From: Candidatus Micrarchaeota archaeon
Lineage (GTDB): Archaea > Micrarchaeota > Micrarchaeia > Anstonellales > Anstonellaceae
Assembly: GCA_026413805.1 (NCBI GenBank)
Contig: JAOAKE010000003.1
Span: 1-53,023 of the forward strand
Reading direction: 5' to 3'
Length of the DNA stretch: 53,023 nucleotides
In this document: one piece after another, positions 1 through 53,023 of the stretch
Layout: each line of letters starts with the position of its first letter
How positions within the stretch are numbered: the first letter of the stretch is position 1
Program-made: the position numbers and the translations under genes
The notes under the pieces: generated by a model
What the model saw: only the letters and a program-made list of their open reading frames with translations
The model's database searches: none
What the model was told of the DNA's origin: nothing

Positions 1-123
1 AGGCCTACCTATACCTATTCTTCAACATTGGAGTCGGGCAAAGCTTACTGGATAAAAGTGGCAGCAAGCTGCAAGCTTGGAGGCAGCACAGAGGACATGC
101 CGCCATCACCCCCACCCAACTAG
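1..123 (+). CDS. 3' end of a secreted-protein gene cut by the window edge; paralogue of the N-terminal domains of the 385..1956 product
   Basis: Frame 1 is open from base 1 to TAG at 121-123. The translation ..ESGKAYWIKVAASCKLGG..PPSPPPN mirrors ..SRGKGVWIKVSSDCNLQRP..PPQPP of the next large ORF. Confidence 0.5.
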   Translation, partial: RPTYTYSSTLESGKAYWIKVAASCKLGGSTEDMPPSPPPN

Positions 124-138
124 AAGGAATTTAAATTC

Positions 139-360
139 ATGAGGGAAAGCATGAATATGGACCTGCGCACCGTTCTCATTTCAGTGCTGGCGGCTTATTT
201 TTTTCTTTTAGGCTGCGTGGAAATCCTCAATCCGCCTTATAGCCCCAACTCAACTGACAATACAACCATTGGCATGAAAGGAGGGGAAAGAGGCAGCACA
301 GGAAGTTCTGCATACCCTGGAGGCTCAGGGGGGGACTTGCCTCCTCCTCCGCCAGAGTGA
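139..360 (+). CDS. small secreted/lipoprotein-like protein, Gly/Ser/Pro-rich
   Basis: 73 aa ORF. The N-terminal hydrophobic segment ends in LLGC (lipobox-like). The C-terminus is low complexity, ending PPPPPE. Confidence 0.4.
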   Translation: MRESMNMDLRTVLISVLAAYFFLLGCVEILNPPYSPNSTDNTTIGMKGGERGSTGSSAYPGGSGGDLPPPPPE

Positions 361-384
361 AAATGACAGCGAAGAGGTGATTTC

Positions 385-1956
385 ATGAAAAAGAATTCTC
401 TTTTTGTAGCGTTTTTGCTCGTGGGCATCTTGCCTTTATTGGCAAATTCTGCCACTGCCTCAGTGCAGCTCTATCCTGGATGGAATCTAGTGTCCTCGCC
501 ATTTTATTATTACGACTCGCTTGACTCGGCAGGTTGCGACTTTACAGGCGACTTCTACCAATACATCCCCTCCATCAAGGCATATTCCAAGAGCAAGACG
601 CTTTCTTCTGTTAACGGCGCTTGGGTTTATTCTCGCAACGCATGCATCTTAAAATTTACAAGCAGCAGGCCAGACGATGTTCTTAATGAGGATATACTTT
701 ATGCAGGCTGGAACCAAGTCGGCCAGCCCTTTCTTTCAGAAGGGGAATCTGTTGATTTTGCAGATGTGATTGGCACCTGCCAAGGCAAGGTAGCAAGCGG
801 GCCATGGTATTACGACACTCCTTCAAAGACATATGTGTATTCTCCTAAACTCTCTCGCGGCAAAGGGGTTTGGATAAAGGTTTCTTCGGACTGCAATCTT
901 CAAAGGCCGTCTAAATCCCAGCCTCCGCAGCCGCCATCTTCTGACAACCAGGACCAGCCCATTTTCAAAGGAGTATTGGACTTGGGCGCAAGCTACAGTG
1001 GAGAGATAAAAGTCAAGTTGGTTGACATTAAGGAAGGTCCCATCGGAGCATATGTTCGCTCTCAGCTTGAGGCCTATGACACAAGCAACAGGCTTGTCAA
1101 AAGCTTTATCCTCGATCCGAAGAATTACGAAAAGGTCGTTCTTCCATCTGGTGCTACCTACCTTGTATATGTAGAAGAAGCACAGAGGGGCTATTCGTTG
1201 TCCGCTGGGTGGGCAAAGATTCGCATATACAGGGTGGCAGGCAGCCCAGACGCATTGTCCGCCATCCAAGCTGGCGACGAAGCCAATCCTTCGGCAGATG
1301 GCGGTGCTTCGCCAGACCTTTTCTTAAAAGAAGGAACTATCAGCCTGGGCCAAACCATTGATGCAGGGCAGATAAGGGTGTTTTTGCTTGACCTTGGCTC
1401 ATCAGGCAAAGAAAAGAGCCCTGCCATGGTAAGTGTGCAAGACATGGGTGGAGCTGAAATCAAAAGGCTGATAATCCCGGTCGGCTCTTTTAGGATGGTG
1501 GAGCTAAAAGGCACCAATTATGCAATTTATGCTGAGGAAACAGCCCCTGATATAACCCTCAATACAAAATGGGCAGCCCTCTCAATTTATGAAGTGAGAG
1601 GCAGGCCTGACAGTGCAGGCCGCACCAAAGAGCTTGTCCCGCTGCCTTCAGGCAAGCCAACCTTGGCAAGCGCTTCATTGAAGATTGGGCAGCCACTGCA
1701 CTTCTCCATAGCCAACGTTCCTTACTCTGTCTTCTTGGATGGAATAAGCGCATTTCCGGACAACAACAGGGAGGCAATAGTTTCGGTCAAAGACTCTTCT
1801 GGCAATCCGATTGCAATGCGCAGCATTCCGGCGAACAAGGGGGCCAAATTTTCCGCTGGCAGAGCCAAATTCTTAGTCTATGTGAATTCCATCTCTTTGC
1901 AAACAAGCAACCCTGGCGAGTCCAAGGCAGTAATATTGGTCTATGACCTTTCATGA
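385..1956 (+). CDS. secreted repeat protein with two N-terminal GWN..WIKV domains, a Pro-rich linker and three ~110 aa repeats
   Basis: Signal peptide MKKNSLFVAFLLVGILPLLANSA. Duplicated motif YPGWNLVS..GAWVYS / YAGWNQVG..GVWIKV. Linker QPPQPPSS. Three repeats each end in a ..YLVYVEE/..YAIYAEE/..FLVYVNS..I(Y)xV pattern. Confidence 0.75.
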   Translation: MKKNSLFVAFLLVGILPLLANSATASVQLYPGWNLVSSPFYYYDSLDSAGCDFTGDFYQYIPSIKAYSKSKTLSSVNGAWVYSRNACILKFTSSRPDDVLNEDILYAGWNQVGQPFLSEGESVDFADVIGTCQGKVASGPWYYDTPSKTYVYSPKLSRGKGVWIKVSSDCNLQRPSKSQPPQPPSSDNQDQPIFKGVLDLGASYSGEIKVKLVDIKEGPIGAYVRSQLEAYDTSNRLVKSFILDPKNYEKVVLPSGATYLVYVEEAQRGYSLSAGWAKIRIYRVAGSPDALSAIQAGDEANPSADGGASPDLFLKEGTISLGQTIDAGQIRVFLLDLGSSGKEKSPAMVSVQDMGGAEIKRLIIPVGSFRMVELKGTNYAIYAEETAPDITLNTKWAALSIYEVRGRPDSAGRTKELVPLPSGKPTLASASLKIGQPLHFSIANVPYSVFLDGISAFPDNNREAIVSVKDSSGNPIAMRSIPANKGAKFSAGRAKFLVYVNSISLQTSNPGESKAVILVYDLS

Positions 1957-1960
1957 AATG

Positions 1961-1966
1961 AAAAAA
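1961..1966 (-). terminator. oligo-T tract directly after tRNA-Glu
   Basis: The minus strand reads ..TCGGAGC-G-CTC-TTTTTT. Archaeal terminators are typically oligo-T runs. Confidence 0.45.
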
Positions 1967-1969
1967 GAG

Positions 1970-2126
1970 CGCTCCGACCGGGAATGCCAGCTTGCTGGCG
2001 CAGGAGCCAGCGAAAGCCTTTGAACCCGGGTTACCGGCTTTCTTTTCTTAAGGTCCCTGCCAACAAATTTGCAAGGGCGTGTGGAATGAAAGGCCGGCGT
2101 CCTTGACCGGGCTAGACTATCGGAGC
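1970..2126 (-). tRNA. tRNA-Glu(UUC) with two introns (anticodon loop 37/38 and T loop)
   Basis: Read on the minus strand. Acceptor GCTCCGA (2126-2120) pairs with TCGGAGC (1977-1971). D arm GTCT/GGAC. Anticodon stem CCGGC (2097-2093) pairs with GCCGG (2038-2034). Loop CTTTCA..A with anticodon TTC at 2090-2088. T stem CCGGG (2029-2025) pairs with CCCGG (1982-1978). The gene is 157 nt versus about 75 nt mature. The 47 nt intron 2086-2040 forms a canonical bulge-helix-bulge (CTTT:AAAG central helix). A ~35 nt insert splits TTCAAA..T. Confidence 0.9.
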
Positions 2127-2151
2127 CTGTCTTTTCCTTGCCAGCAAGGAG

Positions 2152-2161
2152 TTAAAAATAG
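2152..2161 (-). promoter_or_regulatory. TATA-box-like element upstream of tRNA-Glu
   Basis: Minus strand CTATTTTTAA is centred about 30 nt upstream of the tRNA 5' end at 2126. Confidence 0.4.
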
Positions 2162-2231
2162 TTGGTGTTGGAAGGTTTTCCAAGAATATTGCAAAGGGTT
2201 TTAATCCCTTCTGCAAATTACATCCCAAAAA

Positions 2232-2522
2232 GTGAGTGGGATGCAAAGCCAAAAAAATCCATTTGTCAAAAGCCAAGATCTTCTAAGCAAAAGGCTATGT
2301 GATGCCACCCTTGCCCTTTGCAAGGCACAAGTCCCTCGCGAAATGCAGGTTAGCCTGGCAAGGTTGCTTATTGAGAGCAACGCCTCTGTGGAAATCAAGC
2401 GCGTAGTTGAAGGCCCAAATTTCCCAAAGCTTTCCAATCACGTGCAAAATGCACTGAAAGAGTATTTGAACAATCCTTCAAAATTTCAAAAAAGCCCTTT
2501 TTCTGAAGGTCCCTTCAAATGA
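2232..2522 (+). CDS. hypothetical small protein (possibly starting at ATG 2241)
   Basis: 96 aa ORF in an otherwise empty interval between tRNA-Glu and the next gene. No recognisable motif. Confidence 0.3.
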   Translation: MSGMQSQKNPFVKSQDLLSKRLCDATLALCKAQVPREMQVSLARLLIESNASVEIKRVVEGPNFPKLSNHVQNALKEYLNNPSKFQKSPFSEGPFK

Positions 2523-2527
2523 ACCAA

Positions 2528-3400
2528 TCAGGTTCCGCAAAGCATCCTCAAAATGTCGCGCAGACCAGGGGCAAACCCCATTATCGCAACAACCACCAGC
2601 ACCAGCGCCCTGTCGCCCCACTCTATTTTTTCCTTGCGCAGCAAATAGACTATTGCTGATGCGAGCACCACCTTGACAATCAAGAATAGCAGAAAGCCAA
2701 GGGGAGTAGCAGCGCCAATAATGGATGGAATGACGTGCTGCTCAAAATAAACCTTTCCGCTTGCCTTTGAGAAAACATCAATGACTACAAAAGTGGCAGC
2801 TCCATCAAGGGCCTGCCCCGATATTGCAAGCTTTTCATGCAGGTTTGCCTGTGCTTTTGTGGCGTGCTCGAGCAGGTGGAAGGCAGCAAAAGAGACTATG
2901 CAGGCAACTGCAATTGCCAATAGGAAAAATTCAAAGTGCGCTGCAAAAGGCAGGAGGATAGCAAGGCACAAGAGCCACAAAATTCCCCCAACAAAAACAG
3001 GGAACTTATTATTTCTCATTGCCATGCCAAGAGCTATTGAGGTGAGAAAAAGGGCAGCAGTCACTATGTAAATCCCCGGAGTCACTGTCAGGTATCCATA
3101 CTCAAACAGCCCAGAGGAATAAAGAGCATAATAAAAGCCATTCTGCTTAGCCGCCTCTGCGACAAAGCCAGCATCCCACAAGTCAGTTATTACCCGAGAG
3201 GTAGAACCAAACAGCACAAAGGCAGCAGTGCCGTACAAGAATTCCCTGCTGCCAAAATCATATCCCTTGCCTTTGAGCACCTTCCAGATAACATAAAGAG
3301 AAGCCAACGCAATTGCTGCATAGACTGAAGTATTGACCAGGTTGTATCCAGACCTTTCAAAAATCGGGCTGACAAAATATTCATGGAATATGTTTTCCAT
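2528..3400 (-). CDS. polytopic membrane protein, DUF63-like
   Basis: 290 aa with about 8 hydrophobic segments. The layout and the N-terminal ..YNLVNTSVYA.. resemble the archaeal DUF63 family; this is from memory, not searched. Confidence 0.6.
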   Translation of the reverse strand: MENIFHEYFVSPIFERSGYNLVNTSVYAAIALASLYVIWKVLKGKGYDFGSREFLYGTAAFVLFGSTSRVITDLWDAGFVAEAAKQNGFYYALYSSGLFEYGYLTVTPGIYIVTAALFLTSIALGMAMRNNKFPVFVGGILWLLCLAILLPFAAHFEFFLLAIAVACIVSFAAFHLLEHATKAQANLHEKLAISGQALDGAATFVVIDVFSKASGKVYFEQHVIPSIIGAATPLGFLLFLIVKVVLASAIVYLLRKEKIEWGDRALVLVVVAIMGFAPGLRDILRMLCGT

Positions 3401-3441
3401 AAGCCTCTTGCACTCTTCATGGCTCTAAAGGGTTAAATAGG

Positions 3442-4227
3442 TTGTCGGAGAAAGGGCAGTGGTGGTTTCCAATGCGCCATGCCATTGCCTCATTTAAAGA
3501 AGCATTCGGTGAATTCAAAAAGAAGCCAAAAGAGTTCATTCTCCCTTCAATCCTTAGCTTTATTATAGCCTCTGTGCTCTTTCTTTTGGCCTTTTTCATC
3601 CTCCTTGCAAGCGGCATTATAGGCGTGGGGGCATTTAACAAGCTATTCTCACTGCCAACTGCAAGCCTTGATGCTGCCGCCCTTGTCCTTGTAGCTTTGG
3701 CAATGTTTGCAATACTGCTGTTTTTCAGCTGGGTTTTATGCGGGACAATTGGGGCCTATTTTGGCGAGCTAAATTCCATCTATGCTGAGAAGAAGCATTC
3801 CCCATGGGACTTTCTTCTTTCTATTCCTTCGCACGCCAACGCAACCTTTATGGCAGTCCTTCTGTCAGCTGCAGTTGTTGCCTTCCCTGTTATTGCCTTT
3901 TCAGCCTTGGCGTCTTTCTTTTCAGAAAGCTGGCTATTTGCCACAGTATTGTTTTTAGCTGGGGCTGCAATCAGCTGGCTTCTTTCACTTCTTTTTGTCC
4001 TTGTGTTCCCTTCTTGCTGCACTGGCGGGAAAAGGGGAGCATCAGCAGCTTTTCATTCTGCCAGACTTGCGCTGAAAAACCCAGCAGACATATTTGCATG
4101 GGCAGTGGCGCTTTGCCTTCTGTCTTTGCCTCTGTTCATACCTCTTCTCGGCGTCCTATATTTCGTCCTTTTCGCCATGCCATTCTCCACCCTCTCCTTG
4201 CTTATCCTGTTTAAAAAGCTAAGATGA
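3442..4227 (+). CDS. polytopic membrane protein, unknown function
   Basis: 261 aa ORF with a TTG start and multiple long hydrophobic segments. Confidence 0.55.
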   Translation: MSEKGQWWFPMRHAIASFKEAFGEFKKKPKEFILPSILSFIIASVLFLLAFFILLASGIIGVGAFNKLFSLPTASLDAAALVLVALAMFAILLFFSWVLCGTIGAYFGELNSIYAEKKHSPWDFLLSIPSHANATFMAVLLSAAVVAFPVIAFSALASFFSESWLFATVLFLAGAAISWLLSLLFVLVFPSCCTGGKRGASAAFHSARLALKNPADIFAWAVALCLLSLPLFIPLLGVLYFVLFAMPFSTLSLLILFKKLR

Positions 4228-4241
4228 GCAGCAGCAAATGG

Positions 4242-4249
4242 CTTTAAAC
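4242..4249 (+). promoter_or_regulatory. TATA-box-like element upstream of the tRNA at 4270
   Basis: CTTTAAAC is centred about 25 nt upstream of the tRNA 5' end. Confidence 0.4.
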
Positions 4250-4269
4250 CCTTTTTCTCAAATGAAAAC

Positions 4270-4447
4270 GGGCCCGTAGCTCAGCTGGTTAGAGCGGCAT
4301 CCTCTAAATGCATTTTGCATTTGGATGGACGCATGTCTTATATGACACGCTCTCGCAAAGTGTCTTGGACAGCTGTAGGTCACGAGTTCTCAAGCAAGGC
4401 GCGTTTGCCTTCTGCCCCTGCTTGGCTTAAGAATCTCGTCGGGCCCA
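4270..4447 (+). tRNA. tRNA gene with three putative introns; apparent anticodon CUA, isotype unresolved
   Basis: Acceptor GGGCCCG (4270-76) pairs with CGGGCCC (4440-46), with A73 at 4447. D arm is GCTC-AGCTGGTTA-GAGC. T stem ACGAG (4382-86) pairs with CTCGT (4435-39). The T loop is split TTC | 41 nt | GAAT with a good bulge-helix-bulge. The anticodon arm starts GCATC + CTCTAAA (4297-4308). The gene is 178 nt versus 74 nt mature. Confidence 0.8.
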
Positions 4448-4505
4448 TTTTCTGTTCCGAGCGGAGAACCGCAGCTTTTTTATTGAAGAAAACCAAATCA
4501 GCACC

Positions 4506-4817
4506 ATGGCAGCAAAAAAGCGAAAGCAAGGTGGAATCCAGGAATTAATCCGCGAGAGGATTGACATACTCCTTTCCATGGCTTGCCGCGCATTGAAAGA
4601 GGGAAAAGAGGTCCATGCCCGCCGTTATGTGTTTTTGGCGCGCAAGCTTTCAACGCGCTTTAACTGCCGCTTAAGCCCAAGACAAAAAGCCCTATTTTGC
4701 AAAAAATGCGGCGTGCCGCTGGTGGCTGGGTTGAATGCTTCGGTGCGCCTGAAAAAAAGGAGGCGAAGCGCAGAATACCGCTGCTCTTGCGGAGCATCAC
4801 GTTATTTTAAATATTAA
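4506..4817 (+). CDS. rnp4: RNase P protein component 4 (Rpp21/Rpr2 family)
   Basis: 103 aa basic protein. N-terminal helical region ..RERIDILLSMA..ARRYV.LARKLS.. and a zinc ribbon, CKKCG..(x)..CSCG. Confidence 0.85.
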   Translation: MAAKKRKQGGIQELIRERIDILLSMACRALKEGKEVHARRYVFLARKLSTRFNCRLSPRQKALFCKKCGVPLVAGLNASVRLKKRRRSAEYRCSCGASRYFKY

Positions 4818-4832
4818 GCAAGAAATCAATTC

Positions 4833-5465
4833 ATGCTTGCCCAAAAGCCGAATCAAACTGGCTTTTCTCTTAGAGAAGTTTATCCCCCTCCTCTTTCTGC
4901 CCGGCCTGACCAGAAAACACTTTCCAAAGCAACCAGCATGGCAGTTTCTTCCATCAACGAAGACCCAGCGCTTTTATCTGAAATTTCAAATACAGAAAAA
5001 AAGCTAAACGCCAATATCACAAATGCAATTGGCGATGTAGCTTTCAAGACCATATTGAATATAGACTCCAGCCTCTTTGAGGGAAAAAAGATTGGCCCCT
5101 CTGCCTGCAGCGTGGCAGCTGAAATTTGTAGCGTTATAATTGGACAGGTTGCAAGCGAGGAAGTCCAGAAAGAGTATCATTCTGCCAAAAGCGAAGCAGA
5201 ACGTTTTAGGATATTTGACAAGGCCACTTATGCAGGCGCGAGCAGGGACATATTCAACCTCGCAATAAAAATATTGAAATACATCTCTTTGGCATATGCG
5301 AGCGCCATTTACTCCCAAGAGTTCGACAGGTCGAGATATATCTCAGCAACCAATGCTATGCTTGCCTACCTGCGCCAGCAATTCCAAATCAATTACGAAA
5401 AGCACGAAAGTTACACTAGGGAAAGGGAAAAAAAACACTCCAAAAAAAACGGCTTTTTAACATAG
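4833..5465 (+). CDS. hypothetical protein
   Basis: 210 aa ORF ending in TAG. No recognisable motif. Confidence 0.5.
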   Translation: MLAQKPNQTGFSLREVYPPPLSARPDQKTLSKATSMAVSSINEDPALLSEISNTEKKLNANITNAIGDVAFKTILNIDSSLFEGKKIGPSACSVAAEICSVIIGQVASEEVQKEYHSAKSEAERFRIFDKATYAGASRDIFNLAIKILKYISLAYASAIYSQEFDRSRYISATNAMLAYLRQQFQINYEKHESYTREREKKHSKKNGFLT

Positions 5466-5589
5466 CAAAATCAGCCCAAGCCTCCCATATCTTTAAATAC
5501 CCTTGTCCACTCTATTAGACGGCGGACTCGGTCGGCTGCTGCGACAGATTTTCGCGTTTTGTTGTAGTATTCTCCCAAGAGGTGTAAAG

Positions 5590-5997
5590 ATGGTAACAGT
5601 TTATGACGTAACCCCGAACAAGCTTATCAAAAGGGTTGCCGAAAAGCTCAAAGGAATGGGCATTCCTGCCCCGAAATTCATCGGCACTGTCAAAAGCGGC
5701 GCACATCGCCAGCGCCTTCCTCAGCAAAAGGACTTTTGGTATATTCGGCTCGCTGCCATACTGCGAAATGCATATATCCGAGGCACAGTTGGGGTGGAAA
5801 GGCTTCGAGTCCATTTTGGCGGGAGAAAGGTCCGGGGAGTAAAGCCTGAAGAGAAGCGAAAGGCAGGAGGCTCAATAATCCGAAAAGGGCTGCAGGCCCT
5901 TGAGGCAGCTGGGCTCATGGTTAAGAAAAAGAAGGGAAGGGAGATTTCCCCTGCAGGAAAAAAGCTTCTTGATTCAGCGGCAAAGGAAGTTTTCTGA
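5590..5997 (+). CDS. rps19e: 30S ribosomal protein S19e
   Basis: MVTVYDVTPNKLIKRVAEKLK...WYIRLAAILRNAYIRG..GV..L....GG is typical S19e. The start was moved to the internal ATG at 5590, behind a GAGGTG Shine-Dalgarno (SD) ribosome-binding sequence. Confidence 0.9.
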   Translation: MVTVYDVTPNKLIKRVAEKLKGMGIPAPKFIGTVKSGAHRQRLPQQKDFWYIRLAAILRNAYIRGTVGVERLRVHFGGRKVRGVKPEEKRKAGGSIIRKGLQALEAAGLMVKKKKGREISPAGKKLLDSAAKEVF

Positions 5998-6015
5998 CAA
6001 TTTGAGGTTGAGGGA

Positions 6016-6315
6016 ATGGAAGAAGAGGAGGCAGATGAAGAGGCCCAACAGCAGCTTCAAGCCAAGCTCCAAAAGCTGCAAATTGAGATGAAAAAAAAGG
6101 AGCTCTTGCGCAAGATGCTCTCAAATGAGGCCTATGAGCGAATGATGAATGTGCGCCTGTCAAACCCAGAGCTTTACGAAAAGGTGGTGCATTCCCTTGC
6201 CTACATTGCGCAATCAGGAAGGAGCATGGGGCAGATAAGCGACGAGCAGCTGTATTCCCTTCTTGCAAGGATGTCACAGCGAAAGGAAACTTCCATTGAA
6301 TTTAGGAGAAAATAA
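6016..6315 (+). CDS. DNA-binding protein, PDCD5/TFAR19 family
   Basis: 99 aa with an acidic N-terminus, then ..ILRKMLSNEAYERMMNVRLSNPELYEKV... It sits in the conserved position next to S19e in archaea. Confidence 0.8.
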   Translation: MEEEEADEEAQQQLQAKLQKLQIEMKKKELLRKMLSNEAYERMMNVRLSNPELYEKVVHSLAYIAQSGRSMGQISDEQLYSLLARMSQRKETSIEFRRK

Positions 6316-6327
6316 GGAGATGGTTTC

Positions 6328-6669
6328 ATGTATCACCCAGGGAAAGTAGTAGCGATTCTTTCGCCAAAAGAAAAGGGAGTCATTTCATCTGATTCAAGCG
6401 TCCAGGTGACTATGCGGATGTGGGATGAGAACGTTCTTACAATGGTCGTAAGCCCTAAAATAGCTCAAAGGGTCAGGATAGGCGACATTGTGCTTGCAGA
6501 CTACAGGCCTGAAAAGGGCCTGTCCATGCCAGTCCCTCGGCACGTCGTGGTAAAGATCTTGCGGGCTGAAGCGGCAGAGAAAGTGTGGAAGATTTACCAA
6601 GATGCATATGAAAGGAGAAAGAGCCATGAAAAGCGCGAGAAGGAAGCGCAGCAATCCTATATCGGTTAG
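6328..6669 (+). CDS. hypothetical protein
   Basis: 113 aa ORF inside the ribosomal cluster. No motif recognised. Confidence 0.5.
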   Translation: MYHPGKVVAILSPKEKGVISSDSSVQVTMRMWDENVLTMVVSPKIAQRVRIGDIVLADYRPEKGLSMPVPRHVVVKILRAEAAEKVWKIYQDAYERRKSHEKREKEAQQSYIG

Positions 6670-6691
6670 CTTTTCCCCCGAAGGTGAATTT

Positions 6692-6874
6692 ATGAGCAGG
6701 TCAAAAACCCCAAAAGTGAAGGCAACCCTCGGCAAGATGATGAAGAGGAACAGGCGAATACCGCTCTTCGTAATTGCAAAGACCAACCGCCGGGTAGTGC
6801 AAAACAAGGAGCGAAGGAACTGGCGAAGCCAGAAACTAAAAATGCAGTCTCAAAAAAGAAAAAGGATGAATTGA
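6692..6874 (+). CDS. rpl39e: 50S ribosomal protein L39e
   Basis: MSRSKTPKVKATLGKMMKRNRRIPLFVIAKTNRRV..RRNWRSQKLK matches the L39e pattern. Start at the internal ATG. Confidence 0.85.
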   Translation: MSRSKTPKVKATLGKMMKRNRRIPLFVIAKTNRRVVQNKERRNWRSQKLKMQSQKRKRMN

Positions 6875-6886
6875 AGGTGAGCTTGC

Positions 6887-7306
6887 ATGGCAACTCTTGA
6901 AAGGATATACACCATACCTCTTGGGAAGGTCTATTCTGCCGTTCGCAACAAAAGAGGCAGGAAGGCAATCCAGCTTATAAGAGGATTTGCCGCCAGGCAC
7001 CTTAAGGCAGAATCAGTGAAAATTTCAGAGGGAGTCAACAGCTTGGTGCTGCGCGACGGGATACAAAAGCCGCCGAGAAGGATAAAGGTGCGGATAGTAA
7101 AGGACGACAAGGGGACGGCTAAGGTCTGGCTTATTGGCGAAGAAGAGAAGGCAAAGGAGCTTGCAGAGGCCAAAAAGAAAGAAGAAGAGGCAAAGAAAAA
7201 AGAGGAAGGCAGCAAAAAGGAAGAAAAGAAAGAAGAAGCCAAAAAGAAGCAGGAAGGGCAGCAAGCTCCCCAATTGCAGAAGCAATCCCAACAGCCAAAG
7301 AAGTAG
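6887..7306 (+). CDS. rpl31e: 50S ribosomal protein L31e with a Lys/Glu-rich C-terminal extension
   Basis: The core ..ERIYTIPLGKVY...RNKRGRKAIQLIRGFAARH..VKIS.GVN..V...GIQKPPRRIKVRI is L31e. About 55 extra KE-rich residues follow. TAG stop. Confidence 0.9.
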   Translation: MATLERIYTIPLGKVYSAVRNKRGRKAIQLIRGFAARHLKAESVKISEGVNSLVLRDGIQKPPRRIKVRIVKDDKGTAKVWLIGEEEKAKELAEAKKKEEEAKKKEEGSKKEEKKEEAKKKQEGQQAPQLQKQSQQPKK

Positions 7307-7310
7307 TTTT

Positions 7311-7979
7311 ATGAAGATAATAAAAGCACACAATTTTGGCAACCCACATGTCGGGCTTTTTGCCAAGGCATCTGACAGCTTGGCAGTCGTAGACGTTGCA
7401 TCATCCCCAAAGTTGCTTGCCTCGCTTGAAAAAACCAACGTCCCTCTTATTCGGGCGACATTTGGGGGCGGGGGCCTTTCAGGGATTTTTTTAGCCCTTA
7501 ATTCAAATGGCGCAGTGGTAAGCAGCCACTGTTCGCCCGAGGAAATACGTCTTTTGAAATCGCAGGGCATCAACGTGCTTTTGTCCCCGCCACAGTTTTC
7601 AGCCGCAGGAAACAACATTGCTGCAAATGACAAAGGGGCGGTGGTGAATCCCCAGCTTCCACGCAAGTTCATAGCGCAGGTTTCAGATTGCCTTGGGGTG
7701 GAGGCAGTGCCTATGAAGGTTGCAGGGTATTTGACAGTTGGCGCCTGCGTCCTTGCGACCAACAAGGGATTTGCTGCCCACAACCGCATAAGTGGGGAAG
7801 AGTTAAAAGAGCTTCATTCAATACTCCGTGTCAGCGGGGTAAACTGCACTGCAAACACAGGAGTGCCGTTTGTCCCAATATGCGCAGTTGCAAATTCCCA
7901 TTGCGCTATCGTAGGAGAATCTTCCACTGGCTTTGAGGTTGGAAGGCTGGCAGAGGCACTTGGATTTGAGCAGGGATAG
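7311..7979 (+). CDS. eif6: translation initiation factor 6 (aIF6)
   Basis: MKIIKAHNFGNPHVGLFAKASDSLAVV.. with the repeated pentein-like segments typical of IF6. 222 aa from the internal ATG. TAG stop. Confidence 0.9.
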   Translation: MKIIKAHNFGNPHVGLFAKASDSLAVVDVASSPKLLASLEKTNVPLIRATFGGGGLSGIFLALNSNGAVVSSHCSPEEIRLLKSQGINVLLSPPQFSAAGNNIAANDKGAVVNPQLPRKFIAQVSDCLGVEAVPMKVAGYLTVGACVLATNKGFAAHNRISGEELKELHSILRVSGVNCTANTGVPFVPICAVANSHCAIVGESSTGFEVGRLAEALGFEQG

Positions 7980-7987
7980 GTGGGAAG

Positions 7988-8317
7988 ATGAGCAGCATAA
8001 AATTTGAGGATTTTCTAAGGCTAGACTTGCGGGTTGGCACAGTGCTTTCTGCAAGAAAGGTGGCAGGAGCAGACAAGCTCTACCAGCTCGAAGTAGACAT
8101 CGGTCATGAAAAAAGGGCACTTGTAGCAGGGGTGGCAAAGGATTATTCTGAAAGCGAGCTAGTGGGCAGGCAGATAGTCGTAGTTGCAAATTTAGAGCCA
8201 AGGACAATCCGCGGCATAAGTTCTCAGGGCATGCTGCTTGCAGCAGAGGGCGAAAATGGAACGGTTTCAATCCTTCTTCCAGACAAAAAGGTGCCCAATG
8301 GCGCAAGGGTAAGATGA
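7988..8317 (+). CDS. tRNA-binding domain protein (Trbp111/CsaA/EMAP-like OB fold)
   Basis: ..DFLRLDLRVGTVLSARKV.GADKLYQLEVDIG.E.R.LVAGVAK.Y....LVGRQIVVVANLEPR.IRGI.SQGMLLAA.. Confidence 0.85.
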   Translation: MSSIKFEDFLRLDLRVGTVLSARKVAGADKLYQLEVDIGHEKRALVAGVAKDYSESELVGRQIVVVANLEPRTIRGISSQGMLLAAEGENGTVSILLPDKKVPNGARVR

Positions 8318-8336
8318 AGTTTAAGCGGTGGTGAAT

Positions 8337-8513
8337 ATGGCGAAATTTGTAGCAACCGGGTCTTTCAAATCCAAGGGAAAATCACGGAAATTTGAAAAGG
8401 TAGTGGAAGCCCCTTCTGAGAAGCTGGCAGCGGAAAAAGTCCTTGCCCTGCTCGGCTCAAACGCAGGAATTAAAAGGTCCGCAGTCAAGATAACCTCTAT
8501 TGAAAAGCTTTGA
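8337..8513 (+). CDS. rplX: 50S ribosomal protein LX (L18Ae/L20A family)
   Basis: A 58 aa protein, MAKFVATGSFKSKGK.RKFEKVVEA.SEK.A.EKV.A.LGS....KRS.VKI.SIE. It sits in the conserved position between aIF6 and prefoldin alpha. Confidence 0.75.
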   Translation: MAKFVATGSFKSKGKSRKFEKVVEAPSEKLAAEKVLALLGSNAGIKRSAVKITSIEKL

Positions 8514-8529
8514 TAGAGGGGTGGCGCTT

Positions 8530-8967
8530 ATGGACGAGGAAAAAGAACTTTCTTGGATATCTGGCCAGCTGGACATCCAGCAGGCGCGAGGCGAGTCTTT
8601 GCGCATGCAGATGCGCGACCTTGAAGCCAGCGTGCTAGAGATTAACTCAGCACTAGACGCCATCAACAACATAAAGAAGGCAAAGGGAGACACCTTGGTG
8701 CCAATCGGGGCTGGCGTTTACCTTTCATGCCCCAAGCCAGACACAGAGAAGGTGATACTAAACATCGGGGCAAGCGTGCTTGTCCAGAAGAAGCCAGACG
8801 AGGCAATCAAAATCCTTGAGGAAAGAAAAAGCAAGTTTGTCGAGGCAATTGACCAATTGCAAAATGAATTGGGGGCAGTTATAAGGGAGATTGAAAGCCT
8901 CAGCCAGCGAGCAAGCGTGATTGCAGCTGCAGAGGGGAAGAGGGATGTTCAATCTTCTAAAGAATAA
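8530..8967 (+). CDS. pfdA: prefoldin alpha subunit
   Basis: Coiled coil, then a beta hairpin (..TLVPIGAGVYLSC....EKVILNIGASVLV..), then another coiled coil. Conserved neighbourhood. Confidence 0.85.
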   Translation: MDEEKELSWISGQLDIQQARGESLRMQMRDLEASVLEINSALDAINNIKKAKGDTLVPIGAGVYLSCPKPDTEKVILNIGASVLVQKKPDEAIKILEERKSKFVEAIDQLQNELGAVIREIESLSQRASVIAAAEGKRDVQSSKE

Positions 8968-10087
8968 GCTTTCCAATTTTATCAAAGGGCTGGCTGGAAA
9001 GGAAGAAAAAAAGGAACCTGCGCCTACCCAAAAAGAAGGCGCAAAAGGCGAATCGGCAAAGCAGGCAGCTACGCCACCGCTTCCTCCTGATGAAAAAAGT
9101 GCGCAGCCACAGACAACAGCCAAAGAGGAAAAAGAAAAGGCAGAGGAACACCTGAAGCTTGTTGAAAAAAAGGTCTCAGCTGCAAAAAAAGAAATTGCGC
9201 CAAAGATAAGCCTTGGCACCGCCATCAAGTCTTTTTTTTCCGATGAAATAACCATAAGCGAGGCTGATGTTTCTGACCTATTAGGCGAGCTGGAGCTTTC
9301 TCTGATTGAGGCAGATGTTGCCTATGAAATAGCCGTTCAGATAAGCGAGGGAATAAAAAAAGAGCTTGTAGGAAAGCGCGTGCCAAAGGGTCAGGTTGAA
9401 AAGAGCACAAGGGAGGCAATCGAGAAAATACTAGTTTCACTCATGGAGAATGGAAAATGGTTTGACCTTCCCCAACGGGCAAAATCCTCGCCAAAACCTG
9501 TGAAAATATTGTTCATAGGGCCGAATGGCGCAGGCAAAACCACCACCATTGCCAAGGTTGCCAAGCTTTTGATGGGCGAAGGCCTCAGCGTTGTTTTTTC
9601 AGCCTCAGATACTTTCCGTGCAGCTGCAATAGAGCAGACAGAAGCCCATGCAAGCAGGCTCGGAATAAAAGTTGTAAAAAGCAAATACGGGGCAGACCCT
9701 GCCTCGGTGGCATTTGACGCAATAAATTATGCCAAAGCCCACAACATTGATGTTGTTTTGATTGATTCTGCTGGCAGGCAAGACACCAACACCAACCTAA
9801 TCCTTGAGCTTAAGAAAATAGTCCGGGTAGCAAAGCCAGACCTAAAAATTTATGTTGGTGAATCCATAGGAGGAAATGCCATGGTGGAGCAGATTCGCAC
9901 CTTCAACGAGGCAATAGGCCTTGACGGGGCAATCCTGACCAAGCTTGACTGCGATGCAAAAGGAGGTACAGCCATTTCTGTCGCAAAGACAGCCCATGTT
10001 CCCATACTTTATTTCGGGGTGGGGCAAGGCTATGGGGACTTAATCCCATTTGACGCCAAAAAAATAGCGCAAGATATAATGTCCTAA
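8945..10087 (+). CDS. ftsY: signal recognition particle receptor FtsY
   Basis: KE-rich N-terminal region followed by an NG domain with GPNGAGKTTTIAKVA, DTFRAAAIEQ, LIDSAGR and TKLD motifs. Confidence 0.95.
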   Translation: MFNLLKNKLSNFIKGLAGKEEKKEPAPTQKEGAKGESAKQAATPPLPPDEKSAQPQTTAKEEKEKAEEHLKLVEKKVSAAKKEIAPKISLGTAIKSFFSDEITISEADVSDLLGELELSLIEADVAYEIAVQISEGIKKELVGKRVPKGQVEKSTREAIEKILVSLMENGKWFDLPQRAKSSPKPVKILFIGPNGAGKTTTIAKVAKLLMGEGLSVVFSASDTFRAAAIEQTEAHASRLGIKVVKSKYGADPASVAFDAINYAKAHNIDVVLIDSAGRQDTNTNLILELKKIVRVAKPDLKIYVGESIGGNAMVEQIRTFNEAIGLDGAILTKLDCDAKGGTAISVAKTAHVPILYFGVGQGYGDLIPFDAKKIAQDIMS

Positions 10088-10099
10088 AAAGCGCCTTCC

Positions 10100-10795
10100 T
10101 TATTGCAAAGAGGCGTATCTTTCAACGCAGGGAATGGCCAGCCTGTAAGGCCCAATTTTTTTAACTATGCTTTGGTTTCCTATCTTTTCAACTACAAATA
10201 TTTCCATCTTTTCAAATTCCATATACCTGCCCTCTTCTCCTGTTGACAGGTCTTTGCAAACCGACTTGGGGCCATATTGTGCCCGTATCTCTAATTGCGA
10301 CACAACTCCAAAGCCAACCACTACCTCTTCGCCAGGAAACAAAAGCACGCGGCTGCTCTGCATTGCAAAGCCATTTCCTTTCGGGCGGGAGACATATGCA
10401 TTATAATCGCCATATCCGACATTTGCGTCAGGGCTGAAGTATTTGTAGCCACCTGAGCTGTCCACCTCTCCAAATGCAGTATTGTCCAGCTTTCCTTTGC
10501 TTCCAGCTTCTTGCTGCCTTATTGCCAGAAGCTCAATTGGGTGGTCCCCAGTGTTTTTCAGGCGCATTACAACATAATTTTCCCCATCTGAAAAAGGGGG
10601 CTCCATAGAGGCAGATGCCTCCACTATTGCAAGCGGCTTTTGTGTCAGCCAGAATAGCCGCGAGCGCTCAACTTCTTTTCCTTCTGTCACTGCGCCATAC
10701 AAGTATACGCTGATTAGCGCAAAGGCTACAATCAACACCGCTCCAAATATTATCATGTATTCTGTTGCAGTTTGTCCCTTTTTCCCTTTACCCAT
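10100..10795 (-). CDS. type IV pilin-like protein (class III signal peptide) with a ~190 aa globular domain
   Basis: From the internal ATG the protein begins MGKGKKGQTATEYMIIFGAVLIVAFALISV. This gives a basic n-region, G|Q cleavage context, Glu at +5 and a hydrophobic helix. Confidence 0.75.
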   Translation of the reverse strand: MGKGKKGQTATEYMIIFGAVLIVAFALISVYLYGAVTEGKEVERSRLFWLTQKPLAIVEASASMEPPFSDGENYVVMRLKNTGDHPIELLAIRQQEAGSKGKLDNTAFGEVDSSGGYKYFSPDANVGYGDYNAYVSRPKGNGFAMQSSRVLLFPGEEVVVGFGVVSQLEIRAQYGPKSVCKDLSTGEEGRYMEFEKMEIFVVEKIGNQSIVKKIGPYRLAIPCVERYASLQ

Positions 10796-10855
10796 AAAAC
10801 CATCGATTTCAATATGGCAGAAAACCAATATTAATGAGATGGGAGAAAACAATCT

Positions 10856-11905
10856 ATGCAGCCTGTTCTTTTCAGGGAGGAAGAGAAAAAAGACAAGGAA
10901 GGCAGGCATGTTGCTTTAGTTACCTTCCAGCCAATTGGCAATCCACTTGAAGGAATGGGCGAGCAAGAGCGCGCCTTGTTTTTTGACTCAATTTTCAGGC
11001 TGCTTAAAATGAGGCTTGTGGAAAACGTGGACTTGGCAAGGCAGGCTGCGGGAGAGAAGGTAGGTGCAGTTTCACTTGCCCGGCACCCAGCTCATTTTGT
11101 GGTTGAAAAGAGGCTGCGCCTTGCAAACAAAGCCACGAACGATAATTCTGAATTTGCCCAAAGGCACATTGCAGATGCCATCTTTGAGTATTCCCATGGG
11201 AGCGAATCGGTGGCTGCAGAGATTTTTGACGAATTCAAGTCTCGCCTAAAAAAGAGCGGCTATAAGGCTGACGACCTCATGGCAGTCCTGCTCTTGGTCA
11301 TAGAGGACCATGCAGCATCAAAGGAAGAGGCGCAGCCTCATGCAGGAGACAGTTCTTCTTCTGGTTCATTAGTCCCAAATACGCAGCATTCTGCTGAAGA
11401 AGCAGCGCCTGCAAAGCTCCTTCCACGCCAGCTTATAGAGTCTATCAAGTCAGCAAAAGAGGTTCGGCTCGCCTCAGTGCGCGAGATGCTGCGCTATTAT
11501 TACCAGCGCAACCCAAGGGAATTCCACCAAGCCCTCTGCCGCGTCCTTTCCATTTCAAAAGAAGAGGAGGGAGATTCCGAATACGTCCTTTCAAGGCTTC
11601 TTTCAGCCATCTCTGCCCTTGGAACTTTTGAAATCTCGCAGCGCATTCTTGCAGAGATAAAAAAGCAGGAAGAGATGGATGTGGTAAAATGCCTGCTTAA
11701 GATCGGCTATGTGGTTGATGGAGAAAAAAAGAAAATTATCTTCGGAAAGCGAACCTGCGGGAGCAGGCAGCAGGCAGCGCAGATATCCAACTTTATCCTT
11801 TCCCAGCTTGGCAAGAAGAAACTTGCAAGGAAGGACACCCGCCCAAGCAAGGAGGGGGTTAAGGGAGTCTCAGTTCAGCTGCGCAAACCGGCTGCTCGAG
11901 ATTGA
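10856..11905 (+). CDS. hypothetical protein (start uncertain)
   Basis: 349 aa ORF with no recognisable motif. Its 3' end overlaps the convergent pheT by 47 nt. Confidence 0.5.
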   Translation: MQPVLFREEEKKDKEGRHVALVTFQPIGNPLEGMGEQERALFFDSIFRLLKMRLVENVDLARQAAGEKVGAVSLARHPAHFVVEKRLRLANKATNDNSEFAQRHIADAIFEYSHGSESVAAEIFDEFKSRLKKSGYKADDLMAVLLLVIEDHAASKEEAQPHAGDSSSSGSLVPNTQHSAEEAAPAKLLPRQLIESIKSAKEVRLASVREMLRYYYQRNPREFHQALCRVLSISKEEEGDSEYVLSRLLSAISALGTFEISQRILAEIKKQEEMDVVKCLLKIGYVVDGEKKKIIFGKRTCGSRQQAAQISNFILSQLGKKKLARKDTRPSKEGVKGVSVQLRKPAARD

Positions 11906-13418
11906 AATTCACAAGCACCTGCGGGCTGATTTCCCCCATTCTTCCCAAAAGCCTCCCTTCGTGGTAAATCCCAGCGCATCTTCCCTCAATAAAAGAGGGG
12001 CTGCTTTCTTCTTTCAACTCTACAGGCAGGTCAAGCTCCTCAAAGAGCGCCAGCACCACCCCCTTTATCTCAGAAAAGCAAGCCCGAGGGTGCATGGAGG
12101 CAATGCATATCCTCTCTTCTTTGGATGGCGCATAGACGGGGCCGATTTCATAAACCTTAGCAGGAAGCTTTTCGTTTTTGCTTTCTGACAAAAGCGAAAG
12201 CAGGTTAGGAAGGATAGAGGTCCTAAACATGGTAAATTCAGAGGTAAGTGGGTTTTCTATTTCAACGCAATTTTCATGGCGTATTCCTGCCTTCTCCTCG
12301 GCCTCCTTGCTTGAAAGCGTCCAGGTAAGCGCCTCGCAAAAGCCAAGCCCAACCAGTATTTCGTGGCAGGAGGATGGGGGCTTTGAAGCGCCAAGCGAGT
12401 TAAATTCAGGGAGGATAGGCTCAAAGCGGTTAAATCCATAGGCAATTGCAACATCTTCTATCAAGTCCACTTCATTCATGATGTCGGCCCGGTAGCCAGG
12501 CACAAAAACCCAATTTCCTTCAATGCGATGGCCCATTTTCAAAAGAAGCTCCCCTACTTTGTTGTCTGAAAGCGGAATCCCAAGGAGCCTCTCGCTTTCT
12601 TTTGTGGGCAAGGGCCAGCGGCTTTCATGAAGGAGGGGATAGGGCTTGCCGTTTACCTTTGCCTCTTCAATCTCGCCTCCCCTGTCAGCGAGCATGGCAA
12701 CAAGGATATTCACAGTTTGCCGCACTGCTTCGCTGCTGGTGCCTGTGCAGTCAATGAACAGGTTGGTCGTCCTTTCAGTGAGCTTGGTCAATTCCCCATT
12801 TATTATCGGGGGAAAGGAGAGTACCTGGCGGCGGCTGTCCTCAATCATCGGGCATTTCTCCCCAACAAGGTGGGCATATTCCATCCCTTTCGGGTGCCTT
12901 CTGAGAATTTCAAGCGGGGTCATGCTCTCGCGTGATTCAAGGGGCACAAATCGGACATCTTCCTTGCCGCAGGCAAAATACCTAAACGGCGGGGCAACCC
13001 TGTCCAAGTCATGTATGCCAATAGCAACCTTCCTCCTCTTTCTCCCTATCGTCTCGTGCAGCTTCTCTTGAACCTGCATGAGGGAGCGCAAAAAGGAGTC
13101 AGTCATCTTTACGTTGCGCACAACAGCACAGCCAAAGGCAGGCCTAACCTCGCCAACAGAAGGCTCAACAAGGGTTTCAATCCTCGCCTCTCCTATCCTA
13201 TAATGCACAGGCTCCCTTTCTAAATAGCACTTGAGCACTCGCGCCAGGCCCTCTACGCAGAGGCAGTCTGGCCTGTTCGGGGTCACTTCAACTGTCAACT
13301 CCCCAGTTGGGAGCTTTTCTGCCGGGAATCCCAAGTTTGTTAGCAGTTCAATTGCCTCGCTTTCTTCTATCCTATAAAGTTCATATAGGTCCAAGAATGG
13401 GAAATTCACCTGCGCCAT
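11859..13418 (-). CDS. pheT: phenylalanine--tRNA ligase beta subunit (archaeal type)
   Basis: 519 aa. The N-terminus ..LTNLGFPAEK......EVTPNRPDCL..EGLAR.L, the B3/4 and B5 regions and the C-terminal catalytic-like fold are typical of archaeal PheT. Confidence 0.9.
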   Translation of the reverse strand: MAQVNFPFLDLYELYRIEESEAIELLTNLGFPAEKLPTGELTVEVTPNRPDCLCVEGLARVLKCYLEREPVHYRIGEARIETLVEPSVGEVRPAFGCAVVRNVKMTDSFLRSLMQVQEKLHETIGRKRRKVAIGIHDLDRVAPPFRYFACGKEDVRFVPLESRESMTPLEILRRHPKGMEYAHLVGEKCPMIEDSRRQVLSFPPIINGELTKLTERTTNLFIDCTGTSSEAVRQTVNILVAMLADRGGEIEEAKVNGKPYPLLHESRWPLPTKESERLLGIPLSDNKVGELLLKMGHRIEGNWVFVPGYRADIMNEVDLIEDVAIAYGFNRFEPILPEFNSLGASKPPSSCHEILVGLGFCEALTWTLSSKEAEEKAGIRHENCVEIENPLTSEFTMFRTSILPNLLSLLSESKNEKLPAKVYEIGPVYAPSKEERICIASMHPRACFSEIKGVVLALFEELDLPVELKEESSPSFIEGRCAGIYHEGRLLGRMGEISPQVLVNFNLEQPVCAAELRLP

Positions 13419-13442
13419 AATGAGAAATAGCCGCAGAACCTA

Positions 13443-14045
13443 TTAAACGCTTAGCCTGCTCTCCAGCTTGAATATGTCGCGCGAAACCATATCCACGGCC
13501 TTGGGGCTTTCCCTTGCTGGAAGCGGCAGGCTAGAAACCCAAACATCAAATGCAGAAAGACTCTCGTGCCTCATTTTTTCAATATTGAAGCAATTGAACG
13601 CCACATTCTCTAACACCAATTCAGAAAACTCAAAAAATTCTTCTGCTGAGGAGAACGCAGTTTCGTGCAGATAGGAGCTCTTAATTATCAGCTTGACCTC
13701 ATTTTTCAGGTTGTTCTTGTCTGCGACATAATTGGCAGTCTTAAGCATCTTAATAGCCGCCTTTCCATCTATCTCCTTCAGGATTGCATTTTTTTCGTTG
13801 ATTGAGGATATTCCAAGCAGCATGGCACCCACAAAGCTGAGGGCGAGCTTTTTTGCCAAATTGCCCTGCTCCTCCAAGGCCAGCTTGAGGTATTTCATTG
13901 CCTTTTCATAGGTTGCCTCTTTCTTTGCAATGGAATAAATCCTGTAAAGCATTTCCTCAGGCTCAAGGAGTCTACAATAGAAAGACAGCTTGCCGCTGCG
14001 CCGAGATTTTACAATCCTGGTTAGGTCCTTCTCCTTGAATTTCAC
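13443..14045 (-). CDS. hypothetical protein
   Basis: 200 aa ORF, visibly more AT-rich than its neighbours. No motif recognised. Confidence 0.45.
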   Translation of the reverse strand: MKFKEKDLTRIVKSRRSGKLSFYCRLLEPEEMLYRIYSIAKKEATYEKAMKYLKLALEEQGNLAKKLALSFVGAMLLGISSINEKNAILKEIDGKAAIKMLKTANYVADKNNLKNEVKLIIKSSYLHETAFSSAEEFFEFSELVLENVAFNCFNIEKMRHESLSAFDVWVSSLPLPARESPKAVDMVSRDIFKLESRLSV

Positions 14046-14064
14046 GCAATCACTTGCTTGGGGT

Positions 14065-14241
14065 TTAGATTATTTCTTCTACGAAATATTTTTTACCGCC
14101 TACTATTACTGATGGCGGCTCGGTTACAAAATAAGTCCTGCCTTTGAACTTCACTGAAGGGATGTCCTCAATTCTTACAAGTAGGCGTTCGCCCTTGCGC
14201 TCAAATGCCAATGAGAACCTTTCTTCTTCTTTTTCCACCAT
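14065..14241 (-). CDS. hypothetical 58 aa protein, below the ORF-track length cut-off
   Basis: ATG at 14241-14239 and TAA at 14067-14065. Translation is MVEKEEERFSLAFERKGERLLVRIEDIPSVKFKGRTYFVTEPPSVIVGGKKYFVEEII. A TATA-like box lies about 27 nt upstream, consistent with a leaderless transcript. Confidence 0.4.
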   Translation of the reverse strand: MVEKEEERFSLAFERKGERLLVRIEDIPSVKFKGRTYFVTEPPSVIVGGKKYFVEEII

Positions 14242-14263
14242 ATTTTATTTTATACAACAAAGT

Positions 14264-14277
14264 ATATTTAAATATTG
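14264..14277. promoter_or_regulatory. AT-rich TATA-like element in a divergent intergenic region
   Basis: TATATTTAAATATT lies about 27 nt from ATG 14241 on the minus strand. A second box, TTTTTAAATG (14333-14342), precedes aIF5A. Confidence 0.35.
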
Positions 14278-14389
14278 TGGTAAAAAAAGGACTAATGTAA
14301 TTTATACAAGCCGGCCTGTTTTTGGTAGGTATTTTTAAATGATTCCAAGCAATTAAGCAACGCCCAATTTCTAAAATGAAGGTGGTTTC

Positions 14390-14779
14390 TTGGAAAAGAT
14401 ATTCTCTTCAGCAAAGGACCTAAAAGAGGGAAAATACGTAATAATTGAGGGAATTCCATGCAAAATTGTTAGCATTGATTCTTCCAAACCAGGCAAGCAC
14501 GGAGCTGCAAAAATGCGTGTTACAGGGATAGGGGTGTTTGACGGGCAGAAAAAACAGCTTCTTGTGCCCTCTGATGCTGATGTTGAAGTGCCGATAATTG
14601 AGCGGCAAACCGCCCAAATAGTCTCAGTAAGCGGGGGCACTGCCCAGCTCATGGACACTACTACCTATGAGGTGTTTGAGCTGACAATCCCACCAGAGCT
14701 TTCAAACGAGGCAGCGGCAGGCAAGGAGGCAGAGCTTCTCTGTGCCATGGGAAAAAAGGCTATAATCAGGATAAGGTAA
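14390..14779 (+). CDS. eif5a: translation initiation factor 5A (aIF5A)
   Basis: ..GKYVIIEGIPCKIVSIDSSKPGKHGAAKMRVTGIGVFDG.K contains the hypusine-site motif SKPGKHG. TTG start, 5 nt after GGTGG. No in-frame ATG or GTG is available after the upstream stop at 14372. Confidence 0.9.
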   Translation: MEKIFSSAKDLKEGKYVIIEGIPCKIVSIDSSKPGKHGAAKMRVTGIGVFDGQKKQLLVPSDADVEVPIIERQTAQIVSVSGGTAQLMDTTTYEVFELTIPPELSNEAAAGKEAELLCAMGKKAIIRIR

Positions 14780-14791
14780 GAGGGGCTGAAT

Positions 14792-15109
14792 ATGGAAGTT
14801 ATCGTAAAAGAGAGGCGCGAAAACCCTGCGCTTTCCCGCACCGAGCTTGCATGTGAAGTTTCATTTGAAAAGAGCGTTCCGTCGCGAAAGCAGCTGCGCG
14901 AGGCAATCTGCGCTGCAACTGGCTTCCCGCCAGAGGCATTTGTAATAATCTCGGTAAAAGGGGAGTTTGGGACACACTCTGCATTTGTCAGGGCACATGC
15001 TTACAAAAACAAGGAAGCAATGAAAATAGAGCGCAAATACCTCCTTGTGCGGGACGGCCTCATTGAAAAGCAGGCAAAGGCAAAAGAGGCAAAAGCAGCC
15101 AAAAAATAG
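14792..15109 (+). CDS. rps24e: 30S ribosomal protein S24e
   Basis: MEVIVKERRENPALSRTELACEVSFEKSVPSRKQLREAI....G.......I......FG...........Y matches the S24e pattern. Confidence 0.85.
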   Translation: MEVIVKERRENPALSRTELACEVSFEKSVPSRKQLREAICAATGFPPEAFVIISVKGEFGTHSAFVRAHAYKNKEAMKIERKYLLVRDGLIEKQAKAKEAKAAKK

Positions 15110-15121
15110 GGAGTGGTGTTA

Positions 15122-15268
15122 ATGGCTGAGCAAAAGCAAAAACAGGCAAAGTCTGTAAAAAAATATTCGCCAAAGAAGGCCTGCCCAAAGTGCGGGCCGG
15201 GGGTGCGGCTGGCAGAGCATTCTGACAGGCGCGCCTGTGGAAAGTGCGGCTATTTTGAGAAAAAATAG
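15122..15268 (+). CDS. rps27ae: 30S ribosomal protein S27ae (zinc ribbon); below the ORF-track cut-off
   Basis: 48 aa: [48 protein letters not shown], with a CPKC..CGKC ribbon. It follows S24e as in most archaea. TAG stop. Confidence 0.85.
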
Positions 15269-15274
15269 CCCGCG

Positions 15275-15919
15275 ATGCAGAGTGAATCTGTGAGGGACAG
15301 GCACCTGCTTTATCCTTTGTTTCTCCTTGCAGCAGCCTTCTTTTTTTTCCCACCTAAAAATATTGAATTGAGCCTCCTTTATCATGGGCTTGCCTTCCTT
15401 TTCCTCTCGCTTTTTCTCTCATCGCAAGGAAAAGGCATGGCGCATGCCTTGGGATACCTCCGCCTAGCCCCTGAAAAGCGCAAGCTTCCCTTTCTTGTGC
15501 TTGCAGGCATTCTCACAGCTGCATTTTCATTCGCCCTCTCCTTTTTGTTTTCTGCCTTTTTGCAGTCATTTGGCATAAATGACGCATCAGCAGTACAAGA
15601 TAAAATCAAGCACCTCTCCTTTTTCGGCGTGGTCTTGGCATTTACGCTGGCTCCGCTTGGCGAGGAGGCCTTTTTCAGGGGCTATCTGCTGAGGAAGTTG
15701 GCTGACAAGACAGGCTCTTTTTTCCTCGGGGCCATTTTGTCCTCCATGCTATTTGGCGCTGTGCATTTTGCCTATGGCTCAGTGGCTGAGATTGCAGTGG
15801 CATTTGCAATAGGCATTTTTCTCTGCCTTGCCACCCGCCTTTTTAACTCCCTTGTCCCTGCCATAGTGGCGCATTCTATTTTTAACTTGGCCTCGCTATT
15901 ATTGATGCTATATTTATGA
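15275..15919 (+). CDS. CPBP family intramembrane metalloprotease (CAAX/Abi-like)
   Basis: Multi-pass membrane protein with the motifs ..PLGEEAFFRGYL.., ..MLFGAVHF.. and ..VAHSIFN... Confidence 0.8.
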   Translation: MQSESVRDRHLLYPLFLLAAAFFFFPPKNIELSLLYHGLAFLFLSLFLSSQGKGMAHALGYLRLAPEKRKLPFLVLAGILTAAFSFALSFLFSAFLQSFGINDASAVQDKIKHLSFFGVVLAFTLAPLGEEAFFRGYLLRKLADKTGSFFLGAILSSMLFGAVHFAYGSVAEIAVAFAIGIFLCLATRLFNSLVPAIVAHSIFNLASLLLMLYL

Positions 15920-16896
15920 TATCGCTTGGTATAGAAAGCACTGCCCACACAATAGGCGTGGGAATTGTAGATTCAGGCAGGGTAATTGCCAATGCAAAAA
16001 GGGTGTATTCCCCGCCAAAAGGGGAAGGGATAGTGCCGCGAAAGGCAGCCGACCACCACGCTGAAAACTTTTCAGCTGTCCTTGCAGAGTCTCTCAGGGA
16101 GGCAGGATTGGGTTTGGGCGACATAGACCTGTTTTCCTTCTCCCAAGGGCCCGGAATTGGCCAGTGCCTTCGTGTATCCTGCGCAGCTGCAAAGTTCCTG
16201 GCTTTGAAATACCAAAAGCCCATTCTCGGGGTGAACCACTGCCACGCCCACTTGGAAATTTCACGTGGGCTTCTTGGCATGAAAAGCCCGCTTTACATCT
16301 ATGTTAGCGGGGCAAATACCCAGCTTATTGTGGAGGGAGATAAAGCGGCAAAAAAGGGGGCACGCTTTTTGGTCCTTGGCGAAACGCTGGACATAGGGCT
16401 TGGAAACTTATTTGATGTATTTGCAAGGGAGGCAGGCATTTCGCCTGCGCACGGAAGCGAGGTGGAGAGGCTTGCAAAAAGAGGCAGTTTCTTCCAGCTT
16501 CCCTACACAGTCAAGGGAATGAACTTTGCCTTTGCCGGGTTGCTCACAGCGGCATTAAAGGAGGCGGAGGCAAGGCCAATAGAAGACGTTTGCCTCTCCC
16601 TCATGGAAGTTTCTTTTGCCGAAGTCTGCGAAGCAGCTGAGAGGGCGTTATGCCTTACTCAAAAAAAGGAGGTAGTGCTGTGCGGGGGAGTTGCGCAAAA
16701 TTCCAGGCTTTGCCAAATGCTTCTCCAAGTGTGCAAGGGGCACGGGGCAAGGTTTGGGACAGCGCCTCCAGATTTGAATGCAGACAATGGCGCAATGATA
16801 GCCTACACTGCCCTTTCAGAGTGGAAGAAGGGAAAGAGGGCATCTATCGGCAGCCTCAGGCCAAATGGCTACTGGCGGATTGATGAGGTAGAATAA
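15916..16896 (+). CDS. kae1: tRNA N6-adenosine threonylcarbamoyltransferase Kae1
   Basis: MISLGIESTAHTIGVGIV.....ANAK.VY.P..GEGI.PRKAADHH......VL.E.L......DID.FSFSQGPG.G.CLRV..VNHC.AH is the Kae1/TsaD pattern. ATGA overlap with the upstream gene. Confidence 0.9.
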   Translation: MISLGIESTAHTIGVGIVDSGRVIANAKRVYSPPKGEGIVPRKAADHHAENFSAVLAESLREAGLGLGDIDLFSFSQGPGIGQCLRVSCAAAKFLALKYQKPILGVNHCHAHLEISRGLLGMKSPLYIYVSGANTQLIVEGDKAAKKGARFLVLGETLDIGLGNLFDVFAREAGISPAHGSEVERLAKRGSFFQLPYTVKGMNFAFAGLLTAALKEAEARPIEDVCLSLMEVSFAEVCEAAERALCLTQKKEVVLCGGVAQNSRLCQMLLQVCKGHGARFGTAPPDLNADNGAMIAYTALSEWKKGKRASIGSLRPNGYWRIDEVE

Positions 16897-17510
16897 TGGG
16901 TTGCTGGGAGGAGGTAATACAAAATCTAATCTCCTGCGGCTATCTTCGCTCAGAAAAAGTAATTCAAGCCATGAGAAAAATCCCGCGTGCAGATTTTCTT
17001 CCACCAGAGGCGCGCCCGTATGCATGCGAGGACCGCCCCCTTCCAATCGGATTTGGGCAAACCATATCTGCCCCCCACATGTATGCAATAATGCTTGAGG
17101 CAGCCCAAGTCCAGGAAGGCAACAAGGTGCTTGAAGTTGGGGCAGGCTCGGGGTATGGCGCTGCCCTTCTTTCCTTTCTTGCAGGGAAAAAGGGAAAGGT
17201 CTATTCAATAGAGGTCGTCCCGCAGCTTGCAGAGTTTGCGCGAAAAAACATTCAAAAAAGCAAGATGCACGCTGTGATAATTGAAGGGGATGGAAAGCAG
17301 GGCTACCCAGAAGAGGCGCCGTATGACAGGATTTTGGTGACTGCTGCTGCTATCAGCCTGCCTGCGCCACTTCTTTTGCAGCTTGCAGAAGGAGGAAGGA
17401 TGCTTGCCCCGATAGGCGGGCTGTTTCAGGAGCTTGTTTTGCTTGAAAAAACAAAATCAGGAATCTTGCAGCGCTCTCTTCTGCCTGTCCTTTTTGTGCC
17501 TCTCAGATAA
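16896..17510 (+). CDS. pcm: protein-L-isoaspartate O-methyltransferase
   Basis: ..RADFLP.........D.PLPIGFGQTISAPHMYAIMLE......G.KVLEVGAGSGY.AALL... Confidence 0.9.
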   Translation: MGCWEEVIQNLISCGYLRSEKVIQAMRKIPRADFLPPEARPYACEDRPLPIGFGQTISAPHMYAIMLEAAQVQEGNKVLEVGAGSGYGAALLSFLAGKKGKVYSIEVVPQLAEFARKNIQKSKMHAVIIEGDGKQGYPEEAPYDRILVTAAAISLPAPLLLQLAEGGRMLAPIGGLFQELVLLEKTKSGILQRSLLPVLFVPLR

Positions 17511-17521
17511 AGGCTGCTTTA

Positions 17522-18520
17522 TCAAAGAAGAGAAACCCTCCTGCCGTCCTTTTTCAAGATTACATCCTGCTCTTCCACTACCCTGCCTATTGCCTGTGCC
17601 TTGATTTTGTGCTTAGAGGCAATTTCAATGACTTTGGCAGCCTCTTTTTCAGGGCATACTGCGCACATCCCGATGCCTCCATTGAAAGTGCGGTAAAATT
17701 CGTAATCGTCGCTGACCTTTCTTTCAAGCTCTGCCATCACGCCCGAGGTCTTTGGCATGCTGTCCAAAAGAAAGCCGACACCTGCAAAATCCCCAATTCG
17801 CTTCAGCTTTGAAAATGCCCCGCCTGTTATGTGCGCCAGCCCATGTATTTTGCATTGCCGAAGCATTTCCATCACAGGCCTTACATAAATCCTGGTCGGA
17901 GCAAGCATCTCTTTGCCCCATTTTTTCAAGTCAAGCAGCTTTCGTGCAAGGGTGTAGCCATTTGAATGGATGCCGGAGCTTTCAAGCCCAATGACCACAT
18001 CGCCACTCTCCATTTTCTCTCCTGTCAGAGGCTCTTTGCCTTCAACTATTCCGACGCAGGTGGCAGCCAAGTCAAAGGGCCGTTTCCCGCCCTTTATCAT
18101 GTCTGGCAAAATGGCAGTTTCGCCCCCCACCAGTGCGCACCCTGCCTCTTGTGCTCCTCGGACAAGCCCCTTCATGATTTCAAGGACAAGGGCCTCGTCT
18201 TCTTGTGCAAGGGCAAGGTAGTCTACAAGCACAAGCGGCCTTGCACCCACGCATATTATGTCATTTACGTTCATGGCAACGCAGTCTATTCCTAAAGTGT
18301 CAAATTTTCCAAGTGCATCGGCCACCAGGATTTTGCTGCCGACCCCGTCGCAGTGAATTGCAAAAATTTGGCCATTTGCCTTGAACAGGCCTGCATAGTG
18401 CCCCTTTATCGGAAGGACGTGCCCAGGCATTTTGGCAAATATGGCTTTCTCTATCGCAGAATGTATCCCCTTCACCTTCTTTGTGTCCACCCCTGCCTCA
18501 GAGTAAGAAATAGTTGCCAT
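17522..18520 (-). CDS. purM: phosphoribosylformylglycinamidine cyclo-ligase (AIR synthetase)
   Basis: MATISYSEAGVD......IH..I...........G.YAGLF......FAIHCDGVGSK.LVA.......TLGIDCVAMNVNDIICVGA.PL is PurM. Start taken at the internal ATG 18520; 18583 is also possible. Confidence 0.9.
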   Translation of the reverse strand: MATISYSEAGVDTKKVKGIHSAIEKAIFAKMPGHVLPIKGHYAGLFKANGQIFAIHCDGVGSKILVADALGKFDTLGIDCVAMNVNDIICVGARPLVLVDYLALAQEDEALVLEIMKGLVRGAQEAGCALVGGETAILPDMIKGGKRPFDLAATCVGIVEGKEPLTGEKMESGDVVIGLESSGIHSNGYTLARKLLDLKKWGKEMLAPTRIYVRPVMEMLRQCKIHGLAHITGGAFSKLKRIGDFAGVGFLLDSMPKTSGVMAELERKVSDDYEFYRTFNGGIGMCAVCPEKEAAKVIEIASKHKIKAQAIGRVVEEQDVILKKDGRRVSLL

Positions 18521-18583
18521 AGCTAGCTTGCATTTGACAAACTTTTTATTATTTATCAGAGTAGCCATGTCAGAGGTGAGCAC

Positions 18584-19117
18584 ATGGGAATAGAAACTAT
18601 ACTATTAGGGTTAGCAGTGGCATTCGGGCAGCTTATAATAGGGCTTGCCTTGGCAATGGGCGCAGTCTATCTCGGGCTTAAGCTGTTTGACAGATTAACA
18701 GAGGACACAAACGAAATTGCTGAGCTGAAGAAGGGCAACGTGGCAATTGCCATCCTTCTTGGCGCAATCATCTTCTCAATTGCCAACGTGATTGAAGGCG
18801 GAGTGTCCAGCATATCCGATTCAATGGTGCCAGGTCTGACTTACTTGCAGATGATTGCCGCATTGGTCATAGGCATCTCAAACCTCGTAATTGGAGTGAT
18901 ATTCTCAGTCTTTTCAATCTACATCGCAATAAATGTGCTGGACAAGATAACTGTCGGAATAGACGAATTCAAGGAGCTTCGCAAGGGCAATGTGGCAGTG
19001 GCAATAATAATGGGCGCTGTGCTAATCTCAGTTTCCTTTGTCATCCGCGGGGCAGTTGCAGGCATGATGAATGCCGTTTCACCGCAGGCGGTTGCTGAAG
19101 CCCTCAACTGGGCCTGA
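18584..19117 (+). CDS. membrane protein with tandem DUF350-like repeats
   Basis: Two ~80 aa repeats each contain ..E(I/F)xELKKGNVA(I/V)AI..GA... flanked by TM helices. Confidence 0.65.
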   Translation: MGIETILLGLAVAFGQLIIGLALAMGAVYLGLKLFDRLTEDTNEIAELKKGNVAIAILLGAIIFSIANVIEGGVSSISDSMVPGLTYLQMIAALVIGISNLVIGVIFSVFSIYIAINVLDKITVGIDEFKELRKGNVAVAIIMGAVLISVSFVIRGAVAGMMNAVSPQAVAEALNWA

Positions 19118-19153
19118 AGCCCATTTCCATGTTTTGTTATTTTTTGAGTTCTT

Positions 19154-20104
19154 TTATTTTTTTAATTTCTTTTTCAAGTTCTCCACCATGTCCTTGCACA
19201 TTCTTTTCAAGTCGTATTCATGGCGCCAGCCCCAGTCTTTCCTTGCCTGCGAGTCATCTATTGACTTTGGCCAGGAATCGGCTATTTTTTGGCGGTGGTC
19301 TGGCTGGTAGTGGCAGACAAACCCAGGCACAAGCTTGGCAACTTCCTCTGCAAGTTCCTGAGCGGAGAAAGAGATGGCGGCAAGGTTGTAGCTTGTCCGC
19401 ACACTGATTTTTTCTGCTGGGGCATCCATGAGCTGCATGGTTCCCCTTATTGCGTCAGGCATGTACATCATGGGAAGGACAGTATTCGGCCCGACAAAGC
19501 AGGTGTATTTCCCGTGCATTATTGCATCGTAAAAGATGGCAACTGCATAGTCGGTTGTGCCCCCGCCTGGCTCTGCCTTGTGCGAAATGAGGCCAGGATA
19601 CCTGACCGAGCGGACATCCAGCCCGTATTTTAGGAAGTAATACTGGCAGAGCAGCTCGCCTGCCACCTTGGTTACCCCATACATTGTGGTTGGCTCCAGC
19701 ACTGTCCTTTGGGGTGTGTTTTCTCTTGGGGTGGTCGGCCCAAATGCAGCAATAGAGGAAGGCCAAAAAACTTTCTTTACCCCGCACTCCCGTGCAATGT
19801 CCAAGGTGTTTTTTAAGCCGATCAGGTTTATGTCAAAGGCAAGGTCAGGGTTTTTCTCGCCAGTTGCAGAAAGAAGGGAAGCAAGCTGGTAAATGGTTTC
19901 TACGCCATGCCTTTTTACCACCTGCTTCATTTTTTCCTTGTCAAGAACATCAAAGTATTCGCATGGCCCGCCCCTGAGTATCTCGTCTGGAAAGGCGGTC
20001 TTCCTTGTAGAAGCCACCACGTTGTTTCCGCCGTATTTCTCACGGAGGGCAGCGGTAAGCTCAGTCCCGATCTGCCCAACAGCGCCAATGACCAATATAG
20101 ACAT
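19154..20104 (-). CDS. NAD-dependent epimerase/dehydratase family protein, L-threonine 3-dehydrogenase-like
   Basis: N-terminal Rossmann motif ILVIGAVGQIGTEL, catalytic YGVTK, and ..GLISHKAEPGGGTTDYA.. typical of the short-chain (UDP-glucose-epimerase-like) TDH group. Confidence 0.7.
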   Translation of the reverse strand: MSILVIGAVGQIGTELTAALREKYGGNNVVASTRKTAFPDEILRGGPCEYFDVLDKEKMKQVVKRHGVETIYQLASLLSATGEKNPDLAFDINLIGLKNTLDIARECGVKKVFWPSSIAAFGPTTPRENTPQRTVLEPTTMYGVTKVAGELLCQYYFLKYGLDVRSVRYPGLISHKAEPGGGTTDYAVAIFYDAIMHGKYTCFVGPNTVLPMMYMPDAIRGTMQLMDAPAEKISVRTSYNLAAISFSAQELAEEVAKLVPGFVCHYQPDHRQKIADSWPKSIDDSQARKDWGWRHEYDLKRMCKDMVENLKKKLKK

Positions 20105-20179
20105 TCTACCACCTGTTTGGGATTTGGGCTAAAAGCAATATAAATAATGGCAGAAAATACTGCACTTCGGGGTGGGAGG

Positions 20180-21523
20180 ATGGAAAGGTTTTTGCTTGTC
20201 GGAAACGGCGCCCGCGAGCATTCAATAGCCGAGGCGATATGCAAAAGCGAGAAGGTGCGGCTTTTTGCCTTTATGTCTGCAAAAAACCCTGGCATTATGC
20301 GCCTTGCAAAAAATTCTGGCGGAGAATACGCCGTAGGAGACATACACTCTCCTGGGCAAGTGCTTGATTTTGCCAAGAGGCACTCAATCACCCTTGCCTT
20401 TCCTTCTCCTGATGCCGTTCTTGCAGCAGGGGTGAGCGACGAACTTTTGAAGGCTGGCATATCCTGTGCCGCCCCTACCAAAAAGGCTGCAAGGCTGGAA
20501 TGGGACAAGGCATACTGCCGCGAACTTCTTCAAGAGTTCAAGGTGCCTGGCCTTCCAAAGTTCGGGGCATTTGAAAGCCCTGCTGAGGCCTCGTCTTTCA
20601 TAGACTCCCTTGGCGGAAAGGTTGCAGTGAAGCCTGCTGGCCTGACAGGAGGCAAGGGGGTAAAGGTGGTGGGCTTTCAGCTCAAAGACGGGGAGGAGGC
20701 AAAGGCATATGCAAAAGAGCTTCTTGTGGCAAGGCACAGCGGCCTTGAAAAGGTAGTGGTGGAAGAAAGGCTGGAAGGAGAGGAATTTTCACTTCAGGCA
20801 TTCTGCGACGGAAAAAGGGTTTATGGCATGCCCCTTGTCCAAGACCACAAGCGCGCTTATGAAGGAGATGTAGGGCCGAACACAGGCGGCATGGGCAGCT
20901 ACTCAGGGGCAGGGAGCCTCCTTCCATTCACCCGGCAGCAGCACTACGACAGGGCGCTTGAAATAATGCAAAAGTCAATAGAGGCGTTCTATAAAAGCAC
21001 AGGAGAAAGGTTTGTTGGCATACTATATGGCGGGTTTATCCTAACAAAAGACGGACCAAAGCTGCTTGAATACAATGCTCGCTTTGGGGACCCAGAGGCA
21101 ATGAACGTACTTGGGGCATTGAAAGGCGAGCTTATTGGCATCCTATTTCAAATGGCAGATGGGAAAATAGCAGCACAGCCCTCCTTTTTCAAAAAGGCAA
21201 GCGTTTGCAAATACCTTGTGCCAGAGGGCTATCCTGGAAAGTCAGTTGCCAACCAACCGCTTCAGATAGACATGGAAAAAATCAGCTCATTGGGAGCAAG
21301 GCTTTACTTTGCCTCTGTCAATGAAGAAGGGGGCACAATTTATACCCAGTCCTCGCGCTCGGTTGCTATTCTTGGGCTTGCAGGCAGCATTTTTGAGGCA
21401 GAAAAAATCGCAGAGGCTGGCTGCAGCGCAGTCAAGGGAAGGGTATGGCACCGCAGCGACATCGGGACTGAAAAGCTAATACAAAGAAGGATTGAGCACA
21501 TGAAAGCCCTCGGGGCCATTTAG
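20180..21523 (+). CDS. purD: phosphoribosylamine--glycine ligase
   Basis: MERFLLVGNGAREH...., an ATP-grasp core, ..GPNTGGMGSY.. and ..LEYNARFGDPE... Start at the internal ATG behind GGTGGGAGG. Confidence 0.9.
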   Translation: MERFLLVGNGAREHSIAEAICKSEKVRLFAFMSAKNPGIMRLAKNSGGEYAVGDIHSPGQVLDFAKRHSITLAFPSPDAVLAAGVSDELLKAGISCAAPTKKAARLEWDKAYCRELLQEFKVPGLPKFGAFESPAEASSFIDSLGGKVAVKPAGLTGGKGVKVVGFQLKDGEEAKAYAKELLVARHSGLEKVVVEERLEGEEFSLQAFCDGKRVYGMPLVQDHKRAYEGDVGPNTGGMGSYSGAGSLLPFTRQQHYDRALEIMQKSIEAFYKSTGERFVGILYGGFILTKDGPKLLEYNARFGDPEAMNVLGALKGELIGILFQMADGKIAAQPSFFKKASVCKYLVPEGYPGKSVANQPLQIDMEKISSLGARLYFASVNEEGGTIYTQSSRSVAILGLAGSIFEAEKIAEAGCSAVKGRVWHRSDIGTEKLIQRRIEHMKALGAI

Positions 21524-22563
21524 CCTTCCTTATGGCCCTTTGCCTGCCTTTTCCAATCATAAATTACAGGAATCTTGAAATTGCATTTCGGGCAGCGGTC
21601 TTTTTTCAGGCGGTTTTCCACCATCTCCATCCCGAACCGCGAGATTACTTTCTCTTTGCACTTGGGGCAGAAGGTGTTTTCGCCGATTTCGCCTGGCCTA
21701 TTGCCAGTATATACATAGTTTAGCCCCTCTTCCATCGCAATTCTTCTCGCGCGCTCAAGGGTGCTGGCAGGAGTGGGCGGGATGGTCATCCTGTTGGCAG
21801 GATAATAGCCGGTGAAGTGAAGGGGAATGTCCCTGTCAAGCTCCCTTACCCATGAGGAAAGCTGCCGGACCTCGTCTTCAGAGTCGTTGAGGGTAGGGAT
21901 AAGCAGGGTGATTATTTCAATATGCATCCTTTTGTGTAGCAGCTTGATTGACTTTAGCACAGGCTCTAAATGCGCCCCGCCGCAAACTTCCTTGTAGAAT
22001 TTGTCGCTGAATGCCTTGAGGTCAATCCTTGCAGCATCCAGCCACTCCATTTTTTCAATTGCGTCCGGCGTCATGTAGCCGTTTGTCACAAATACATTGT
22101 ACAGCCCATTTTTCCTTGCAGCCAGCGCTGTGTCTTTTGCATACTCGTAAAATATGGTTGGCTCGGTGTATGTATAGGCTATGCCATCGCTTTGCGTTGC
22201 AACTGCCTTGCGCACCAGCTCTTCAGGCTTTATGTCCTGCCCGAAGATTTGCGCAGGCTGGCTTATCTCCCAGTTTTGGCAGTGCTCGCACCTGAAGTTG
22301 CACCCAACTGCTGCAAAGGAAAAGGCGCGCGAGCCTGGCATAAAGTGGTAAAAGGGCTTTTTTTCAATCGGGTCTACTGCGTAAGAGACGCACTTTCCCC
22401 AATTGAGCGAATAAAGCCTGCCGCCGATATTCTTTCGGACATGGCAAAACCCAACTTCTCCCTCTTTTATATAGCAGCGCCTCTGGCACAAAAAGCAGGA
22501 AACTGCCTTATTTGGCATCTCCCTGTAAAGCTCTGCCTCCCTCATAGCCTTGCTTTTAGGCAA
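21520..22563 (-). CDS. AmmeMemoRadiSam-system-type radical SAM enzyme (pyruvate formate-lyase activase-like)
   Basis: ..V.CFLCQRRC.I.EG..GFC.VR.N.GG.LY.L.......AVDPIEKKPFYHF.PGS...S.AAVGCNFRCEHCQNWEISQ is the diagnostic N-terminal pattern of this subfamily. Confidence 0.8.
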   Translation of the reverse strand: MPKSKAMREAELYREMPNKAVSCFLCQRRCYIKEGEVGFCHVRKNIGGRLYSLNWGKCVSYAVDPIEKKPFYHFMPGSRAFSFAAVGCNFRCEHCQNWEISQPAQIFGQDIKPEELVRKAVATQSDGIAYTYTEPTIFYEYAKDTALAARKNGLYNVFVTNGYMTPDAIEKMEWLDAARIDLKAFSDKFYKEVCGGAHLEPVLKSIKLLHKRMHIEIITLLIPTLNDSEDEVRQLSSWVRELDRDIPLHFTGYYPANRMTIPPTPASTLERARRIAMEEGLNYVYTGNRPGEIGENTFCPKCKEKVISRFGMEMVENRLKKDRCPKCNFKIPVIYDWKRQAKGHKEG

Positions 22564-22597
22564 AGAAGTAAATAGGCTTTTCTACTAACAACTACAC

Positions 22598-23173
22598 ATG
22601 CAGCGAAAAAATGGGCTTGTGCATGTCCTGACAGGCGACGGCAATGGAAAGACTACTTCAGCAGTCGGCTTGGCAGTCCGCGCAGCAGGAAGGGGCCTGC
22701 GCGTGGCATTTGTCCAGTTTTTAAAAGGCGGTCTTTCAGGGGAAAACCGCTCACTTTCAAGGCTTGGCGTAAGGGTGATAAGCAACACCAAGCACTGCCC
22801 TAACCAAAAAAAGCACAAGCAGCAGCTGGCACAAAAAGGTTTCATAATTTTCTGCAAGGATTGCTTTGCAATAAATGCCAAGGACAGGGAGCTTGTCAGA
22901 AAAGCATTTGAAAAAGCAAAGAGGCTTGCCTCCTGTGGAAAATATGATTTGGTAGTCCTTGACGAGATATTCATAGCGCTGTCAGAGGGGCTTGTAGGCA
23001 GAGGCGAGCTGGCAGGGCTTATAGAAAAAAAGCACCCAAGCTGCGAGCTGGTGCTGACTGGCAGGAACGCTCCAAAAGAGATAGAGGCAGTTGCCGATTA
23101 TGTCTCACATGTAAAAAAGGAGAAGCACCCATTTGACCGCGGGATTCTTTCCCGTGCAGGGGTAGATTATTAA
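22598..23173 (+). CDS. cob(I)yrinic acid a,c-diamide adenosyltransferase-like P-loop protein (CobO/BtuR family)
   Basis: ..GLVHVLTGDGNGKTTSAVGLAVRAAG.GLRVAFVQFLKG..., ..YDLVVLDE...AL..GL......L, ..LVLTGRNAP.E...VADYV....K.KHP...G.....G..Y. Confidence 0.75.
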   Translation: MQRKNGLVHVLTGDGNGKTTSAVGLAVRAAGRGLRVAFVQFLKGGLSGENRSLSRLGVRVISNTKHCPNQKKHKQQLAQKGFIIFCKDCFAINAKDRELVRKAFEKAKRLASCGKYDLVVLDEIFIALSEGLVGRGELAGLIEKKHPSCELVLTGRNAPKEIEAVADYVSHVKKEKHPFDRGILSRAGVDY

Positions 23174-23176
23174 GGG

Positions 23177-24148
23177 TTGCCATTTCCAATCTTGCGCCTT
23201 TTGGTGGTGCGGGTGGAAGCAAGAAGGGCAAATACAGGGCTCATTTACCTCACAGTAAAGCACAACGGCAGGACTCTTCTTCAAAAAAGCCCGGTGAGAT
23301 TCGAGCATGGAAAAACCTTAGAAGAAACAATAGCAGGCCCAGCCCAGCTTGCCTTTGAAGAGCACGAATTAGGTCACAGGATAAAAAGCGTGCTTGGGCA
23401 AAAATCAGACTGGTACCACTTCTTCATATGTGGCCGAGACGGCTCAAGGGCAATGCCATATGCCATTTTCAGGGGAAAAAGGCTCTTTCTTGACCTTAGA
23501 AATGTCCAGCTTGGGGCGCCCTTTGACGGATTGGAGCTTGAGCTTTCCACAGTTTCAGCCAAGTGCGACTTTAAAAAATCAGTAAAGGCAAGGGTTGATG
23601 ATGTATTTGCGCCAAGCGAGATTCTTTTTTACTACTTGGACCATGCGCAAAATATTGCAAAAGCAAGCAGGAAAATGGCGCTGGAGTGCGAAAGATACAG
23701 GGCGAGGGTGCTTGGCCAATTCATACTTGAGGCGCAGGCGAGCCTGCGGAGGCTCAAGTTCCTTTACATGAAGAAGCTTCTTGAAATGCCATTTGAGGTT
23801 GGGTTTGAGCAGTCAATTGGCTTGCCCTGGCCTGGTTTTGAACCACAAGGGGGCGCACCTGCAAGCCCGGAAGAAAAAAGCCACCCATTTGGCGCCTTTT
23901 ATCATTCGCTGCATTCACCCACCATGCTTCAGGCAGGATTTCACAGGCTTTATTTTAGGGCAGAAGAGCAAAGGAAAAGGGAGCGGGCAAGAGTAAAAGA
24001 GCTTGGCTCAAAGGCAACAGCGCAAGATAAAGAGAAATTGGCTTCGCTTGAGGAAGACGTGCGCAAGCGCAGCCTTCAGCTTGAATCCTTGGTGATTAAA
24101 AATTTAGAGCTTGCCCGCTCCTCCCTTGAGTGCCTTCCTGCCTCGTAA
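23177..24148 (+). CDS. hypothetical protein with a C-terminal coiled coil (TTG start, uncertain)
   Basis: 323 aa ORF starting 4 nt after the CobO-like gene. No recognised motif. The C-terminal ~60 aa are a charged heptad-like region. Confidence 0.5.
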   Translation: MPFPILRLLVVRVEARRANTGLIYLTVKHNGRTLLQKSPVRFEHGKTLEETIAGPAQLAFEEHELGHRIKSVLGQKSDWYHFFICGRDGSRAMPYAIFRGKRLFLDLRNVQLGAPFDGLELELSTVSAKCDFKKSVKARVDDVFAPSEILFYYLDHAQNIAKASRKMALECERYRARVLGQFILEAQASLRRLKFLYMKKLLEMPFEVGFEQSIGLPWPGFEPQGGAPASPEEKSHPFGAFYHSLHSPTMLQAGFHRLYFRAEEQRKRERARVKELGSKATAQDKEKLASLEEDVRKRSLQLESLVIKNLELARSSLECLPAS

Positions 24149-24157
24149 AGTGGTGCC

Positions 24158-24847
24158 ATGCATTCTGCAAGCAAGCAAGAGCCCAGCATAAAGGCAGCCA
24201 TATTTGACCTTGACGGCGTGGTGGTTCAAAGCGAGGAGGCGCACCGCCGCACCTTTAACAAAATTTTTTCGCGCTTTGGGTTTCAGGTAGGAAAGGCATA
24301 TTGGAAGAAAAATTACACTGGGATAGGCTCGCGCGCAGTGATGAAAGATGCGTTCGCGCGCCACAGCGTAAATGCCAGTTTAGACTATTGGGTCAGGCGA
24401 AGGGCAGCGGCCTACCGCAGATATGTGCGCAGGCATGGCCTTCCGCTCACTAAGGGGTTTCGCTCTTTTTTGCGATTTCTTGAAAGAAACAAGGTAAAGG
24501 TGGCAATAGCCTCCGGAGGCGAGAGGAAGAACATATATGCTTCACTTTGCGCGACTGGGCTTGAAAGGCTAAAATACGTCGGGGCAGATGACATAAGAAG
24601 GGGAAAGCCCAACCCAGAAATTTTCCTTCTTGCAGCCTCGCGCCTGAAAGTGCCTCCGGGCAGCTGCCTTGTTTTTGAGGACTCCCTTGCTGGGCTTGAG
24701 GCTGCGCAAAGGGCCAATATGAGGGCAGTTGCCCTTGCCACTTCCCTTCCAAGAAAAGAGCTTCTTGGAAAGGCGCTGCTGGTTGTAGGTGACTTCAGGC
24801 AAAAACCACTTTTCAGGCTGGTGGAGAAATTAGCCCTAGGCAGATAG
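24158..24847 (+). CDS. HAD-superfamily hydrolase, subfamily IA (beta-phosphoglucomutase-like)
   Basis: Motif I AAIFDLDGVVV, and later ..IASGG.. and ..KGKPNPEIFL.AA....P..CLVFEDS.AG..AA..A.M. Confidence 0.8.
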   Translation: MHSASKQEPSIKAAIFDLDGVVVQSEEAHRRTFNKIFSRFGFQVGKAYWKKNYTGIGSRAVMKDAFARHSVNASLDYWVRRRAAAYRRYVRRHGLPLTKGFRSFLRFLERNKVKVAIASGGERKNIYASLCATGLERLKYVGADDIRRGKPNPEIFLLAASRLKVPPGSCLVFEDSLAGLEAAQRANMRAVALATSLPRKELLGKALLVVGDFRQKPLFRLVEKLALGR

Positions 24848-25243
24848 CCTTGCCTCTGCCTTTTTGAGCACCTCCTTTGCATTTTTGTAGGTTAGCCTCT
24901 TCAGAGCCTCTTGGTAGGAAAGCCAGGCAAACCCAACATGCTCGCTTGAAACCCAAACCTCCTTTTCCTTTGTGCTTGCCAGGAAAAAAATTACCTCCTT
25001 TTGAACAGTCTTTCCCTCTCGCTTGAAAAAGTAGCCAATCCGCTCCCTGAAAAGGGGCTCAAATTCCAATTTGTAAATGCCTGTTTCTTCCCTGACTTCC
25101 CGCCGGACGGTTTCTTCCTCGCTTTCGCCTTCTTCAACATGCCCTTTTGGAAAATCCCAATGCCCCTCTTGGTAGTGAAGCAAAAGGTAAAGCCTTTTTC
25201 CGCCTTCAACCCTGTAAATCACTGCCCCGCACGATTTTTCCAT
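24836..25243 (-). CDS. NUDIX hydrolase (Ap4A-hydrolase-like)
   Basis: From the internal ATG: MEKSCGAVIYR.......YLLL......HWDFPKGHVEEGESEEETVRREVREETG, which contains the Nudix box GX5EX7REVXEETG. Confidence 0.85.
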   Translation of the reverse strand: MEKSCGAVIYRVEGGKRLYLLLHYQEGHWDFPKGHVEEGESEEETVRREVREETGIYKLEFEPLFRERIGYFFKREGKTVQKEVIFFLASTKEKEVWVSSEHVGFAWLSYQEALKRLTYKNAKEVLKKAEARLSA

Positions 25244-25313
25244 GCATTCAATCCCCTGCAAAGCTTCATAAACCTTTTTTGAGAAGCAAGCCTCAGAAGG
25301 CGACCGTGAGAGC

Positions 25314-25583
25314 ATGGAGTGTGAAAGGCAGCAGGCAGCAAAGCTCACCCCGAAGCAAGTCCACGACAGGCTAATGTCCATGGGGGTTTCAGACCTTGAC
25401 GCAGGCTTGGTAGCCGACTGCCTAAATGTAGGAAAATCTACCACTTGGATGAACAACGACCCAGTTGCAGACAATATAAACGAGCAACTATCTGGCTTCC
25501 TGAAGCAGCACGGCTATGGCTTTGAAATAACAGTCACGCCCTGCCGAGGCAGGTATATCTGGGATGTAAAGAAGCTCCGATGA
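25314..25583 (+). CDS. hypothetical small protein
   Basis: 89 aa ORF filling the gap between the NUDIX and MVD genes. No motif recognised. Confidence 0.35.
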   Translation: MECERQQAAKLTPKQVHDRLMSMGVSDLDAGLVADCLNVGKSTTWMNNDPVADNINEQLSGFLKQHGYGFEITVTPCRGRYIWDVKKLR

Positions 25584-25586
25584 AAA

Positions 25587-26597
25587 TCAAAACAGGCTCT
25601 CGCTGCTTGGAAGCCTTCTTGGCCCTGCCCCAACTTTGCAGACTATCACTTTTTTTACCCCGCTGATTTTGGAAAGCATGTCTTCGACTTCGCCAACATG
25701 GGCTTCCAGCGTGTATATATGGGCGTTGGGGCCAGCATCAAAGGTGTAGCCTGCGACAAGCCTTCCTTTTTTTGCATTCAAATCATGCACTCCTTCTATT
25801 ATCTGGCGAGAAATGTCGTTGAGGTAAATTATAGGGGGGAAGGTGTCCAGCATAACTGCATGAAGGTGTGATGACTCCCTCATGGTAAGCTCAAGGAAAG
25901 ACTGCAAGTCCCTTTGAATTATCGCCCTCTTCATCTTAGCTATTGTCTTTCCAATAGTCCGAATCCTCTCTTTGTAAAGAGGGCTGGTATTGGCAGTCAG
26001 CTCCATCCCCTCTGAAGAGCCCACCTTTTTCCTCCCAGGATTCACCACTGCAATCACGTTGCGGAGCTGCGGCCAGTGGTTGTTTGAAGCAACCTGGACA
26101 GCGTATGAGTCGCTGCCATCCTTTTTTTTCCCAGCCTTCCATTCCACAAATCCCCCAAGCACAGAGCGGCAGGCAGAGCCTGAGCCGAGCCTGGCAAAGA
26201 TTGACAGCTGGCGTGCAGATGCCTTCAGCCCTGCTGCATCTGATGCCGCGCAGGCAAGGGCTGCAAAGCCAGAGGCAGAGGAGGCAAGGCCTGCTGCTGT
26301 TGGAAAATTGTTCTGCGACTCAACGCGCGCCCTATATTTTATCTTTGCCATTTTTCTTATGGCATCCAAAACCTTCACTGCCCTTCCAAGGTCGCTTTCG
26401 CTTGCCCTCATTTTGTTTAAAACCAGCTCATCCTCTTTGTATTTTTCTGAAAATTCAACAGTGGTCTTTGTGGAAAGTGCTTCATCCATAGTAACCGAGA
26501 TGCTGTTGTTTGCAGGCAGGTTCAGCTGAGAGTCTTTTTTCCCCCAGTATTTCACAACAGCAATGTTTGGGGTTGCAACCCAGGTGCTCTTTTGCAT
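25587..26597 (-). CDS. diphosphomevalonate decarboxylase family (GHMP kinase fold)
   Basis: From the internal ATG: ..ATPNIAVVKYWGKKD...NLP.N.SISVT, ..FPTAAGLASSASGFAAL, ..ARLGSGSACRS..GGFV.W. Whether the substrate is the phospho- or diphospho-form cannot be told from sequence alone. Confidence 0.85.
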   Translation of the reverse strand: MQKSTWVATPNIAVVKYWGKKDSQLNLPANNSISVTMDEALSTKTTVEFSEKYKEDELVLNKMRASESDLGRAVKVLDAIRKMAKIKYRARVESQNNFPTAAGLASSASGFAALACAASDAAGLKASARQLSIFARLGSGSACRSVLGGFVEWKAGKKKDGSDSYAVQVASNNHWPQLRNVIAVVNPGRKKVGSSEGMELTANTSPLYKERIRTIGKTIAKMKRAIIQRDLQSFLELTMRESSHLHAVMLDTFPPIIYLNDISRQIIEGVHDLNAKKGRLVAGYTFDAGPNAHIYTLEAHVGEVEDMLSKISGVKKVIVCKVGAGPRRLPSSESLF

Positions 26598-26656
26598 GCA
26601 CCATTCATGCGTCCAAGCTTTATTATTGTTTTCACCCCCATAGTTGCGGTGGTGAA

Positions 26657-27601
26657 ATGGCAAAGGTGGAAAAGGCAGAGGCGCAAAAAGACTATTCCCT
26701 CTACCGAGTTTCCGACACACGCTTTCTCCAAGACACTTTCATAATCTGCTCGCCAGCTGCCCGCGAGGTTCTCTATCGCCCGCACATTGCAGGAAAAACC
26801 TTGCAGGATGCAATGGAGAAAAATGCCTCCATTTTTGCCTCTATACTTGGAAAGCACGTGCTTTCTGGGGCAAAAAAAGAGAGAATCTGCGAGCTTGTTT
26901 TTCTATCAGGGGGGCTCTATTATGCATTAAACTTCGGCTTCAAGGCAAGGTTTGACTTTGCCCTGCCCCAGTGCTTCATAGGGATACAGAGGCAGAGGGT
27001 GGAAGGCAAGGAAGGAGAATTTCGCGCAGTTGCAGGCTATGGCAACTTTGAGTCCTTGCCAGACAAGGCGCATGTAATTATCGGCGACACTGTGGCAACG
27101 GGAGCCACGCTCGTCAAGGGCATACAGCTTCTGCTTGACGAGGCGGAATCGCGCAGCCTTTCAATAGAGAGCATAAGCGTGCTGACGCTTGCAGGTTCTT
27201 CCATTGGGGCGCAGAAGCTTGCAAGGCTTGCCACGACACACATCCTGCCTCAGCACCCCAAATGCAAGGTTTCTTTTTTTGCCTGCGAAATGCTCTTTCA
27301 CTTAATGCCTGACGGCACTGACCTGCGCTTTCTTATGCCCGATTCCATAATGCCTGAAGAATCTCGCCAAGAAGCTCTCCAGCGCTATGGGGGCTATCTT
27401 GCAAAAAACATGAAGTGCGCAGTATTTGACTGGGGGACCCGCTGCAAGAACCCAAAAGAGCACTACCACGAATTTCTAAGATACGCCGATTCAGAGCTGG
27501 CAGGCAATAAGCTGGATGAAAAAGGAAAGCGCGTGCTTCAAAAAATGAAAGAGGAGGCACAAGCGCTGCTTAAGGAGTTTGAGGCAAGGCTCACTGCTTA
27601 A
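26657..27601 (+). CDS. phosphoribosyltransferase-domain protein (uracil PRTase-like)
   Basis: From the internal ATG behind GGTGGTGA. PRPP-binding-loop-like VIIGDTVATGATL. The overall length of 314 aa is longer than a canonical Upp. Confidence 0.55.
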   Translation: MAKVEKAEAQKDYSLYRVSDTRFLQDTFIICSPAAREVLYRPHIAGKTLQDAMEKNASIFASILGKHVLSGAKKERICELVFLSGGLYYALNFGFKARFDFALPQCFIGIQRQRVEGKEGEFRAVAGYGNFESLPDKAHVIIGDTVATGATLVKGIQLLLDEAESRSLSIESISVLTLAGSSIGAQKLARLATTHILPQHPKCKVSFFACEMLFHLMPDGTDLRFLMPDSIMPEESRQEALQRYGGYLAKNMKCAVFDWGTRCKNPKEHYHEFLRYADSELAGNKLDEKGKRVLQKMKEEAQALLKEFEARLTA

Positions 27602-27635
27602 TGCCCATCTTTTCAGCCAATAGGGCAAGCGCCTT

Positions 27636-27902
27636 TCAGACTCCAAGCTCAGCTTCCTCAACTTTATAGACAAAGCCGCCTTCCTTTGCCCTCTGGGCAA
27701 CCTTCAGCCCAATTGACTGGCCTGGCCTTGCCTCACCAACTGCAACATGGTCAATCTGCATTGACTCCACTTTCTGGGTGAAGCTCCCTTCTTTTCCCTC
27801 AATTTTTATGGTCTCTCCAATGGAAAGGGGGCTGGTGAGCTCCACAACAGCAACGCCTACTTTTGGAAAGTAGTGCGTTATTCTGCCAACCTGCACAGCC
27901 AT
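27636..27902 (-). CDS. small beta-barrel protein (EF-Tu domain 2-like), function unknown
   Basis: 88 aa: MAVQVGRITHYFPKVGVAVVELTSPLSIGETIKIEG......Q.V.SMQIDH..V.EA..GQ.IGLKV, a translation-protein beta-barrel-like pattern. Confidence 0.5.
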   Translation of the reverse strand: MAVQVGRITHYFPKVGVAVVELTSPLSIGETIKIEGKEGSFTQKVESMQIDHVAVGEARPGQSIGLKVAQRAKEGGFVYKVEEAELGV

Positions 27903-28030
27903 AAATCCACCCCCAAGCTATCTTTTGCATTGTGAAGATATAATGCTTTCGCAAGGGGGCATGGAAGATGCAAAGCTGAAGCTTTCCCACCTGGCTATTT
28001 GGCAAATTTTCCAGGCGATTCAGCGGCACA

Positions 28031-29014
28031 CTAATCGCTTATTCCCTTCGCAGTCACCTTGAAGACACACTCCCCTTCTGGCATGTTTGGGGAATCTACA
28101 AGCCTGGCAATCCTTTTTTCCTCCTTTCCCTTGCGCAGGTAAACGCGGTAGGTAGCAGCATGTGCGAGCACATGCCCCCCTATCGGCGTAGTTGGGTCCC
28201 CAAAGAGTATGCCTGGGTTGTCCATGACCTGGTTCGTGATATAGACTGCCAGGTTGAACTTGTCTGCCAGCCTCTGCAAGGTGTGGATGTGCTTGTTCAG
28301 CTTTTGCTGCCTGTCGCCAAGCGCACCTCTTCCGACATAGTCAGCTCGAAAGTGGGAGGTGAGGGAGTCCACTACAATGAGCTTAATGTTGTTCGTGCGT
28401 ATCATGTCTTCTGCCTTTTCAACAAGCACCATTTGGTGGTCAGAGTTAAACGCCCTGACAACATGTATGTTCTTGAGCACAGAGTCTGCATCCATGCCTG
28501 CCGCTTCTGCCATCTGCTTTACCCTCTCTGGCCTGAAAGTGCTTTCAGAGTCTATGAATAGCACGCCCCCAGAGAGCCCTCCTTGTTCAGGCGGCTTTTG
28601 GACATTTACAGAGAGCTGAAAGCCTATTTGGGACTTCCCTGAGCTGAACTTTCCATAGCATTCTGTAATCGCCATCGTTTCTACCCCTCCTCCTAAAAGG
28701 GCATCCAGCTCCTTGCTCCCTGTGGTTATCCTGCCCACCTGTTTTCTCCTTTCAAGTATCTTGTCCGCAGTTTCGTATTCTGCCACAAGCGAGTCTTTTG
28801 CAGCCGCAATTGCCTTTTTTGCAGCCTCCACCCCTATTTCTGCAATTTCATCAAGCTCGTGCGGGGAGCTTGCAGCCACCTTTTCAATGTCGTACCCTGC
28901 CTTGCGAAGCTTTTCTGCAGACACCTCGCCAATTCCTGGCAGGTCCTCCAAATCCTTGACTGCCAGCTTTTTCTTCCCTTCACCTTCTTCTTCATCCGAA
29001 GATTTTTTTGCCAT
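28031..29014 (-). CDS. radA: DNA repair and recombination protein RadA
   Basis: N-terminal HhH ..[20 protein letters not shown].., Walker [10 protein letters not shown], ..[15 protein letters not shown].., ..[13 protein letters not shown]... Confidence 0.95.
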
Positions 29015-29093
29015 GAAAACCACCATTTAAATGCCCTGGCTTATGCAAAGCCAAGCGCAATTCCCTCTTGCCCAAAATAACCCAACAAAAATC

Positions 29094-29384
29094 TCAGCGG
29101 TTGTTCGGAAATACAAGCAAGCGCAGCTTTCCTATTTTCAGCGTGTAAAATTCATTTCCTGTCTTGCTTGTGCCCTTCCACATCGCGCCTACATCCTTGA
29201 AAATGGTCTTTCCGCTCCGCGCGTCGTATTCGGGCTGCACCACCCTAAAATCGGGCCTTTGCCCTCGCGCTTCCATCTCTTCGCCAGAAGCAGAACCCTC
29301 TTCTGTTTCTGGCATTTCACCACCGCCAGAGGCCATTTGCACCACTTCCGCCAAATTTCGGCTTGCGCAAAGCCGCGCAGCCAT
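29094..29384 (-). CDS. small conserved-looking protein, DUF736-like C-terminal motif
   Basis: ..RPDFRVVQPEYDARSGKTIFKDVGAMWKGTSKTGNEFYTLKIGKLRLLVFPN resembles the ..PDYR...G.EIGA.WKKTS..G..YLS.KLD.. pattern of DUF736; this is from memory. A TATA-like TTTATAAA lies at 29420-29427. Confidence 0.5.
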   Translation of the reverse strand: MAARLCASRNLAEVVQMASGGGEMPETEEGSASGEEMEARGQRPDFRVVQPEYDARSGKTIFKDVGAMWKGTSKTGNEFYTLKIGKLRLLVFPNNR

Positions 29385-29517
29385 AGGTGAAATTTAGCGA
29401 AAAATTTTGGCAAGCACGGGTTTATAAATGCTGCCAGGCCTCCATGCCAGTGCAAAAGATGAGAAAAACAGCCAGCAGAGGCGCCCAGTTGGGCAACCTG
29501 GCTGCTGCGTCGCAGCT

Positions 29518-29527
29518 ATTTTAAATC
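29518..29527 (+). promoter_or_regulatory. TATA-box-like element about 25 nt upstream of the purP ATG (leaderless arrangement)
   Basis: ATTTTAAATC is centred at about 29522 and the ATG is at 29547. No SD sequence lies between them. Confidence 0.4.
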
Positions 29528-29546
29528 TCATTTTCCCTAATCAAGC

Positions 29547-30677
29547 ATGGTCGCCTTCAACGTTGCGAAGTTAGCTTCTGCTTACAGGCAGCCCTCAATA
29601 GCTGTCCTTGGCTCGCACTCTGCACTTGACATATCTTCAGGCGCCCGTGCCTTTGGCTTGAAGTCATTGGTGGTCTGCCAAAAGGGGCGCGAGCACACCT
29701 ACCAAAAATACTACATGAAGCGCAAAACAGCGCTTGGGCAGGTGGGCTGCATTGACGAGATTTTGCTCTTGGACAAATTTTCAGACATCTGCGAGCCAAA
29801 GAACATAGAAGAGCTTGTAAAAAGGCAGGCGATATTTGTCCCGCATCGCTCATTCTCGGTTTATGTTGGCTATGACAAAATAGAGCAGGAGTTTGCAGTC
29901 CCAATTTTTGGAAGCAGGATGCTTCTTCGAGCAGAGGAGCGCAACACCCCCAAGAACCAGCAGTGGCTTCTGCAAAGGGCAGGAGTGCGCATACCAAAGA
30001 CTTTTTCCTCGCCTGACAAGATTGACAGGCTCGCAATTGTCAAAGTCTCTGAGGCAAAAAGAAAATATGAACGGGCATTCTTCCTCGCCCACTCTCCTTA
30101 TGAATACGAGCGGCGCGCAAGAGAGATGCTTTCGATTGGCATGATAACCCAAGAAGGGCTCAAGTCAGCCCTAATTGAAGAATTTGTAATCGGCGCCCAA
30201 TTCAACTTCAACTTCTTCCTCTCGCCCCTCACAGGGGAGCTGGAGCTGATGGGGACAGACTTCCGCCGCCAGACCAACCTTGATGGCTTGCTGAGGCTCA
30301 CTGCCCCTGAGCAGTCAGAAGTGCTGCGCTTTGCAAGGATGAAAAACATAGAGGTAGGGCATGTTGCCTGCACTATTCGGGAGTCCCTCCTTGAAAGGGT
30401 TTTTGAAATCGGCGAGAAATTTGCCGAAGCCTGCAAGCGCGAATACCCGCCTGGGATAATAGGCCCATTTGCCCTGCAGGGGGCAATAATCCCGGCAGAA
30501 AGCGGCGAGGAGCCAGTCATATTCGATGTTTCGTTCAGGGTGCCAGGCTCGCCTGGCGTTCGCTACACCCCATATTCCGAATACCTCTGGGGGCGGAGCC
30601 TGAGCGTCGGCGAGCGGATTGCATTAGAAGTCAAAAATGCGGCAAAGGAAAGGAGGTTGGATGAGATAGTGACCTAA
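29547..30677 (+). CDS. purP: 5-formaminoimidazole-4-carboxamide ribonucleotide (FAICAR) synthetase PurP, copy 1
   Basis: ..IAVLGSHSALDISSGARAFGLKSLVVCQKGRE.TY.KYY.. and the ATP-grasp C-terminal half ..GPFALQG.......V.FDVS.RVPGSPG are typical of the PurP DUF1246+DUF1297 architecture. Confidence 0.85.
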   Translation: MVAFNVAKLASAYRQPSIAVLGSHSALDISSGARAFGLKSLVVCQKGREHTYQKYYMKRKTALGQVGCIDEILLLDKFSDICEPKNIEELVKRQAIFVPHRSFSVYVGYDKIEQEFAVPIFGSRMLLRAEERNTPKNQQWLLQRAGVRIPKTFSSPDKIDRLAIVKVSEAKRKYERAFFLAHSPYEYERRAREMLSIGMITQEGLKSALIEEFVIGAQFNFNFFLSPLTGELELMGTDFRRQTNLDGLLRLTAPEQSEVLRFARMKNIEVGHVACTIRESLLERVFEIGEKFAEACKREYPPGIIGPFALQGAIIPAESGEEPVIFDVSFRVPGSPGVRYTPYSEYLWGRSLSVGERIALEVKNAAKERRLDEIVT

Positions 30678-30689
30678 AGGAGGGTGAAT

Positions 30690-31739
30690 ATGTTAGTGCC
30701 ACATGAAAAAATCCGCCAAATACTAAGCGCATACGACAAGAAAAAAATCAAGATAGCCACCATCTGCTCTCACACCGCGCTTCAAATTTTCCACGGGGCA
30801 AGGCTGGAAGGGATAAAGACAATCGGGATTACCACCCAAAAAAGGCGCAAAGTATATGAGGCATTCCCGCTTGGAAAGCCCGACAAATTCATAGAGGTAG
30901 ATGACCTGCGCGAGGTTCCTGCCTCAGAGCTTGTAGATGAGAATGCAATCTTAATCCCCCACGGCTCGCTTGTTGAATACTCGGGCTCAAAGCTGGAAGA
31001 GCTGGCTGTCCCTATATTGGGAAACCGCCATTCGCTTCTTTGGGAAAAAGACAGGAAAAAGATGTTTGAGTGGCTAAAGGCTGCTGGCCTGCAGGTGCCT
31101 GCCACCATAGAGCCTGACAAAATAGACCGCCCATGCATAGTCAAGCTGCCTGGTGCAAAGGGCGGGAGGGGCTATCGCGTGGTCCATTCTTCCGAAGAAT
31201 TTTATGAAAAGTTTGGCGGGATGAACGTCACCGTCCAGGAATACCTAATCGGCGTGCGCGTCTACCCTCATTACTTTTACTCGCCCCTTTCCAAGGACGG
31301 CTATCGCGCATCAGAAGGGAAAATCGAGCTTATCGGGATAGACAGGCGCTTTGAGTCAAACATAGACGAGGCATACCGCACCGAGCAGGCAGGCCTGTCT
31401 TTTACCCCTTCATTTACAGTAGTTGGCAACGAGCTTTTGGTCATACGCGAGTCGCTGCTTGAAGACCTGCTGGAAATGGGCAAGAACCTTGTTGAGGCAG
31501 CAGACAGGCTTTTCGGCGGAATTCCAGGCCCGTTCTGCCTTGAGACAATCTGCGATGAGAACATGCAATTTTTTGCATTTGAGGTTTCTGCAAGGATTGT
31601 TGCAGGGACCAACATCTACCCACTCGGCTCGCCTTACACCGCCTATCTTTATCCTGAGCCGATGAGCATGGGAAGGAGGATAGCAAGGGAAATAAAGCTG
31701 GCTTCAAAGGCAAACAAACTGCAAAAAATAGTCTACTAA
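30690..31739 (+). CDS. purP: PurP-family ATP-grasp protein, copy 2 (tandem paralogue)
   Basis: ..IATICSHTALQIFHGARLEGIKTIGI....R..VYE.F... ..GPFCLE.......FFAFEVSARIVAGTN... ATG 30690 lies behind AAGGAGGG. Collinear with copy 1. Confidence 0.8.
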   Translation: MLVPHEKIRQILSAYDKKKIKIATICSHTALQIFHGARLEGIKTIGITTQKRRKVYEAFPLGKPDKFIEVDDLREVPASELVDENAILIPHGSLVEYSGSKLEELAVPILGNRHSLLWEKDRKKMFEWLKAAGLQVPATIEPDKIDRPCIVKLPGAKGGRGYRVVHSSEEFYEKFGGMNVTVQEYLIGVRVYPHYFYSPLSKDGYRASEGKIELIGIDRRFESNIDEAYRTEQAGLSFTPSFTVVGNELLVIRESLLEDLLEMGKNLVEAADRLFGGIPGPFCLETICDENMQFFAFEVSARIVAGTNIYPLGSPYTAYLYPEPMSMGRRIAREIKLASKANKLQKIVY

Positions 31740-31764
31740 AACGGGCAAAAAGAAGAAAAAAGAT

Positions 31765-31983
31765 TTATCTTGCCTCGTATCCTATCAGCTTGGTTATGCC
31801 GATTATGAGGATGAGCGTTGCACTTATGAACTGGACTGATTGCGGTAGCGGCGTGACGAAGTTCATCACCCCAAACGCCCCAATTATTATCAGCAGCCAG
31901 ATTTCAATTGCAGTGAAGTCTGACAAATCTTTCTTTGGAACATTGACTTGCACCACTCCCTTTGCTACTTTTTTAGCCGGCAT
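31765..31983 (-). CDS. small two-TM membrane protein
   Basis: 72 aa with two hydrophobic helices. A TATA-like TTTAAATA lies about 35 nt upstream on the minus strand. Confidence 0.45.
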   Translation of the reverse strand: MPAKKVAKGVVQVNVPKKDLSDFTAIEIWLLIIIGAFGVMNFVTPLPQSVQFISATLILIIGITKLIGYEAR

Positions 31984-32072
31984 CCTATCACCATGTGGGC
32001 ATTCTCGTCAGAGGTATTTAAATCTTTCTTTTAAGAACCTTCACCAGGGCATTTTTGCCTCAAAAACAAAAC

Positions 32073-32220
32073 GCAGGGGTACCAGAGTCTGGCCAAATGG
32101 GCGAGGCTTAAAACCTCGTGGCGAAGAGCCTTCGCAGGTTCAAACCCAAGGGGATGGCTTTCCTTAGTGCTTCACCCACGCGCCTGAAACAAAGGTTTGG
32201 TGAAAATCCTGCCCCCTGCA
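32073..32220 (+). tRNA. tRNA-Leu(UAA), class II, with a 62 nt intron in the T loop (59/60)
   Basis: Acceptor GCAGGGG (32073-79) pairs with CCCCTGC (32213-19), with A73. Anticodon arm CGAGG-CTTAAAA-CCTCG, anticodon TAA at 32109-11. Long variable arm TGGCGAAGAGCCTTC. T stem GCAGG (32134-38) pairs with CCTGC (32208-12). The T loop is TTCAAA | 62 nt | T, with a perfect bulge-helix-bulge (TTCA:TGAA, bulges AAC/AAT, inner helix CCAA:TTGG). Confidence 0.9.
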
Positions 32221-32222
32221 CC

Positions 32223-32232
32223 TTTTCTTTTT
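32223..32232 (+). terminator. oligo-T tract after tRNA-Leu
   Basis: TTTTCTTTTT begins 3 nt after the discriminator base. Confidence 0.45.
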
Positions 32233-32255
32233 AACTTAAGCGCCGAATTTTTTCC

Positions 32256-32708
32256 ATGGATGACTTTGCCCATGCCCTGCTTGGCTACGTTCTTTTCCGT
32301 TTTGTGAAGCTGGCAGGAGGCAGGGCAGGAAAAAAAGAGCTTGCAGCAGCAATTTTTGCCTCTCTTCTCCCCGACATTCTTTGGGTGAGCGGAATAGCAA
32401 GCTATGCTGCTGCGCACACGCTTGCTTATTACATTATTGCCTGCACCCCTTTTTTTCTATTTGCAAGGACAAGGACCGCGGCAGTGCTTTTCAGCGCAGC
32501 AGCCTCAATTCATATAGTTGCAGATGCGCTCATGCATGAAAGAGCCACCATGCCATTTGCCCCTTTTTCGGATTTTGCAATTGTTGGAACTTTCAACTAC
32601 TGGGAGGTATGGTGGGCAATTCCTGCCTATTGGCTTTCCATTCTTTTGCTTCTTGCGTTTTCGCTTTATCTTGAAAAGAAAAAGGAAGGAAAAATAGCGA
32701 TGCCTTAG
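32256..32708 (+). CDS. membrane-bound metal-dependent hydrolase-like protein (DUF457/YdjM-like)
   Basis: 150 aa. N-terminal MDDFAHALLGYVL, internal His residues (..IHIVADALMHE..) and 4 TM segments. Confidence 0.5.
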   Translation: MDDFAHALLGYVLFRFVKLAGGRAGKKELAAAIFASLLPDILWVSGIASYAAAHTLAYYIIACTPFFLFARTRTAAVLFSAAASIHIVADALMHERATMPFAPFSDFAIVGTFNYWEVWWAIPAYWLSILLLLAFSLYLEKKKEGKIAMP

Positions 32709-32712
32709 CCCC

Positions 32713-33279
32713 TCACCTTTTCACTATCTTGAGGAAGTTGGCATATATTTTGTCTCCATGCTCAGTGTGCTCTACTTCGGGGTGAAAGAGGGTTCCGTAT
32801 ATTGGGCGGGAGTTGGACTTGAATGCATGGTTGGAGCAGTCCTTTGAGTGCGCAAGAACCGAAAAGCCAGGGGTATCCACCACTTCGTCGTTGTGGCTCG
32901 CCCCGACTGTGAATTTTCCAGGAAGCCCTTCAAAAAGCTCGTCATGGTCATCTACAATCAATTCCACCTTGCCATACTCTGGGCCAGCAGCAGGCCTTGC
33001 CTTTCCTCCAAAATGCATGCCAATGAACTGCTGGCCTGCGCACACGCCCATTATCGGGCCTTCAAAGTTTTCAAGGTATTTTCGTGCATTCCCTATTTTT
33101 TTTGATTCCCCCAGCCCAATCCGTATTGCACCGCCAGAAAATACCAGCGCATCTGCCATGAGGATTTTTTTAAGCGGGGCTGAAACAGGCAATATTTCAG
33201 AATTAACCCCGAGGTATTTCAGGGTGCGGTGAATCCTGTGCGTCCACTGCGAGCCAAAGTCAATTATTGCAACCTGCAT
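32713..33279 (-). CDS. guaAA: GMP synthase (glutamine-hydrolysing) subunit A, amidotransferase
   Basis: 188 aa class I GATase with ..GVCAGQQF.. (Cys nucleophile) and ..LFHPEVEHTEHG... Confidence 0.9.
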   Translation of the reverse strand: MQVAIIDFGSQWTHRIHRTLKYLGVNSEILPVSAPLKKILMADALVFSGGAIRIGLGESKKIGNARKYLENFEGPIMGVCAGQQFIGMHFGGKARPAAGPEYGKVELIVDDHDELFEGLPGKFTVGASHNDEVVDTPGFSVLAHSKDCSNHAFKSNSRPIYGTLFHPEVEHTEHGDKIYANFLKIVKR

Positions 33280-33291
33280 TTCGCTTCCCCC

Positions 33292-34251
33292 TTATTCCCA
33301 CTCTATTGTGGCAGGTGGCTTGGAGGTTATGTCATAGACCACCCGGTTGACATCCTCTTTCAGCTTTCGGGTTATCCTGTCTGCGATTTTTTCAAGGACT
33401 TCTGGCGCAATCCTGCTTGCCTTTGCAGTCATTCCATCTATGCTGTCCACTGCACGCACAGCAATTGCGTAGCCATAAGCTCGCGCATCTCCCAGCACCC
33501 CGACTGATTTTATCGGGAGGAGAACTGCAAAATACTGCCATGGGCGCTCCATCTTGCCTTCTTTGGCTGCAAGCTCAATTTCCTCTTCAACAATTGCACA
33601 CGCCTCGCGCACAATCTCAACTTTTTTCGGGGTGATCTTTCCCATTATGCGCACAGCAAGGCCAGGGCCAGGAAAGGGCTGGCGAGAATAAATCTCCTGC
33701 GGAAGGCCAAGCGCCTGCCCGACCTTTCGCACCTCATCCTTGTAAAGCTCGCGCAGCGGCTCAACAAGGCGCATTTTCATTTTTTTTGGCAAGCCTCCGA
33801 CATTGTGGTGCGATTTTATTGTATCCCGCAAGCCAGCCCCTGATTCAATCCAGTCAGGAGCGATGGTCCCTTGGACCAAAAAAGAAGCGCCAAAGCGCTT
33901 CGCCTCGCTTTCAAAAACCCTGATGAACTTTTCGCCAATTATCTTCCTTTTTTTCTCAGGCTCGCTTGTGTTTTTCAATGCTCCTAAAAATTCACGTGAG
34001 GCATCGACCACCTTCAAATTTACTCCAAGGGGCTCAAGGGCAGCCCGGACATTTTCTGCCTCCCCTTTCCTCATGAGCCCTGTGTCCACAAATACGCAGA
34101 GCACATTTTTTCCAAGTGCGCGGGAAGCCAGGGCAGCAGCAACAGAGGAATCCACGCCGCCTGAAACTGCAATTATGGCGCGCTTGTCCCCGACAGTGGC
34201 GCGAATTTGCACTATGCTTTCGCTTATGAATTTTTGCGGGTCAAATGCCAT
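33292..34251 (-). CDS. guaAB: GMP synthase subunit B, ATP pyrophosphatase
   Basis: PP-loop ..IAVSGGVDSSVAA.. and the C-terminal dimerisation domain ..GDARAYGY..A.RAV.S.DGMTA. ending ..PPATIEWE. Confidence 0.95.
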   Translation of the reverse strand: MAFDPQKFISESIVQIRATVGDKRAIIAVSGGVDSSVAAALASRALGKNVLCVFVDTGLMRKGEAENVRAALEPLGVNLKVVDASREFLGALKNTSEPEKKRKIIGEKFIRVFESEAKRFGASFLVQGTIAPDWIESGAGLRDTIKSHHNVGGLPKKMKMRLVEPLRELYKDEVRKVGQALGLPQEIYSRQPFPGPGLAVRIMGKITPKKVEIVREACAIVEEEIELAAKEGKMERPWQYFAVLLPIKSVGVLGDARAYGYAIAVRAVDSIDGMTAKASRIAPEVLEKIADRITRKLKEDVNRVVYDITSKPPATIEWE

Positions 34252-34256
34252 GAAAC

Positions 34257-35342
34257 CTACTCCTTATGGTGATGCTTCTTGTGGTGCCTTTCTTCCTTCC
34301 ATTCCTTGTGGGCCTTTTTCTCTCTGTGGCTGCGCTTCTTCTCAAGCCACTTCCACGCCAGCCAAAGCACTATTAGGAAGATGGCAAGCAAAAGGGCAGC
34401 GCCCGCGAAGGCTGCGATGCCCCACCAGGCAGGCGCCTCCTCTTCTTTTGCCTTTGCAGGCTCGCTTCTTTGGGGCGATCCTTGGGCATTGCCTTTCGGC
34501 TCTGGCACAGGGCCTGTATTTTGAGGGGCTGGGACCAAGACAGATTGGGTGAGGTTGCCAACCACAAACACATACTCCCCGCTTTCGGCAGCGTTGACCC
34601 TTGCCTTTCCTTGGGCATCAGTGTCCACTGAAAGCTCGCCTGAAGGCGTTTTTACCACCACTCGCTGGCCTGCAACAGGAGTTTCCCCTTTCACTACAGC
34701 AATTTCTATCAAAGACTTGAGGGGCGCTTGGTCAGGCGCGACGATTGAAAGCTGCGGCTCTGCTTTTGGAGGGCTGGCTTTTAAGTCTGCATTGACCTGC
34801 ACAAAATCGCCAAGGTTGAGGGTGACCTCTCTTTTTACCTCTTCATAGCCTGGCGCAGAGACAGAAACAACATAGTCCCTCGGGGCCAAAAAAGATACAA
34901 CGAAATAGCCGTCTTTGTTGGGAATTGCCCTTGCTGCTATTTTATCTCCAGAATAGACCCGGACCTCCACATCTGAAAAGCCATCCTTTCCAAAAACCTG
35001 CCCGTATATGGTTGCATACGAAATCTTCTGGCGCATGGTCAAGGTGACGTCTGTGTCGCCTTTTACCTCTACTAAGGCAACATGCTTCGGGTAAGAATAC
35101 CTCTCAAGCTTGATGAAATAGCTTCCGTCAGTGAGGTTGAAATAGGCCATTCCCTTGCGGTCTGCCTTTGCATTGTAAAGCTCCACCCCGCCTGAAATTA
35201 CCGAAACGTTTGTCCCAACTGCCAAGGTCTCCTGCGCCACAGTGACTTTCACTGCAAGCGTTGAGGAATCCACAAGCAAAGTCAGGAGCAGCAAAGAGAA
35301 TGCAAAACCGGTTGCCCTGCCCACAAAACCACCAAGCAACAA
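34257..35342 (-). CDS. cell-surface protein with carboxypeptidase-regulatory-like beta-sandwich repeats, a C-terminal TM anchor and a His/Lys tail
   Basis: N-terminal signal-like segment. Repeats of the type ..V.V......A.A..DG.F......G.Y.V.V.A.GY. TM segment WWGIAAFAGAALLLAIFLIVLWLAW followed by ..KKAHKEWKEERHHKKHHHKE. Confidence 0.65.
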   Translation of the reverse strand: MLLGGFVGRATGFAFSLLLLTLLVDSSTLAVKVTVAQETLAVGTNVSVISGGVELYNAKADRKGMAYFNLTDGSYFIKLERYSYPKHVALVEVKGDTDVTLTMRQKISYATIYGQVFGKDGFSDVEVRVYSGDKIAARAIPNKDGYFVVSFLAPRDYVVSVSAPGYEEVKREVTLNLGDFVQVNADLKASPPKAEPQLSIVAPDQAPLKSLIEIAVVKGETPVAGQRVVVKTPSGELSVDTDAQGKARVNAAESGEYVFVVGNLTQSVLVPAPQNTGPVPEPKGNAQGSPQRSEPAKAKEEEAPAWWGIAAFAGAALLLAIFLIVLWLAWKWLEKKRSHREKKAHKEWKEERHHKKHHHKE

Positions 35343-35474
35343 TCTCCTGCAATCAATAAAAATACATGCTCGGCACGGGCCTCCTGCAAATTAACCCAGG
35401 AAGAGCTCCAGAAATGGCGGCAGCCCAGTGAGCAGCGCTGCCTTTGATGCAATTTGCAACAGCCCATTGGAAAG

Positions 35475-35861
35475 TCAGCGGAAGCAGCCAACAGAAGCCC
35501 TTTCAATTCCCCCGCCTTGCCAGACAGGGAAAGAAAAAACAACCTTCTCCTTGTCATCAGCAGGCTGGCTGCAAGAAGAAGCGGAAAATCCCTCAAATTC
35601 TGCAGCAATGCAGAGCCCTGAGAGCCCAGAGGCCTTTTCTACAATTTCCTGCAATTCGCTTTGAGATGCAGGCTGCTTATTTGTAAGCAGCATGGCAACA
35701 TCGCTGCATAGGAAAAAGTCCCCTGCGTGCGAGGCCTTCTTGAATTGGAAGGTGTGCAAAAGCGGGATTGCTGCAAGCAAGAGCACAAAGGCAGCAGCTG
35801 CCTCAAGCGACATAAGAAAGCCAGCCTGCCTGCAGGAAAAAGCCAATCTTTTTCTTTTCAT
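35475..35861 (-). CDS. type IV pilin-like (class III signal peptide) protein, operon member 4
   Basis: From ATG 35861: MKRKRLAFSCRQAGFLMSLEAAAAFVLLLAAIPLL. ATGA overlap with the upstream gene. Confidence 0.6.
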   Translation of the reverse strand: MKRKRLAFSCRQAGFLMSLEAAAAFVLLLAAIPLLHTFQFKKASHAGDFFLCSDVAMLLTNKQPASQSELQEIVEKASGLSGLCIAAEFEGFSASSCSQPADDKEKVVFSFPVWQGGGIERASVGCFR

Positions 35862-36295
35862 GAAATGCAAGCCTCCAGCCTTACAGCTTCGCCTGAAAGC
35901 AGGGCCAGCCGCCTTGCGCAAAATACCTGCTTGCCAGCTTCGCCAGCCTCCTTAAAAAACAGGCGCTCTTTTCTTTCGCCTGCCACCAAGACGCTTGCAT
36001 ATTTTATTCCAGAGGATTTCACAATCTCTTGCAGGTCAAATTCCTCCAGCCTTGCAAGGTCAATTTCCCCCGCGACATAATGCGCGCCTTCTTGGGGCAA
36101 CCCAACCTTAGCCCCCTTTTCAAGCACGTAGGATGAAAAGCGCAGTGCCAAAAGCTCTCCCTCTGCCATGGCTGAGCTTTCTTTTGCGGAATTTGAGGCA
36201 GCAAAAGAGAGGATTGAAAAAAGGGCAAAAAGAATAATTGCTGAAAAAGAGGCTGCCGCCGCATCAAATGAAAAAAATGCCTTAGACTGGCTCAT
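35858..36295 (-). CDS. pilin-like protein, operon member 3
   Basis: MSQSKAFFSFDAAAASFSAIILFALFSIL.. has a short polar n-region followed by a hydrophobic helix. It overlaps the upstream gene by 14 nt. Confidence 0.5.
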   Translation of the reverse strand: MSQSKAFFSFDAAAASFSAIILFALFSILSFAASNSAKESSAMAEGELLALRFSSYVLEKGAKVGLPQEGAHYVAGEIDLARLEEFDLQEIVKSSGIKYASVLVAGERKERLFFKEAGEAGKQVFCARRLALLSGEAVRLEACIS

Positions 36296-36643
36296 GTCCT
36301 GCCTCTTGGACCTTCACCCTTCCGCCATAGTCCACTGTTACCTTGTGAAAAACCACCTGGCTTACCTGTGGATTTTTTGCAGAGTGAAGCCTTCTTCCAT
36401 CCAGCGAAGGGACTGCGCTTATGTTCTGTGGCAGCACTGCGCCATGCAGCGAGCCTGCGGCAGTGTCTGCGCAAAGCGCCTCGTAAGAGAGAAGGTATCT
36501 TTCTGACGAAGCCACTGCCGTTTCTTCAGTCCCATTTCCTATGGCAACTGCGCCTGAAACAAGAATGGCAATTACTGAAAGGAAAATGGCAAATGCCACC
36601 AAGGCTTCAAGCGAGACCTGGCCTATTTTTTTACCCGTTCCAT
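36282..36643 (-). pseudogene. type IV pilin-like gene interrupted by an apparent 1-nt frameshift in an A7 run (operon member 2)
   Basis: ATG 36643 reads MERVKK then TAG. The long ORF frame reads ..KKIGQVSLEALVAFAIFLSVIAILVSG.. and has no ATG or GTG before TTG 36602. One extra A in the run at 36626-36632 would fuse them into MERVKKIGQVSLEALVAF.., a complete class III signal peptide. Confidence 0.6.
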
Positions 36644-36649
36644 CACCCC

Positions 36650-37216
36650 CTACTCAGTCGCAATCCCCACTGCGAATGATGAGGGGAGGAGCGCCACGCT
36701 TCCAATGGAGTGCTCTTTGCTGTAAAAGGAAAATCCAAGGTTTCTGAAAAATATGCTTGCCGATGAGGGGTCAAAGTCGTAAGACTCATAGCAAAGCCAA
36801 ATCGGCAGCGCCCCTTGCGGCACGACTGCCGCTTTTCTAAAAGCCATCTCCTGGGAGGCAGACTTCCTTTCTTCGGCACCTGCACTGCCGCACCAAAAGG
36901 AAGCCTCAAACCCCTGCTCTTTCAGCTGGGCTTCAAATTCAATGCTCTGCAGGAAAGCTGCCCTTCGCACCTCTTCCCTGACATCTACCTCCTCCCCGCT
37001 TGCTGCACGCGCAGCAGCCAAGGCAGCTGCTTCCCTGCCGGCTTCCTCCACTGCGGAATAGTATGCCCTCTTTATTGCAACCTCCTCCAAGAGCATGGCG
37101 CGGTAGCCCTCGTAAGAGCGGCGGGGCTGGCTTTTGAGCACTAAGGCACTGGCTGCGACCAAGGAGAAAAGGAAAACCGCGGCAACGACAAACGAGAGAA
37201 ACCCCTTCATAACCAC
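36650..37216 (-). CDS. pilin-like protein, operon member 1
   Basis: MVMKGFLSFVVAAVFLFSLVAASALVL.. has KG|F followed by a hydrophobic helix. 188 aa. Confidence 0.55.
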   Translation of the reverse strand: MVMKGFLSFVVAAVFLFSLVAASALVLKSQPRRSYEGYRAMLLEEVAIKRAYYSAVEEAGREAAALAAARAASGEEVDVREEVRRAAFLQSIEFEAQLKEQGFEASFWCGSAGAEERKSASQEMAFRKAAVVPQGALPIWLCYESYDFDPSSASIFFRNLGFSFYSKEHSIGSVALLPSSFAVGIATE

Positions 37217-37237
37217 AAGGCGCCAGCCCCAATGCGC

Positions 37238-38287
37238 TCATGCAAGCTCATCTGCAAGCTTTGCAATGTAGTTGATGCTTTTTTCTATGTCTTCAATGGA
37301 GCAGACCGCCACATTTGAGTGAATGTACCTTGTCGGCACGCATATTGCAATTGAGGGTATCCCGCCTTTCTCCCCATAGACGCTTGCAGCGTCAGTGGCG
37401 CCTCCCTCTATTACCTCAAGCTGGTATGGGATTTTGTGCTTTTTTGCAACTGCGATGCAGGATGCCTTTAATTTGGCATCTGCCACGTTGCCCCTGCCTC
37501 CTGCCTCCACAAGCGAAAGCACAGGTCCCTTTCCAAGATGCACAACCGCCTCGTCCTCGCTCATTTCAGGGTGGTCGCCAGCAATTGAGGTGTCAATGGC
37601 TATGAACTGCGAAGGCTCCAAATTATAGGCAGCAATCATGGCTCCTTTCCCAAAGGTTGAAACCTCTTCTTGCGCAGTGCCGACAAGCACCACGTTTTTG
37701 TTTTTTACCCTGCGGGCTACCTCCAAAAGAACGTAGCAGCCCACCCGGTCATCAAGTGCCTTGCCAGTCACCAGCTTGCCATTTAGGACTTTTAGCTGCA
37801 TGTCAAAGGAGATGGGGTCGCCTATCTTGACTCCCATCTTTTCTGCCTCTTTTTTGCTTCTTGCCCCAATGTCAATGAAGAGCTGCTTGTTGTCAATGGC
37901 GTTTTTTGCCTCCTCTGGCTTTTGCATGTGCGGTGGCTTGCTTCCAATTACCCCGTAAATGCGCCCGTTTTCAGTCTGTATGACTACCCTTTGGTTCACA
38001 AGCACCCGGTTGTCAATCCCGCCGATTTTTGCAAAGCGTATGAACCCCTTTTCATTTATGAACTTTACAAGCATGCCAATCTCGTCCATGTGTGCCCCTA
38101 TCATCAGCGGCTTTTTCCTGCAGGCAGGCGAGCGAGCTATCACATTGCCGAACCTGTCAATATCCACCTTATAGCCGCTTTTGCGGAATTCCTCTGCCAT
38201 TATCTGGGCAATCTCCTTTTCGTGCCCCGGAACGCCAAAAGACTCTGAGAGCTTTGCAAGAAGCTGCACATCTGCCATCAAGACCAC
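37238..38287 (-). CDS. M42 family metallopeptidase (TET/FrvX aminopeptidase-like)
   Basis: ..L.KLSESFGVPGHEKEIA..., ..GAHMDEIG..V..I...GF..F..IGG.., ..ALDDRVGC.., ..QEEV...G... Confidence 0.9.
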   Translation of the reverse strand: MVLMADVQLLAKLSESFGVPGHEKEIAQIMAEEFRKSGYKVDIDRFGNVIARSPACRKKPLMIGAHMDEIGMLVKFINEKGFIRFAKIGGIDNRVLVNQRVVIQTENGRIYGVIGSKPPHMQKPEEAKNAIDNKQLFIDIGARSKKEAEKMGVKIGDPISFDMQLKVLNGKLVTGKALDDRVGCYVLLEVARRVKNKNVVLVGTAQEEVSTFGKGAMIAAYNLEPSQFIAIDTSIAGDHPEMSEDEAVVHLGKGPVLSLVEAGGRGNVADAKLKASCIAVAKKHKIPYQLEVIEGGATDAASVYGEKGGIPSIAICVPTRYIHSNVAVCSIEDIEKSINYIAKLADELA

Positions 38288-38351
38288 CTCACATTCGCCT
38301 GATTGGAGATGGTGCTAAAAGGTTAAAAAAGAGGCAGGGCAAAAGCACGGC

Positions 38352-39218
38352 TCATACCTCCAGCTTCAGCCCGTCTTCTGCAACAGCAGTATCTTTGAAA
38401 ACAGCCCGCGCCTCTTCAAGAAGGCCCAAAGGGCTTTTGTACCTTCCTGAAATATGCGTCAGCACCAGCCTTTTTGCCTTTGCCTTTTTTGCAACCTGGG
38501 CAGCCTGCCTTGCAGTTGAATGCCAGGACTCTTCAGCCTCTTCCTTTTTGTCCTCGCCAAAGGTTGCCTCGTGTATTAGCAGGTCCGCCCCTTTTGCAGC
38601 CAGCACCGTATTTTCACATGGCAGGGTGTCACCAGTGTAGCAGATTTTTTTCCCCTTTTGGACATAGGTGATTTCTTCAAGCTTTACAACGCGCCCGCCC
38701 ACCTTGAGGCTCCCTTTTTTTGCAATCTCTGAGAACATCGGACCTTTTATCCCGAGCTTCTTTGCCTTGTCTTCATAAAATCTTCGCTTTTCCTTTTCTT
38801 CAAGGCAATAGCCAAGAGAAAGCCCTTCGTGCTTGGTTTTAAACGAAGAGACGGCAAACTCCCCAAAATCGCATGAGAAATTTTCGTCAATCTCATGCAC
38901 TTGCACAAAATTTCCTCCCTTGCCAATTACTGCCCGAGTTCCCTTTGGCCCATAGATTGAAAGGATTTCCTGCCTGCCATTCAGCCTCATGGTTTCCATA
39001 AGCCCAAAAACTCCGAGAAAGTGGTCCAAGTGGAGATGCGAGATGAAGATTGCGCGGACCTTCATGAAGGACAGGCCAAAGCGCATCATCTGCCGCTGGG
39101 TGCCTTCTGCACAGTCAAGCAGGTAGATCTCACCCTCGCGCCTGACTGCAATTGCCGAAAGGTTGCGCTCCAGCGTGGGGACGGCTGCCGAGGTCCCAAG
39201 AAAGGTTATTTCAAACAT
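38352..39218 (-). CDS. rnz: ribonuclease Z
   Basis: MFEITFLGTSAAVPT.ERN.SAIAV...GEIYLLDCAEGTQRQM......., ..IFISHLHLDHFLG.. and a C-terminal ..LTHIS.RY. Confidence 0.9.
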   Translation of the reverse strand: MFEITFLGTSAAVPTLERNLSAIAVRREGEIYLLDCAEGTQRQMMRFGLSFMKVRAIFISHLHLDHFLGVFGLMETMRLNGRQEILSIYGPKGTRAVIGKGGNFVQVHEIDENFSCDFGEFAVSSFKTKHEGLSLGYCLEEKEKRRFYEDKAKKLGIKGPMFSEIAKKGSLKVGGRVVKLEEITYVQKGKKICYTGDTLPCENTVLAAKGADLLIHEATFGEDKKEEAEESWHSTARQAAQVAKKAKAKRLVLTHISGRYKSPLGLLEEARAVFKDTAVAEDGLKLEV

Positions 39219-39257
39219 GCTTAGGATAGGGCCTCAAAGGGAATAAAACGCTAATCC

Positions 39258-39965
39258 CTAGTCTTTGGTTTTTAGCAGGTAGGCCCCGGTTATTATTATT
39301 ACCACAACCAGCGCTACCAGCGAAACAGCAGCATTGCTTTTGAAAAACTCCAATACATTGGTTGGGCTTCCCTCGGGCTTAAAATTTTCAAGCAGGTTTT
39401 CTCCCTTTATCTCCAAAACATAGCCGTTCTTTTCCCCTTTGCTTTTGTTCTTTTCTGAAGTGCTGTTGTCGCCTTGGAAGATTTTTTCAAATTCGCCGAT
39501 GAATCCCAGCCCGTCTGCCAGCCCACCTTCTTCTATCTCAGAGCGCAGCCTTATCTTTGGGGATTCCAGCGCTTCGGGCTGTGCCTTTACAAATATCGGG
39601 ACAGCAGCATAAAGGATTGAGCTGTTTGCGCAAGTTGAATTTGCCACATCGCATCGGAGGAATGCCTCAGTATAGTTGCTTGGCTTTCCCCCCACCAGGA
39701 AATAAACCGCAGTGGAGTTTTCAATCTCTGCCATCACCTTTAGCTTCAGGGACCTGCCATCAAGCCCCTCAAGCGCAGCATCAGGCACTGCCCAGCGCAC
39801 TGCAAGGGTGCGGTTGTAGGCAACTCCAGGTATTATTGCAGAGAAATTCAAGTCATATTCGTAATCCACCAGCTTTTCAATAGGGCGGACTTCTGCTGAT
39901 GCCTCTTGGGTAAAGCTTGAAGGGAGCATGGCAGCCAATATAAATGCCCACAGAAAACTGGCCAT
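39258..39965 (-). CDS. secreted protein with a C-terminal TM anchor, unknown function
   Basis: Signal peptide MASFLWAFILAAMLPSSFTQEASA. Several N-x-S/T sequons. C-terminal AAVSLVALVVVIIITGAYLL-KTKD. Confidence 0.6.
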   Translation of the reverse strand: MASFLWAFILAAMLPSSFTQEASAEVRPIEKLVDYEYDLNFSAIIPGVAYNRTLAVRWAVPDAALEGLDGRSLKLKVMAEIENSTAVYFLVGGKPSNYTEAFLRCDVANSTCANSSILYAAVPIFVKAQPEALESPKIRLRSEIEEGGLADGLGFIGEFEKIFQGDNSTSEKNKSKGEKNGYVLEIKGENLLENFKPEGSPTNVLEFFKSNAAVSLVALVVVIIITGAYLLKTKD

Positions 39966-40016
39966 GCCAAAAAAATCGCGAGAAATATTTAAGTCCTTTG
40001 CTGGCTTGCGAAAGCC

Positions 40017-41297
40017 TCATGCCTTTGGGACAGGGGGCATTTGGCGCTCTTTTCTGCGGCTAAAGTAGTAAAAGACGCCGTAAGCTATCAGCACCCCAAT
40101 TCCTATCCCAATCACTATTGTCTCAAGGTTCATCTTAGGCAGGGGCAAATCACTTTGCGGCCCTGTGGAATTGTTTGCATTTAGCTGTGGCCTTTCCTCT
40201 TTCGGGACGATGTAGCTTCCACCTTGTGCAACGGTGTTGCCTTCTTTGTCTGAAATCCTTACAGTGTAGCTTACGACCTTTCCTTCCTTTTGCGCAGGTA
40301 TCTTTGCCTCAAAGGTGTTGTATCCCACCACATACGCAGGCACCACATCCACTACGCCGTCTACTTCATATGAAACGAGAACAGATTCAATCCCGCTTGC
40401 TGCCTTACCCCTGTCTTCTGCAAAAACTCGGACTTCCCCCACCCCAGCTTTTGACACCCCAACATGCAGCTCTGAAATGACTGGCTTGCCCATGTCAAAT
40501 ACTGCCAGCAGCTCATTTTCATTTTTGAGGTTTGGCGAAAACTCCTTGTAGGTGTTGTTGTAGCCTACCACCACCTGCGGCTTGTGGTTTGTCAGGTTGC
40601 GGACAAGCAGGGTCCCATCCTGGCCAGTGTAAAAGCCTTTTCCATCTACTTCTACCGAGGCAACCAGCGGCATTCCCTTGTCATCTATCGCCTTTACAGA
40701 CAGGTCATAAAGCCCGATTTCAATTTCAAGGGGCGTGTCCTCTTCCAGCCTGATTATCTCTGAGCGGACAATGCCAGCGCCTTCAACCTTTACAGTGTAA
40801 TTCCCTGGCCCGAGGATGAAATAGGCATGGCCAGTGGCGTCGGTTTCAAGGGTTTTTTTATTTATAGTCACCCGTGCAGGCAGGGGCTTTTTGTTCTGGT
40901 CAGCCACCCTTACAGAAAGAAGGTAAGCTTCAACCTCTATTCCAACTTTTCTTATGGGGACAATGCTTCCTGTGTAATTCTCTGCAATCATTTTAGTAGA
41001 GTAGGTGTTCCTCCCATATTTCACATAGAGAGTGTAGCTTCGGTCCTCTGAGGATTCAATTTCCTCATAGTTGCTAAAAAGGATTTCAGCCTCGCCCTTT
41101 TCATTGGTGAGGACCGGCTTGCTGTAGATAAACCCCTTAACCGCATTGAGCTGGTAATAGACATAAACCTCTGCCCCTTCAATCAGGCGGTAGTTTTGGT
41201 CGGCAACCTGCACCAGCAGCCTCTCAGTGTATTTTGCTTCCAGGGTGGCAGAGATGGCGAGGAGAAAGAAGACCGCTGCTTGAAGGAATTTCTGCAT
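40017..41297 (-). CDS. large secreted protein with repeated carboxypeptidase-regulatory-like domains and a C-terminal TM anchor
   Basis: Signal MQKFLQAAVFFLLAISATLEA. Repeats such as ..V.V.D.N......A.V........TDATG.A.F.L.PGNY.V.V. C-terminal TM IVIGIGIGVLIAYGVFYYF. Confidence 0.65.
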   Translation of the reverse strand: MQKFLQAAVFFLLAISATLEAKYTERLLVQVADQNYRLIEGAEVYVYYQLNAVKGFIYSKPVLTNEKGEAEILFSNYEEIESSEDRSYTLYVKYGRNTYSTKMIAENYTGSIVPIRKVGIEVEAYLLSVRVADQNKKPLPARVTINKKTLETDATGHAYFILGPGNYTVKVEGAGIVRSEIIRLEEDTPLEIEIGLYDLSVKAIDDKGMPLVASVEVDGKGFYTGQDGTLLVRNLTNHKPQVVVGYNNTYKEFSPNLKNENELLAVFDMGKPVISELHVGVSKAGVGEVRVFAEDRGKAASGIESVLVSYEVDGVVDVVPAYVVGYNTFEAKIPAQKEGKVVSYTVRISDKEGNTVAQGGSYIVPKEERPQLNANNSTGPQSDLPLPKMNLETIVIGIGIGVLIAYGVFYYFSRRKERQMPPVPKA

Positions 41298-41376
41298 GTG
41301 TAGGTTATGGCAGTTTTTCTTTTAATTGTTCGCCCAAATATTTTCCGGCTCATTGCATGCAAAGCAAAAGATAAGG

Positions 41377-41386
41377 TTTTTATATT
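41377..41386 (+). promoter_or_regulatory. TATA-box-like element upstream of the pilin gene at 41431
   Basis: TTTTTATATT lies about 45-50 nt upstream of the ATG. GGAGG SD sequence at 41421-41425. Confidence 0.35.
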
Positions 41387-41430
41387 GTGTTGGGCTATCT
41401 AACACTGTTTAATGCTCATGGAGGATTTTT

Positions 41431-41913
41431 ATGGCAGCATTCAAAGGGCAGGGTGCGACAGAATACTTGGTTTTGCTTGCAGTTGTTCTTATAATTGCGC
41501 TCATTTCAATAGCCCTACTGAACTTCTTTCCAGGAATTGCCGCAGACGCAAAAATAACCCAATCTGAGGCTTATTGGAAAGGCGAGGCAAAGCCATTTTC
41601 AATCCAAAGCCACTCTTTCACGACAGCGGGGACCTTGACTTTAGTTGTGCAAAACGTAGGCCCGGATGCCCTGACAATAAGCGCCATTAATGTTTCAGGG
41701 GCAGGGATAAGCGGCTCTCCTACCATGTCGCCTTCCACCCCTGTAGTTGGAGGAGGGGCAACCCAGACAATAACCCTTTCAGGATACACAGTTGGAGGAG
41801 GGGCAACCGCAGGCAACATATACGAGCTTACAATTAACATAAGCTACACCAATCCAAATGGGCTTTCTTTGAGGCAATTTGGGGCAAAGCCCCTGGTAGG
41901 AAAATACACCTAA
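41431..41913 (+). CDS. type IV pilin-like structural protein (class III signal peptide)
   Basis: MAAFKGQGATEYLVLLAVVLIIALISIALL.. has G|Q, Glu at +5 and a hydrophobic helix. The C-terminal beta-rich domain has a repeated ..GGGAT..T... 160 aa. Confidence 0.8.
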   Translation: MAAFKGQGATEYLVLLAVVLIIALISIALLNFFPGIAADAKITQSEAYWKGEAKPFSIQSHSFTTAGTLTLVVQNVGPDALTISAINVSGAGISGSPTMSPSTPVVGGGATQTITLSGYTVGGGATAGNIYELTINISYTNPNGLSLRQFGAKPLVGKYT

Positions 41914-41918
41914 GCAGA

Positions 41919-42914
41919 TTAAGGCAAAAGCCCAACCAGCCTCCCCCCTTCGCTGCTATAGCTTATTTTTTTCCCAATTAGCGACTGCCCCTTTATGCTT
42001 GCTGCTGTTTCTTTTTCCACTCCTTGCGGGACAAACCAAATGCCGAGCATCTGCAAGGCAGAATCAAGAGGAGCGCGATATTCTGCCCCGCCAATTTTGA
42101 AAACCATTTCCTGCCCATTTACCCTTGCCTCTTCCACCACCCCAGCCTTGTAATGGCGCTTCTGCCCCCTTGCCACTAGCCGAGAGTGGCGGTTGAAATG
42201 AAGCTCGCCCCCTCTGAAAAGGGCATTTTCAAGGATTATTCGTTGCCCTTCTTTCAAATGGACGGCTTCCTCTGGCACAGACCAAAAAATAACCCTGCAA
42301 CACTTTCCCTCATTGCATAGAAGAAAAGAGCGGGCAATTTTTTCTTTTCCCCCTGCCCTGTCGCGATATTTCAGGTCAGGCAGGATTTTTTCAACAACAC
42401 CTTCCACAGTGCAGCTTCCTTCCTTTAAGTTCTCAATTTTTGGCACCTCAGCAGATTTTAGCTTTCTGACTGCGCCTGCCCTTGAAATTGCTATTTCCCC
42501 GTCTTGCAGGTAAGCCCCCCTGACCTCTATCAAGTCCCCTGCGATGAGCTCTTCTTGCGCAAACGCAGCCTGTTCATTGTAAAGGACCAGCGTTGCGCTG
42601 CCAGTGGAATCAGACACATGCAGCCTAATAGAGCGGCTATTGTCAGGGTAGGTCTGGACAGGGAAAACACGGTCCACCTTTGCCTCAAAGGAAAACAAAA
42701 CATATGGCGAAGTTGCGTCCTTGAGCATGGTTTTTCTCTCAATGCTTATCCCGTTTTCCCTGCAAATCAGCCTTATTGCCGCCTCCCTTGTAAGCAGGCC
42801 TCCAAATTCATCTATCTTTGACTTTATCGAACCTTCAAGCCGGCTCCCAAGCCTATTGCGAAGCTGCCCTTCAAAATCCTCTTCCATGCCAACCAAGATG
42901 CATCTTCTCGCCAA
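41919..42914 (-). CDS. replication protein A-like ssDNA-binding protein with tandem OB folds
   Basis: N-terminal ..LTREAAIRLICRENGI... OB-fold signatures ..IRLHVSDSTGSATLVLYNEQA......GDLIEVRGAY.. and ..FLLCNEGKCCRVIFWSVPEEA..LKEGQRIILENA.FRGGELH... Confidence 0.6.
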   Translation of the reverse strand: MARRCILVGMEEDFEGQLRNRLGSRLEGSIKSKIDEFGGLLTREAAIRLICRENGISIERKTMLKDATSPYVLFSFEAKVDRVFPVQTYPDNSRSIRLHVSDSTGSATLVLYNEQAAFAQEELIAGDLIEVRGAYLQDGEIAISRAGAVRKLKSAEVPKIENLKEGSCTVEGVVEKILPDLKYRDRAGGKEKIARSFLLCNEGKCCRVIFWSVPEEAVHLKEGQRIILENALFRGGELHFNRHSRLVARGQKRHYKAGVVEEARVNGQEMVFKIGGAEYRAPLDSALQMLGIWFVPQGVEKETAASIKGQSLIGKKISYSSEGGRLVGLLP

Positions 42915-42945
42915 TGTTTAAAATGTATGGTGCGTTTATCAATCC

Positions 42946-43845
42946 ATGGAGAAAAAGATAGTGACTGTCGGGCACATCGTCTATGACATACGCAACTACG
43001 TTGAAAAATTCCCTGAGCCAGACCACACCGCTGTAATGCGCATGCACCCAAAGGTTTCAGGCGGCGGCTCTGCTGCAAACGTAGCAGTCAATCTTGTGAA
43101 GCTTGGCTGGAAGTCAGGGGTGATTGGGAACGTCGGCAGCGACAGGCATGGGAAGTTCCTCCTTTCTGACTTGAAGAGGCGCGGCGTGGACACAAGCCAA
43201 GTCCGAGTATTCAACGGGATGTCAGGGCTTTCAGTGATAATAATTGACGAAGAGGGCGAGGTGCGAATAATTGAGGACTATGGGGTTGCAGACAGGCGCC
43301 GGGCAATTGACCCAAGCTACATAGCAGAATCCCGCTTCCTTCACATGAGCGGCTGCGCCTTTCACCTTCTTGACTCTGCAAGCAAGATAGCCTCAAAGCG
43401 CGGAATACCGATCTCTTTTGACCCCGGCAGGGCAGCGTCTCGGCTCGGCGAGCGCAAGCTTGCCCCAATACTGCACAGGGCAGAATACTTGATAATAAAC
43501 CGCAAGGAGCTCTTTGCAATGACTGGCTCGCGCGAAGAGGCGGCAGCAGCATGGCTTGCAAAAAAATACGACTTAATATGCGTCATAAAGCAGGGGGCGA
43601 GGGAGATAATTGTAAAAACCAAGTCGGCAGATTCATTTACAGTGGAGCCGTTTAATGTCAAGCCGGTTGACACCCTTGGCGCAGGAGATGCATTCTGCGC
43701 TGGCTTTATTGCAGGCGTGAATGAAAATCGCTCCCTTTATGAGTCAGTGCGCTTTGCAAACGCAGTTGCTGCTGCCAAGGTGCTTCGCAAGGGGGCGCAG
43801 TCTCTTCCTTCAAGGCGCTTCATTTGCAAAAGGTTCAAGCTGTGA
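42946..43845 (+). CDS. PfkB-family carbohydrate/nucleoside kinase (ribokinase-like)
   Basis: ..GGGSAANVAVNL.KLG.. near the N-terminus and ..DTLGAGDAFCAGFIAG.. near the C-terminus. Confidence 0.85.
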   Translation: MEKKIVTVGHIVYDIRNYVEKFPEPDHTAVMRMHPKVSGGGSAANVAVNLVKLGWKSGVIGNVGSDRHGKFLLSDLKRRGVDTSQVRVFNGMSGLSVIIIDEEGEVRIIEDYGVADRRRAIDPSYIAESRFLHMSGCAFHLLDSASKIASKRGIPISFDPGRAASRLGERKLAPILHRAEYLIINRKELFAMTGSREEAAAAWLAKKYDLICVIKQGAREIIVKTKSADSFTVEPFNVKPVDTLGAGDAFCAGFIAGVNENRSLYESVRFANAVAAAKVLRKGAQSLPSRRFICKRFKL

Positions 43846-43855
43846 GCTGGTGCTT

Positions 43856-44566
43856 ATGGCAAAAATAAGGCGCGTCGCAATAGTGGCAAATGAAAAAAAG
43901 CCAATAGCGCGGCAGGTGAAAAAGGCAGTTGCCCAATTTCTTGTCCAGCACAACATCAGGCCTGCTGCAAAGCCGCAGCTTGTGATTACTGTCGGCGGAG
44001 ATGGGACGGTCCTATTTTCAAAGAAATACTACGGAGTGCCTTTCTTTGCAATCGGCAGCAGCACCTCATTTATTTGCCAAGCAACCTTTCGCGACTGGAA
44101 GGAGAAGCTTTCCCGAGCCATCAGTTCATTGGAGGCTGAAAGGCGGCTGCTATTGGAAGGGCGCATTGGGAAAAAAAGGCTGCCCCTTGCCCTCAACGAA
44201 GTCGGAGTCAGAAGCCGCGAGCCAAGGATGGTTTCAATCTACCTGCGCGCCAATGGAAAGGAATTTGCCTTTCGCGCAGACGGGATAATTTTTTCCACCC
44301 CAACAGGCTCGCCGGCTTATTGCTATTCCTGCGGCGGCAGGCAGATGAAAAGGGCAGACTCCTGCTTTCAGGCAGTTGCAATTGCACCCTTCAGAAGGGC
44401 ATTTTCCCCAACGGTCCTTGGCAAGAGCACGGTATGCGAAGTAATGACAAGCGCAAGCAAGCAGCCAGATGTTTTTGTAGATGGGCAGGTTGTAGGCAGG
44501 CTGGCAAACGGGGAAAAACTCACAGTCAAGGCAAGCAAAAAGGGCTTCTACTTTGCAAAAATATAA
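43856..44566 (+). CDS. nadK: NAD kinase
   Basis: From the internal ATG: MAKIRRVAIVAN......, ..LVITVGGDGTVL.. and ..ADGIIFSTPTGS.AY..S.GG... Confidence 0.85.
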   Translation: MAKIRRVAIVANEKKPIARQVKKAVAQFLVQHNIRPAAKPQLVITVGGDGTVLFSKKYYGVPFFAIGSSTSFICQATFRDWKEKLSRAISSLEAERRLLLEGRIGKKRLPLALNEVGVRSREPRMVSIYLRANGKEFAFRADGIIFSTPTGSPAYCYSCGGRQMKRADSCFQAVAIAPFRRAFSPTVLGKSTVCEVMTSASKQPDVFVDGQVVGRLANGEKLTVKASKKGFYFAKI

Positions 44567-44579
44567 GCAGGTTTCCTAT

Positions 44580-45791
44580 TCAGGAAAGCAGCGCGCGAAG
44601 GTAAAAGAGCGGGCTTTTTGCCTTTCCTTTTGCCTCGCTTTCAACAAGCATCGTGGAAAGCTCCCTTCTTAGCCACTCGCTTTTGCCTGCCTTTCCTATT
44701 ATCAGGTCAAGCAGAAAAGAGTGCCTTCCAAGCCTTTGGAGGTTCATGCTGTTGCTTATGTCCACTTCAATTTCCTTCCACAACTCTTGGCAGTACCTTT
44801 CAAATTCGCCCTCTGGCAAGTCGCCTTCCTGCAATTTCTTCCCAATGGTCCTTGCCAATATCCTTGCGCTTTTCATCGCATTTCCTATGCCTTCCCCTGA
44901 AAAGGGGTCAACAAGGGAGGCAGCATCCCCAACCAGCGCCCAGCCATTCCCTGCGCACTTTCTTTTTGCAGAAGCAAGCGGCAGGCTCCAGCCTTTCAGC
45001 TCGCCTTGGAGGCTTGCTTTCTCAAACCTGCCTTTAAACCTCTTGTTTTTCATGCAGTCTTGGAGCACCTTCCACAGGTTCAGCTTCTTTTTCTGCAGGT
45101 CCAAGACAAGCATTCCCACCCCTATGTTTGCCTCGTGCGATGAGAGAGGGAAAACCCAAAAATATCCTGGCATGCATTCGGGAAGAAAATGGACTTCTAT
45201 CTCCCTGCCCAGCCCTTCAACATTTGAGTAATAGCCACGAACTGCGCTGCAAAGGTGCTCTGCCCTTACAAAAGCAGCGCCGACCTTTCTTGCCACCACA
45301 GAATTTGCCCCATCAGCGCCGACTATCAGCTTGGCGTAATAGTTTTTTGCCTCTCCCATCTGGTCTTTTGAGCAAACTCCCACTGCCCGCTCGCCCTCAA
45401 ATATCACATCTACAACCTCTTCGCCTTCAATTGCAGTGCACACTTGCTTGGCATGGGAAAACAAAATGCTGTCAAGCTCGGCCCTCTTGCAGACAAACCC
45501 GCCTTCTTCTCCCTCTCCAATCTTTGCAAAATGCCCAGAAGGAGAGGAGAATATTATTCCGCCGCTGCGCAGAAACGCCTTCTTTGAAATTTTTTCCCGC
45601 AGGCCAAGCTCGTCAATTACTGCAAGCGCCTTTGCCCCAAGCGCATCGCCGCATGGCTTGTCCCTTGGGAATTTTTCCTTTTCCAAAAGCAAGACTCGTG
45701 CGCCCCTTTTTGCCAAAAGGGCAGCACAGCACGAGCCAGCCGGCCCTCCGCCAACAACCACAGCGTCAAATACATTTTCCGAAGCATCCAT
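44580..45791 (-). CDS. geranylgeranyl reductase family FAD-dependent oxidoreductase
   Basis: ..FDAVVVGGGPAGSCCAALLAKRGARVLLLEKEKFPRDKPCGDAL.. and a later ..GDAA...DP.SGEGI..A... Length about 400 aa. Confidence 0.85.
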   Translation of the reverse strand: MDASENVFDAVVVGGGPAGSCCAALLAKRGARVLLLEKEKFPRDKPCGDALGAKALAVIDELGLREKISKKAFLRSGGIIFSSPSGHFAKIGEGEEGGFVCKRAELDSILFSHAKQVCTAIEGEEVVDVIFEGERAVGVCSKDQMGEAKNYYAKLIVGADGANSVVARKVGAAFVRAEHLCSAVRGYYSNVEGLGREIEVHFLPECMPGYFWVFPLSSHEANIGVGMLVLDLQKKKLNLWKVLQDCMKNKRFKGRFEKASLQGELKGWSLPLASAKRKCAGNGWALVGDAASLVDPFSGEGIGNAMKSARILARTIGKKLQEGDLPEGEFERYCQELWKEIEVDISNSMNLQRLGRHSFLLDLIIGKAGKSEWLRRELSTMLVESEAKGKAKSPLFYLRALLS

Positions 45792-45816
45792 TTTGCAGCC
45801 CCCCCTTTTTATCCTG

Positions 45817-45839
45817 CACAACTATATAAATAAGTTGTG
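45817..45839. promoter_or_regulatory. inverted repeat CACAACT-ATATAAATA-AGTTGTG enclosing a TATA-like box in a 74 nt divergent intergenic region
   Basis: Perfect 7 bp arms flank ATATAAATA, between the GGR-like gene (minus) and the 45866 gene (plus). Confidence 0.35.
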
Positions 45840-45865
45840 TTAAAAAAATAAGAAATAGGTAATAA

Positions 45866-46480
45866 GTGGCGCAGGTGGGATTTGTGCAAAAAGCAGCAGT
45901 TGCCTTAATTTTTTTTGCAAGCCTGCTCTATCCTTCCCCAGAAGATAAAATCCTGTTTTCGCAAAACATATCCTATACAGGCGGCTTTGCAAGGGAGTTT
46001 GCAGTCTATTCCCCTCTGCCTCAATTTAGCGCCACTCCAAGCCCATACACCAAAATAGTTGTTTCTTACACTAATGGCAAAGAGCCCCTGCAAGACGTGG
46101 TATTATACGAGCAAATCCCGCCCTCAATAACCCGCTACAGAAGCAGGATTTTCTTCCAAGATGCCCCGGCAGTGATATCGGCGCAGGAGAATGTTTCTTT
46201 TGGGTGGCGCATTCGTTCACTTGCACCTGGCGAGAGCGTCAGCTTCACCTATTTTATAAACAGCCAGCTGGATGAAAAAATGATGAGGAAGTTTGGAAGG
46301 CCCCAAATACAGCCTGCAAACAATTCTTCGGCAGCCACACAAGAGCCAAAAGAAAACCCAATTGCAGCTGCCATGCTCTCCTTGCCGTATGGGCTGGAAC
46401 AAATCCTTTTGGCAGCTGCTGTCTTGTTTGTATTGATTTTTCTTATAGTGCTTGCCCGCTCAATAAAAGTGGTCCGGTAA
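45866..46480 (+). CDS. secreted protein with a C-terminal TM anchor, unknown function
   Basis: GTG start, N-terminal hydrophobic segment AAVALIFFASLLY, C-terminal LLAAAVLFVLIFLIVLA-RSIKVVR. Confidence 0.5.
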   Translation: MAQVGFVQKAAVALIFFASLLYPSPEDKILFSQNISYTGGFAREFAVYSPLPQFSATPSPYTKIVVSYTNGKEPLQDVVLYEQIPPSITRYRSRIFFQDAPAVISAQENVSFGWRIRSLAPGESVSFTYFINSQLDEKMMRKFGRPQIQPANNSSAATQEPKENPIAAAMLSLPYGLEQILLAAAVLFVLIFLIVLARSIKVVR

Positions 46481-46490
46481 GCCTGCTGCC

Positions 46491-46955
46491 TTATTCTCTC
46501 TCGTCTTTTGAGTAGGTGAATTTTCCAAGCAGCCTCTCATACGAGAATATTTCATCTTCCTTGAAAAACCGCTCTATCTCCTTTTTCGCAGTTTCCTTTG
46601 AGTCAGAGGCGTGAATTATGTTGCACTGGGTAGAAAGGGCAAAGTCGCCTCGGATGGTTCCATTCTCAGCATTCCTTGCGTTTGTGGCACCGCACATTTT
46701 CCGCACTATTTCAACAGCGTCCTTGCCCTCAATTATTGCGACAACAACAGGAGAAGAGGACATGAATTCTACCAAGGATTCAAAAAACGGCTTTCCTTTC
46801 AAGTGGGCATAGTGCTCTTCAAGAAGCCTTCTTGAAAGCCTCATCATCTTCATGGCGGCGATTTGAAAGCCCCTTCGCTCAAACCTCTCAAGCACAGCAC
46901 CGCAAAGGCCCCTCTGGACGCAGTCAGGCTTGAGTATGATAAGTGTGCGCTCCAT
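46491..46955 (-). CDS. ndk: nucleoside diphosphate kinase
   Basis: MERTLIILKPD.VQRGL.G.VL.RFE.RGF.I.AMK......., ..NIIHASDS.. (active-site His). Confidence 0.95.
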   Translation of the reverse strand: MERTLIILKPDCVQRGLCGAVLERFERRGFQIAAMKMMRLSRRLLEEHYAHLKGKPFFESLVEFMSSSPVVVAIIEGKDAVEIVRKMCGATNARNAENGTIRGDFALSTQCNIIHASDSKETAKKEIERFFKEDEIFSYERLLGKFTYSKDERE

Positions 46956-46959
46956 AAGG

Positions 46960-47235
46960 CTACGCCCCCTGCTTCTTCTCCTGCGCTGCCTTTTTTTCAG
47001 CCAGCTTTTGCTCTATGTCCTTGGCAAGCGCAGATTCCTTCTTTTCCACTTCCTTTTTCTCGCTGGACAGGACAAAGCCCTTGCTCGTCCATTTTACAAG
47101 CCTGCCTTCCCTTTTCAGCTTTATCTGGTTTGCTTTGCACTTTGAAGAGCAGAAAGGAAGCGCAGTCCCATCTTTGAGGACATAAAGCTCTCCTGTCCCT
47201 CTTGGGATTTCATTGTTGCAAAAAGCACAATACAT
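46960..47235 (-). CDS. rpl24e: 50S ribosomal protein L24e with a KE-rich tail
   Basis: MYCAFCNNEIPRGTGELYVLKDGTALPFCSSKCKANQIKLKR..R.VKWT is L24e. About 30 extra charged residues follow. Confidence 0.9.
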   Translation of the reverse strand: MYCAFCNNEIPRGTGELYVLKDGTALPFCSSKCKANQIKLKREGRLVKWTSKGFVLSSEKKEVEKKESALAKDIEQKLAEKKAAQEKKQGA

Positions 47236-47247
47236 ATTACCAGCCCA

Positions 47248-47463
47248 TCACTTTGCCTTTATCTCTTTTGCTTCCCGCTCAGTTTCAAGGAGCAGTATTA
47301 TGTCGCCTTTTTTCACAGGCCCCTTGACATTTCGCCTTATCACTCGCCCCTTGTCTTTGCCCTCAAGTATCTTGCACATTACTTGGTATATCTCCCCGTG
47401 GATGCCGGTCTTTACAATTACTTCCACCACCTCCACTGGGGTTGCATCCTGAGCTATTGCCAT
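47248..47463 (-). CDS. rps28e: 30S ribosomal protein S28e
   Basis: From the internal ATG: [66 protein letters not shown]. Confidence 0.9.
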
Positions 47464-47480
47464 GAAAACACCGCTTTTTG

Positions 47481-48014
47481 TCAAGCACCTTCAACAGGCA
47501 CCTTCTTTTCCTTTTTCGGCCTTGGCTCTTTTTGGGGCTTCTTTTCCTTCTTTGGCTTTTCTGCAGCCTTCTCTTTTTTCTCTTCGGGCTTTTCCTGAGG
47601 CTGAGCCTGGGCCTGTTTGCCTTCAGCCTCCTTTTTCTCCTCTTTCTTGGGGAAGAATTTAGCGAGCTTTTCAGCTATTCCCTTTACAAGCTCGGCTGCA
47701 TTGCCTGGCTTTTCAATTGCCACGGCAGCAGAAGGCACAGACAGGCCTGCTGCAGCCCCAAGCTCTTTCTTGGTTGGAACATAGCAGTATGGGACATTTT
47801 TTTCCTCGCAGATGATGGGAAGGTGCATTACCACCTCTTCCGGGTCAACATCCTCGGCAATCACCACCAGCGCAGCATTTCCTCCTTCAATTGCCTTGGT
47901 GGTTTCATTTGCCCCCTTTCTAACCCTGCCTGTGTCAGCAGCCACAGTGATTGCCTCAAGCGCCTTTGCCTGGACATCCTTTGGCGTTTCAAATTTGACA
48001 TATGACTTTGCCAT
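47481..48014 (-). CDS. rpl7ae: 50S ribosomal protein L7Ae with a ~55 aa Lys/Glu/Pro-rich C-terminal extension
   Basis: [12 protein letters not shown]....[51 protein letters not shown] is L7Ae. The tail is [49 protein letters not shown]. Confidence 0.9.
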
Positions 48015-48064
48015 GCCTTTCACCTCGCCCTTTTAGGGCTCATAGGCTCTTTTTCAAAAAGAGC
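48015..48064 (-). promoter_or_regulatory. structured 5' leader of the L7Ae mRNA: 19 nt palindrome plus a K-turn-like internal loop containing the SD sequence
   Basis: The mRNA reads GCUCUUUUUGAAAAAGAGC, then GCCU-AUGA-GCCC-UAAAA-GGGC-GAGGUGAA-AGGC-AUG. Both strands of the internal loop carry GA dinucleotides next to the GCCC:GGGC stem. A TATA-like element lies at 48089-48100. Confidence 0.3.
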
Positions 48065-48113
48065 GCTTTTCCTTTTAAGGCAAACCATTTTATAAATTTA
48101 TCTCAAATAAACC

Positions 48114-49286
48114 TTGGTGGTTTTCTTGAAAAAAATATCTCTTTTGCTTTCGCTTGCTGTTTTTCTGCTTCTTTTTGGCTGCACCATAAAAATTGACACG
48201 CAGCAGGAGATAAAAAAAGACGGCAAGGCCTATGTGAGGCAGGCCATTGACATATCCTCCCTTTTAAATTACACAGCCAGCCTTGGCGGCATTTATGGGG
48301 CAAGAGGCGAAGAAGAGCCTGACTATTCATATTCCCCGCAGGCCTATTCCAATTATCCTTCCTTTGAGTCGCAAAAGATTGAGCTTACCTATTCGCCATC
48401 AGATCTTAAAGAGCTCAGGGTAGGGGGTTCTGCCTCTCTTTCAATGTCGGTGAAGAACCTCGGTGAAGACCTCTCTTCGCTGAATATATATGTAAAAAGC
48501 AAGGCGCTGGTGCCGTCTTACTCCGGCTCGCTTGATGAGTTTGTCGGGGGCCTTAAAAAAAGAGAATCTCAAAACATATTTCTCAGCGGCGAAATAGCCA
48601 ATGTTTCGCCAGGCACCTACGAGTTCACAGTGATTGCAGAGTTTGACAGGGGCAGCCAAAAAGAGCTGAAGGCTGCCAAGACCTTCACCTTTGAGGTAAG
48701 GGAAAAGAAGGACGAACTTGCCGAATTGGACAAAACATACCAAGAACTGTGCGCCAACTACACGCGAAAAGACCCTGCGCTAAAATGCTCCTACAACAAC
48801 GGGATATTTAAGCTTGAAAAAGAGATTTCCCCTGATGGCGACACCTACAAGTTTGAAAAGAAAGAAGGCCTTTTTGAAACCACTTACGAGGCAGAAATCT
48901 CCATGCTGCCGCAGCTTGTAAAAGAGGAGAGTTCTTCCACGCCTTCGCTTAGCTCACGCCAAAAGAGGTTCAGCGAAGGGCTGGGCCAAGACCTGTCCTC
49001 TGCATCCTCACTCTTCCAGTTTGACTACACTATAAAGATGCCTGCCAAGATAACAAGCGCCCCGAACGGGAAAATATCTGACGACAAAACCAGCGTCACT
49101 TACGATGTCCTGAAGCTGTATGAGAAAAAGGAAAACATCCGCATAGTCGCTGTTGAGGAGAACGAAACGAACAAGATGATTGCATTTGGCGCGATAGGGG
49201 TGGTGGCCATCGCACTGGTTGGCGGGGCAGCATACCTGCTGTTGAGAAATAGGCCTGAGCAGCCTCCCTCCCAGCCCATGCAGTAA
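48114..49286 (+). CDS. lipoprotein-like surface protein with a C-terminal TM anchor
   Basis: N-terminus ..KKISLLLSLAVFLLLFGC (lipobox-like). C-terminal MIAFGAIGVVAIALVGGAAYLLL-RNRPEQPP. The start may be TTG 48123. Confidence 0.6.
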   Translation: MVVFLKKISLLLSLAVFLLLFGCTIKIDTQQEIKKDGKAYVRQAIDISSLLNYTASLGGIYGARGEEEPDYSYSPQAYSNYPSFESQKIELTYSPSDLKELRVGGSASLSMSVKNLGEDLSSLNIYVKSKALVPSYSGSLDEFVGGLKKRESQNIFLSGEIANVSPGTYEFTVIAEFDRGSQKELKAAKTFTFEVREKKDELAELDKTYQELCANYTRKDPALKCSYNNGIFKLEKEISPDGDTYKFEKKEGLFETTYEAEISMLPQLVKEESSSTPSLSSRQKRFSEGLGQDLSSASSLFQFDYTIKMPAKITSAPNGKISDDKTSVTYDVLKLYEKKENIRIVAVEENETNKMIAFGAIGVVAIALVGGAAYLLLRNRPEQPPSQPMQ

Positions 49287-49323
49287 ATCCCCTTTTTATT
49301 CTTTTTTCTCCATTCCCTAAAGC

Positions 49324-50799
49324 GTGGGAGGGAGCAAAAGCATCCAGGTTTCTCGCTGCATGAGCACCCAGCACCCAGACAACGTCAATTCGCCGTTCTT
49401 TTCTGAAAGCGAAATTCTTGCAGGCGAGACTGAGATAAAGGAAGCCTACTATGTCTTTTCCCACCTTGCAATACGCGAGCAGATGTGGGACTGCGAGGGC
49501 AAGGAAAATGACAACTACGTTGTTGAAAAGCTTCTTTCAAGGTATTCAAAGTTTTTCTCAGAGAACAAGCTTGGGCAGGACTGCTTTCTTACCCTGCGAG
49601 TGCCAAACCCAGCTGTGGAGAAAACGCAAGGAAAGGTCCTTCTTGAAACGCTTGAGTCAATCCCTCGCCACTTTGACGTTGCAAATGTATCTGGAGAGGG
49701 AATAGCCCCGATTTGGGAGGTCATAGTGCCGATGTGCACCTCTTCTGCACAGCTGGAGCAGGTCTATCAATACTACAAAAAAATAGTGGTCGGAAAGAAA
49801 AGCACGCAGGTTGGGGGCATTACGGTTGAAGAGTGGGTAGGAAAATTCTTCCCAGAGGAGATAAGCGCAATCCCGCTTGTTGAGGACCGCCAATCGCTTG
49901 CAGGCGCAGACAGGATAGTTGAAGGCTACATACAAGGGAAAAATTTAGAATACCAGCGGGTTTTTCTTGCCCGCTCTGACCCCGCGCTAAACTACGGCGC
50001 GCTTGCAGCAGTCCTATTAAACAAGCTCTGCCTGCAGAAGCTGCACGCCCTTGAAAAGAAAACCTCGGTCGAGATACTCCCAATCATCGGGGTGGGAAGC
50101 GCACCGTTTCGCGGGAATTTAAAGCCGACAAACACCCAAAACTGCCTCAAAGAATACCCCTCGGTGCAGACATTTACCTTGCAGTCCTCTTTCAAATATG
50201 ACTACCCTGAAAGCGTGGTGCGAAGCGCAGTGCAGGAAATAAGCGAGACGAAGAGGGGCAAGCCGCTTTTTGTTGACGAGCATTCCATAAGCAGCATAAT
50301 TGACAAGGTAATAGCCCAATACCAAAAAGAGGTGTCTGCCCTTTCCTCAATCATCCAGCACCTTTCAAGGTACACGCCTGCGCGCAGGGCAAGAAGGCTT
50401 CATATAGGGTTGTTTGGCTATTCGCGTTCAATGGGAGGGATATCCCTCCCGCGCGCCATCCCGTTCTGCGCCTCTCTTTACTCAATCGGGGTTCCGCCAG
50501 AGCTTTTGGGGCTTTCAGCGCTCTCTGAGCGAGAGCTTGACTTGGTTCGGACAATGTATCTCGCATTTGACGAGGACATATCTGATGCCACAAGGTATCT
50601 TTGCATGGAGAACCTTGGCAAGCTTCCAGCAGGTATTGGCAAGAGAATCGAAGGGGTTCTTTCGCATTTTGAGTGCCAGCCAGACTCGGGCTATTCGCAG
50701 GCAGCAGCCGATGTCATGGATGTTCTGCTCTCTGAAAACCGCTCCAACCTGACAGACCTAATTTTAAGGACCGCGTGGAAGCGAAACTTTTTGGGGTAG
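49324..50799 (+). CDS. ppcA: archaeal-type phosphoenolpyruvate carboxylase
   Basis: N-terminal ..MSTQHPDNV.. motif and a length of about 490 aa are characteristic of the archaeal PEPC family (PEPcase_2). GTG 49324 or ATG 49360 start. Confidence 0.8.
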   Translation: MGGSKSIQVSRCMSTQHPDNVNSPFFSESEILAGETEIKEAYYVFSHLAIREQMWDCEGKENDNYVVEKLLSRYSKFFSENKLGQDCFLTLRVPNPAVEKTQGKVLLETLESIPRHFDVANVSGEGIAPIWEVIVPMCTSSAQLEQVYQYYKKIVVGKKSTQVGGITVEEWVGKFFPEEISAIPLVEDRQSLAGADRIVEGYIQGKNLEYQRVFLARSDPALNYGALAAVLLNKLCLQKLHALEKKTSVEILPIIGVGSAPFRGNLKPTNTQNCLKEYPSVQTFTLQSSFKYDYPESVVRSAVQEISETKRGKPLFVDEHSISSIIDKVIAQYQKEVSALSSIIQHLSRYTPARRARRLHIGLFGYSRSMGGISLPRAIPFCASLYSIGVPPELLGLSALSERELDLVRTMYLAFDEDISDATRYLCMENLGKLPAGIGKRIEGVLSHFECQPDSGYSQAAADVMDVLLSENRSNLTDLILRTAWKRNFLG

Positions 50800-50804
50800 G
50801 CTTT

Positions 50805-51158
50805 ATGGCAGGGAAAAAGGAAAGGCAGCCCAATTTCCTTGCAGCCTATCGCAAGCACTCCCTTGCCTTCTTTCCCCCCAGCCTTTTAAGCGGGAATTTG
50901 GAAAGCCGCAAGGGAAGAATAGTCCTTTTTGGGAAAAGCCGCCGAGAGCTCGAAAAGGTTCGCAGGCAGCTAATTCCCAAAATCAACTCATTTTTCCTGT
51001 CAAACCCAAGCGCCGTAGATGACACGCGCCTGGTTTTTCAGGCAAAGGAAAAAAGGTTGGCTTATGAAAAGGAAGGCAGGCGGGTGAAGCTGACAATTTG
51101 GGTGGAAATTGAGCTTTCAGACTCCTTGCCATGCTGCTGCCATCCTGCCTGCAAATGA
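50805..51158 (+). CDS. hypothetical protein
   Basis: 117 aa from the internal ATG. No motif recognised. Cys-rich C-terminus ..LPCCCHPACK. Confidence 0.4.
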   Translation: MAGKKERQPNFLAAYRKHSLAFFPPSLLSGNLESRKGRIVLFGKSRRELEKVRRQLIPKINSFFLSNPSAVDDTRLVFQAKEKRLAYEKEGRRVKLTIWVEIELSDSLPCCCHPACK

Positions 51159-51262
51159 TTTGCAAGGCACAGCCGTTCACCATCTTCAACAGGGATTTTC
51201 CCTGCCTTGCAACTTAAATATTTTTATCCAATTCGGATAACAACTAATCAAGGAGTGATTGC

Positions 51263-51745
51263 ATGCATGCCAGCAACAATTCTAAAGTCTCAAATTACAA
51301 AAGAAAGATAAACAAAATAGTCGGGCCCCACTCAACAGAGCAAATAGTAAGGGCAATCCAAGAAATCAACTGTAAAATAGACCAAAGGATACGCGCGGAA
51401 TTAAAGGAGGGCTTGGCTGCTGTGAGCAGGGTGAAGGAAGGGGAGAAAGCCAAAGAAGGGCAAGCAGAAGGCCAACCAACTAGAGAGGCGCCTGCACACA
51501 AGTCCCTGGCTTATGAGGAATTCATGCGCATAATGGGCCAGGCATTAGATGAGAAAAACAGGGTGGTTGAAAAGTTTGCAAACGAGGTTGCAACAACGCA
51601 TTTCGGGAATGGGAAATCTTTGTTTTCCCGGCTGACTGGAAAGGCGCAGAAGAGGGCGAAGCTGGTATTTTACATAAAAATGCTTGGCTATAACCTGCCA
51701 GAGGCAAAAAGCCAAGATGAATTCACAAAAGAGCAAAAAGAATAA
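51263..51745 (+). CDS. hypothetical protein
   Basis: 160 aa ORF behind an AAGGAG SD sequence. No motif recognised. An inverted repeat TTATCC-N5-GGATAA lies upstream at 51224-51240. Confidence 0.45.
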   Translation: MHASNNSKVSNYKRKINKIVGPHSTEQIVRAIQEINCKIDQRIRAELKEGLAAVSRVKEGEKAKEGQAEGQPTREAPAHKSLAYEEFMRIMGQALDEKNRVVEKFANEVATTHFGNGKSLFSRLTGKAQKRAKLVFYIKMLGYNLPEAKSQDEFTKEQKE

Positions 51746-51762
51746 CAAGCTTCGGCGTCAGG

Positions 51763-51770
51763 TTTATAAA
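51763..51770 (+). promoter_or_regulatory. TATA-box-like element, candidate promoter of the 23S rRNA transcription unit
   Basis: TTTATAAA lies 18 nt after the stop of the upstream CDS and about 390 nt before the mature 23S 5' region. Confidence 0.35.
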
Positions 51771-52159
51771 CCCAACCCTGCTAATAAAGAGCCGCACGGA
51801 AATCGCAAGCACGAAGCCGTGCAAAATCGCCTGATCTGGGCGACATCAGCGCCGGGCGCTTGCCTGGATGCGATGGATGCGCAAAACACACAACCCCTAT
51901 TACCTTCCACCGAAGATGCCCCTGCGCTTTTCGGGATGAAGGAAGACCAAGAAGGTCGCTATTTCTCCGGGTTGGAAATGCCATGCTCATAAGTTCATTA
52001 TGAGGCACGTCCCCCTTTTTGGGGGAGTGCGGCCCTTCCAAGATGCTGGAGGGCCAACTTGCGCGCGGATGGTGAAGGCAGCGGATTTGTGAAGCTGCCT
52101 GAGTTTGCACGCATTTCACGAGTATGAAGAGAGCGACTGATACTCACAAGAGTTCCAAG

Positions 52160-53004
52160 GCATATGCATGTTACGCCATTCAGTGGATGGCTTGGCTCAA
52201 GTAGCCAGGGCCCCGCGGCAAGCAGCGAAATTCTCCGGGTAGGTGCAGGCAAGATGCGATTACCAGTTTTTAAGGCGGTAATCGCATCCTTCAAACCTTT
52301 GATCCGGAGGTAGGGCGGCGCATCGCAAGATGCAAATACCCCGAGAATTAAAACATTCTAGTAACGGGAGGAAAAGAAACCAACTGGGATTCGGTTAGTA
52401 AGGGTGACTGAAAGCCGAGCAGAGCGCACCGAATGCAGCGCAGCAATGCGCTGCAGATGTGGGGCGGAGCATCCGCTTCTTGAGGCGAGGTCGGCTGGAA
52501 AGCCGCGCCATAGAGGGTGAAAGCCCCGTAGTTTAAGGGAGGCGGAGCGAAGCTGCAAGAGTAGTGCTCCTTGAGTATGGGGCATGAATATGGGGGGACT
52601 AACCTCCAACTCTAAATATAACTTGAGACCGATAGCGAATTAGTAACGCGAGTGAAAGCTGAAAAGGAGCCCGAAAGGGCAGTGAAAAGAGCCTCAAACT
52701 GAATGGTCACAGCTTGATGCAGCGCAAAAGGGCACGACCTGCAAAGCAAGCGCGCGAGAGCGCGCAAGCCAGCAGGGCATACCAGCGTTGCATCGTTCTT
52801 CTCGAAGCAAGAGCCAGGGAGTTGATGCTGCGTGGCGAGGCGAGAGCCGAAGCGAAAGCGAGTGTGCGCACCGAAAGGGAGGCACGTCGTGCGAAAGCGC
52901 GACCAGTCACGCTCATCAGACCTGAAGCCGATGTGAACTAAGCGAGCGCAGGGCGAAGCCAGCCTGACGGCTGGTGGAGGCCCGCAACCGGTGCTAGTAT
53001 ATTC
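52160..53004 (+). rRNA. 23S (LSU) rRNA, 5' ~850 nt only; the 5' end is approximate and the gene is truncated by the contig end
   Basis: Conserved LSU 5'-domain strings: ..CAGTGGATGGCTTGGCTC.., ..GGGAGGAAAAGAAACCAACTGGGATTCGGTTAGTAA.., ..GAGACCGATAGCGAATTAGTAACGCGAGTGAAAGCTGAAAAG.., ..GACCTGAAGCCGATGTGAACTAAGC.., ..GGTGGAGGCCCGCAACCGGT... Confidence 0.9.
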
Positions 53005-53023
53005 CTGTCTCTTATACACATCT
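53005..53023. other. Nextera/Tn5 mosaic-end adapter sequence (not biological)
   Basis: The last 19 nt are exactly CTGTCTCTTATACACATCT. The reverse translation gives the familiar MYKRQ artefact ORF. Confidence 0.95.

Follow-up and report, generated by a model that had tools for sequence, protein, structure and literature searches.

What does the heavily interrupted tRNA gene at positions 4270-4447 (+) decode, and how could its transcript be turned into a working tRNA? The gene lies in a 53,023-nucleotide stretch of DNA that was analysed as a whole and is called the window in the following. It measures 178 nt and carries a perfect acceptor stem (GGGCCCG/CGGGCCC), perfect D and T stems (GCTC/GAGC and ACGAG/CTCGT) and A73; the base after A73 is a T, such that CCA is not encoded. 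A preliminary description of the locus had correctly read these stems as those of a three-intron gene, yet it regarded CUA as the only anticodon that can be built and consequently weighed an amber-suppressor-type tRNA, a decaying gene, or an anticodon created by splicing that it could not reconstruct. The evidence presented here matches the last of these options. Judged from its sequence, the gene is almost certainly a functional archaeal tRNA-Ile(UAU), a decoder of AUA, with three bulge-helix-bulge (BHB) introns at positions 29/30, 37/38 and 56/57.

The window is archaeal, as an Rfam scan finds the start of an archaeal LSU rRNA at 52159, and a Pfam scan assigns the genes adjoining the tRNA to Rpp21, S19e, a PDCD5-like DNA-binding protein, L31e and aIF6. 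For Rpp21, a look-up by exact protein sequence retrieved no record. With each species represented by a single genome, a protein search with S19e yielded 16 loci, the closest 13 of which (74-84% identity) belong to genome bins of Candidatus Micrarchaeota / Anstonellaceae; to judge by these sequence matches, the source of the window is a Micrarchaeota, Anstonellaceae-like archaeon. The tRNA gene is flanked by two signals:

4243..4248, + strand: TATA-like box TTTAAA, 21 nt upstream of the mature 5' end
4448..4451, + strand: T run directly 3' of the gene, an oligo-T terminator-like signal read from the sequence

The former is a putative promoter and the latter a putative terminator, followed by a second T run (T6) at 4478-4483. 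Both have counterparts in the relatives that carry the same tRNA gene upstream of S19e: a T/A-rich, TATA-like box is found approximately 20-30 nt upstream in 10 of 11 (L002-L012), reading TTTAAA in seven and TATAAA, TTTTAA or TTTATA in the rest, with L009 less clear, and T-rich sequence occurs within 10-25 nt of the 3' end in most of them.

Standard tools are silent on this gene. ARAGORN reports zero tRNAs in the whole window by default and still zero when introns are allowed, and an Rfam scan yields no tRNA match at the gathering threshold or at E<=10. A tRNA-Gln(ttg) that ARAGORN calls only at an 80% score threshold is spurious and has wrong boundaries. The unconstrained minimum-free-energy fold of the precursor is stable (-72.1 kcal/mol, z = -4.3) and keeps the acceptor stem; it pairs the D-arm segment AGAGCG with CGCUCU of intron 2, which makes alternative conformers plausible, and does not show the BHB motifs. 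Since a fold devoid of the splice motifs cannot serve to derive the exon structure, and since ARAGORN and Rfam do not recognise the gene, the exons were delineated by other means.

To this end, the locus was scanned for BHB motifs, defined as a 4-bp helix followed by a 3-nt bulge on each strand, with cleavage between the second and third base of the bulge. Three candidate introns jointly leave a perfect tRNA, and their summed length (35 + 28 + 41 = 104 nt) agrees with the roughly 104 nt that had been predicted to be spliced out. The gene is thereby divided as follows:

4270..4299, + strand: exon 1, positions 1-29 (acceptor 5' strand, D arm, G26, G27-C28-A29)
4300..4334, + strand: intron 1, 35 nt, between positions 29/30, BHB
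4335..4342, + strand: exon 2, GTCTTATA, positions 30-37, with the anticodon TAT at 4339-4341
4343..4370, + strand: intron 2, TGACACGCTCTCGCAAAGTGTCTTGGAC, 28 nt, at the canonical position 37/38, BHB
4371..4389, + strand: exon 3, positions 38-56 (A38, GCTGT, variable loop AGGTC, ACGAG, TTC)
4390..4430, + strand: intron 3, 41 nt, in the T loop at 56/57, relaxed BHB
4431..4447, + strand: exon 4, positions 57-73 (GAAT, CTCGT, CGGGCCC, A73)

The four exons join to the 74-nt cloverleaf GGGCCCGTAGCTCAGCTGGTTAGAGCGGCAGTCTTATAAGCTGTAGGTCACGAGTTCGAATCTCGTCGGGCCCA, in which all stem positions form standard pairs, two of them G-U. The anticodon arm, GCAGU-CUUAUAA-GCUGU, comprises a 5-bp stem and a 7-nt loop with U33 (4338) and A37 (4342). 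ARAGORN, which had been suggested as a check on the locus and finds no tRNA there until the exons are spliced, recognises the spliced 74-mer as a canonical cloverleaf and names it tRNA-Ile(tat). The program derives Ile from the anticodon; the anticodon, A73, A37 and A38 all fit a tRNA-Ile.

Each intron is framed by its own version of the splice motif. In intron 1, the central helix GCGG:ACGC forms three of four pairs and is flanked by the bulges CA|T and AT|G, an outer helix of 3 bp (AGA:TCT) and an inner helix of 2 bp (CC:GG); its single mismatch is a G-A, and the helix is perfect in those relatives that have TCGC instead. The central helix of intron 2, CTTA:TTGG, likewise forms three of four pairs (with a U-U mismatch), the bulges are TA|T and AC|A, and a 5-bp inner helix GACAC:GTGTC follows. 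Its outer helix is the anticodon stem itself, which amounts to 2 bp in the precursor and becomes 5 bp once intron 1 is removed. Intron 3 has a complete central helix GAGT:GCTT (four of four), the bulges TC|T and AA|G and a 6-bp inner helix CAAGC(A):(T)GCTTG, and is without an outer helix; its boundaries are exactly those given in the preliminary description, whose BHB fold for this intron is likewise confirmed.

So as not to select a model by eye, all pairs of introns with a minimum length of 10 nt within 4297-4381 were enumerated, demanding a 5-bp stem, a pyrimidine at 32, U33, a purine at 37 and a variable loop of 4 or 5 nt. The enumeration yields 55 distinct acceptable arms, and accordingly, contrary to the earlier claim, neither is GCATC with the loop CTCTAAA the sole arm available nor CUA the sole anticodon that can be built. 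The best splice-motif score, 17, goes to GCAGT-CTTATAA-GCTGT with the anticodon TAT, whereas arms with CGC, CTA or CGG reach 12 at most.

Comparison with related genomes bears out this exon structure. An orthologous tRNA gene is located upstream of S19e in 11 of the 13 closest relatives, and because these were found without reference to the tRNA, they constitute an unbiased sample. All 11 have the same four exons (L005 with one D-loop change), and in all 11 exon 2 is present and introns interrupt the gene after GGCA (29/30) and after GTCTTATA (37/38). A metagenome scan added 48 loci; its query joined exon 2 to the first bases of intron 2, and therefore the copies retrieved are not independent with regard to those 19 bases. 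Genomes and metagenomes together provide 49 complete copies representing 41 distinct orthologous genes, and the mature sequence is identical to that spliced from the window in 44 of the 49 copies. Exon by exon, identity extends to 48 copies for exon 1, 45 for exon 3 and 48 for exon 4. Five copies are variants: one has a U-to-C exchange in the D loop, two have C in place of U43, so that G27-U43 becomes G27-C43, one has G in place of A49, giving G49-U65, and in one the T stem reads GGGAG:CTCCC instead of ACGAG:CTCGT. All five keep pairing, including the three kinds of change that fall into exon 3 (T43 to C, A49 to G, and ACGAG to GGGAG together with CTCCC).

The introns behave differently from the exons and from one another. 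The 39 distinct sequences of intron 1 range from 21 to 39 nt and are unrelated apart from a 3' end of the form [A/T/G]CGC-A-N, by which they keep the central helix GCGG:[A/T/G]CGC and a bulged A. In 30 of the 39, an inner helix abuts the splice bulges, whereas shuffling of the interiors gives a mean of 6.6 and a maximum of 14. The base after exon 1 varies (T/A/G/C) among the orthologues and thus marks the start of intron 1; as the first and last bases of the intron vary freely, the boundaries of conservation coincide with the cuts predicted from the BHB motif. The hairpin AAATGCA-TTT-TGCATTT noticed earlier does exist (4306-4322) and is the interior of this intron. That the exons are identical in 44 of 49 copies while intron 1 has fully diverged implies strong purifying selection on the exons. 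The T loop offers a direct proof of the third junction, since 20 of the 49 copies carry the uninterrupted sequence GTTCGAATC, which confirms TTC|GAAT. The remaining copies have unrelated T-loop inserts of about 37-122 nt, situated at 56/57 in the window, L003 and L007 and at 58/59 in L011; others lack an assigned position, among them L008, where the standard BHB motif did not fix the position of the T-loop intron.

More distant homologues tell the same story with fewer introns. In AT-rich lineages, single-intron homologues have only the canonical intron in their tRNA-Ile(UAU) genes, and ARAGORN independently calls seven loci (L018, L024, L034, L040, L047, L049 and L050) tRNA-Ile(tat). Among the S19e loci L001 and L013-L016, no unbiased distant tRNA-Ile(UAU) was found beside S19e. 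In an alignment of nine distinct spliced sequences, 189 of 189 stem cells are standard pairs and eight of 21 pairs have changed on both sides; these sequences were spliced by our own exon model and are thus not fully independent of it, with four of the nine backed by an ARAGORN tRNA-Ile(tat) call. None of 500 shuffles attains the pairing or the covariation values, and sliding the partner strand by 1-3 columns lowers pairing to 25-49%. The anticodon loop is invariant in all nine aligned homologues. When ARAGORN is confined to one intron, its calls on the two-intron orthologues (Arg, Leu, Ser, Val, Cys, Ala and His) are mutually inconsistent; these anticodons are artefacts of forcing a single intron.

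The window holds a second hidden multi-intron gene, a tRNA-Glu(UUC), which is likewise invisible to ARAGORN and Rfam. Two tRNA genes (Ile and Glu) were thus identified in the 53 kb, and disrupted tRNA genes are therefore habitual in this genome.

The reading as an amber-suppressor-type tRNA starts from a genuine feature of the sequence. Directly after G26, the segment GCATC is followed by CTCTAAA, a loop with U33 and A37 that would present CUA at 4304-4306, could be closed with GATGG or GACGC and would read UAG; our enumeration indeed lists CTA arms among those that can be built. However, these models score no higher than 12 against 17 for TAT and need introns that lack credible BHB motifs. 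The bases in question belong to the non-conserved intron 1, and CTCTAAA occurs in a single one of the 39 distinct intron 1 sequences, that of the window itself, while the exon boundaries marked by conservation exclude the CTA arm. The TAG codons reported at 7304-06, 7977-79 and 15266-68 are there, TAG terminates seven of the 34 Pfam-supported genes of the window and 16 of its 65 long ORFs, and L31e and aIF6, two of these seven, match their Pfam models and end in TAG at normal length. TAG is hence an ordinary stop codon, and an amber suppressor is so improbable that it can be set aside.

A decaying or pseudogenised tRNA gene, whose inserts would be junk that cannot be removed, would account for the failure of ARAGORN and Rfam to recognise the locus, as well as for the mismatch in two central helices and the missing outer helix of the T-loop intron. 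Yet decay is hard to reconcile with exons that remain identical in 44 of 49 copies across many genomes and samples next to a wholly diverged intron 1, with rare substitutions that preserve pairing, with conserved splice motifs, and with a TATA-like box that is kept in most relatives. Relaxed motifs of this kind are, moreover, cut by the epsilon2 endonuclease of Micrarchaeum (PMC3239211). The codon usage of the window points in the same direction: AUA is the commonest isoleucine codon (265 of 591 in the 34 Pfam-supported genes), and therefore a dedicated AUA decoder is needed. Neither TiaS nor tRNA-Ile(CAU) occurs in the window. Pseudogenisation is accordingly very unlikely, if slightly less so than amber suppression, and a functional tRNA-Ile(UAU) is the reading we adopt.

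Within the tRNA-Ile(UAU) model, intron 2 deserves separate consideration, since its beginning is markedly conserved. The first 11 nt, TGACACGCTCT, are the same in the window as in each of the 11 unbiased relatives, in which intron 1 is scrambled, and the 5' strand of the intron stays unchanged even where its helix partner differs (L008 and L010). In three single-intron genes (L024, L049 and L050), ARAGORN places an intron with the same first 11 nt at 37/38. The motif CGCTCT in intron 2 is the exact complement of AGAGCG in the 3' strand of the D arm (4291-4296), a pairing that the minimum-free-energy fold makes use of. The exon model could thus be right and the canonical intron have in addition a function of its own, be it through pairing with the D arm or through an intron-dependent modification of the UAU anticodon. 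Distant tRNA-Ile(UAU) genes whose bodies differ considerably have a minimal intron of 16 nt that opens with the same 11-mer; these cases were retrieved with that very 11-mer and are therefore biased, and in such minimal introns the 11-mer simply covers the bulge base and the inner hairpin of the splice motif. The pairing of intron 2 with the D arm leaves no room for a covariation test, since that strand of the arm does not vary. The canonical intron of tRNA-Glu is not conserved in the same relatives; an element seemingly common to the canonical introns of tRNA-Glu and tRNA-Ile in the window (ACACGC..CT.GCAAA) was discarded, since the tRNA-Glu introns of the relatives are unrelated in sequence, and the likeness is probably due to chance. 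On balance, a separate role for the intron appears unlikely, albeit clearly less so than decay. We put forward only tentatively, and with more doubt than confidence, that the canonical intron of DPANN tRNA-Ile(UAU), with its invariant 5' element UGACACGCUCU complementary to AGAGCG, may be functionally required. If true, the reason could be either that, as in eukaryotes, modification of the UAU anticodon depends on the intron, or that the intron controls precursor folding and splicing order.

Taking the three-intron tRNA-Ile(UAU) as the basis, a maturation pathway can be proposed. The 178-nt precursor would be transcribed from the TATA-box promoter and its ends trimmed by RNase P and tRNase Z. 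EndA, the archaeal splicing endonuclease, would then cut each 3-nt bulge behind its second base, at six sites in total, whereupon an RtcB-type ligase would join the four exons, CCA would be added and the product would presumably be charged with isoleucine. Splicing is likely to be sequential. Bases 4337-4338 are needed both by the outer helix of intron 1 and by the central helix of intron 2, such that the two motifs cannot form fully at once, and the removal of intron 1 completes the anticodon stem; from these two features we infer that intron 1 probably leaves before intron 2. One mismatch each in the central helices of introns 1 and 2, together with an intron 3 that lacks an outer helix, argue for an endonuclease of broad specificity, which by analogy would have to be an enzyme such as epsilon2 of Micrarchaeum. 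A Pfam scan of the approximately 60 ORFs of the window found no EndA, RtcB or TiaS.

The identification of this gene removes a false lead, as the genome has no amber suppressor and gives no sign of stop-codon reassignment. It also illustrates that multi-intron tRNA genes of DPANN archaea escape both ARAGORN and the tRNA model of Rfam; a tRNA census in which genes are missed or miscalled can therefore wrongly suggest absent decoders or odd codes. The gene supports the notion that AUA is decoded in Micrarchaeota by a UAU tRNA rather than by way of agmatidine. Finally, the 41 orthologues provide a picture of intron turnover, in which the introns at 29/30 and 37/38 are fixed and T-loop introns are gained and lost at several positions, and in which, within the same gene, intron 1 is scrambled whereas intron 2 is frozen.

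A literature search retrieved no description of the present three-intron tRNA-Ile(UAU) gene; several of its features are familiar from other systems. To our knowledge, eukaryotic tRNA-Ile(UAU) always bears an intron, and in yeast the pseudouridylation of positions 34 and 36 of this tRNA is intron-dependent. The archaeal gene shares with its eukaryotic counterparts the anticodon and a canonical intron, here with a strongly conserved segment, but differs from them in that the splicing machinery reads a BHB motif, not the distance from the mature domain.

Among Archaea, tRNA genes with one and at most three introns have been documented (PMC3239211; PMC4090602). The tRNA genes of Crenarchaeota/Thermoproteales (Sugahara et al. 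2007, 2008, cited in PMC4090602 and PMC3239211) carry as many as three BHB introns each, at canonical as well as non-canonical sites, with relaxed motifs and a quick gain and loss of introns between relatives. In contrast to these, the present gene belongs to another phylum, the DPANN Micrarchaeota, is presumably served by an endonuclease other than (alpha-beta)2, and encodes an isoacceptor that is rare in Archaea. Indeed, tRNA-Ile(UAU) occurred in two of 167 surveyed archaeal genomes, those of Korarchaeum cryptofilum and Nanoarchaeum equitans (PMC6000648). The gene of Korarchaeum bears an intron like the present one, but one intron or none is described for these two (PMC6000648); the lineages are unrelated.

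A close parallel is found in ARMAN-2 (Candidatus Micrarchaeum acidiphilum; Fujishima et al. 2011, PMC3239211), which shares the phylum, the UAU isoacceptor and a BHB intron at 37/38. Its pre-tRNA-Ile(UAU) contains a 25-nt intron at this position that is cut in vitro by its own epsilon2 EndA, an enzyme that accepts strict as well as relaxed motifs in vitro (PMC3239211). The ARMAN-2 genome is rich in disrupted tRNA genes (56% of its tRNA genes), T-loop introns included, and all three ARMAN lineages possess tRNA-Ile(UAU) and lack both tRNA-Ile(CAU) and TiaS (PMC3239211). By its description, the ARMAN-2 gene has a single intron of 25 nt, whereas the gene in the window has introns of 35, 28 and 41 nt, including those at 29/30 and 56/57. 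The present gene is thus a new and more heavily interrupted tRNA-Ile(UAU) from the Anstonellaceae branch of the Micrarchaeota, and an example of a kind that is already known.

The canonical intron of tRNA-Ile(UAU), located between positions 37 and 38, begins with TGACACGCTCT (window 4343-4357), and this start is invariant and occupies the same place in the 11 relatives found via the neighbouring S19e gene (L002-L012). Unlike this sequence, intron 1 is scrambled among the relatives. The segment CGCTCT of the canonical intron is the exact complement of AGAGCG at 4291-4296, which comprises base 21, the 3' strand of the D-stem and G26, and the pairing is present in the minimum-free-energy fold of the precursor. 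Four distant tRNA-Ile(UAU) genes among the metagenome loci (L018, L024, L049 and L050) harbour a single intron of 16-33 nt that begins with the same 11-mer, a match biased by the search pattern, which included the intron start.

Two-intron orthologues among L002-L012 and the metagenome loci L017-L064 are misread by ARAGORN when one intron is allowed, yielding wrong and mutually inconsistent anticodons that look confident: Arg gcg, Leu aag, Ser gga, Val cac, Cys gca, Ala ggc and His gtg. These identities are rejected, as the genes in fact contain two introns and the anticodon UAU. Such single-intron miscalls are a risk wherever the tRNA genes of DPANN genomes are counted automatically.

A second disrupted tRNA gene of the window, tRNA-Glu(UUC), is detected neither by ARAGORN nor by Rfam; the spliced 75-mer is identified by ARAGORN as tRNA-Glu(ttc). 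Relatives carry the gene at the syntenic site, with different introns or none. The window gene is organized as follows:

1970-2126, minus strand: tRNA-Glu(UUC) gene, 157 nt
2040-2086: canonical intron, 47 nt, strict bulge-helix-bulge motif, central helix CTTT:AAAG, outer helix of 6 bp
1984-2018: T-loop intron, 35 nt, position 59/60

The window also encodes several proteins linked to tRNA or RNA processing, and none of EndA, RtcB or TiaS:

4506-4817: RNase P subunit Rpp21, immediately 3' of the tRNA-Ile gene
15916-16896: Kae1/TsaD, t6A37 synthesis
38352-39218, minus strand: tRNase Z-like metallo-beta-lactamase
47481-48014, minus strand: L7Ae

Kae1/TsaD is of relevance to an ANN-reading tRNA with A37. 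The LSU rRNA gene starts at 52159 (segment 52159-53023), and since the 52 kb upstream of it contain no SSU rRNA gene, the rRNA genes seem not to be linked to each other, on the upstream side at least.

The final 12 nt of tRNA-Ile, TCGTCGGGCCCA, recur in two relatives 70-85 nt 3' of the gene, separated from the tRNA 3' end by hairpin-rich sequence:

L008, 5283-5539 (duplicate, L037): tRNA 3'-end repeat region
L010, 2743-2984 (duplicate, L036): tRNA 3'-end repeat region

The repeat resembles a scar left by an element that integrated into the tRNA 3' end; the tRNA-Ile gene of the window is devoid of such a downstream repeat.

Among the tRNA-Ile(UAU) orthologues, intron 2 measures 28-131 nt and the T-loop insert 37-122 nt, and the longer versions correspond to shorter ones with extra hairpins placed inside. 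The introns enlarge by nested insertion (L019, L023, L025, L038, L041, L044, L055, L061 and others). Two separate T-loop introns in one gene, if real, would bring the total to four introns and thus exceed the documented maximum of three.
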